Virus record (IMG/VR): IMGVR_UViG_2778261641_000004 | Coordinates: 1-7,062 of that record | Direction: 5' to 3' (one strand) | DNA length: 7,062 nucleotides | Source: a virus | Taxonomy: Duplodnaviria; Heunggongvirae; Uroviricota; Caudoviricetes | Made by a program: the position numbers and the translations under genes | Part shown: in pieces, positions 1 through 7,062 of the stretch | Layout of the letters: each line of letters begins with the position of its first letter | How positions within the stretch are numbered: position 1 is the first letter of the stretch | The notes under the pieces: generated by a model | What the model saw: the letters and a program-made list of their open reading frames with translations, nothing else | Told to the model about the DNA's origin: nothing | Databases searched by the model: none

Positions 1-873
1 CTGGAAATCCTCGGTACATTCATCGCGGGTGTCTGGGTATCCAAGGTTCTGGGGGCTTTCGGAAAAATATCAGGTTTACCGGTCCCACCCTGGCTTAAAT
101 TGTGGGCGCTTTACGCGGGCTATATTGTTAGCGACAGAGAAAATATTGCCGATAGCGCAAAATCTTCACTGAGGTATACGAAGCGAATTATCGGCGACAC
201 GCTGGCTGCTATTGGTATAAAAACAGATATCGGACGCAGGGATGTCAGTGAGGTCCGTGAATGGCCTGCGTGGATGGACTGGTTGCACGGGGGCCCCGGT
301 AAAGTTATCCGGCAGGGACAGAGTAACGGTGTAGTGCATGGCTCCAACGTCCAGCCCGACATCCCCGGCGGCGGTACTCTTGCTGATCGCAACAATAACC
401 CCGGGAACATTCGCCCGGTGAGCGGTAAAGGGTTCCGGTTTTTCGAATCAGCTCTTGAGGGCTGGGAGGCGATGAAAAACCAGCTCATGCGTTACTTTAC
501 CGGGAAAACAACCGGACGGGCATTACAGACTATTCAGGATATTGTCAGTACCTGGGCCCCGGCAGGTGATAACAACGATCCGAAAAAGTATGCACAGGAT
601 GTTGCGAAATGGATGGGAGTATCACCGAATGCAATATTGAATCTTACAGATCCCCAGACTATGGGTGCATTGATGCAGTCGATGGCGCGAAAAGAAGGTT
701 ATTCAAACTGGAACAGCCCGCTGGCGTATCAGGCCGCCGCTGGCAGCCTTAACCAGCAGACTGTTATAAATGTTCATGGAGTTAACAACCCTCAGGAGGC
801 GGCTAATCTGATCGCTGACAAGCAGGGGGCTGTAAATGCCAGGGCGGTACAGCAATTGAAAGGACCTGCGTAA
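1..873 (+). CDS. C-terminal part of a large tail protein, probably tape measure protein (5'-truncated by window edge)
   Basis: Frame 1 is open from base 1 (no stop before the TAA at 871-873), so the ORF starts upstream of the window. The first ~45 aa are hydrophobic (LEILGTFIAGVWVSKVLGAF...), followed by a Gly/Pro-rich region and a globular-looking C-terminus. It sits immediately upstream of the tail/baseplate genes and its stop overlaps the next start (TAATG). Confidence 0.5.
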   Translation: MEILGTFIAGVWVSKVLGAFGKISGLPVPPWLKLWALYAGYIVSDRENIADSAKSSLRYTKRIIGDTLAAIGIKTDIGRRDVSEVREWPAWMDWLHGGPGKVIRQGQSNGVVHGSNVQPDIPGGGTLADRNNNPGNIRPVSGKGFRFFESALEGWEAMKNQLMRYFTGKTTGRALQTIQDIVSTWAPAGDNNDPKKYAQDVAKWMGVSPNAILNLTDPQTMGALMQSMARKEGYSNWNSPLAYQAAAGSLNQQTVINVHGVNNPQEAANLIADKQGAVNARAVQQLKGPA

Positions 874-1523
874 TGGACTTTTTATCTGTTTTACTGCAGC
901 AGCGAACCCGCTCAATAGGAATCATTATTCCTGATGTGGTTATTACCGAAAAGCACACTGACGCCCTAGAAATTACGGAACATCCGGTTGAACAGCCCAC
1001 GAATGCTGGTGCCAGTGGTGAGGGCGCTGGTTATATATCAGAACACGCATTCAGGCGCCCTTCTGAGGTTGTGATGGAAACCGGTTTTTCCGGAGGCGGA
1101 TCGCTGCTTGATTTTGCCAGTAACCTGACGGCTACCAGTTTACTGGGTCTGAGCCCGAAAGAACTGTATCAGGAGTTGCTTAATCTGCAGCGGGATCGTA
1201 TTCCTTTCGATGTGACAACCGGCAAGCGTATTTACAACAATATGTTGATAAAAACGCTGGAGGTGACGACTGACAAGAGTAGTGAGAATGTGCTTCTGGC
1301 GACCCTTACCCTCAGGGAGGTGATTATTACCTCCACGCAGTCAATCAGGGTTGCCTCGAAAAACAATATGACCGAGGGAGTCGGAACGTCTGCTGTGCAG
1401 AATACAGGCACCAAAACAACGGTGCCGCCGAATAATTCCATTCTGAAATCGCTGCCACAGATAGCGCAAAAAGGTGTCACCACTGTCGATGGGTATCTGA
1501 GCAATTTATTTCTGGGAAGGTGA
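873..1523 (+). CDS. phage tail/baseplate assembly protein, function unassigned (216 aa)
   Basis: ATG at 873 overlaps the upstream stop (TAATG) with AAGGA 8 nt upstream. Position between tape-measure-like and hub-like genes suggests a tail assembly role; no family motif recognised with certainty. Confidence 0.45.
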   Translation: MDFLSVLLQQRTRSIGIIIPDVVITEKHTDALEITEHPVEQPTNAGASGEGAGYISEHAFRRPSEVVMETGFSGGGSLLDFASNLTATSLLGLSPKELYQELLNLQRDRIPFDVTTGKRIYNNMLIKTLEVTTDKSSENVLLATLTLREVIITSTQSIRVASKNNMTEGVGTSAVQNTGTKTTVPPNNSILKSLPQIAQKGVTTVDGYLSNLFLGR

Positions 1524-1526
1524 TTC

Positions 1527-1829
1527 ATGGAGGCCGTAGAAATCCCACTGGTTGCTGACAATCAGACTTTTGCCACCACAATTAACGGTACGGTTTATCA
1601 ACTGTCTGTCATCTGGCGCGGAGAGTACTGGGTTCTGGATCTTGCTGACAGCAATGGTTCCGCCATTATCTCAGGCATTCCGATGATTACGGGTGCTGAC
1701 CTGTTGGCGCAGTATCGATATATGAATCTCGGGTTTTCGCTGGTGGTACTCTGCGACGTGGCAGGGCAGGAAAACCCGACGCAATTCGATCTTGGAACGC
1801 TCTCACACCTCTATGTTTTCACGGAGTAA
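1527..1829 (+). CDS. small phage tail-associated protein, function unassigned (100 aa)
   Basis: ATG at 1527 lies 3 nt after the upstream stop with GGAAGG 6 nt upstream, and is tightly packed in the same operon. No recognisable LysM or other motif. Confidence 0.45.
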   Translation: MEAVEIPLVADNQTFATTINGTVYQLSVIWRGEYWVLDLADSNGSAIISGIPMITGADLLAQYRYMNLGFSLVVLCDVAGQENPTQFDLGTLSHLYVFTE

Positions 1830-1831
1830 CA

Positions 1832-2863
1832 ATGTCGAAAAACTGGATGCGTCACTTTGAATTATTGCTTGTTGATGATAAGGGCGACGGGATAAAAATT
1901 TCTGAGCTTAAAGTCACTTTCAATATTCAGAAAATGCCTGCGAGCATATTTAATGGATTCGTTGGAAATTTTAAGGTTTATAACCTGTCCCCTACCACTC
2001 AGAATCGGATTATGCAAAAGGAGTTTTCGCGTATACAGGTTATTGCCGGATACAAGGGGCAACCGGATGCAGCAGGTAATTATCCTGATGAAAACGTTGG
2101 TATGATATTCAATGGAGATATCCGTTTTACTGTCACTGGTAAAGATAATGCCACAGACAGTTGGATCATGTTGCAGTGTATTGACAGCTGGGAAGGTCAC
2201 CTGAACGCAAGTGTGAAAACCACAGTGGCAGCTGGCTGGAAGTACAGCGATCTTTTCAGTCTGGGTATGAAATCATTCGAACCATATGGCATCGAATCCG
2301 GTGCAGTTCCTGACATGCCGGAAACGGTATTCCCCAGAGGTCGCGTTGTTTATCAAAACACATCAAGGTTGATGAATCATATCGCAGGGCAGTGTAAAGC
2401 TAACTGGTGGTATGAAAATAATCTGGTAAATATTGTTCCTGAAGATAAATATATTGGTGTTGCTACGGTGTTGAATGCTAACACCGGGCTTATCGGTATG
2501 CCACAGCAGACGATGGGCGCTGGCGTAAATGTCAGATGTCTGATTAATCCAAATATTAAGCTCGGTGGGCTTATTCGTCTGGATCAGGCATCTGTATACC
2601 GTGCCTCTTTGAGTAATGACCAGGTAGCGAAATCGCCAGCACGACTGGATGAGTCTGAAAGCGACGGTAATCTCTACGTTAACGGTCTGCCAGGCATGTC
2701 ACAGCCTGCCAGCATTAATACTGACGGTGATTACATTGTGGGCAGCATTGATTATACTGGCGATACCCGAGGGCAGGCGTGGTATATGGACCTGCTTTGC
2801 CTGGCTAAAGGTGGCAAAGAATTGCTTAACTCGAAAGGGATTGATGCGGAGAAATACACATGA
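1832..2863 (+). CDS. baseplate hub-like protein (P2 gpD / Mu gp44 / T4 gp27-like), 343 aa
   Basis: GGAG 5 nt upstream of ATG 1832. The N-terminal pattern (AGYKG...IFNGDIRFTVTGKDNATDSWIMLQCID) and C-terminal pattern (GAGVNVRCLINPNIKLGGLIRL ... GDYIVGSIDYTGDTRGQAWYMDLLCL) resemble hub (late control D) proteins as I remember them. Not verified by search. Confidence 0.5.
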   Translation: MSKNWMRHFELLLVDDKGDGIKISELKVTFNIQKMPASIFNGFVGNFKVYNLSPTTQNRIMQKEFSRIQVIAGYKGQPDAAGNYPDENVGMIFNGDIRFTVTGKDNATDSWIMLQCIDSWEGHLNASVKTTVAAGWKYSDLFSLGMKSFEPYGIESGAVPDMPETVFPRGRVVYQNTSRLMNHIAGQCKANWWYENNLVNIVPEDKYIGVATVLNANTGLIGMPQQTMGAGVNVRCLINPNIKLGGLIRLDQASVYRASLSNDQVAKSPARLDESESDGNLYVNGLPGMSQPASINTDGDYIVGSIDYTGDTRGQAWYMDLLCLAKGGKELLNSKGIDAEKYT

Positions 2864-3195
2864 AAAGACCATTGTTGACAGTTTTACTTGTCTGTATCTC
2901 CTTCATTTCCTTTGCTGATACCGGTTGCGGACCATTTACGATCAACTGGAAAGCGCAAGACGGACTTGCAAGGATTAATGGACAGAAACCGGAGACACAG
3001 AAAATCATCTTTCTCAAACAGGAAGGTGATTATGACAATGTGAACATCCAATGGATGATTCCGGGTAATGGGCGTTGGTTAGGGATGGATTTTGTGGCCA
3101 GAAATGGCAAGCCGATCCTCAACGTTGAAGTTATCCGCAAAAATATGGACGAGCCTCGGGAGTTCTGGACGTATGATTGCCGGAAGGTTAAATGA
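2860..3195 (+). CDS. small secreted (periplasmic) protein with Sec signal peptide; candidate moron / superinfection-exclusion-type protein (111 aa)
   Basis: ATG overlaps the hub stop (ATGA). The N-terminus MKRPLLTVLLVCISFISFA is a classic signal peptide (basic n-region, hydrophobic core, SFA cleavage motif). There is no canonical lipobox. The mature part has two Cys (near residue 23 and near the C-terminus). The gene is AT-rich and is followed by an intrinsic terminator. Confidence 0.6.
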   Translation: MKRPLLTVLLVCISFISFADTGCGPFTINWKAQDGLARINGQKPETQKIIFLKQEGDYDNVNIQWMIPGNGRWLGMDFVARNGKPILNVEVIRKNMDEPREFWTYDCRKVK

Positions 3196-3210
3196 TCTTG
3201 CCCTCTCCGT

Positions 3211-3234
3211 AACCCACCGTCAGGTGGGTTTTTT
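3211..3234 (+). terminator. rho-independent terminator (T1) closing the TMP-hub-secreted protein transcription unit
   Basis: Perfect 8-bp stem AACCCACC / GGTGGGTT with a GTCA loop, followed by a T6 tract (3229-3234). The hairpin overlaps the last codons of the convergent mnt-like gene. Confidence 0.75.
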
Positions 3235-3540
3235 GTTTAGCAGTTCTCTCAACTTTTCGTTCTGCTCTCTGAACTTTTCCTGTATTTCTTTTTGCATGGC
3301 GATAACCTGGGCTTGAAGTTGAACTAGCGCATCAACATTTAGCGGAACCGAGACGCTGTTGATTTTGTCTGCTATTTCCCCAAGAGTATTTTCTGCATTC
3401 AAGGCATCTTCCAGTATCTGCACAATCTCTGAGTTCATTGATCTGCCGTTACGTTTAGCTCGTTCAGCTATAGCATCTCGCATTCCTGCAGGAAGCCTGA
3501 TATTGAACCTATCCATTTCATGACTAGGGAACTTGCTCAT
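3220..3540 (-). CDS. mnt: Mnt-like ribbon-helix-helix (Arc/MetJ superfamily) repressor with C-terminal coiled-coil (106 aa)
   Basis: DRFNIRLPAGMRDAIAERAKRNGRSMNSEIVQILEDAL aligns with remembered P22 Mnt (HFNFRMP...ANGRSMNSELLQIVQDAL). The C-terminal heptad-like region (LQAQVIAMQKEIQEKFREQNEKLRELL) is consistent with Mnt tetramerisation. GAGG lies 6 nt upstream of the ATG on the - strand. Confidence 0.8.
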   Translation of the reverse strand: MSKFPSHEMDRFNIRLPAGMRDAIAERAKRNGRSMNSEIVQILEDALNAENTLGEIADKINSVSVPLNVDALVQLQAQVIAMQKEIQEKFREQNEKLRELLNKKPT

Positions 3541-3574
3541 ATGACCTCAATGTAAAGATGTTTGCTAAACAATA

Positions 3575-3630
3575 GCACCAACTTGACATCAAAATAAATG
3601 GTGTTAAATTGGTTCTAGAACCAAGTTGGT
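3575..3630. promoter_or_regulatory. divergent promoter/operator region between mnt-like and arc-like genes (putative Pant plus operators)
   Basis: Perfect -35 TTGACA (3583-3588), a 16-nt spacer, then extended -10 TGtTAAATT (3602-3610) facing arc/ant. A 16-bp perfect palindrome TTGGTTCTAGAACCAA (3609-3624) overlaps the -10 and predicted +1. A 9-bp inverted repeat ACCAACTTG (3577-3585) / CAAGTTGGT (3622-3630) overlaps the -35. The - strand promoter for mnt could not be placed confidently. Confidence 0.55.
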
Positions 3631-3651
3631 ATCATTGTGGGAGGATTACTT

Positions 3652-3825
3652 ATGAAAGATGTGCTTTACACAGGTCGTAAAAGTCAAAGTTTCCAGCTTC
3701 GTTTGCCAGCGCGAATGAAGGAGGAGATTAGACGTGTTGCTGAAATGGATGGAATTTCTATCAACTCTGCGATTGTGCAGCGACTGGCTAAAAGCCTGAG
3801 AGAGGAAAGAGCTAATGCCCAATAA
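3652..3825 (+). CDS. arc: Arc-like ribbon-helix-helix repressor (57 aa)
   Basis: SFQLRLPARMKEEIRRVAEMDGISINSAIVQRL resembles remembered P22 Arc (QFNLRWPREVLDLVRKVAEENGRSVNSEIYQRV). GGGAGGA (3639-3645) lies 6 nt upstream of ATG 3652. The GTG start at 3637 in the ORF track lacks an RBS. Confidence 0.75.
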   Translation: MKDVLYTGRKSQSFQLRLPARMKEEIRRVAEMDGISINSAIVQRLAKSLREERANAQ

Positions 3826-3898
3826 AAATAGTGAAGCCCGGCAGTGCGCGAACACAAACCGGGCCTCTATGTCAGTAACCGTATGCAAGGAAACTAAC

Positions 3899-4525
3899 AT
3901 GAATATTGTAGCAAAATCAGATTACAACTTCCACGGAGTTGAGTTGGTGCCCACCCGTGATATGCATGGTGTTTGGTTTACGTCATCTAATATTGCATCT
4001 GCACTTAAATATGCAAATAGCCGTGCAGTAACAATGATTTATAACAAGTATAGCGATGAGTTTAGCGCCGGAATGACTCAGGTACTCGAAGTGAGTACCT
4101 CAGGAAATTATCGCAAAAAAGTGCGAGTTTTCTCACTACGCGGTGCCCACCTAATCGCGATGTTTGCTCGCACTCCGGTAGCCAAAGAGTTCCGCCGCTG
4201 GGTGCTGGATATTTTGGATCGGCAGGCAGAATGCTCACCGATTGCAAAACAGTTCACTGACGAAGAGCTGGTTAATCTCTGCTACTTACAATTGTGGATG
4301 GAGAAGAGTCAACAAATGTGCAAACACATCTACCCAGGAATGAAGCAAATTGGTTCTGAGCTTTCAGGAAGGATTTACGATATTGCATATGAGACTCGCT
4401 ACATGTCAGAAGAAACCAAGAAATCACTTCTTCGTGAAATGAAGAATCTTGATACCAACAATTTTGTCGTAAAGAACGCTCAGCCAATGCTGGCAAAACT
4501 TCGCGGCGAGGAATGGATTCATTGA
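3899..4525 (+). CDS. ant: phage antirepressor, BRO-N/Ant-type N-terminal domain (209 aa from ATG 3899; possible upstream start at 3815)
   Basis: YNFHGVELVPTRDMHGVWFTSSNIASALKY ... LRGAHLIAMFARTPVAKEFRRWVLDIL matches the BRO-N/antirepressor pattern (F.F..IR...G.PWF.A.DVA.ALGY ... A..F..WV). AAGGA (3887-3891) lies 7 nt upstream of ATG 3899. The gene is immediately downstream of arc, as in P22 immI. Confidence 0.7.
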   Translation: MNIVAKSDYNFHGVELVPTRDMHGVWFTSSNIASALKYANSRAVTMIYNKYSDEFSAGMTQVLEVSTSGNYRKKVRVFSLRGAHLIAMFARTPVAKEFRRWVLDILDRQAECSPIAKQFTDEELVNLCYLQLWMEKSQQMCKHIYPGMKQIGSELSGRIYDIAYETRYMSEETKKSLLREMKNLDTNNFVVKNAQPMLAKLRGEEWIH

Positions 4526-4540
4526 TTGGTGCACAGGACG

Positions 4541-4574
4541 GCGCAAAAGAAAACCGCCAGTGTGCTGCTGGCGG
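4541..4574 (-). terminator. reverse-strand rho-independent terminator in the ant - antirepressor-2 intergenic region
   Basis: Perfect 7-bp GC-rich stem CCGCCAG / CTGGCGG (4554-4560 / 4568-4574) with a 7-nt loop. On the - strand it is followed directly by TTTTCTTTT (complement of + 4545-4553). On the + strand it is followed by CCTATGTCAC, with no U-tract, so it is oriented for leftward transcripts only. Confidence 0.6.
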
Positions 4575-4618
4575 CCTATGTCACACCCTTACTACCACAT
4601 AAGGAATGCCTAATGACT
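4545..4618 (-). ncRNA. candidate sar-like antisense RNA overlapping the RBS and start codon of the second antirepressor-like gene (hypothetical)
   Basis: Candidate - strand promoter inside the 5' end of the 4613 gene: -35 GTGACA (+ 4648-4653), 17-nt spacer, -10 TACATT (+ 4625-4630), predicted start near 4617-4619. The transcript would run leftward across ATG 4613 and SD 4601-4605 and end at the - strand terminator, giving about 70-75 nt. This is inference only. Confidence 0.3.
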
Positions 4619-5338
4619 TTTAAGAATGTAGCAAACATCGGATCCGTTGTCACGGATAAAACCATTGACAGCCAAAGTCTTCTGATGATGGTTAATGAAG
4701 CTCGCAAGTTATGTGGAGAGCCATCAGTACGTAACAACAAATTCATCGAGAAAATTGAGGATGAATTGGAAGGCGAGACCTACACAAAAAGTGTAGGTCG
4801 GAAAAACGGGGCTGACATTGATGTTATCTCCATGACTATCAAGCAGGCGCTTCGTGTTGCTGCTCGCGAATCTAAAGCAGTTCGCCGCTCACTTGTAGAC
4901 CAACTTGAAAGTATGCAAGAAGCGCACATTAAAAGCGGTAAATCGTCGAGTGGACTTGTTGAGTATCGCCAGGCGCGAACATTGAAAATGACGGTTGAAG
5001 CTGTTACCAATCTGTTCGATTTGATGCCAAATCTTGCGCCGGAAGCAAAGCAGACCGCGGCCGCAAGCATAATCAACCCGATCGTTGGTTTTAATGCAAT
5101 ACCCCTTCCGGCAATAGAAGAGCATTACTACTCAGCAGGGGAGGTTGCAGAGCAGCTTGGAGTAACGGCCAACAAGATTGGTCGCATTGCTAACGCAAAC
5201 AACCTCAAAACTGAGCAGTACGGGAAGTTCTTCCTGGATAAATCGGCGCATTCCAGCAAACAGGTGGAAGCATTCCGCTACAATGCGGAAGGTGTTAAAG
5301 CACTACAACACCTGGTTCATGGGAGTAATGTTGCATAA
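4613..5338 (+). CDS. second antirepressor-like / phage regulatory protein (Rha-like N-terminus, KilAC/ANT-like HTH C-terminus), 241 aa
   Basis: AAGGA (4601-4605) lies 7 nt upstream of ATG 4613. The N-terminus (TIDSQSLLMMVNEARKLCGEPSVRNNKFIEKIEDEL) resembles Rha-family regulators. The C-terminus (YYSAGEVAEQLGVTANKIGRIANANNLKTEQYGKFF) resembles the KilAC/ANT antirepressor C-terminal domain. The TTG start at 4526 in the ORF track has no RBS and would read through the hairpin. Confidence 0.5.
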   Translation: MTFKNVANIGSVVTDKTIDSQSLLMMVNEARKLCGEPSVRNNKFIEKIEDELEGETYTKSVGRKNGADIDVISMTIKQALRVAARESKAVRRSLVDQLESMQEAHIKSGKSSSGLVEYRQARTLKMTVEAVTNLFDLMPNLAPEAKQTAAASIINPIVGFNAIPLPAIEEHYYSAGEVAEQLGVTANKIGRIANANNLKTEQYGKFFLDKSAHSSKQVEAFRYNAEGVKALQHLVHGSNVA

Positions 5339-5559
5339 TGGCAAAGAAAAAATATGGCATTATGCCGCCAAGAATCAAAGGAAGAGCCATGGTAAAAGGC
5401 GATGCTGGGAGATATCACATTCTTGGTGTTTTGTGGCATGAGAGAGCTTTAATTTTAAGCAGACCTCATGGGTACATTGAAAAGGTATCTATAGATAGAA
5501 TTGAGATTCTTCCCCTTACTCCTGAAGAAGAAGAAACGTACGGACTTTTTGATAACTAG
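5338..5559 (+). CDS. small hypothetical protein (73 aa), translationally coupled to the antirepressor-like gene
   Basis: ATG 5338 overlaps the upstream TAA (TAATG). It has a basic N-terminus (MAKKKYGIMPPRIKGR) and an acidic C-terminus (TPEEEETYGLFDN), and is followed by terminator T2. No family recognised. Confidence 0.45.
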   Translation: MAKKKYGIMPPRIKGRAMVKGDAGRYHILGVLWHERALILSRPHGYIEKVSIDRIEILPLTPEEEETYGLFDN

Positions 5560-5570
5560 CCAATTCACTA

Positions 5571-5594
5571 AACCCAGCTTCGGCTTGGTTTTTT
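5571..5594 (+). terminator. rho-independent terminator (T2) at the 3' boundary of the accessory module
   Basis: Stem AACCCAGC / GCTTGGTT (one mismatch or bulge) with a TTCG tetraloop, followed by a T6 tract. It matches T1 at 19 of 24 positions. Confidence 0.7.
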
Positions 5595-5613
5595 ACTTTC
5601 TGGAGACATATGA

Positions 5614-6369
5614 ATGCCCGTTTCTTTAAGCGATCAACTTGGTAGCAAAGAACAGGCCGATGTAAGACTTGCTGGCTCTGTCATGTCGGCGCTGCGTGTT
5701 TCTATGCCCGGCATCGTCCAGTCATTTGATCCGGACACGGTAACAGTGGTTGTTCAACCTGCGATTAAAGGCTATGAGCCGGACTCAAATGGAATCAACC
5801 AGTCGACGACATTACCCCTGCTGGTGGATGTGCCGGTGGTATTCCCGCGCGGCGGCGGCTGCACGTTAACTTTCCCGGTGAAAGCCGGCGATGAATGTCT
5901 GGTGATTTTTGCCGATCGCTGCATCGATTTCTGGTGGCAGAACGGCGGGGTACAGGAGCCTGTCGATGACAGAATGCATGATTTATCGGATGCGTTCTGT
6001 ATCGTCGGTCTGCAGTCTCAGGCGCAGAAAATCAGCGGAATCAGCACCAGCGCCGCGCAACTGCGTACTGATGATGGCGCTGCGTTTGTGGAAGTGGCCG
6101 CAGGCCATAACATCACGGTTAAAACCCCCGGCGCGCTGACGGCGACAGCAGAAGGTGGGACAACAATCACATCCCCGACTATCACGCTGAACGGCAACGT
6201 AACGATTAATGGCAATCTGTCTCAGGGAATGGGCGAAAGTGGCGGTACTGCGACGATGCTTGGCCCTGTCACGGTGACTAACGATGTAAAAGCTGGTGGT
6301 AAGAGCCTGATGACGCACACGCACGGCGGAGTACAGACCGGCGGCGGTAACACAGGAGCGCCTAACTGA
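5614..6369 (+). CDS. baseplate central spike protein (P2 gpV / phi92 gp138-like, OB-fold N-domain plus Gly-rich beta-helix with His apex), 251 aa
   Basis: GGAG 8 nt upstream of ATG 5614. The N-terminal pattern (LLVDVPVVFPRGGGCTLTFPVKAGDECLVIFADRCIDFWW) is OB-fold gpV/gp138-like. The C-terminus has Gly/Thr-rich repeats ending in KSLMTHTHGGVQTGGGNTGAPN, analogous to the P2 gpV apex (KVLHTHKHPGD...), where the HxH motif binds iron. Confidence 0.8.
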   Translation: MPVSLSDQLGSKEQADVRLAGSVMSALRVSMPGIVQSFDPDTVTVVVQPAIKGYEPDSNGINQSTTLPLLVDVPVVFPRGGGCTLTFPVKAGDECLVIFADRCIDFWWQNGGVQEPVDDRMHDLSDAFCIVGLQSQAQKISGISTSAAQLRTDDGAAFVEVAAGHNITVKTPGALTATAEGGTTITSPTITLNGNVTINGNLSQGMGESGGTATMLGPVTVTNDVKAGGKSLMTHTHGGVQTGGGNTGAPN

Positions 6370-6722
6370 TGCGATACAGACGTGAAGACGCCGATGGCGA
6401 TTATACCTTTGGCAGCGGTGATGACACCTGGCTGATTAACTCACCGGAGGCCGTGGCGCAGGCGGTAAAAACGCGATTCAAATTGTGGTATGGGCAATGG
6501 TTTCTCGATACCACCGAAGGGACTCCGTGGATCCAGTCCGTACTCGGTAAGCAGAAGCCGGAAACCTACAACCTGGCGATCCGTAAGCGCATCCTCGAAA
6601 CGCGGGGCGTTAAATCAATCCTCTCTTTCAATACGACGGTGGATACCACGACCCGACGTGTCATGTTTTCCGCTGAAATCGACACTCTTTATGGAATAAC
6701 GACTGTTACATCGGAGGCGTAA
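6369..6722 (+). CDS. small baseplate wedge protein (gpW/gp25-like or DUF-type baseplate protein), 117 aa
   Basis: ATG overlaps the spike stop (TGATG). Its size and its position between the spike and the baseplate-J gene match gpW/gp46-type proteins. The sequence-level match is not certain. Confidence 0.5.
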   Translation: MRYRREDADGDYTFGSGDDTWLINSPEAVAQAVKTRFKLWYGQWFLDTTEGTPWIQSVLGKQKPETYNLAIRKRILETRGVKSILSFNTTVDTTTRRVMFSAEIDTLYGITTVTSEA

Positions 6723-7062
6723 TGGCTCTGAACCTTGATTCTCTCGGTTTATCTGCAAAGGTAACCGCAGAGGGGATCAGTGCGCCTGATTATCAGACGA
6801 TACTCAGCACCCTGATTAGCTATTTTCAGCAGATTTATGGCAGTGATGCCTACCTCGAACCAGACAGCAAAGACGGCCAGATGGTGGCTCTGATGGCGCT
6901 GGCGATTCATGATGCCAATAATACTGCGATAACTGTCTACAACTGTTTTTCACCGGCAACCGGCTATGGGGCTGCACTGACCAGTAACGTGAAAATAAAT
7001 GGTATTTCACGTAAAGGCGCGACGAACTCTACGGTTGATTTGCTTCTTACAGGAACTGCCGG
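6722..7062 (+). CDS. baseplate J-like protein (P2 gpJ / Mu gp47 family), N-terminal 113 aa, 3'-truncated by window edge
   Basis: ATG overlaps the upstream TAA (TAATG) and the frame is open to the window end. The sequence (DYQTILSTLISYFQQIYG...ATGYGAALTSNVKINGISRKGATNSTVDLLLTG) fits the Baseplate_J N-terminal pattern. It is absent from the ORF track only because it has no stop in the window. Confidence 0.75.
   Translation, partial: MALNLDSLGLSAKVTAEGISAPDYQTILSTLISYFQQIYGSDAYLEPDSKDGQMVALMALAIHDANNTAITVYNCFSPATGYGAALTSNVKINGISRKGATNSTVDLLLTGTA

Follow-up and report, generated by a model that had tools for sequence, protein, structure and literature searches.

In the immI region of phage P22, genes coding for the RHH repressors Mnt and Arc are arranged divergently around the strong promoter Pant, with a palindrome at the transcription start, and are accompanied by the sar antisense RNA and by the gene of an antirepressor, Ant, that carries a P22AR_C domain. 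The region belongs to the gp23-dependent late operon and has the tail spike gene directly downstream of it and terminators on both sides. The concept of an "ant moron" dates from 2008, and degraded ant morons are known in P22-like phages (Villafane, Casjens et al., PMC2629481). The E. coli P22-like ant morons (E. coli 55989 prophage, phage JEP4) are positioned between a gene-16-type ejection gene and the gene of the head-binding tailspike, followed by an extra leftward mnt-like gene. Modules of immI type are also already on record in tail operons of myoviruses and siphoviruses. The Edwardsiella myovirus Edno5 was explicitly described with ImmI (PMC6372524). GF-2/Edno5 myoviruses and the Stx2c siphoviruses (Pankowvirus WGPS8, 2851, 1717) have, among lambdoid tail genes, a module of Arc-family(-), Arc-like(+) and Ant(+) genes with a sar-like element, as does the locus reported here. 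Their insertion points differ from ours: tape measure and baseplate genes flank the module in GF-2, minor tail protein and C40 peptidase (gpK-like) genes in the Stx2c phages. They code for a single Ant protein, with neither ant2 nor orf73.

The window, that is the whole 7,062-nucleotide stretch of viral record IMGVR_UViG_2778261641_000004 that was analysed, had been predicted to contain, within a contractile-tail baseplate operon, a moron in the form of a P22 immI-like mnt/arc/ant module. The analysis bears this out. We consider it likely that the segment from approximately 3196 to 5594 is an immI region ("ant moron") of E. coli P22-like type that reached the late tail operon by recombination, in a lambdoid prophage whose contractile tail is of the E217/SEN34 type, and that it would work there as in P22. 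This reading is carried by the DNA identity to blocks found at the immI site, by a sar-like RNA and by the status of the block as variable cargo. All six predicted ORFs were present at their assigned positions.

The segment shared with P22-like prophages (3210-5563) matches 14 complete E. coli genomes at 94.8-98% DNA identity over 98% of its length. In the two matches inspected, both in P22-like prophages, it has the DNA-ejection genes on one side and the gene of the tailspike on the other, which is the canonical immI ("ant moron") site. The same genes occur in the same order as in the E. coli 55989 prophage and in JEP4, at 95-98% DNA identity, and the mosaic, high-flux behavior is also the same; Lederbergvirus JEP4 has ant1-ant2-orf73 in common with the window at 96.5%. 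Almost all of the 80 IMG/VR loci with ant2 are P22-like immI regions. In contrast to the P22-like ant morons, the window module lies between a hub gene paired with a gene for a 111-aa protein and a gpV-type spike gene, and lacks the extra mnt-like gene found after orf73 in the prophages of P22-like type, so its regulation may differ.

The left flank of the module is the baseplate hub gene (1832..2863, + strand; PHROG 196, 4.6e-80; Pfam E217_GP41), whose final ~40 nt already differ between relatives when these are aligned. The right flank is the gene of a gpV-type membrane-puncturing spike (5614..6369, + strand; Pfam spike N domain 2.9e-44 plus Apex), annotated as such by RefSeq in relatives. 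The baseplate had been described as of gpD/gpV/gpW/gpJ type. The spike N domain with Apex, a gpW-like Sheath_initiator and Baseplate_J are indeed present in the tail cluster, but the hub is not of P2 gpD type. Hub, sheath, tube and plug match E217_GP41, E217_gp31_N, Phage_Tube_PhiTE and Pam3_gp18, respectively; these matches assign the tail to the E217/PhiTE/Pam3/SEN34 type, and a P2 gpD-type tail was rejected on this basis. The host virion is thus a myovirus, unlike that of P22. The module had also been viewed as grafted onto an unrelated tail type, which is correct for the tail and not for the phage. A close relative (L016) has a lambdoid early region with S24 repressor, cII, Nin region and the antiterminator Q, and a single-direction late operon. 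A lambdoid early region is the natural setting for immI. Judged by this relative, the host phage is a lambdoid that has both Q and an S24 repressor, so that the tail alone is foreign to the module. The position in a late operon, Q-dependent as judged from the close relative, directly upstream of a spike gene and with a terminator on each side, is that of P22 immI.

The first gene of the predicted block, coding for a secreted small beta-barrel protein of 111 aa (2860..3195, + strand), does not belong to the insert. This gene overlaps the stop codon of the hub gene (ATGA), directly follows the hub gene in nearly all of 50 species-level relatives, and in four of them is the sole gene between hub and spike. 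It is part of the conserved backbone, coupled to the hub gene, and alignment to relatives with other cargo places the limits of the insert at ~3196-5594. The gap between the hub and spike genes varies from 373 to 2845 bp across the 50 species, an identical hub protein occurs with three different cargos, and different cargos are found at the same gap also in E. coli relatives. The interval between the hub/111-aa pair and the spike gene is a cargo hotspot. Relatives do not keep the block as a structural part of the tail but have alternative cargos next to an identical hub; the block is variable cargo, so that no conserved structural role in the tail cluster speaks against its immI identity. The other cargos are YafO and Phd/Doc toxin-antitoxin pairs, Mrr-type nucleases, Imm_superinfect, PD-Lambda-1 and PDC candidates. 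This company, together with the frequency of RHH domains in antitoxins and weak FitA, HicB and CopG matches among the window proteins, favors an anti-phage defense or toxin-antitoxin cargo, whose RHH proteins would be antitoxin-like regulators and whose Bro-N protein and Ant2 would be toxic effectors aborting infection. We hold such a function to be very improbable: PADLOC models match none of the six proteins (0/6), the whole block, sar element included, is near-identical to P22-like immI, and the RHH proteins have Mnt and Arc themselves as their top matches.

The assignment of 3220..3540 and 3652..3825 to Mnt/Arc RHH repressors stands. The leftward gene (3220..3540, - strand) codes for a 106-aa Mnt-like maintenance repressor with an amino terminus RHH domain (Pfam Arc 1.6e-20) followed by a helical carboxyl half. 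Its sequence matches Mnt in the PDB (1MNT, 6.7e-8) better than Arc (3.5e-5), and over 37 aa of the RHH region it is 54% identical to P22 Mnt; the carboxyl half is unrelated to that of P22 Mnt. This 106-aa gene occurs also in the Stx2c phages, with a nucleotide identity of 94.7%. Divergently oriented from it is the ant operon, whose first gene codes for a 57-aa Arc-like repressor (3652..3825, + strand; Pfam Arc 8.3e-12; PDB Arc 1.8e-5, Mnt only 0.058). The same 174-nt gene is annotated by RefSeq in relatives.

A Pant-like promoter (3583..3610, + strand; TTGACA, 16-nt spacer, TAAATT, upstream TG) is located between these two genes, at the position of the annotated P22 Pant. It was the top match of the region in the promoter scan (10/12 consensus positions). 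A weaker match to the consensus, the extended -10 element TGCTATTGT (3569..3577, - strand), was read from the sequence, was not picked up by the consensus promoter scan and may be taken as a candidate Pmnt. The perfect 16-bp palindrome TTGGTTCTAGAACCAA (3609..3624), found by inspection and with a repeat finder, covers the -10/+1 region of Pant. A 40-bp quasi-palindrome (3597-3636) surrounds it, and the arms of an outer inverted repeat (3569-3585 / 3622-3638) lie on either side. The position of the 16-bp palindrome relative to Pant is that of the annotated P22 Omnt, and we propose that it is an Omnt-like operator, although the operator sequences differ between the two phages. Terminators bound the module. 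On the left, an intrinsic-terminator-like hairpin with a T-run (3211..3230, + strand; terminator scan) overlaps the 3' end of the mnt-like gene, within the segment common with P22-like prophages. On the right, the hairpin CCCAGC-TTCG-GCTTGG followed by T6 (5573..5594, + strand), recognized from the sequence and by alignment with relatives, closes the cargo; its stem has one G>T mismatch relative to theirs.

The resemblance to P22 extends to the arc-ant spacer. The region 3823..3898 (- strand), which covers the ant1 ribosome-binding site, aligns with the P22 sar region and is predicted to adopt the same two-hairpin fold (z -5.6), with a 5' hairpin, a terminator hairpin and a U-run. Four compensatory pairs were found in 6 sequences. 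A sar covariance model built from genuine P22 sar and 8 others, with window-type sequences left out, had this element as its sole match in the window (47.2 bits, E 7e-8). The Psar-like extended -10 element TGCTACAAT (3905..3913, - strand), identified from the sequence and the P22 annotation, lies 7 nt upstream of G3898, a geometry identical to that of P22 Psar. At the level of sequence and structure, a sar antisense RNA across the spacer and the ant ribosome-binding site is thus predicted. The gene that follows (3899..4525, + strand) codes for Ant1, a 208-aa protein whose identification as a BRO-N antirepressor is corroborated by Bro-N (1.9e-10) and P22AR_C (2.8e-14) Pfam matches and by PHROG 245 "Ant" (2e-53). 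Ant1 and P22 Ant have in common only the carboxyl terminus P22AR_C domain (29% identity over 69 aa), the amino terminus being Bro-N instead of P22_AR_N; the target of Ant1 is therefore an assumed one.

The window module differs from P22 immI also by the addition of ant2, orf73 and a proposed second antisense unit. Ant2 (4613..5338, + strand; 241 aa) belongs to PHROG 1726 "anti-repressor" (5e-101). No Pfam or NCBIfam domain was found in it, even at E 10, nor BLASTP similarity to P22 Ant, a KilAC antirepressor or P22 Rha. Its carboxyl terminus resembles a MerR/RacA-type winged helix (AF2, Foldseek). A set of 42 relatives match only one half of Ant2, the other half being Bro-N (8), ORF6N (7), KilA-N (7), Rha (4), ANT (3), P22_AR_N (2) or AntA (2). 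Ant2 thus appears to be made of two uncatalogued modules of the Bro-N/KilA-N/Rha/ANT domain-shuffling network, modules that recombine in relatives with the domains of this network although Ant2 itself has none of the catalogued ones. The original designation as a second antirepressor-like gene is retained on the PHROG and module evidence, in a protein with no recognized domain. A hairpin (4577->4551) with a T-run, found in the terminator scan, ends a proposed second antisense RNA, "sar2" (4541..4618, - strand), that would span the SD and start codon of ant2. This hairpin accompanies ant2 and has 3 compensatory pairs in 10 diverse sequences; the sar covariance model did not detect it. The proposed promoter Psar2 (4625..4653, - strand; promoter scan; GTGACA, 17-nt spacer, TACATT, extended TG) has a motif retained in divergent homologs. 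A second sar-like unit may therefore precede ant2, its transcript being a prediction from these features. The module ends with orf73 (5338..5559, + strand), coding for a 73-aa ORFan of PHROG 4977 (unknown function), translationally coupled to ant2 by an ATG that overlaps the ant2 stop. It has just 8 clusters among 5.8 billion proteins, and is present in some P22-like immI regions and absent from others.

By analogy with P22, in a lysogen the 106-aa Mnt-like repressor would bind the palindrome at the Pant start and keep arc-ant1-ant2-orf73 off. Pant would fire after infection or upon loss of Mnt, and Arc would then shut it down again. Translation of ant1 would be limited by the sar-like RNA and that of ant2 by the putative sar2 transcript. 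Ant1 is expected to bind and inactivate the cI/C2-type S24 repressor of the phage, and probably also those of co-resident lambdoid phages, pushing toward induction or lytic growth. Late transcripts antiterminated by Q would pass both terminators, cross the module and continue into the spike gene. The protein-DNA and protein-protein partners in this scheme, the target of Ant1 and any role of Ant2 or orf73 are those that we infer only by analogy. Note that in lysogens of the P22-like coliphage Kapi1 mnt expression is undetectable (PMC12922286), so the rules of P22 need not transfer.

A module able to work in this manner is to be distinguished from a recently acquired functionless passenger, a decaying moron kept only by its location in the hotspot. 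The degraded ant morons of P22-like phages, the stem mismatch in the right-hand terminator and the absence of the second leftward mnt-like gene are compatible with decay. Such a state is nevertheless quite unlikely: all five module genes are intact and equal in length to their counterparts in P22-like prophages, conservation extends to the promoter, the palindrome and the sar and sar2 elements, at least three independent draft genomes have this architecture, and the swapped-in ant2 allele is intact. This allele is 97.4% identical to that of a P22-like prophage and only 88.6% to those of sibling myoviruses, whose modules are otherwise 99-100% identical to that of the window, a pattern that points to ongoing exchange between P22-like and myovirus prophages.

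The exchange shows that both phage types meet, which is relevant to the possibility, one we regard with some reserve, that the module serves mainly conflict between phages and not the switch of its own prophage. The resident Mnt-like repressor would then silence Pant of superinfecting P22-like phages with the same immI, shielding the Ant-sensitive repressor of the myovirus prophage from forced induction, while Ant1 and Ant2, when expressed, would induce or disarm other resident lambdoid prophages. The circulation of the same block in E. coli P22-like prophages at 95-98% identity is in agreement with this role, as is the IntS integrase of some of them (e.g. E. coli 55989), the myovirus relative using IntS at the tRNA-Arg/yfdC site. 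Two different effectors could hit different repressors, and trans-acting antirepressors in Salmonella prophages were reportedly described by Lemire et al. in 2011. The specificity of the effectors is putative, however, and this role uses the same parts as the P22-like prophage switch, with which it is compatible. The block of the window is ordinary module swapping among lambda-like phages and not a new system.

The window carries a single long rightward series of tail genes that is broken between the hub and spike genes by six ORFs. Upstream of the interruption lie the end of the tape-measure/lytic transglycosylase gene (100-873, + strand), two baseplate genes (+) and the hub gene (1832-2863, +); downstream of it are the spike gene (5614-6369, +), the gene of a gpW-like sheath initiator (+) and the first part of a gpJ-like gene (+). 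The carboxyl-terminal end of the tape measure protein coded at 100-873 features a lytic transglycosylase-like region with similarity to PHROG 2276 (tape measure, 1.9e-57) and PHROG 873 (“endolysin”, 7.5e-48); the RefSeq name of the whole protein is “lytic transglycosylase catalytic”. The first of the six ORFs (2860-3195) codes for a secreted protein of 111 aa that the original prediction placed within the insert. It does not belong there: its 5' end and the hub stop codon overlap, and almost every one of 50 species-level relatives (Enterobacterales) has a homologue (25-83% identity) after the hub gene. In the shortest hub|spike gaps (373-421 bp) it is the sole gene present. The 111-aa gene belongs to the conserved backbone and is coupled to the hub gene. 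The structural model of its product, of good confidence (pLDDT 86.6), is a small beta-barrel with a signal peptide and two invariant cysteines, whose fold neighbours are generic avidin-like proteins only. Alignment to relatives carrying other genes at this position delimits the replaceable part of the window to 3196 to about 5594, with conservation of the hub gene, of the 111-aa gene over its final ~85 nt, and of the ribosome-binding site of the spike gene. The 111-aa gene itself is mosaic: the region coding its amino-terminal two-thirds differs among relatives and the DNA of the last ~85 nt is near-invariant. Hairpins are found at both cargo ends (3211-3230 and 5573-5594). The one preceding the spike gene has lost one stem pair by a G>T change relative to related genomes (GCTTGG versus GCTGGG), which might increase read-through from the Pant promoter of the cassette into the spike gene.

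The ORFs and homologies first proposed for the P22 immI-like cassette were all borne out by Pfam, PHROG and PDB matches. The mnt-like gene (3220-3540, - strand) codes for a 106-aa ribbon-helix-helix protein (Pfam Arc, E 1.6e-20) that is nearer to P22 Mnt (PDB 1MNT, 6.7e-8; 54% identity in the ribbon-helix-helix region) than to Arc (3.5e-5). The 57-aa product of the arc-like gene (3652-3825, +) is, conversely, nearer to Arc (1.8e-5) than to Mnt (0.058). A recently deposited “Arc family DNA-binding protein” chain (PDB 9pio_G) matches both proteins at about 5e-5. The ant1 gene (3899-4525, +) codes for a Bro-N domain followed by P22AR_C (PHROG “Ant”, 2e-53); only the carboxyl-terminal domain is common to P22 Ant. 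A role of the block as a defence system was considered and rejected, none of the six proteins of the hub|spike interval matching PADLOC models.

The predicted regulatory sites also resemble those of P22 immI. The top sigma-70 match of the region lies in the mnt-arc spacer (3583-3610: TTGACA, 16-nt spacer, TAAATT, with TG upstream). The perfect 16-bp palindrome TTGGTTCTAGAACCAA (3609-3624) covers the -10/+1 region of this Pant-like promoter, the position occupied in P22 by Omnt, and is embedded in a 40-bp quasi-palindrome with a second inverted repeat on its flanks. The P22 sar region, coding for an antisense RNA, aligns with the arc-ant1 spacer, whose minus strand has a sar-type fold (5' hairpin and terminator; z -5.6). 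The consensus of six sequences has 19 pairs, four of which show compensatory changes. A covariance model of P22 sar plus eight further elements, with window-type sequences left out, has its only match in the window at 3823-3898 (-; 47 bits, E 7e-8), over the ant1 ribosome-binding site. Exactly 7 nt separate the extended -10 TGCTACAAT from G3898 downstream of it, and in P22 the distance from TGCTATACT down to the sar start is likewise 7 nt. The first of two sar models also places sar-like elements in the arc-ant interval of myovirus GF-2, of a Stx2c siphovirus and of a Hafnia prophage whose immI occupies the same hub|spike site. An Rfam scan of the whole window gave no sar family match, its sole match being a terminator-like fragment of sroH (E 0.93).

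Such modules have precedents outside podoviruses. The lambdoid Edwardsiella myovirus GF-2 carries Arc-like (-), Arc-like (+) and Ant genes between its tape-measure and baseplate genes, and ImmI is explicitly stated for its relative Edno5 (PMC6372524). The 106-aa gene also occurs, at 94.7% nucleotide identity, in Stx2c siphoviruses, where Arc and Ant genes accompany it between minor tail genes. The window module therefore belongs to an already known type.

The two remaining genes of the cassette are ant2 and orf73. The ant2 product (4613-5338, +) matches PHROG 1726 “anti-repressor” (5e-101); no domain was found in Pfam or NCBIfam and a PDB profile search gave no match. Homology to KilAC, Rha or P22 Ant was rejected for lack of BLASTP matches. 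Its AlphaFold model, of moderate confidence (pLDDT 71), displays two small alpha/beta modules linked by long helices, and the predicted carboxyl-terminal module may resemble MerR/RacA/BldC winged helices, the Foldseek matches being of generic MerR/RacA type only (E 0.15). A profile search of 1.84 billion representatives yielded 1171 relatives, many aligned over one half alone. For 42 of these chimeras the remaining half was identified as Bro-N, ORF6N, KilA-N, Rha, ANT/KilAC, P22_AR_N or AntA, an association that places Ant2 in the phage antirepressor domain-shuffling network. The 73-aa product of orf73 (5338-5559, +) is an ORFan with only eight relative clusters among 5.8 billion proteins; it has no match in PDB, Pfam or NCBIfam, and its relatives are too few for a structure model.

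The 87-nt spacer preceding ant2 has an A-run followed by a hairpin, which on the minus strand form a terminator (4577->4551 plus T-run). A minus-strand promoter match (GTGACA-17-TACATT) lies within the first ant2 codons and has an extended -10 (TGCTAYAHT) of the same type as the sar promoter. A candidate RNA of ~75 nt initiated at about 4618 would span the ant2 Shine-Dalgarno and start codon. The hairpin stays with ant2 whichever gene precedes it and has three compensatory pairs among ten diverse sequences, and the candidate -10 is retained in divergent ant2 homologues. Homology of this element, sar2 (4541-4618, -), to sar was rejected: both sar models miss it, its fold energy is unremarkable (z -1.9) and no conserved structure was found in its 5' part. 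The arrangement is thus at best analogous to sar, and the RNA is proposed from sequence features. It is possible, if rather improbable, that the Pant operon is a switch with two effectors, each under a cis-antisense RNA of its own (sar for ant1 and, for ant2, a sar2 that evolved independently), and that Ant2, together with the orf73 product, is an antirepressor of an uncharacterised class or a counter-immunity protein whose target differs from that of Ant1. If so, a lambdoid prophage with the module could simultaneously sense, or attack, more than one type of repressor.

Relatives of the cassette point to P22-like phages. Lederbergvirus JEP4 has ant1-ant2-orf73 in common with the window (96.5%). 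In nearly all of 80 IMG/VR loci with ant2 relatives, sorted by tblastn, gp16-like genes lie upstream and a gp9 head-binding domain lies downstream; the myovirus hub and spike occur in none of them. The term “ant moron” was introduced in 2008 for this variable region of P22-like phages, which was described as rapidly changing and as read through by late transcripts that reach the tailspike gene (PMC2629481). Per-segment comparison with L006, L010, L011 and L013 gives, for sibling myovirus prophages, 99-100% identity in mnt, arc, ant1 and orf73 but only 88.6% in ant2 and 96.6% in the spacer before it. Window positions 4526-5338, comprising ant2 and this spacer, are 97-100% identical to a P22-like prophage. 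This segment is an allele replacement within the cassette, which has exchanged DNA with immI regions of the P22-like kind on at least one occasion since it reached the myovirus. Some P22-like contigs (IMG/VR L055 3210-7350, L056, L091) have a tandem pair of complete immI units ahead of the tailspike gene, the first with ant1-ant2-orf73 and the second a P22-type mnt-arc-ant with its own sar-like element. An IntS integrase is found both in L016 (42748-44141), a close myovirus relative where it adjoins tRNA-Arg and yfdC, and in L007 (11940-12358), a P22-like prophage of E. coli 55989 with the same module as the window. If L007 uses the same attachment site as L016, exchange might be favoured by prophages competing for that site or occupying it in tandem.

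The tail gene families are of the E217/PhiTE/Pam3 type, with kin in Salmonella phage SEN34 and Klebsiella prophages. The best full-length match is one draft contig that covers the whole window (97.4%); none of the complete E. coli RefSeq genomes searched has at least 80% of it. The close complete relative in E. coli LWY24 has a lambdoid early region (xis/TorI, Ea22, anti-RecBCD, kil, cIII, HTH and S24 repressor, cII, Nin region), a Q antiterminator with lysis genes, and a single unidirectional late operon up to the tail fibre genes, adjoining IntS and a tRNA-Arg gene. The module had been viewed as a moron on an unrelated tail type. Only the tail is foreign to immI; judging from LWY24, the regulatory chassis is the one for which immI was built. 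Q-modified polymerase would be expected to pass the hairpins at 3211-3230 and 5573-5594. Urinary coliphage 906, myovirus-like by electron microscopy, whose genome is nearest to Lederbergvirus CUS-3 (56% coverage, 96% identity; PMC12945033), fits the type of lambdoid myovirus/P22-like hybrid represented by the window.

The gap from the hub and 111-aa gene pair to the spike (window 2822-5594) is a cargo hotspot of this prophage family across Enterobacterales (loci L101-L150, L003, L008, L098, L099). It ranges from 373 to 2845 bp in the 50 species, with 0-2.4 kb of cargo. Draft E. coli contigs whose hub protein is identical to that of the window carry three alternative cargos: two unknown genes, an Arc/Arc/single-Ant module, or the five-gene module of the window. 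Cargo elsewhere includes YafO and Phd/Doc toxin-antitoxin pairs, Mrr-type nucleases, T5orf172/MUG113, Imm_superinfect and DUF4282, together with matches to the defence system PD-Lambda-1 (two loci, E 5e-83) and to candidates PDC-S57 and PDC-S02. Within the 50-species survey and the E. coli relatives, immI-type cargo is found at the hotspot in E. coli and Hafnia only. The literature searched gave no description of the hub|spike insertion point or hotspot, of repeated podovirus-myovirus exchange, or of a candidate second antisense RNA.

No new kind of system is revealed. The analysis provides correct names for five genes usually annotated as hypothetical, predicts two small antisense RNAs, and flags the hub|spike gap as a cargo hotspot that holds toxin-antitoxin and defence genes in other genomes. 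The window is a clean, datable case in which a regulatory cassette has moved as a whole (proteins, promoter, operators and antisense RNA), at 95-98% identity, between podovirus-tailed and myovirus-tailed lambdoids, with one gene inside it replaced by a later second exchange.

Follow-up and report, generated by a model that had tools for sequence, protein, structure and literature searches.

T4 Spackle is a small exported protein that binds and inhibits the tail-borne peptidoglycan hydrolase (the gp5 lysozyme) of incoming contractile-tailed phage. HK97 gp15 excludes phages at the DNA-entry step, and Cor of phi80/T1 and Sim of P1 are phage-encoded, exported exclusion proteins that are linked to tail or receptor-binding genes and block entry at or after adsorption. 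P22 SieA is an inner-membrane protein. For the tail itself, the solved minimal myophage Pam3 provides a reference: six proteins form its complete baseplate, and the hub gp19 and the spike gp20 are consecutively numbered.

Here we describe orfX, a gene that lies between hub and spike in a SEN34-like (lambdoid, contractile-tailed) enterobacterial prophage; the type phage has a lambda-like regulatory region. We propose that orfX is a moron-type accessory gene in a variable hub-spike slot and that its product has a phage-guard role, an explanation that as a whole we hold at a probability of about 0.45. The window, by which we mean the entire analysed stretch of 7,062 nucleotides, contains the following genes around orfX:

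1832..2863, plus strand: baseplate hub gene, 343 aa (Pfam PF22759 E217_GP41; PHROG 196 baseplate hub)
2860..3195, plus strand: orfX, 111-aa precursor of a predicted exported protein (PHROG 3443)
3220..5559, no single strand: variable cargo, an immI-like block (Pfam and PHROG matches), made up of the next five entries
3220-3540, minus strand: Mnt/Arc-family gene, convergent with orfX (stop codon 3220-3222)
3637-3825: Arc-family gene
3815-4525: Bro-N/P22_AR_C antirepressor
4526-5338: second antirepressor
5338-5559: 73-aa ORF
5614..6369, plus strand: baseplate spike gene (Pfam PF18352 and Apex motif), right-hand border of the slot
6369-6722: sheath initiator, directly after the spike gene

The order of the Dit-like, plug and hub genes corresponds to Pam3 gp17-gp19, and orfX, between hub and spike, has no counterpart in the solved Pam3 baseplate. 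A first-pass annotation of this DNA had placed orfX at the end of the tail-gene run. This is not the case, as further baseplate genes, for the spike, the sheath initiator and a J-like wedge, begin at 5614. The overlap of the orfX start codon with the hub stop codon (ATGA; orfX 2860..3195, hub 1832..2863) was read correctly. Rfam and tRNA scans of the region detected no RNA gene; a weak sroH match corresponds to a terminator hairpin.

orfX is a genuine gene and not a chance open reading frame, since its dN/dS of 0.06-0.14 indicates purifying selection, a profile search returned 633 matches and two independent AlphaFold models are confident. Matches to very long proteins (900-4400 aa) were discounted as repeat-driven; of the five that we inspected, three were Listeria-Bacteroides (Flg_new) repeat proteins and the remaining two were also rich in repeats. 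The family comprises 68 representative clusters, and the titles at its 34 genome loci are those of Enterobacterales, except for one labelled Chryseobacterium. The assembly collection lists the identical 111-aa protein in 1221 blocks, and 65 of 5426 complete E. coli genomes have a homologue. The PHROG 3443 profile matches residues 6-111 (E 3.5e-42), while the Pfam, NCBIfam and PADLOC libraries gave no match. For PADLOC no family was found at E<=0.1, so that orfX matches no known anti-phage defence system of that library. A 71%-identical allele at the same position, WP_000755137.1, bears the PGAP name 'STY1065/STY2022 family phage-derived protein'. Since none of the NCBIfam release 20 HMMs matches orfX, this name probably derives from a rule other than an NCBIfam HMM. 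A literature search on the STY1065/STY2022 family, SEN34 virion proteomics and the hub-spike hotspot yielded nothing relevant. The family is uncharacterised; the kind of element, an exported moron, is ordinary.

The position of orfX follows a strict pattern. We surveyed 80 hub-selected loci, and in every one of them the first gene after the hub encodes a protein with a predicted signal peptide (71 orfX family; the other nine, 7 F05 and 2 F30, unrelated to it). None of these loci has an empty hub-spike junction, the smallest slot being 292 nt. Conversely, a hub homologue lies upstream of the orfX family gene in 32 of the 34 genome loci, within about 20 nt in 30 of them. Other exported ORFs occupy the orfX position in yong1 and EKP1. 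F23, a 136-aa exported protein of the same slot whose CG...C pattern suggested distant kinship, reached an hhalign probability of only 10% against orfX. One Serratia locus carries at least six tandem orfX paralogues, and most of the variation between them lies in the hairpin beyond the CG motif.

The sequence downstream of orfX follows no such pattern. The first-pass annotation had argued by positional analogy with P22, where sieA is adjacent to mnt. This analogy fails, as the orfX-mnt junction is covered in only one of 344 matching E. coli genomes. Elsewhere, DUF4282 or other small ORFs come after the identical 111-aa protein, and Phd/Doc comes after an allele with 99% identity. The immI-like block is exchanged for other cargo in relatives, and window positions 3819-5563 are 96.5% identical to phage JEP4. 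That orfX adjoins mnt here is incidental; the mnt/arc/antirepressor block is just one of the many cargos that can take the downstream position.

The orfX product divides into two parts:

2860..2916, plus strand: signal peptide, residues 1-19, predicted cleavage after SFA; low pLDDT and detached from the barrel in the model
2917..3192, plus strand: mature domain, 92 aa, 10.7 kDa, pI 8.7, GRAVY -0.73; predicted 8-stranded up-and-down beta-barrel

The N-terminus, MKRPLLTVLLVCISFISFA followed after the cleavage site by DTGCG, shows the n-, h- and c-regions of a type-I signal peptide (MKR, PLLTVLLVCISFI and SFA, with D after the cut), with serine at -3 and alanine at -1. This pattern is present in all 44 aligned homologues, and the signal peptide is the most variable segment of the alignment (entropy 2.7 bits vs 0.8-1.9 in the mature part). 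A heuristic signal-peptide rule, crude as it is, flags 45 of 47 unique family members and 69 of 732 control tail ORFs (96% vs 9%). Source annotations of family proteins read 'Secreted protein' or 'Putative exported protein'. The earlier reading of orfX as a secreted protein with a Sec signal peptide is supported at the level of prediction by the conserved pattern and the flagged members. A lipobox ([LVI][ASTVI][GAS]C) was not found before Cys23, where orfX has D-T-G and the homologues T-S, T-Q or I-Q; the D-T-G-C sequence speaks against orfX being a bacterial lipoprotein. A true lipobox occurs only in rare fusions (P0131, P0147, F30), on an added N-terminal domain, and in the lipoprotein fusions the orfX domain is C-terminal.

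The AlphaFold model of orfX has a pLDDT of 86.5, rising above 90 over the barrel, and that of a 36%-identical homologue (pLDDT 83.8) has the same topology. The structure-based search suggested at first pass was fruitful in its first half, the confident barrel. Its second half was not, since Foldseek against BFVD and PDB returned nothing at E<=0.001. A PDB sequence profile search gave only chance nanobody matches (E ~0.5). As modelled, the orfX barrel is without a close structural relative among the searched libraries. The two cysteines noticed earlier in the mature protein are conserved, C23 being invariant and C107 invariant or nearly so. In the barrel model Cys23 (2926-2928) lies on the first and Cys107 (3178-3180) on the last strand, and a predicted C23-C107 disulfide would staple these two strands together. 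A third cysteine, C12, lies within the signal peptide.

Three elements in and around orfX bear on its expression:

2730..2758, plus strand: sigma-70-like promoter element ATTACA-17-TATACT overlying hub codons 300-309, some 100 nt before orfX, 9 of 12 consensus matches
2848..2851, plus strand: Shine-Dalgarno GGAG inside the hub gene, 8 nt before the orfX ATG, read off the sequence
3211..3235, plus strand: intrinsic-terminator-like hairpin AACCCACC-GTCA-GGTGGGTT (3211-3230) followed by the T-run TTTTTG

A consensus promoter scan showed no enrichment overall (6 sites vs 5.4 expected from shuffles). The codon usage of the hub gene was compared across 86 unique hub sequences and 230 degenerate codon positions. 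Only two of these positions are codon-invariant, D300 GAT (2729-2731) and T309 ACT (2756-2758), and both fall within the promoter hexamers. Of the 13 hub positions whose codon is at least 90% constant, 4 lie in codons 300-309. In 9-codon windows the constraint peaks at the promoter-like element, with a non-significant permutation p of 0.38, and the promoter argument draws on the codon-level result. The pattern is suggestive of a candidate promoter for orfX expression in the lysogen. The first-pass annotation had also given orfX a terminator of its own. Hairpin and T-run are indeed present, but the right arm extends into the 3' end of the mnt-like gene, which runs convergently, and only 16 of the 93 distinct contexts of the family gene show a terminator after it. 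Loci with orfX as their only insert, L027, L070, L072 and L100 among them, do have a strong terminator next. The candidate promoter together with the terminator of the sole-insert loci would be classical moron architecture.

One supposed moron property is missing. orfX had been described as AT-rich; its GC content is 44.3%, compared with 44.6% for the hub and 47.8% for the window. Position and terminator mark orfX as a moron and base composition does not. A recent AT-rich acquisition is not supported, given the hub-like GC and the co-divergence of orfX with the hub (Spearman 0.74-0.81). The classification as a moron-type accessory gene is borne out by its location between genes consecutively numbered in Pam3, its swapped alleles and the terminator where it is the sole insert, and the promoter-like element upstream is suggestive of the same.

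Among tails whose TMP C-terminus, Dit-like protein, plug and hub are 96-100% identical, some have an orfX with 100% identity, some a 71% allele, and some F05+F04 in place of orfX. Because near-identical tails carry other alleles or unrelated exported proteins in its place, orfX appears dispensable for the tail. The alleles reassort freely: with a TMP C-terminus that is 100% identical, the identity of orfX can be 100% or 71%, or orfX can be missing, and the spike varies independently. An inhibitor matched to the hydrolase or spike of its own tail was rejected, as orfX co-varies with neither the TMP C-terminus nor the spike in these near-identical backgrounds. That orfX encodes a virion or tail-assembly component, its hydrophobic N-terminus being a structural or membrane-inserting helix, could be argued from its location inside the baseplate cluster, its translational coupling to the hub and their co-divergence. 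We consider this very improbable, given the replacement of orfX by a 71% allele or unrelated genes in otherwise near-identical tails, a homologous Pam3 baseplate that needs no such protein, an AXA-type c-region that is conserved while the h-region drifts, and the existence of lipoprotein fusions. The comparison of sequences hence sides with the earlier view that orfX is not part of the virion. Scarcely credible is an outer-membrane 8-stranded barrel of the Lom/Ail/OmpX kind, for which lom, a moron in the lambda tail region, would be the precedent. About 150 aa would be expected for such a barrel and the mature orfX has 92, with strands of 4-10 residues; it is hydrophilic, as its GRAVY value and 26 charged residues indicate, has the conserved cysteine pair, ends in ...DCRKVK without a C-terminal aromatic residue and matches no Pfam outer-membrane-protein family. 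Taken together, orfX is very probably an exported, non-virion, accessory protein.

How might such a protein act as a phage guard? orfX would be transcribed with the late tail operon, because the ATGA coupling and the Shine-Dalgarno sequence inside the hub gene point to co-expression with the tail genes. It would also be transcribed in the lysogen from the sigma-70 promoter buried in the hub gene; the lysogen transcript would stop at the terminator, and late antitermination would read through it. The mature protein would be free in the periplasm and act by binding, most likely as a guard that captures or inhibits the penetration machinery of an incoming phage, namely the spike tip, the tape-measure protein (TMP) or its peptidoglycan-hydrolase domain. 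This would amount to Spackle-like superinfection exclusion, with the variable first hairpin after Cys23 setting the specificity. The TMP C-terminus of this tail has a peptidoglycan-hydrolase-like domain (window nt about 382-754; PHROG 873, E 7.5e-48; PDB 7q47 endolysin, E 1.8e-5), and a domain of this type is a plausible target of orfX. Free allele reassortment and the Serratia paralogue array are hints of an arms race and, with the predicted export and the linkage to tail genes, indirect hints of superinfection exclusion. Superinfection exclusion, which the first pass had suggested beside envelope modification, is plausible; the specific phage-excluding mechanism is tentative and somewhat less likely than not. 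It is doubtful that the family amounts to a new class of soluble periplasmic exclusion proteins, defined by a disulfide-stapled calycin-like barrel, a lysogen promoter in the hub gene, capture of the incoming contractile-tail spike, TMP or hydrolase, and a hypervariable hairpin for specificity. If it were true, position 1 of the hub-spike slot would serve as a dedicated exclusion cassette that never stands empty, with four or more unrelated families of exported proteins to fill it.

Readings that accept export lead to other functions. The barrel might serve the host instead of excluding phages, as a lysogenic-conversion immunity factor that neutralises lysozymes, peptidoglycan-hydrolase effectors of type VI secretion or bacteriocins in the periplasm. 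This is unlikely: the structural scores are at fold level only and below those for avidins, Pfam, NCBIfam and PADLOC contain no matching family, and the near-constant hub upstream of the family gene speaks for a phage-centred role. A small-ligand-binding barrel of the calycin/avidin-like type, sequestering a metabolite, lipid or cofactor in the periplasm, has in our estimation a small chance of being correct. The phage-centred role could also be confined to the producing cell, where a periplasmic function late in the lytic cycle (for example, a shield against lysis from without or secondary adsorption, control of when lysis occurs, or keeping progeny from being lost on debris) would need no part in the lysogen. 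The ATGA coupling and the Shine-Dalgarno sequence do tie orfX to the late tail genes, and an exported protein at position 1 in all 80 loci suggests a need linked to the phage's own cycle. We regard this as quite unlikely nonetheless, since the synonymously constrained promoter-like element and the terminators fit expression independent of late transcription, and no library searched revealed similarity to holins, antiholins or spanins.

Periplasm-acting prophage genes decide which phages, and possibly which lytic enzymes, reach a lysogen. This bears on phage therapy directed at E. coli, Klebsiella and Salmonella, in which prophages of the orfX type are common. Members of the family are small, predicted to be soluble and confidently folded, and should readily lend themselves to plating-efficiency assays, pull-downs and crystallography. 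The finding that an exported protein came first after the hub in all 80 surveyed loci yields a rule, open to testing, by which accessory genes with envelope action could be located in tail operons, and may be of wider use than orfX itself. A promoter encoded within the hub codons probably drives the gene in this first position.

Compared with the systems described so far, orfX combines familiar properties in a different way. The bacterial periplasmic lysozyme inhibitors PliC/MliC, PliG, PliI and Ivy differ from it, as there is no sequence-family match and the structural similarity is below that to avidins; membership in PliC/MliC, which requires a profile match and close structural similarity, was rejected. 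P22 SieA is comparable in that its gene lies beside an mnt/arc/ant immunity-I-type block in a temperate enterobacterial phage. However, the mnt adjacency of orfX is particular to this mosaic, orfX is a predicted soluble barrel, and the 20 phage records that match orfX include none with a P22-like label. T5 Llp is, like orfX, phage-encoded, exported and linked to tail or receptor-binding genes, and blocks entry at or after adsorption. Llp and Cor are outer-membrane lipoproteins that plug FhuA, whereas orfX is without a lipobox, and a search of the phage collection with orfX detected no homology to Llp, Cor or Sim.

The late-operon morons (lambda lom and bor, HK97 gp15) resemble orfX in being extra genes between tail genes, with a promoter-like element (in orfX a candidate promoter), a terminator in the minimal arrangement and an envelope-directed product. 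Lom forms a barrel in the outer membrane, Bor is a lipoprotein and gp15 belongs to the inner membrane. The orfX product is instead predicted to be soluble; unlike classical morons, orfX has the GC content of the neighbouring hub, no intergenic space and a candidate promoter inside the hub coding sequence. T4 Spackle is an early gene product of a virulent phage, whereas orfX comes from a temperate phage and belongs to its late tail operon. The fold of Spackle is an alpha-helical bundle and orfX is modelled as an all-beta barrel, which speaks against membership in the Spackle family. The orfX allele does not track the TMP domain. In format the two proteins agree: both are small exported precursors (97 aa with 75 mature in Spackle, 111 with 92 in orfX) of soluble periplasmic proteins with one disulfide, predicted in the case of orfX, and the tail of this prophage also has an endolysin-like domain.

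The 111-aa ORF under study, orfX, lies directly downstream of the baseplate hub gene in the following arrangement.

100..873, C-terminal part of the tape-measure protein (TMP)
873..1523, Dit-like tube initiator
1527..1829, Pam3_gp18 plug
1832..2863, baseplate hub, 343 aa
2860..3195 (+), orfX, 111 aa; its start ATG overlaps the TGA of the hub gene as ATGA, and a Shine-Dalgarno-type GGAG lies 8 nt 5' of the ATG
3211-3230, terminator hairpin 3' of orfX; its right arm overlaps the final codons of the convergent mnt-like gene
3220-5559, immI-like module: convergent Mnt/Arc-family gene, Arc-family gene, Bro-N/P22_AR_C antirepressor, second antirepressor (PHROG 1726), 73-aa ORF (PHROG 4977)
3583-3610, strong promoter-like site TTGACA-16-TAAATT with TG, between mnt and arc
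5614..6369, baseplate spike, 2.75 kb past the hub
6369..6722, sheath initiator, then a J-like wedge

An immI-like module thus sits amid baseplate genes. In the minimal myophage Pam3, analyzed by cryo-EM, six components suffice for a complete baseplate, namely the tube initiator gp17, plug gp18, hub gp19, spike gp20, sheath initiator gp21 and wedge gp22/gp23 (PMC9942802). Since hub and spike are numbered consecutively there, everything that separates them in the window, including orfX, counts as inserted with respect to the Pam3 layout. The first-pass annotation had orfX closing the tail-gene run, which is not the case, because spike, sheath initiator and J-like wedge resume downstream. The TMP C-terminal part at about 382-754 (residues 95-218 of the ORF 100..873) resembles an endolysin or tail-injection transglycosylase, with matches to PHROG 873 (E 7.5e-48), PHROG 7182 and PDB 7q47 "Endolysin" (E 1.8e-5); a Pfam search did not recognize it.

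A dN/dS of 0.06-0.14 against diverged alleles, the number of homologues (84 by single-sequence search, 633 by profile search) and two AlphaFold models demonstrate that orfX is a real gene and no chance ORF. The ATGA overlap with the hub stop, already described in the first-pass annotation, was confirmed in the sequence, while the supposed AT-richness was not: the GC content is 44.3%, versus 44.6% for the neighboring hub gene. The N-terminus reads MKRPLLTVLLVCISFISFA and continues as DTGCG, with two basic residues ahead of a hydrophobic core of 13 residues, and S-F-A occupying -3 to -1. We judged this segment by comparison within the family. The n/h/c layout recurs in all 44 aligned homologues, with AXA-like motifs 2-8 residues ahead of an invariant Cys-Gly, and the segment is the most variable stretch of the family (mean column entropy 2.7 bits versus 0.8-1.9 elsewhere). 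High variability combined with a constant layout is the behavior of signal peptides. A crude signal-peptide rule was positive in 45/47 unique family members versus 69/732 control tail ORFs, and no lipobox was found at the conserved cysteine among the aligned homologues. The proposal of a secreted product is therefore upheld as a prediction of export.

The mature protein (92 aa, 10.7 kDa, pI 8.7, GRAVY -0.73) contains the two cysteines noted before, C23 and C107, the former invariant in the family and the latter invariant or nearly so. AlphaFold gave the same topology for the window protein and a 36%-identical relative (mean pLDDT 86.5 and 83.8). In the orfX model residues 5-12 form a low-confidence helix detached from the rest, and the chain from residue 20 onward, modeled with pLDDT above 90, forms an up-and-down barrel of some eight strands. 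The first of these carries C23 and the last carries C107. Because these two strands close such a barrel, a disulfide that staples them is likely. Foldseek searches of the model against the PDB and viral models returned nothing at E<=0.001, and Pfam, NCBIfam and PADLOC searches gave no match. PHROGs assigns orfX to family 3443, function unknown; the labels given by sources are "hypothetical", "Putative exported protein" and "Secreted protein", PGAP has the 71%-identical allele under the name "STY1065/STY2022 family phage-derived protein", and our literature search found no paper on the family.

With 68 clusters at 50% identity among 1.8 billion representatives the family is small. The 34 genome loci found to carry it have Enterobacterales titles, with one exception labeled Chryseobacterium. 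The records of "Elizabethkingia phage EKP1" (OM284015.1) and "Chryseobacterium sp. 18061" (CACSKA010000001.1) both hold an enterobacterial-type tail module, the EKP1 hub and spike being 74% and 77% identical to those of the window at the protein level, and their host or organism labels look doubtful. A few family members form the C-terminal domain of 265-292-aa lipoproteins, a further indication of a location outside the cytoplasm. Lipoproteins of 230-290 aa occur between hub and spike in some relatives (P0131, P0147, L066, L079, L103, L114); in P0131 and P0147 the orfX domain is C-terminal to an unknown domain, and in the L079 type it is not detectable. The 90%-identity cluster containing the 111-aa protein also lists hub-size proteins of 343-346 aa, with a 344-aa representative. 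These look like a clustering artefact, possibly from gene calls fused across the ATGA overlap.

Homologues with 28-73% identity follow the hub directly in SEN34, Mulock, several Klebsiella prophage-derived phages and E. coli phages. To sample the position independently of orfX, we surveyed 80 IMG/VR loci picked by their hub protein. The family immediately followed the hub in 71 of them, and the remaining nine carried an unrelated gene, likewise for a signal-peptide protein: seven an 80-84-aa Thr/Gly/Cys-rich peptide (F05), two a lipoprotein of about 240 aa (F30). Position 1 after the hub thus always holds a predicted exported protein (80/80), mostly of the orfX family, and yong1 and EKP1 have other exported ORFs there. 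Across loci L001-L088 the hub-spike interval (window 2864-5613) appears as a two-tier cargo hotspot, with an exported protein at position 1 and interchangeable later positions. The latter hold the immI-like mnt/arc/antirepressor block, Phd/Doc, a HEPN protein with a 256-aa partner, a HExxH 188-aa protein, DUF4282, small membrane proteins, or nothing.

The first-pass annotation had drawn a positional analogy to P22, where sieA is adjacent to mnt. Among 344 E. coli genomes matching 2600-3700, a single one spans the orfX-mnt junction, and many match at about 99% as far as the orfX stop codon and diverge thereafter. The identical 111-aa protein occurs in 1221 blocks of the assembly collection, with several different cargos among the ten places listed. 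The adjacency is therefore incidental and the analogy falls. The immI block (window 3819-5563) matches a stretch of another phage, JEP4, at 96.5% identity.

We next consider loci whose TMP C-terminus, Dit-like, plug and hub proteins are 96-100% identical to those of the window. Mature orfX is 99-100% identical in L007 and L009-L013, 71% identical in L014, L015, L017, L019 and L022, and replaced by F05 plus F04 in L020, L021 and L030; the spike varies independently of the orfX state. Near-identical tails could not exchange a structural or assembly protein in this way, and a role in the virion is contradicted, as the first-pass annotation had expected. Together with the insertion relative to the Pam3 plan, this supports its view of orfX as an accessory gene, or moron. 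Over the whole sample orfX identity follows that of the hub (Spearman 0.74-0.81), which argues for an old, occasionally exchanged resident and against recent import.

Upstream of orfX, scanning for the consensus yielded a single promoter-like site, ATTACA-17-TATACT (2730-2758), which falls within codons 300-309 of the hub gene. By itself it means little, because the scan was not enriched over shuffles. We also compared codon use at 230 degenerate positions in 86 unique hub sequences. Only two positions were codon-invariant, D300 GAT and T309 ACT (window 2729-2758), the former opening the -35 hexamer and the latter closing the -10 hexamer. Four of the 13 positions with >=90% codon constancy fall in codons 300-309, and neighboring Thr codons vary freely; a sliding-window permutation of the constraint was not significant (p=0.38). 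These data are suggestive of a candidate promoter for orfX. The terminator that the first-pass annotation assigned to orfX is present and shares its right arm with the mnt-like gene; it is not constant in the family, as 16/93 distinct contexts have one. These include loci with orfX as sole insert before the spike (L027, L070, L072, L100) and loci with a convergent next gene, as in the window. A candidate promoter, a gene and a terminator, set between genes that elsewhere are neighbors, make up the classical layout of a moron. The SEN34 regulatory region is lambda-like, and in lambda late transcription is antiterminated. If the same applied here, orfX terminators would stop only a lysogen transcript.

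Taken together, orfX is accessory to the tail, is permanently linked to genes of periplasm-crossing machinery, and encodes a predicted exported, soluble, disulfide-capable small barrel that would bind something in the periplasm. The data contradict an outer-membrane barrel. We favor, as plausible and unproven, a guard against incoming phage, i.e. superinfection exclusion. Linkage to tail genes is typical of exclusion genes (T5 llp, HK97 gene 15), T4 Spackle provides a soluble periplasmic precedent that inhibits tail lysozyme, and this tail bears an endolysin-like domain at the TMP C-terminus. Moreover, orfX alleles reassort as if under frequency-dependent selection. A tandem array in Serratia aquatilis (L107, NZ_CP173186.1, 2-4233) holds at least six family paralogues, one frameshifted, and is broken immediately 5' of the spike gene by an IS256-like transposase. 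Their C-terminal halves are nearly identical and they diverge mainly in the first hairpin after Cys-Gly, also the most variable mature segment family-wide, which likewise speaks for exclusion.

Immunity against non-phage lytic proteins, ligand binding and a purely late lytic function are rivals to exclusion; the candidate promoter and terminators, if they delimit a lysogen transcript, would speak against the last. An inhibitor matched to its own tail was rejected, as the orfX allele does not co-vary with the TMP domain or the spike. A stand-alone copy in Pantoea sp. C3 (L110, NZ_CP173698.1, 3489-3839), with neither hub nor spike within 3.5 kb and followed by a terminator of the type seen at sole-insert prophage loci, could be a domesticated copy or what remains of a prophage.

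The family is widespread, uncharacterized and experimentally easy, and the rule that an exported protein always follows the hub, with a candidate promoter in hub codons, is a neat, testable regularity. By profile or fold orfX did not group with Spackle, Llp/Cor, SieA, PliC/MliC or Lom/Ail. In its features it resembles Spackle, which has a 97-aa precursor, one disulfide and is soluble in the periplasm, compared to a 111-aa precursor and a candidate disulfide here. Nothing in orfX would startle a phage biologist: it belongs to a well-known kind, the late-operon moron with an envelope-directed product.

Follow-up and report, generated by a model that had tools for sequence, protein, structure and literature searches.

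Gene content of the locus

The window analysed here, a 7,062-nt stretch of DNA, comes from a lambdoid prophage with a contractile tail, in which a block of cargo genes lies between the hub gene, with a small ORF after it, and the spike gene. The block is bounded by two terminator hairpins, T1 and T2, and the features are arranged as follows.

2860–3195, plus strand: last backbone gene left of the cargo, 111 aa, with an N-terminal signal-like segment (ORF list; phrog_3443)
3211–3234, plus strand: T1, predicted rightward intrinsic terminator at the left cassette end (8-bp stem, GTCA loop, T6)
3220–3540, minus strand: mnt-like repressor gene, 106 aa, with an Arc/ribbon-helix-helix N-terminal domain, convergent with the late operon
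3541–3651, no strand assigned: divergent control region with a Pant-like promoter (TTGACA at 3583–3588, 16 nt, TAAATT at 3605–3610)
3652–3825, plus strand: arc-like repressor gene, 57 aa (Pfam Arc, E = 8.3e-12)
3826–3925, minus strand: sar homologue, putative antisense unit (alignment with the annotated P22 sar region)
3899–4525, plus strand: ant1, antirepressor with Bro-N and P22AR C-terminal domains (Pfam PF02498 and PF10548; phrog_245)
4541–4653, minus strand: candidate second sar-like antisense unit against ant2 (promoter-like site and terminator)
4613–5338, plus strand: ant2, second antirepressor-family gene, 241 aa (phrog_1726, anti-repressor, E = 4.6e-101)
5338–5559, plus strand: 73-codon ORF, last cargo gene (phrog_4977)
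5571–5594, plus strand: T2, predicted P22-type ant terminator (t_ant) at the right cassette end, with a G-to-T change at 5586
5602–6369, plus strand: spike ribosome-binding site (GGAG, 5602–5605) and spike gene (ATG at 5614), first backbone gene right of the cargo

The T1–T2 interval is a P22-type immI module, comprising an mnt-like gene, an arc-like gene, a sar homologue, two antirepressor genes and the 73-codon ORF. The mnt-like protein matches Pfam Arc (PF03869, E = 1.6e-20) and phrog_1287, and homologues in three other loci (L004, L007 and L070) are 89–93% identical to it; its 106-aa gene has the hairpin at a KKPT* end in common with 83-aa P22-type Mnt genes. The Pant-like promoter, identified in a promoter scan by consensus match only, agrees at 10 of 12 positions and has the TG element. 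An inverted-repeat search found palindromes around this site, at 3597–3636 and 3569–3585/3622–3638, which by analogy with the P22 annotation are candidate operators. In the sar homologue, the −10 region falls among the initial codons of ant1 and the arc–ant1 spacer contains a long terminator hairpin; its predicted antisense RNA runs from about 3893 to 3830 on the minus strand. The unit folds at −23.9 kcal/mol (z −3.1) and shares with P22 sar the stretches TTGCTAyAmTATTCATG and TTACTGAC and the GArGCCC...GGGCTTCA hairpin, whereas the Rfam search returned no match for it. The phrog matched by ant1 is anti-repressor Ant, and positions 3819–5563 are 96.5% identical at the DNA level to the P22-like phage JEP4.

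The second sar-like unit, on the minus strand, consists of a promoter-like site (4653..4625; GTGACA, 17 nt, TACATT, with TG) and a terminator (4577..4551) followed by a U tract. The predicted antisense RNA of ~76 nt, from about 4618 to 4543 on the minus strand, would span the ribosome-binding site and ATG of ant2, and the same promoter–terminator pair is kept in L074 despite an Ant2 that is only 65% identical. This sequence arrangement makes the unit a candidate regulator acting against ant2. The ant2 product has no match in Pfam. The 73-codon ORF, followed by the same T2 joint, is also found in two other loci (L278 and L279). Pfam and phrog searches of the cassette revealed no recombinase or transposase genes.

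A cargo hotspot between hub and spike

The start of the 111-aa gene overlaps the hub gene stop (ATGA). This gene is kept in most, but not all, relatives; its protein has no match in Pfam, and phrog_3443 is of unknown function. On the other side of the cargo, the spike protein has the Pfam spike N-terminal domain (E = 2.9e-44) and a GpV apex motif. The initial annotation described the insert as AT-rich, which holds relative to the right flank (44.3% versus 53.2% GC) but not relative to the left one (hub and small ORF, 44.6%). The flanks are common to 755 E. coli genomes, none of which carries the whole cargo, and the gaps between them range from 2 nt to 2.4 kb. No single complete E. coli genome or phage record aligned over as much as 80% of the window. 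Cargo is present or absent at the same site among closely related phages, and the hub–spike junction in this prophage family is a cargo hotspot. A terminator lies 9–20 nt before the spike ATG in 106 of 111 cargo-bearing loci, and close relatives share the junction sequence ACTTTCTGGAGACATATGA regardless of cargo. For the ten commonest cargo proteins of the hotspot, PADLOC gave no match and Pfam only YafO, tRNA_anti-like and DUF4236. The MAFFT alignment of the junction terminators shifted stems of unequal length between registers, which would make a covariation count misleading, and the stem variants were listed instead.

Terminators T1 and T2

As initially annotated, the two terminators bracket the accessory block: T1 (AACCCACCGTCAGGTGGGTTTTTT) stands at its left end, beginning 15 nt past the stop of the 111-aa gene, and T2 (AACCCAGCTTCGGCTTGGTTTTTT) at its right end, 11 nt past the stop of the 73-codon ORF. 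Each is a G+C-rich stem-loop with a U tract directly after it, downstream of a gene. Their description as near-identical is borne out by the match at 19 of 24 positions (20 of 24 with the intact form of T2) but not by their quality. T1 has a perfect 8-bp stem and a 4-nt loop, folds at −14.0 kcal/mol (z −4.0) and was called by the consensus scan, whereas T2, of the same layout, has a C.T stem mismatch, folds at −7.9 kcal/mol and was missed by that scan. The mismatch is due to a private G-to-T change at 5586. The intact form, present in L004, L151, L153, L278 and L279, folds at −15 kcal/mol, and its 22-mer occurs in at least 120 viral contigs, compared with none for the mutated 22-mer. The ant terminator annotated in the P22 reference record (ACCCAGCTTCGGCTGGGTTTTTTT) matches the intact T2 of the relatives at 23 of 24 positions. 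Judged by sequence, T2 is the annotated P22 ant terminator with one private G-to-T change. As the stem mismatch weakens this terminator, the copy analysed here may insulate incompletely.

The T1 hairpin contains the 3′ end of the leftward Mnt-like repressor gene: its minus strand encodes KKPT and the stop codon (TCA, 3220–3222, in the loop). IMG/VR contains 14 exact T1 copies: 13 share their contig with an Arc-family homologue, and 12 stand at the end of a full-length Arc-family ORF that finishes in KKPT*; these 12 ORFs are 83–124 aa long and 35–91% identical to the window protein. A degenerate copy of T1 is found at the mnt 3′ end in P22. Because the minus strand of T1 lacks a U tract in this backbone, T1 probably does not end the mnt transcript here, unlike in those contexts in which it has an A run before it.

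The cassette in other backbones

The T1...T2 unit was found in four unrelated tail-gene contexts, including a lambda-type context between tail genes L and K (L151, L153), the P22-like immI position (T1 in L152, intact T2 in P22 itself) and a second myovirus type, where it lies between the tape-measure and baseplate genes (L278, L279). The sipho, P22-like and second myovirus contexts all share the T1 hairpin core. T1 is the point at which homology to the window begins, and in the comparison of L004 with L153 this homology stops at the T2 tail, the right-hand end being assigned only where it could be resolved. The empty L–K site is only 4–5 nt long and contains no terminator in 4,331 of 5,426 E. 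coli genomes; therefore, both hairpins arrive with the cassette at this site, where extra sequence past T2, including a new K start, also came in. The elements of the cassette have been transferred together between backbones.

Origin of the cassette ends and alternative explanations

Measured against local background terminators, the similarity of T1 and T2 ranks in the top 1%. When T1 was compared with 257 other terminator-like hairpins from the fetched loci, the mean match was 10.7 positions and the maximum 18; none reached 19 of 24, and thus the T1/T2 match is unusual for arbitrary terminators. The class CCCACC-N4-GGTGGGTTTTTT, however, is very common, occurring in at least 120 viral contigs with 34 different loops among the matches listed, and its AA-prefixed members (96 of 123 among the matches listed) all match T1 at 20 or more of 24 positions. 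The Rfam scan of the window returned a single, sub-threshold match, between T1 and the terminator of the unrelated E. coli sRNA sroH (23 of 25 aligned positions), which serves as a control for generic shape and not as an identification of T1. Similarity of this degree is no proof of common descent, and the resemblance between T1 and T2 fits a shared, very common enterobacterial terminator class and not an insertion footprint.

The initial annotation had suggested that the similarity may be such a footprint, left by recombination at a terminator hairpin, with generic shape accounting for part of it. In the corresponding rival explanation, T1 and T2 would derive from one terminator and the module would have entered by recombination at the resident junction terminator, leaving diverged direct repeats. 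The geometry of the two hairpins is indeed identical, with differences limited to one base-pair flip and two loop changes, and the insert-free relatives, proposed as a check, include the two closest to this clade (L101, L116), with a single junction terminator, although more distant ones have none. Yet this backbone has another variant, CCCGCC...GGCGGG, as its resident junction terminator, seen with non-immI cargo types, and T1 is as similar to these unrelated terminators as to its own partner (19 of 24 in both cases). In other cassette variants (L074, L077 and L078), the identity of the pair is only 11–12 of 24. Moreover, both stem-and-loop cores are unchanged in four unrelated backbones, no chimeric hairpin was seen among them, and the empty L–K site contributed no terminator. 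We therefore regard the origin of both hairpins from one terminator at this junction as unlikely and do not retain their likeness as a trace of acquisition, although a similarity in the top 1% of the background may reflect an old T1/T2 duplication. Target-site duplication agrees poorly with repeats that are 79% identical, with an empty L–K site lacking a copy and with a cassette lacking a recombinase. Two related candidates were rejected: T2 is not the resident backbone terminator, being the t_ant variant of other backbones and not CCCGCC...GGCGGG, and Campbell-type insertion of a circular cassette at a resident terminator is at odds with the lack of chimeric hairpins and with the terminator-less L–K site.

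The part of the acquisition claim that places exchange at terminator hairpins fares better, in that mosaic breakpoints coincide with hairpins. Unrelated flanks meet the cassette at both edges, at least 12 on the left at the base of T1 and at least 10 on the right just past the T2 tail; the third hairpin (4551–4577) also coincides with mosaic breakpoints, and the JEP4-type segment joins T2 inside its 5′ arm. Terminator stem-loops might accordingly be viewed as physical joints for recombinase-free, hairpin-guided exchange of modules between unrelated phage late operons, which, if true, would explain why flanks so diverse begin at hairpin edges. Selection alone would give the same picture, since joints inside a gene or hairpin would be lost; furthermore, the cassette encodes neither recombinase nor transposase, and at the L–K site the incoming DNA extended past T2 as far as a new K start. 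We consider guided exchange of this kind improbable. Even less credible is the possibility that T1 and T2 halt all transcription and so divide the tail genes into independently transcribed units, with the spike operon served by its own promoter. T1 has the features of a strong canonical terminator, as this explanation demands, but the T2 T tail ends only 7 nt before the GGAG at 5602 and 19 nt before the spike ATG, in agreement with the initial remark that there is essentially no spacer and leaving no room for a promoter. The promoter scan detected no promoter-like site in 5338–5614, including the T2–spike gap, and any promoter upstream of T2 would face T2 itself. The Q gene and internal terminators of a close relative also point to one antiterminated late transcript.

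Read-through and the proposed role of the terminators

The closest full prophage, that of E. coli LWY24, is lambdoid and encodes a Q-family antiterminator; its lysis, head and tail genes form one co-oriented run containing other strong internal terminators. A Q-antiterminated late operon is thus recognizable in LWY24 and not in the window itself, which has no Q gene or Q binding site, the gene having been seen in this close relative only. Given a close lambdoid relative with a Q antiterminator, late read-through is the likely route to spike expression, and antiterminated read-through, one of the two routes initially envisaged, is the most plausible. Consistent with this, intra-operon terminators may stop transcription that has not been modified by gp23/gp24 (PMC8022706), and the P22 tail gene downstream of the immI module depends on read-through (PMC2629481).

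Collectively, we think it probable that a portable P22-type immI module (‘ant moron’) resides in a late tail operon with T1 and T2 as its boundary terminators, which provide insulation and are passed by Q read-through. In the lysogen, T2 would end transcripts initiated at the module's own promoter short of the spike and baseplate genes. T1, acting rightward, would halt polymerases that arrive unmodified from the tail genes upstream and would otherwise transcribe mnt in antisense. In the lytic cycle, Q-modified polymerase would pass both hairpins, and the spike, wedge and J genes would therefore be made from a single late transcript. The termination efficiencies, the insulating role and the Q dependence of read-through are all predictions from sequence.

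Under this interpretation, a prophage can hold a switch-like antirepressor module amid tail genes that remain undisturbed: the two end terminators would separate module and operon in the lysogen, and antitermination would rejoin them in lytic growth. The presence of the same insulated unit in four tail architectures is useful for annotation, and the junction terminator before the spike gene provides a landmark for finding uncharacterised cargo genes. The initial observation is real and largely explained by known biology, representing a known kind of arrangement in a new location; current understanding of terminators, morons and immI is unchanged by it.

Comparison with known systems

The closest counterpart is the immI region of P22, an ‘ant moron’ (mnt, arc, sar, ant, t_ant) that lies between genes 16 and 9. 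In both, a leftward Mnt-family ribbon-helix-helix repressor gene runs opposite to arc–ant, and arc leads the rightward operon, followed here by a Bro-N/P22AR_C antirepressor. In both, a sar antisense unit has, by sequence, its promoter within the start of ant and its terminator between arc and ant, and an ant terminator hairpin, identical but for one base, precedes the next late gene. Moreover, both modules lie in a late operon, and the tail gene immediately after the module is read-through-dependent in P22 (PMC2629481). Unlike P22 immI, the present module occupies the hub-to-spike site of a contractile-tail lambdoid prophage and has two antirepressor genes and the 73-codon ORF, its Mnt-like protein is 106 aa long with a different C-terminal half, T1 is intact instead of degenerate, and T2 has a stem mismatch.

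Morons of the HK97/HK022 type carry their own promoter and their own terminator, so that a repressed prophage can express them while their neighbours stay off (PMC3594210). The present cargo similarly lies as additional DNA among the tail genes, is missing from relatives and has its own promoter-like TTGACA/TAAATT (3583–3610, consensus match only) and its own terminator, T2. It differs in its regulatory nature, its divergent promoters and its terminators at both ends, and in having a GC content distinct from the right flank only. The single long late run, with intrinsic terminators that only Q-modified polymerase would pass, recalls the lambda-type late operon; the Q gene is found in a close relative but not in the window, which also lacks a Q binding site, and Q dependence here is suggested by analogy. 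Finally, like integron attC cassettes and IS200/IS605-type elements, the module is a discrete stem-loop-bounded unit found in many contexts. This likeness to hairpin-bounded mobile cassettes is superficial, as the module has no recombinase, its hairpins are ordinary terminators and its ends are unrelated by symmetry.

Gene order and the cargo block

The window is a prophage tail and baseplate section whose backbone genes, by ORF listing and domain and family assignments, all lie on the plus strand:

100-873, +, tape-measure C-terminus
873-1523, +, baseplate protein
1527-1829, +, plug
1832-2863, +, hub
2860-3195, +, small protein of 111 aa with a signal-like N-terminus
3196-5613, cargo block of 2.4 kb
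5614-6369, +, spike
6369-6722, +, wedge-like gene
after the wedge-like gene, +, J-family gene (start only)

The cargo block is a P22-type immunity-I (immI) module:

3540..3220, -, mnt counterpart, an Arc-family gene of 106 aa
3583-3610, near-consensus promoter (TTGACA, 16 nt, TAAATT) of a divergent control region with palindromes
after the control region, +, arc-like Arc-family gene of 57 aa
3' of the arc-like gene, +, ant1, antirepressor with Bro-N and P22AR C-terminal domains
3' of ant1, +, ant2, second antirepressor-family gene
last cargo gene, +, 73-codon ORF

The initial annotation described the insert as AT-rich, which holds against the right flank (44.3 versus 53.2% GC) but not against the left (44.6%). 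The arc-ant1 spacer and the first ant1 codons align to the annotated sar antisense unit of P22, with the -10 region and the terminator hairpin both kept. A second sar-like candidate unit, directed against ant2, may lie on the minus strand at 4541-4653: a promoter-like site within the first ant2 codons and a strong minus-strand terminator in the ant1-ant2 spacer would yield a predicted antisense RNA of ~76 nt spanning the ant2 RBS and ATG. Comparison locus L074 keeps both elements despite an Ant2 only 65% identical. Mosaic breakpoints also fall at the hairpin at 4551-4577: similarity to Salmonella phage SPN3UB stops within it (4575), homology to L074 starts near it (~4543), and L077 retains it next to a different downstream gene.

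Properties and identity of the two hairpins

T1 (3211-3234) and T2 (5571-5594), the look-alike hairpins at the left and right ends of the block, have exactly the positions and sequences first described and agree at 19 of 24 positions, as claimed. T1 is a textbook terminator, with an 8-bp stem, a 4-nt loop, six T and a fold of -14.0 kcal/mol that none of 200 shuffles matched, and it is called by a consensus terminator scan. The same scan does not report T2, whose stem contains a C.T mismatch and whose fold reaches -7.9 kcal/mol, so the two are not equivalent. The spike GGAG lies 7 nt, and the spike ATG 19 nt, beyond the end of the T2 tail, and a promoter scan found no promoter-like sites in the stretch that separates the last cargo gene from the spike.

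T2 corresponds to a named element: in the P22 reference record, ACCCAGCTTCGGCTGGGTTTTTTT is labelled the ant terminator (t_ant), and the intact T2 of relatives matches the P22 24-mer at 23 of 24 positions, both anchored at the T run. The window T2 differs from the intact form by a single G-to-T change at position 5586, which breaks one stem pair. At least 120 viral contigs of IMG/VR contain the intact 22-mer and none contains the mutated one, so the change is either private to the window sequence or a sequencing error; if real, it could make the terminator leaky.

T1 is bound to the mnt-like gene, whose stop codon sits in the T1 loop; the T tract, 3' arm and loop together encode K-K-P-T-stop. 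Among the matches listed for the IMG/VR sample, 13 of the 14 exact T1 copies have an Arc-family homologue in the same contig and 12 close a full-length Arc-family ORF ending in KKPT-stop. ORFs with this ending come in several lengths (83 aa, the P22 Mnt type, but also 88, 106, 114 and 124 aa), and their identity to the mnt-like protein of the window spans 35 to 91%. P22 itself has a degenerate T1 copy at the corresponding place, and its Mnt ends in KKTT-stop. An A run preceding the hairpin makes it bidirectional in many contexts; the left flank in the window lacks such a run, and T1 is therefore mainly a rightward terminator here. At positions 1-60 of L278, a second-type myovirus locus, T1 adjoins a minus-strand LexA-family repressor gene rather than an Arc-family gene, implying that the left-end hairpin can persist through a repressor swap.

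Portability of the cassette

The T1...T2 unit is common to four unrelated tail-gene contexts.

Tail-gene contexts of the T1...T2 unit
Context 1: small protein gene / spike; window and same-backbone immI loci L004, L007, L070
Context 2: lambda-type tail genes L / K; O157:H7 and other strains, L151, L153
Context 3: classical immI position in P22-like prophages; T1 from L152, T2 from P22 itself
Context 4: tape-measure / baseplate genes of a second myovirus type; L278, L279

The window and L153 share homology from 3213, inside the T1 5' arm, and outside the block starting there only over the 24 nt of T2; in the L004-L153 comparison, homology stops at the final T of the T2 tail. The empty L-K site, found in 4,331 of 5,426 E. 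coli genomes, consists of just 4-5 nt and lacks a terminator, indicating that T1 and T2 both come with the cassette there. The left flank abutting T1 comes in at least 12 unrelated versions and the right flank after the T2 tail in at least 10. Of 121 t_ant sites, 30 have a T1-class hairpin on their own strand, 1.5 to 3.6 kb upstream (IMG/VR sample, matches listed). Cassette-filled (L151, L153; 5145-5185) and empty (L154, L155; 350-400) L-K sites differ in the K RBS and first ~ten codons, K starting with MLYSNILAHA in the former and MTQTESAILAHA in the latter; the insertion thus carried in a new K start.

Origin of the T1/T2 likeness

The similarity had been proposed to be a footprint of acquisition. 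Against 257 other terminator-like hairpins T1 scores 10.7/24 on average and 18 at most; as none reaches 19/24, T1 and T2 are unusually alike for arbitrary terminators, and descent from an ancient duplication is conceivable. However, viral contigs with hairpins of the class CCCACC-N4-GGTGGGTTTTTT number at least 120, the matches listed having 34 different loops, and T1 agrees with the sroH terminator at 23 of the 25 positions in their alignment. Moreover, T1 is equally close (19/24) to a non-partner, the resident-type T2 of L074, whereas own pairs in L074, L077 and L078 share only 11-12/24. The cores of both hairpins are constant over four backbones without any chimeric hairpin, and the empty L-K site is terminator-free. 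Together these observations disfavour common descent or an insertion scar, and the best explanation of the likeness is a common terminator design that both hairpins share.

The hub-spike junction as a cargo hotspot

The flanks of the block are shared by 755 E. coli genomes, none of which has the whole cargo; the annotated cargo of relatives includes DUF4282, Phd/Doc, a YafO pair, TPR proteins and others. We sorted 143 loci encoding a spike relative by the gap before the spike.

Terminators at the junction by gap length
Gap >120 nt (cargo present): 111 loci; terminator 9-20 nt before the spike ATG in 106
Gap 46-120 nt: 13 loci; single terminator in 12
Gap <=45 nt: 15 loci; no terminator in 13

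Whether insert-free relatives have a single terminator at the junction, the check initially proposed, thus has a divided answer: close ones do (L101, L116), and those further removed lack a terminator there. The resident variant, CCCGCC-ACCC-GGCGGG, keeps the same sequence with three different cargo types and two spike alleles, and immI-cargo loci have the t_ant variant in its place.

The distance from the hub or small-protein gene to the spike (window 3196-5613; L001-L148) varies from 2 nt to 2.4 kb. The cargo comprises 183 ORFs in 65 clusters, most without a Pfam family, and PADLOC gave no match on the ten commonest cargo proteins; examples are a 153-aa protein in 19 loci, a 190-aa protein paired with YafO, a tRNA_anti-like secreted protein, and DUF4282, DUF4236, Phd/Doc and TPR proteins. 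Five loci (L001, L005, L006, L008, L009) have a common non-coding remnant in the first ~75 nt past the small-protein gene, reading ...DAPKIIGSFPCKK, which resembles the C-terminus of the alternative small-protein allele of L026 and L037 and was apparently left behind when one allele replaced another at the left edge of the hotspot. Loci of several genera, differing in cargo, have the motif TTGATCAGTAA, or a close variant, directly 5' of the resident terminator (L008, L009, L017, L040, L060, L102, L115, L130, L142). E. coli relatives have two spike alleles, ~69% (L002, L003, L005, L008, L009) and ~98% (L001, L004, L006, L007) identical to that of the window, and the next gene is 97-99% identical, placing a mosaic boundary at the spike-wedge junction. 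Enterobacterial-type spike loci (L041, L062; hit H6) in records titled Chryseobacterium sp., Bacillus sp. (a 320-nt contig, 97% identical) and Elizabethkingia phage EKP1 are likely contamination or mislabelling.

Proposed function and relation to known systems

We infer the termination efficiency, insulating role and Q dependence of T1 and T2. In a lysogen, the Mnt-like repressor would hold off the ant promoter, and T2 would end transcripts begun there ahead of the spike, while T1 would block stray rightward tail-gene transcription from entering the mnt antisense strand; upon induction, Q-modified polymerase would pass both. Read-through, one of the two routes to spike expression first suggested, is well supported by context: the closest full prophage, E. 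coli LWY24, has cI, cro, cII, nin genes, a Q-family antiterminator and lysis genes, followed by a single co-oriented head and tail run that holds other strong terminators. Morons bear their own promoter and terminator (PMC3594210), and intra-operon terminators may halt transcription lacking gp23/gp24 modification (PMC8022706).

Overall, the T1/T2 observation is real, with the caveats described. For annotation, its value lies in the comparative picture, which will not surprise a specialist: a cassette bounded by terminators and found in four tail architectures, and a cargo hotspot anchored by a terminator. P22 offers the precedent for read-through, as its ant moron lies within the late operon and P-late polymerases cross it into the tailspike gene (PMC2629481). 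The element itself, P22 immI together with its ant terminator, is of a known kind; its position in this backbone is new.

Follow-up and report, generated by a model that had tools for sequence, protein, structure and literature searches.

Between two divergent genes for ribbon-helix-helix proteins, a contractile-tail prophage carries a short intergenic region crowded with inverted repeats. Which of the two proteins reads these repeats, and what do they control? We addressed this in a stretch of 7,062 nucleotides (IMG/VR record IMGVR_UViG_2778261641_000004, positions 1 to 7,062; hereafter the window), whose features are collected in Table 1. Judged from sequence comparison, the TTGGT/ACCAA words of the region are most likely half-sites of a single Mnt-like repressor that would keep ant off, as in phage P22.

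Identity and setting of the cassette

The locus is a P22-type immI ("ant moron") cassette, with a divergent mnt-like gene followed by an arc-like gene, ant and a sar-like antisense RNA. Its gene order matches the annotated immI of P22 and that of Escherichia coli 55989. The claim of the first-pass annotation that an ant-promoter control region lies between genes for Mnt-like and Arc-like ribbon-helix-helix proteins is thus borne out by the Pfam assignments and by homology to P22. The Mnt-like product shares 54% identity with P22 Mnt over residues 12-48 (BLASTP 2e-13), where the similarity stops; it has an N-terminal ribbon-helix-helix with the DNA-facing strand R11-F-N13-I-R15 and a helical C-terminal half. 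Judged by eye only, this half appears heptad-like; P22-type Mnt is a tetramer formed via its C-terminal helical domain. The Arc-like protein is 42% identical to P22 Arc (BLASTP 9e-11) and matched Arc entries of the PDB, including 1arq. Both proteins belong to the Arc family and are 38% identical to one another. The C-terminal part of the ant product aligns with residues 206-274 of P22 Ant (29% identity, E 1e-9), and the start at 3899 is equivalent in position to the RefSeq start in E. coli 55989.

The cassette is cargo within a myovirus baseplate operon, inserted between the baseplate hub and spike genes, and two further ORFs follow ant. In sister prophages this slot is filled either by an immI of a different specificity class (L164) or by a DUF4282 gene unrelated to the cassette (L165). 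A block 98% identical to the cassette occurs in a P22-like prophage of E. coli 55989, where it is flanked by the genes for the ejection proteins and by that for the tailspike. In these respects the block resembles the ant moron described for P22-like phages, an autonomous mnt/arc/ant cargo with its own expression, variably present in a late operon (Villafane et al. 2008, PMC2629481), from which it differs in its position among the baseplate genes of a contractile-tail prophage.

Table 1. Features of the immI-type cassette and its control region (coordinates refer to the window)
Feature	Position	Strand	Remarks
mnt-like gene, 106 aa	3220..3540	-	Pfam Arc PF03869, E 1.6e-20; PDB match 1mnt
Predicted Pmnt extended -10	3569..3577	-	TGCTATTGT on the minus strand; back to back with Pant
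Half-site s1	3573..3582	+	TAGCACCAAC, core ACCAA 3577-3581; adjoins Pant -35, overlaps predicted Pmnt -10
Pant (predicted)	3583..3610	+	-35 TTGACA 3583-3588, 16-nt spacer, extended -10 TGtTAAATT 3602-3610
Half-site s2	3598..3606	-	ATGGTGTTA, minus strand TAACACCAT; overlaps Pant extended -10
Perfect 16-bp palindrome	3609..3624	.	TTGGTTCTAGAACCAA; s3 (TTGGT 3609-3613) + s4 (ACCAA 3620-3624)
19-bp dyad	3616..3634	.	TAGAACCAAGTTGGTATCA = TAGAACCAA-G-TTGGTATCA (s4 + s5); perfect 11-bp core ACCAAGTTGGT, 3620-3630
Outer right half-site	3631..3635	+	ATCAT in the window; from the symmetry profile (k=15-19) and the class A alignment
arc-like gene, 57 aa	3652..3825	+	DNA-facing strand S13-F-Q15-L-R17; Pfam PF03869 (Arc), E 8.3e-12
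Predicted sar-like antisense RNA	3826..3898	-	covers the ant ribosome-binding site
ant (antirepressor)	3899..4525	+	Pfam P22_AR_C 4.2e-14, Bro-N 2.3e-10
Predicted Psar extended -10	3905..3913	-	TGCTACAAT on the minus strand; inside ant codons 3-5
9-mer in ant	3942..3950	+	AGTTGGTGC; judged a chance match, outside the operator set

Predicted promoters of the control region

For comparison, about 90 distinct homologous control regions were assembled and classed by the strand of their Mnt-like protein, the window falling into class A. The promoter scan agreed with the first-pass annotation in placing a promoter with a perfect TTGACA -35 at the palindrome. Pant scored 10 of 12, with a -10 of TAAATT (3605-3610) and TG upstream; it occupies the position of the annotated P22 Pant, and its -35 is invariant across the classes. 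From the hexamer positions, the centre of the palindrome (3616/3617) coincides with the expected start site at approximately 3617. Reading the palindrome as an RNA hairpin was rejected because transcription would start within it. All Rfam matches stayed below threshold; they comprised symR (21.8 bits, gathering score 61) and, on the palindrome, a microRNA model.

In P22, Pmnt faces Pant, with its -10 just to the right of the Pant -35. The window has TCAAAA at that place; instead, a TGnTAnnnT motif is conserved to the left of the Pant -35. It recurs at a constant position in 38 of 39 regions of class A and in 13 of 13 of class B, with variable middle bases. We take this motif as the extended -10 of a putative Pmnt, whose start would be expected near 3562; like Pant, it is a prediction.

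Repeats and probable half-sites

The repeats described by the first-pass annotation are exact. This applies to the 16-bp palindrome at 3609-3624, to the 9-bp inverted repeats flanking it (ACCAACTTG at 3577-3585 and its inverse CAAGTTGGT at 3622-3630), and to the 9-mer AGTTGGTGC in ant, which is the inverse of GCACCAACT at 3575-3583. The palindrome is the longest of the whole window. One of at least 16 bp arose in 10.4% of dinucleotide shuffles of the window and in 47 of 20000 shuffles (0.24%) of the 111-nt intergenic region, while a spaced exact inverted repeat of at least 9 nt occurred in 2.8% of the intergenic shuffles. These 111 nt contain four copies of TTGGT/ACCAA, where the density of the word across the window would predict 0.35.

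The palindrome also ranks first in conservation among the dyads of class A (mean 6.92 of 9). Its outer five positions are symmetric in 87-100% of the relatives, inner positions 2-3 in only 54-69%, and its perfection in the window is therefore partly fortuitous. In class A, symmetry around the centre of the palindrome reaches out to position 19, which yields four phased blocks. Of these, s2 is kept as AAATgGTGcTA and is symmetric with the outer right block (k=15-19) in 85-92% of class A. Most class A relatives have CACCAT/GCCAT as the outer right half-site, 11 bp from s4, whereas the window has a degenerate copy that matches at 4/5 bases. At the left end, TAGCACC of s1 is invariant in class A and has same-place counterparts in class B (TAGCATCAT) and class I (AGAGGCAAC). 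Inclusion of TAGCA of s1 in the repressor site was rejected, as it is better explained by the extended -10 of Pmnt; this word, together with the TAG of the half-sites, may be kept for promoter reasons (Pmnt -10, start site) rather than for repressor contacts.

Altogether, Pant and the predicted back-to-back Pmnt are spanned by five phased half-sites, whose cores begin near 3577, 3599, 3610, 3620 and 3631. With core spacings of 22, 11, 10 and 11 bp, all five lie on the same side of the helix. The comparison of control regions thus supports the view that the repeats act like operator half-sites.

Two overlapping dyads have the central ACCAA (3620-3624) in common: the palindrome, centred at +33.5 from the start of the -35, and ACCAA-G-TTGGT, centred at +42. 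The layout of the latter, a -10 followed after 5 nt by a 9-1-9 dyad, is common to the window, P22 (TAGGTCCAC G GTGGACCTG), class C and class I, and a dyad centre at +42/+43 ranked top in P22 and in classes C, H and I. Judged by position in these sequences, the dyad at 3616-3634 is the homologue of the P22 mnt operator (Omnt). In the geometry of P22 the two dyads could not be occupied together, and one or the other would be used.

Co-variation of the repeat word with the Mnt-like protein

The first-pass annotation assigned one TTGGT core to two repressors and suggested a search for this half-site in homologous prophages. In class A (Mnt strand RFN[IV]R), an unbiased 5-mer count returned ACCAA/TTGGT as the top word of all 40 control regions (3.08 per region), kept despite diverged flanks. 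Beyond this class, other words stand at the same positions, namely CATCA in class B (RFT[VI]R; 4.69 per region, with ACCAA at 0.15), CCCAC in class C and GGCAA in class I (KFTVR). The Mnt strands of classes G and H are KFNLR and KFVVR. The repeated word co-varies with the Mnt-like protein, in its N-terminal arm and beta-strand, and not with the Arc-like protein; this argues that the TTGGT sites are Mnt-like half-sites and are not common to two repressors.

The type of the Arc-like protein is independent of the word in both directions. The class A layout is kept with five Arc-like strands (SFQLR, AFNLR, VFNLR, QFSLR and RFTLN) and across Escherichia, Rahnella, Erwinia and Izhakiella. Conversely, an Arc-like protein 96% identical to that of the window, with the same strand SFQLR, is paired with TTGGT-free control regions, e.g. 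of class B. The SFQLR strand as a whole is combined with classes A, B, E and F, which have no repeat word in common.

In the natural chimeras L019, L047 and L016, codons 16-106 have 90-99% identity to the mnt-like gene of the window, but codons 1-15 and the control regions are unrelated to those of the window, and the repeats are different ones. A short N-terminal region sets the specificity of Arc and Mnt (Knight and Sauer 1989, as cited in PMC3413123), and the chimera pattern agrees with that result as it is cited there. As the first 15 mnt codons adjoin the control region, the co-variation could partly reflect linkage and not function. A literature search found no paper describing these operator classes.

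The 9-mer in ant and the sar-like RNA

The exact 9-mer repeat within about 400 bp had been considered very unlikely to arise by chance. However, when the 400 nt downstream were shuffled 5000 times, 1535 of the shuffles (31%) had a 9-mer in common with the intergenic region, so the proposed distal site in ant is at chance level. The 9-mer tracks the ant allele and not the Mnt class: the class B loci L105 and L109, whose ant allele is that of the window, have it too, whereas 24 of 29 class A loci carrying a different ant allele lack it. Candidate Mnt sites scattered through ant and beyond it (4347, 4450 and 4899) were likewise rejected, since class B loci sharing this ant allele also have them and the core word shows no enrichment elsewhere than in the control region.

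The internal promoter suggested for this part of ant does exist as a predicted homologue of P22 Psar; the 9-mer lies upstream of it, but nothing connects the two. This Psar is at the same place as the annotated P22 Psar (15097-15125), and its TAGCA/TACA word is kept across unrelated ant alleles. The RNA that it would direct is homologous to the annotated P22 sar (15021-15090) and ends in an intrinsic terminator, a hairpin (3833-3867) followed by a T run. Across 30 sequences, five of the nine hairpin pairs show compensatory changes and none is broken. Rfam gave no qualifying family match for the sar-like RNA.

Search for an operator of the Arc-like protein

No Arc-like operator was found when the spacers and flanks of all SFQLR-paired regions were compared across Mnt classes A, B, E and F, nor among class A regions with other Arc strands. 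The SFQLR-paired regions have in common only the promoter hexamers and a CAATG/AAATG word, which also occurs with other Arc types. Between the Pant -35 and -10, the place of the 21-bp Oarc dyad of P22, no dyad or word is kept among regions with the same Arc strand, and the spacer varies by class. TTGACAC (versus TTGACAT) was considered as a VFNLR-linked feature and rejected, as it is also found with SFQLR (L173).

Since its operator was not located, the Arc-like protein may touch part of the array. On the other hand, it has been exchanged freely among at least four operator classes, as the Mnt N-terminus never has, and might for this reason act elsewhere or via protein contacts. We rate as rather unlikely a combined explanation in which the Arc-like protein has no operator in the Pant/Pmnt region and acts on conserved DNA or RNA elsewhere (e.g. 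the arc-ant/sar leader) or via protein contacts, while the Mnt-like protein shuts both back-to-back promoters by coating the five-site array, not activating Pmnt as P22 does. Action elsewhere or through protein contacts is not a known mode of P22 Arc.

Alternative explanations

We consider it probable that 3541-3651 is a P22-type immI control region in which the TTGGT/ACCAA words are half-sites for the Mnt-like protein alone. That both proteins share overlapping TTGGT-core operators, with 3942-3950 as a distal site for looping or for an internal promoter, now seems improbable, even though the two are related Arc-family proteins, the two P22 operators are adjacent, the place equivalent to Oarc (~3588-3608) overlaps s2, and the 9-mer is located 9-17 nt upstream of the predicted Psar -35 position. 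The free combination of Arc-like strands with repeat words speaks against it on both sides, i.e. SFQLR with four Mnt classes and five Arc-like strand types within class A, as do the shuffles and the allele distribution of the 9-mer.

Very improbable, in our view, is an assignment of the 16-bp palindrome to the Arc-like protein, with only the flanking s1 and s5 left to the Mnt-like one. TAGA is the key box of the P22 Arc operator. The TCTAGA in the palindrome amounts to two TAGA boxes that overlap, and hardly any class A region deviates from TAG at 3616-3618. However, a TAG/TAA there is common to all classes and fits a transcription start; the conserved part of the palindrome is the outer TTGGT/ACCAA and not the centre; and L103-L111, whose Arc-like proteins are 96% identical with the same strand, have control regions without such a palindrome. 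It is hardly credible that the repeats are functionless, a product of chance symmetry or recombination leftovers in an AT-rich intergenic region. The whole-window shuffles would allow this for the palindrome, and 10-mers of the control region recur in the rest of the window in excess of expectation. Nevertheless, the palindrome is locally rare, the words are kept in 40 distinct class A regions, other classes have their own words at the same positions, and the homologous P22 site is an experimentally defined operator (annotation of NC_002371).

Proposed mechanism and comparison with known systems

The sequences, their conservation, the way they co-vary with the N-terminus of the Mnt-like protein and their homology in position with P22 are observations; from these we infer that the repressor binds at all, its stoichiometry, the choice of dyad, Pmnt and the direction in which regulation would run. 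Each ribbon-helix-helix dimer would insert a two-stranded sheet (R11, N13 and R15) into the major groove at one half-site. As the half-sites are phased on one face, the bound Mnt-like repressor would occlude Pant from its extended -10 through the start site to transcribed base 18, so that neither arc-like nor ant would be expressed in the lysogen. At the left end, a site lies across the predicted Pmnt extended -10, by which the repressor would also control its own gene. By analogy with P22, Pant would fire after infection, and Ant would then be limited by the Arc-like protein and the sar-like antisense RNA.

The cassette shares with P22 immI the divergence of mnt from arc-ant, the Arc-family ribbon-helix-helix nature of both repressors, the TTGACA -35 of Pant, the 9-1-9 dyad 5 nt after the -10 at the start site, and a sar-type RNA that would start from a promoter within the first ant codons and end at a terminator hairpin between arc and ant. 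It differs in its half-site word (ACCAA versus GTCCAC in P22), in the extra phased half-sites over the -10 and upstream of the -35, and in a third half-site creating the second, overlapping dyad, i.e. the palindrome. Moreover, the distance from mnt to Pant is 20 nt longer, Pmnt is predicted back to back with an extended -10 rather than face to face inside Pant, and no dyad is recognisable at the Oarc place. Ant bears a Bro-N N-terminal domain, two more ORFs follow it, and the whole resides in a myovirus baseplate operon.

Promoters covered by several short half-sites, some direct and some inverted and each roughly a helical turn from the next, are also a feature of the ribbon-helix-helix repressors omega of pSM19035, ParG, CopG and MetJ. 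Dimers of this kind bind neighbouring motifs cooperatively, and specificity moves with the ribbon when it is transplanted (PMC3413123). Cooperative binding to the array may likewise be expected of the Mnt-like protein, although it is not a close relative of these repressors and its array is short (five sites) and built around a P22-type dyad.

Significance

These results do not overturn the current understanding of immI. If the assignment is true, ACCAA is a new operator specificity for the classic Mnt/Arc system. The family constitutes a natural ribbon-swap series, in which one Mnt body (codons 16-106, 90-99% identity) is joined to at least four different 15-residue N-termini, each with its own set of repeats at the same promoter positions. 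It would therefore provide a data set for the ribbon-helix-helix recognition code and for the design of orthogonal repressor/operator pairs. The ant moron, in turn, moves as a unit between podovirus and myovirus late operons.

Identity and location of the cassette

The genes flanking the control region, the intergenic stretch between the two repressor genes, are homologous to those of P22 Mnt, Arc and Ant, and also match the solved Mnt and Arc structures. Their order is that of P22 (NC_002371), in which Pant, Pmnt, Oarc, Omnt and sar are annotated. A P22-like prophage of E. coli 55989 carries a 98% identical counterpart of the entire block, with the DNA-transfer genes on one side and the tailspike gene on the other; this is the position of the ‘ant moron’ of Villafane et al. 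(PMC2629481). Judged by its sequence, the locus adds a new specificity to the P22 immI/ant moron family. In the window (2860-5560), the block is flanked by baseplate hub and spike genes, which belong to a contractile-tail prophage. The same slot in sister E. coli prophages (loci L164 and L165) is taken up by an immI variant of a different specificity class or by a DUF4282 gene that is unrelated. The immI cassette is therefore mobile cargo.

Two ORFs (4526-5338 and 5338-5559) travel with ant; neither has a Pfam match, E. coli 55989 has both, and the equivalent of the first is annotated as KilA in phage JEP4. A GC-rich hairpin with T runs (3211-3230), between the ends of ORF 2860-3195 and mnt, lies where it could terminate the two converging transcripts. 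A recent 79-aa ‘Arc family DNA-binding protein’ (PDB 9pio, chain G) matches both repressors of the window (E about 5e-5).

Features of the immI cassette and its control region in the window
Feature	Position	Strand or orientation	Sequence or remark
mnt-like gene	3220-3540	-	106 aa, Arc-family ribbon-helix-helix
Control region	3541-3651		111 nt
arc-like gene	3652-3825	+	57 aa, Arc-family
antirepressor gene (ant)			Bro-N and P22_AR_C domains
Perfect palindrome	3609-3624		TTGGTTCTAGAACCAA
Exactly inverse 9-mers	3577-3585 and 3622-3630		ACCAACTTG and CAAGTTGGT
Lengthened arms of these	3569-3585 and 3622-3638		17 nt, 82% complementarity
9-mer and its inverse in ant	3575-3583 and 3942-3950		GCACCAACT and AGTTGGTGC
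Half-site s1	core 3577	right	TAGCACCAAC
Half-site s2	core 3599	left	ATGGTGTTA
Half-site s3	core 3610	left	TTGGTTCTA
Half-site s4	core 3620	right	TAGAACCAA
Half-site s5	core 3627	left	TTGGTATCA
Outer right half-site	core 3631	right	ATCAT, mostly CACCAT in relatives
Dyad centred +42	3616-3634		TAGAACCAA-G-TTGGTATCA
Pant -35	3583-3588	+	TTGACA
Pant -10	3605-3610	+	TAAATT, 16 nt after the -35, TG before
Pmnt, predicted extended -10	3577-3569	-	TGCTATTGT
Psar, predicted extended -10	3913-3905	-	TGCTACAAT, inside ant codons 3-5
sar homologue with its promoter -10, predicted	3826-3913	-	ends at hairpin 3833-3867 and T run
Recombination joint in mnt	3494/3495		codon 15/16
Words of at least 10 nt shared with the control region	3233-3242, 4159-4168, 4347-4357, 4450-4459, 4629-4639, 4899-4908, 6992-7003

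Repeats and palindrome in the control region

Direct reading and a repeat finder both located the palindrome, the flanking inverse repeats and the 9-mer copies described in the first-pass annotation. Their significance was assessed with dinucleotide-preserving shuffles of the whole window, the 111-nt intergenic region and the 400 nt downstream. A palindrome of at least 16 bp arose in 10.4% of the whole-window shuffles versus 47 of 20000 shuffles of the intergenic region, and 2.8% of the latter held a spaced exact 9-nt inverted repeat. The repeats are real and locally non-random, and mark a predicted operator.

The consensus of class A, i.e. the homologous loci sharing the DNA-facing strand of the window's Mnt-like protein (30 distinct sequences, anchored on the -35), reads aaA.aaTAGCACCaACTTGACATc.ttttAAATgGTGcTAAATTGGTT.TAGaACCAAgTtG..accAt. 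Half-site cores at 3577, 3599, 3610, 3620 and 3631 are separated by 22, 11, 10 and 11 bp, which places these five cores on one face of the helix. Half-site s4 is common to two overlapping dyads, centred +33.5 and +42 from the start of the -35. The former, the 16-bp palindrome, is the best conserved in class A (mean 6.92/9 matches), and symmetry around its centre extends to position 19 in two blocks (87-100% at k=4-8; 85-92% at k=15-19, except for 46% at k=16). At inner positions 2-3 the symmetry drops to 54-69%, so the perfect 16/16 palindrome of the window is partly fortuitous. In the +42 dyad the core CAA-G-TTG is 90-100% symmetric within class A and the full ACCAA-G-TTGGT in 62%; it is the top-ranking centre in P22 and in classes C, H and I.

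The +42 dyad lies exactly at the place of the P22 mnt operator, the order -10, 5 nt and 9-1-9 dyad being the same in both, and the resemblance continues past the dyad, where P22 has ATTGTGAGG and the window ATTGTGGGAGG. The palindrome, proposed earlier as an operator, most likely does mark one, but the counterpart of the P22 operator is 9 bp off it and shares its right half. If dimers are placed as in P22, s4 can pair with s3 or with s5, but not with both.

Assignment of the repeats to a repressor

With the Mnt-like and Arc-like proteins as queries, viral contigs yielded 160 loci, and another 14 came from species-representative genomes; the former gave 80 distinct control regions and the latter further ones. 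We sorted them into classes according to the strand at the N-terminus of the Mnt-like protein, and identified repeated words by an unbiased 5-mer count or, where uncounted, by reading the sequences. Each Mnt-strand class had its own repeated word.

Repeated words of the control regions by strand of the Mnt-like protein
Class	Mnt strand	Word	Occurrence
A	RFN[IV]R	ACCAA/TTGGT	3.08 per region, 40/40 regions
B	RFT[VI]R	CATCA	4.69 per region (ACCAA only 0.15)
C	VFNLR	CCCAC	3.0 per region
I	KFTVR	GGCAA	3.0 per region
Stx-phage	KFNLR	TGGYRCCA	read from sequences
D	PFGLR	CACGGTG	read from sequences
P22	HFNFR	GTCCAC	read from sequences

It had been suggested that two repressors share a common TTGGT core, but the word tracks the Mnt-like strand and not the Arc-like one. 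The Arc-like strand SFQLR is paired with classes A, B, E and F, and at loci L103-L111 an Arc-like protein 96% identical to that of the window adjoins a class B region without TTGGT. Conversely, the class A layout is unchanged beside the Arc-like strands SFQLR, AFNLR, VFNLR, QFSLR and RFTLN, in Escherichia, Rahnella, Erwinia and Izhakiella. The TTGGT sites are best assigned to one repressor, the Mnt-like protein.

An Arc-like operator was not found when control regions were compared within the same Arc-like strand: nothing beyond the promoter hexamers and the word CAATG/AAATG was common to these, and that word was rejected as an Arc-like site, being also present with other Arc types. Words of 10 nt common to the control region and the rest of the window occupy 11 positions, versus a shuffle mean of 1.9 and 6 for the next-best 111-nt segment. 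Several shared words of at least 10 nt include TTGGT/ACCAA; the core word itself is not enriched in the rest of the window, and the ant-internal copies of shared 10-mers also occur in class B loci.

Class B regions (L112, L127 and others) have two adjacent P22-type 19-bp dyads, GRCATCA-NNN-TGRTGYC, over the -10 and at the start site, together with a half-site upstream of the -35 and another on the -35 itself, an arrangement unlike that of class A.

Promoters

The promoter scan found Pant as the sole plus-strand sigma-70-type site of the intergenic region. Its -35 and -10 positions make the palindrome centre coincide with the expected start site, bearing out the earlier placement of the palindrome at a start behind a TTGACA -35. 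The conservation of TAG at 3616-3618 may reflect this start. In P22, Pmnt is located within Pant and faces it, its -10 directly adjoining the Pant -35 on the right, whereas the window has no Pmnt -10 hexamer there and 20 nt more between mnt and the -35. Its predicted Pmnt is instead back to back with Pant. The motif TGnTAnnnT occurs at this fixed place (equivalent to 3569-3577) in 38/39 class A and 13/13 class B regions with varying middle bases, the signature of an extended -10 promoter, and Pmnt may be the reason why TAGCA in s1 is conserved. Relative to P22 immI, the window differs in its extra half-sites and in a predicted rearrangement of Pmnt. Half-sites s1 and s2 are placed alike in Pmnt and Pant, respectively, each overlapping the TG and reaching just upstream of it; the Mnt-like protein would repress Pant and also limit its own promoter.

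The copy in ant and a sar-like RNA

The exact 9-mer repeat in ant had been considered very unlikely by chance and a possible distal operator. However, a 9-mer in common with the intergenic region arose in 1535 of 5000 shuffles of the 400 nt downstream, so the match is not unusual. The exact 9-mer was found only with the window-type ant allele, including two class B loci (L105 and L109); six class A loci with this allele have a silent G-to-A variant, and of the 29 class A loci that have other ant alleles, 24 lack TTGGTG in the vicinity. Dependence on the ant allele and the chance expectation together remove the case for a distal operator at 3942-3950, and on this evidence the copy is a chance match.

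Homology to P22 sar and Psar extends over the arc-ant spacer and into the first codons of ant. The internal promoter suspected in ant exists as the predicted Psar; no link of the 9-mer, 44-52 nt upstream of the predicted sar start, to Psar was found. In the hairpin preceding the T run, 5 of the 9 pairs show compensatory changes and none is broken (30 sequences). The homologue of the sar antisense RNA is predicted to run across the ant ribosome-binding site.

Natural chimeras of the Mnt-like gene

In loci L019, L047 and L016, mnt codons 16-106 are 90-99% identical in DNA to those of the window, while codons 1-15 and the control region are at background similarity and three other repeat words are present. 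Conversely, class A loci with C-terminal halves diverged to 63-78% retain the RFN[IV]R strand and the ACCAA layout. The chimeras are the sharpest evidence for the assignment of the repeats, and together the two sets of loci indicate that the N-terminal arm, the strand and the control region are a co-travelling unit. The recombination joint directly follows the beta-strand of the Mnt-like protein; Stx-phage cassettes are among those with shared codons 16-106 and unrelated codons 1-15 and control region.

Linkage contributes to this association, as codons 1-15 physically adjoin the control region; arc is exchanged freely on the other side, so adjacency alone does not enforce it. That the arm and strand travel with the control region is predicted by the Arc/Mnt hybrid experiments of Knight and Sauer, as cited in PMC3413123; that paper also shows that specificity is transferred with a transplanted ribbon and that ribbon-helix-helix dimers assemble on adjacent motifs. 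At the sequence level, the chimeras amount to natural ribbon swaps on one protein body, a series which we consider the most useful by-product of this analysis.

Follow-up and report, generated by a model that had tools for sequence, protein, structure and literature searches.

sar2, a candidate cis-antisense RNA over the second antirepressor gene of a P22-like immunity cassette

Antirepressors determine if a prophage remains silent and, in addition, make cross-induction between prophages possible. Enterobacterial prophages commonly have operons that contain two or three antirepressor genes, and we know of no work that addresses how each gene of such an operon is kept off; our search of the literature found no paper on an antisense RNA for a second antirepressor gene. 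The closest described system is sar of phage P22, which blocks translation of ant through base pairing (PMC12197685, PMC2629481). In the P22 record sar is annotated at 15021-15090 on the - strand; its terminator spans 15021-15058, and its promoter, at 15097-15125, falls within ant codons 3-12. The promoter reads GTGTTA-17-TGCTATACT and the transcript begins at a G just after the start codon. A 2008 comparison of 'ant moron' modules noted only that some of them must be controlled differently from P22 (PMC2629481).

Gene context of the antirepressor cassette

The stretch of DNA analysed here, hereafter the window, comprises 7,062 nucleotides of a Caudoviricetes record. Tail and baseplate genes, all on the + strand, fill it (a hub-like gene at 1832-2863, a spike gene at 5614-6369 and others) and are interrupted at ~3200-5600 by an immunity-I-like cassette. 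The cassette holds an mnt-like Arc-family repressor gene (3220-3540, - strand; Pfam Arc, E 1.6e-20), divergent from an operon on the + strand that consists of an arc-like repressor gene in first place (3652-3825; Pfam Arc, E 8.3e-12), the first antirepressor gene ant1 (3899-4525; Bro-N and P22_AR_C domains), the second antirepressor-family gene ant2 (4613-5338; 241 aa) and a 73-codon ORF, orf73 (5338-5559). The scan places a Pant-like promoter, TTGACA-16-TAAATT, at 3583-3610 on the + strand (10/12 matches, TG present), which from its position would drive arc-ant1-ant2-orf73. The product of ant2 matches phrog_1726 'anti-repressor' over its full length (E 4.6e-101) and has no Pfam match; over residues 14-105 it shares ~72% identity with phage P1 Ant1.

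The nearest named phage is the P22-like Escherichia phage JEP4 (MT740315), with 96.5% identity across 3819-5563, and the cassette taken by itself has a best match of 98% identity. Among the complete E. coli genomes searched none covers >=80% of the window, the best reaching 68%. In many E. coli genomes the tail and baseplate backbone is present with this slot occupied by other inserts, so that the cassette resembles in its behaviour the 'ant moron' of P22-like phages (PMC2629481).

Antisense signals at ant2 and ant1, and their conservation

An earlier, sequence-only reading of this DNA had proposed that a hairpin at 4554-4574 and a - strand promoter just inside the 5' end of ant2 together produce a cis-antisense RNA of ~70 nt over the Shine-Dalgarno (SD) and ATG of that gene, and its description of both elements holds. 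Sequence reading and the terminator scan confirm the hairpin and its U-tract, which lies on the - strand only. On the + strand the hairpin reads CCGCCAG (4554-4560), the loop tgtgctg and CTGGCGG (4568-4574); AAAAGAAAA (4545-4553) stands before it and CCTATG after it, so that only the - strand reads a hairpin plus UUUUCUUUU. The resulting intrinsic terminator occupies 4545..4577 on the - strand, with a stem of 4554-4560/4568-4574 that is extendable to 4551-4577 and the T-tract TTTTCTTTT at 4553-4545. With 10 pairs, 6 of them G-C, it outranks every other terminator-like site in 3100-5700, and sites of this kind are somewhat enriched (6 vs 2.5 +/- 1.5 in shuffles). All recognisable genes to the right of the hairpin lie on the + strand, as the same reading had it. 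A - strand gene as the terminator's client was considered and set aside, as the - strand ORFs over ant2 have no PHROG match.

The candidate promoter, Psar2, was found by the promoter scan at 4653..4625 on the - strand as GTGACA-17-TACATT, with 9/12 matches plus an extended -10 TG, and is written into ant2 codons 5-14. Its -35 hexamer GTGACA (4648..4653) corresponds on the + strand to T GTC AC, from the third base of codon 12 through codon 14, and its extended -10 TGCTACATT (4625..4633; TG at 4633-4632, hexamer at 4630-4625) to codons 5-7 (AAT GTA GCA). The terminator lies 50 nt downstream on the same strand, with no ORF between. Matches of the Psar2 type are by themselves at chance level in the window (3 sites vs 3.8 +/- 2.1 in shuffles); what stands above chance is the paired arrangement of promoter and terminator, together with its conservation.

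The predicted start of transcription from Psar2 is A4618, at the same distance from the -10 (7 nt) as the start of P22 sar, and the predicted end is ~4545, which would yield a non-coding RNA, sar2, of ~74 nt (4545..4618, - strand) complementary to the ant2 leader, the SD and the first 6 nt of the ORF. By sequence reading the target comprises the SD AAGGA (4601-4605) and the ATG (4613-4615), together 4601..4615 on the + strand. The 74-nt interval contains no ORF beyond AUG-UGG-UAG. The predicted fold has two hairpins (-25.1 kcal/mol, z -2.6), of which the 5' stem-loop I (4580..4617, - strand; MFE folding) contains the anti-SD UCCUU. MFE folds place a 5' hairpin in 12/12 lineages of differing sequence, at modest energies (z 0 to -2.2). 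RNAalifold on MAFFT alignments returned the terminator helix alone and no consensus 5' helix, both for sar2 and for the P22-type set; MAFFT aligns the variable 5' half without regard to structure, and stem-loop I therefore stands without formal covariation support. Taken together the folding models weakly support a 5' stem-loop that would present the anti-SD.

Relatives of ant2 were drawn from annotated genomes and from IMG/VR, the latter queried with the window protein and with a diverged relative. The sample for the promoter comparison was picked by protein homology, since a set picked by regular expression would be circular, and consists of the relatives with an alignable N-terminus: 19 distinct ant2 5' coding segments of 69-98% protein identity, a count that overstates independence because many loci are closely related, with truly distinct lineages numbering roughly 8-10. 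Every one of the 19 has GTGACA, a 17-nt spacer and TGnTAnAnT, the spacer being fixed in length and variable in sequence. At the promoter-critical positions (the -35 hexamer, the TG, the -12 T, the -11 A and the -7 T) 11/11 bases are invariant, as against 7/40 of the other bases in these 5' ends (Fisher p = 6.7e-7). The same holds at third codon positions, where 4/4 promoter-critical bases and 2/13 others are invariant across the 19 segments (p = 0.006).

The codons concerned show how this constraint is distributed. Codon 5 specifies N or T and keeps AnT, codon 6 specifies V or L and keeps nTA, codon 7 specifies A, T or S and keeps nCA, and codon 12 specifies V, I, T or A and keeps nnT. Promoter bases that stay fixed while the encoded amino acids change are the pattern expected of DNA that is selected as a promoter and not as coding sequence alone. 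Counting against the promoter reading, the -35 hexamer partly overlaps a conserved Val-Thr dipeptide at codons 13-14. The pattern [GT][TC]GACA-N14-TGnTAnAnT has 102 occurrences in 118 loci (1.21 Mb, both strands), one per locus, and 102/102 lie antisense to an ant2-type start and are followed by a hairpin and T-run, with none elsewhere in these loci.

The terminator is conserved in a different manner, by pairing. Its stem occurs in 16 distinct versions, in which 128/128 cells are paired with zero broken pairs; compensatory change is seen in 4/8 stem pairs, and 0/500 shuffles and no slipped register do as well. Some versions are unrelated to one another (CCGCCAG/CTGGCGG, GCCAATAG/CTATTGGC and GCCGATAG/CTATCGGT), and the stem reads GCCGGCAG/CTGTCGGC in Klebsiella phage KpnBHU6 and CCGCCAA/TTGGCGG in Erwinia phage Midgardsormr38. 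The T-tract lies on the - strand in every version compared, and four terminator sequences have an internal G.U on the - strand that would be an A.C mismatch in a + strand RNA. The element thereby combines the attributes of an intrinsic terminator, namely a G+C-rich hairpin, a directly adjoining U-tract on the transcribed strand and compensatory change. The sequence-only reading had named conservation of hairpin and promoter in homologous modules as one of the points on which it could fall; both are conserved (19 5' ends; 16 stem versions), and this conservation strongly supports, from sequence, the proposed RNA over the ant2 SD and ATG.

The unit also occurs elsewhere. The module is carried by E. 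coli HS, 55989 and O111:H8, named phages of Erwinia and Klebsiella have the unit, and Salmonella phage SPN3UB carries a sar2-type unit, TCGACA-17-TGCTACATT, with the same terminator before a different antirepressor-like gene; a covariance model built on sar2 (R2), which scores the window sar2, one of its seed sequences, at 64.1 bits, detects the SPN3UB unit from outside the seed at 44.9 bits (E 1.4e-7). In E. coli genomes the mosaic breakpoints seen by BLAST lie at 4546, the predicted sar2 3' end, and at 4674, just past the -35, and so bracket the unit, which sits behind at least two different ant1 types. Terminator, leader and the initial ~14 codons move together as one block, with varying first antirepressor genes ahead of them. 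Conversely, ant2-family relatives in Stx-phage early regions, in APSE and in one group of IMG/VR contigs have another N-terminus and a + strand terminator upstream, and have neither a properly spaced promoter nor a - strand terminator. Since these relatives outside immunity cassettes are without both elements, promoter and terminator come and go together.

The first antirepressor gene has an antisense unit of its own. Over the ant1 RBS, at 3824-3898 on the - strand, lies a P22-type sar homolog, sar1, recognised by its promoter, its fold and a broad P22-type sar model (R1) that we built from 21 P22-type sequences and that scores it, as one of its seed sequences, at 73.5 bits. The arc-ant1 spacer reads ...TTTTGCTACAATATTCAT|GTTAGTTTCCTTGCATACGGTTACTGACATAGAGGCCCGG...CCGGGCTTCACTATTTTT, and the parts of sar1 are a TG at 3913-3912, a -10 TACAAT at 3910-3905, a +1 at G3898, a terminator stem at 3833-3867 and a T-run at 3824-3828, all on the - strand. 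Its promoter TGCTAnAnT lies in ant1 codons 3-5 and its +1 G just after the start codon, both as in P22. The fold is likewise that of P22 sar, a 5' stem GUUAGU/ACUGAC around the anti-SD and then a long terminator hairpin, the folding energies being -33.3 kcal/mol for sar1 (z -5.1) and -29.5 kcal/mol for P22 sar (z -5.3). A pattern search found P22-type sar units with a GAAGCCC...GGGCTTC terminator in 76/89 sources, as 26 distinct sequences with paired changes in both stems, and three loci have two such units each. The sequence-only reading had placed antisense control on the second antirepressor gene rather than on the arc-adjacent one; that part fails, as ant1 has its own P22-type sar, and the operon probably carries two antisense RNAs, one per antirepressor cistron.

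Proposed mode of action and alternative explanations

We propose that 4545-4653 is a self-contained antisense unit. In this model, transcription would begin near A4618, as the analogy with P22 sar suggests, from a sigma-70 extended -10 promoter on the - strand, and the 74-nt transcript would run through the ant2 start codon, SD and leader before stopping at the terminator in the ant1-ant2 spacer. The RNA would fold, again by analogy with P22 sar, into an anti-SD 5' stem-loop followed by the terminator hairpin, and would pair with the arc-ant1-ant2 mRNA made from Pant, blocking access of the 30S subunit to the ant2 RBS so that Ant2 is not translated; the duplex may then be cleaved by RNase III. 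It is plausible that sar1 acts likewise at ant1, which would give each antirepressor cistron a private translational off-switch. P22 Psar is unusual in being stimulated by convergent Pant transcription, so that the strength of such a promoter is not readable from sequence. At the level of sequence, the comparisons above establish the sar2 signals, their co-conservation and their full complementarity to the ant2 SD and ATG. That the sar2 RNA exists and represses ant2 appears likely, and the explanation as a whole, a self-contained unit that would work by pairing at the RBS, is on sequence and by analogy quite likely.

The elements could instead be unrelated to each other, the hairpin being a + strand mRNA structure (one that stabilises the ant1 3' end, is a site of processing or decouples translation) or simply a hotspot of recombination where two modules meet, and the promoter a by-product of a conserved peptide. 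The chance-level promoter match in the window, the conservation of V-T at codons 13-14 as protein and the mosaic junctions at the hairpin are all consistent with this, as is a third CTGGCGG arm upstream in loci of the L006 type. However, codons 5, 6, 7 and 12 vary in amino acid while the exact promoter-critical bases stay fixed, and the A-run before the hairpin, which has no known + strand role, is kept with four unrelated stems. Furthermore, the internal G.U pairs would become A.C mismatches on the + strand, and promoter and terminator are jointly present or jointly absent. We regard coincidence of unrelated elements as quite improbable.

Two further alternatives accept leftward transcription. 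The unit could be transcribed and act mainly by transcriptional interference or collision, or by insulating ant1, and not by RBS pairing, a possibility that we consider improbable. The convergent arrangement of Pant (3583-3610, +) and Psar2 (4653-4625, -) would suit such an effect, and JEP4-type phages have a - strand mnt gene rightward of the ant genes, from which leftward transcription may enter them. Against this, at ~74 nt the overlap is short, and in all lineages its centre falls precisely on the SD and ATG, irrespective of the leader sequence; the window has no - strand gene to the right; and the P22 precedent is base pairing that blocks translation initiation (PMC12197685). Alternatively, the hairpin could end a longer leftward transcript that originates further right, the internal promoter-like site being irrelevant. 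Leftward signals do exist elsewhere in the cassette, as a second small - strand hairpin with a T-run lies at 5355-5370, but 4654-5700 contains neither a - strand gene nor a promoter-like site, and a long transcript would leave the fixed -35 and -10 bases, the 17-nt spacing and the distance to the start codon unexplained, which makes this explanation very improbable.

Under the preferred reading, with sar2 as an antisense RNA acting at the ant2 RBS, a cis-antisense RNA over an antirepressor RBS is a known arrangement; what is new here is a sequence-unrelated family, directed at a different ant gene in an internal cistron and apparently portable. If sar2 is real, antisense control of ant is modular and set per cistron, the Rfam sar family greatly under-represents such RNAs, and the first codons of ant2, under constraint from a promoter on the opposite strand, are a clean case of dual coding. 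The signature is also simple and specific enough for annotation, with 102/102 matches in 1.2 Mb at the expected place. We lean slightly towards a more general view, in which multi-antirepressor operons would use a portable cassette, in which a - strand terminator and a leader are joined to ~14 initial codons that also serve as antisense promoter, to provide a cis-antisense off-switch for each cistron. Such switches would be drawn from at least two RNA families of unrelated sequence, one the P22-type sar and the other sar2, whose type occurs in E. coli, Klebsiella and Erwinia phages and, on a different antirepressor-like gene, in Salmonella phage SPN3UB. If this is true, the N-terminal signature M-x-x-[IVL](nTA)-[AST](nCA) of many Ant proteins is imposed by the opposite-strand promoter and not by protein function.

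Relationship to sar and other antisense regulators

The sequence-only reading had likened the unit to P22 sar, a comparison that stands for its architecture and not for family membership. The Rfam sar model (RF00262; gathering threshold 43 bits) scores P22 sar at 97.8 bits, and searched against 4510-4670 at E<=10 with lax filters it gave no sar match, nor did it give one across the whole window. It also misses sar1 (161-nt slice 3790-3950, E<=10), which indicates that the Rfam model is narrow. Our broader model R1, run with filters off at E<=10, has 3824-3898 as its sole match in the window, with nothing at 4545-4618, and in the reverse search R2 finds neither sar1 nor P22 sar. As neither RF00262 nor R1 detects sar2 and the reverse search fails too, sar2 is best placed in a separate family of the same design. 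These results are evidence that RNAs of the sar type are much more widely distributed and more varied than one would gather from the Rfam family.

Other Rfam matches, to symR, sroH, ctRNA_p42d, Hrs13 and NsiR4, were rejected as being at chance level and driven by terminator shape. SymR/symE, lambda OOP and RNAs of the plasmid CopA type are short, constitutively terminated RNAs encoded opposite the 5' end or RBS of their targets, and they differ from sar2 in that sequence, biological context and targets are unrelated. The weak, chance-level symR match of sar1 reflects a common two-hairpin shape.

The c4 RNA is encoded upstream of its target in the same orientation; it arises by processing of the operon transcript and pairs via short loop sequences. 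As an RNA repressor of antirepressor synthesis, c4 of P1/P7 (immI; controls icd-ant1/2) resembles the proposed role of sar2. Unlike c4, sar2 would be convergent with its target and a fully complementary cis-antisense RNA, and the Rfam C4 family has no match in the window at E<=10. The site of c4 action is the ribosome-binding region (PMC12197685).

The comparison with P22 sar itself yields differences in detail on a common plan. No sequence or structure homology between sar2 and P22 sar is detectable, and their terminator stems differ. The target of sar2 would be a member of a different antirepressor family (phrog_1726) in an internal cistron, in contrast to arc-ant in P22, and sar2 lies in the ant1-ant2 spacer, whereas P22 sar lies in the arc-ant intercistronic region, a place that is taken here by sar1. 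The predicted +1 of sar2 is inside the ORF (+6) and that of P22 sar at -1, and the -35 of sar2, GTGACA, is near consensus, as opposed to GTGTTA in P22. What the two have in common is a ~70-nt cis-antisense RNA, predicted in the case of sar2, that is convergent with Pant and complementary to SD and AUG; an extended -10 TGCTAnAnT in the first antirepressor codons, with the +1 at or beside the start codon; and an intrinsic terminator in the upstream spacer, preceded by a 5' stem-loop that for sar2 is predicted at modest stability.

Within the window, sar2 and sar1 likewise share an operon and a design, although sar1 belongs to the P22-type sar family and sar2 does not. Their promoters have TTTGCTACA in common, and the stretches ahead of their terminators TGACATAG..GGCC; these short shared strings hint at either a distant common origin or convergence under the same constraints.

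Predicted antisense units at antirepressor starts

Across the ribosome-binding site of ant1 we identified sar1, a divergent P22-type sar unit on the - strand (window 3824-3913). Its promoter comprises a TG at 3913-3912 and the -10 TACAAT at 3910-3905, with a predicted +1 at G3898, and its terminator spans 3833-3867, with a T-run (3824-3828) that adjoins the arc stop codon. No match was found between sar1 and RF00262, the Rfam family of the P22 sar RNA, and the Rfam family is therefore far narrower than the real one. Among 89 sources, 76 carried P22-type sar, which occurred in 26 distinct versions overall.

A second type of unit is represented by sar2, the predicted antisense RNA over the SD and ATG of ant2. 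Salmonella phage SPN3UB (locus L003) carries a sar2-type unit at 3661-3776 (- strand), reading TCGACA-17-TGCTACATT and ending in the same CCGCCAG terminator as sar2. It lies upstream of gp22, which belongs to a different antirepressor-like family (phrog_4936/1760), and its predicted start falls at around codon 7 of gp22, whereas that of sar2 falls at codon 2. This unit was found at 44.9 bits by R2, a covariance model built from sar2-type sequences, and is outside the R2 seed.

A comparison of every ant start in the collected loci, including window 3899-3913 and 4613-4633, shows that several unrelated antirepressor families open with the motif M-x-x-[I/V/L](nTA)-[A/S/T](nCA), displaced by two codons in ant2. 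This motif is the complement of the antisense promoter TGnTAnAnT, so that the N-terminal peptide looks to be imposed by the promoter on the opposite strand.

Module junctions and additional sar units

In E. coli A41 and EC16 (loci L006 and L007, ~2468-2530), where the module adjoins another type of ant1, the sequence reads CTGGCGG-tgaaaaaaaa-CCGCCAG-tgtgctg-CTGGCGG. These three arms could form alternative hairpins, and the sequence may be a scar left by recombination at the edge of the module. An additional P22-type sar unit is present downstream of ant2 in three other loci (L046 ~4827, L047 ~4871, L082 ~4242), which implies that the operon holds a third antirepressor gene, again with an antisense RNA of its own.

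Further signals in the cassette

The hairpin AACCCACC-GTCA-GGTGGGTT (window 3208-3232), with T-runs readable on either strand, is flanked by a + strand lipoprotein-like ORF (2860-3195, phrog_3443) on one side and by the mnt-like gene, which is on the - strand and faces it with its 3' end, on the other. It is probably a bidirectional terminator at the left boundary of the cassette. Rfam matches of this hairpin to the sroH terminator are at chance level only. A candidate operator for either the Arc-like or the Mnt-like repressor is the perfect palindrome TGGTTCTAGAACCA (3610-3623), which directly follows the -10 of the Pant-like promoter (3583-3610).

On the - strand, the small hairpin TGGCGGCATAATGCCA, with TATTTTTTCT directly behind it (5355-5370), falls within the opening codons of an ORF of 73 codons (5338-5559). 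In phages of the type of JEP4, a P22-like Escherichia phage, only 14 nt separate the 3' end of this ORF from the abutting - strand mnt gene, and because of this adjacency the hairpin and TATTTTTTCT may be the mnt terminator there. Unlike in these phages, mnt is absent on the 3' side of the ORF in the window.

Relationship of ant2 to phage P1 ant1

Window 4661-4719 of ant2 is ~81% identical in DNA to the ant1 gene of phage P1, and residues 14-105 are ~72% identical in protein. P1 ant1 is controlled by c4, an unrelated antisense RNA; one protein module would therefore be under two different RNA control systems.
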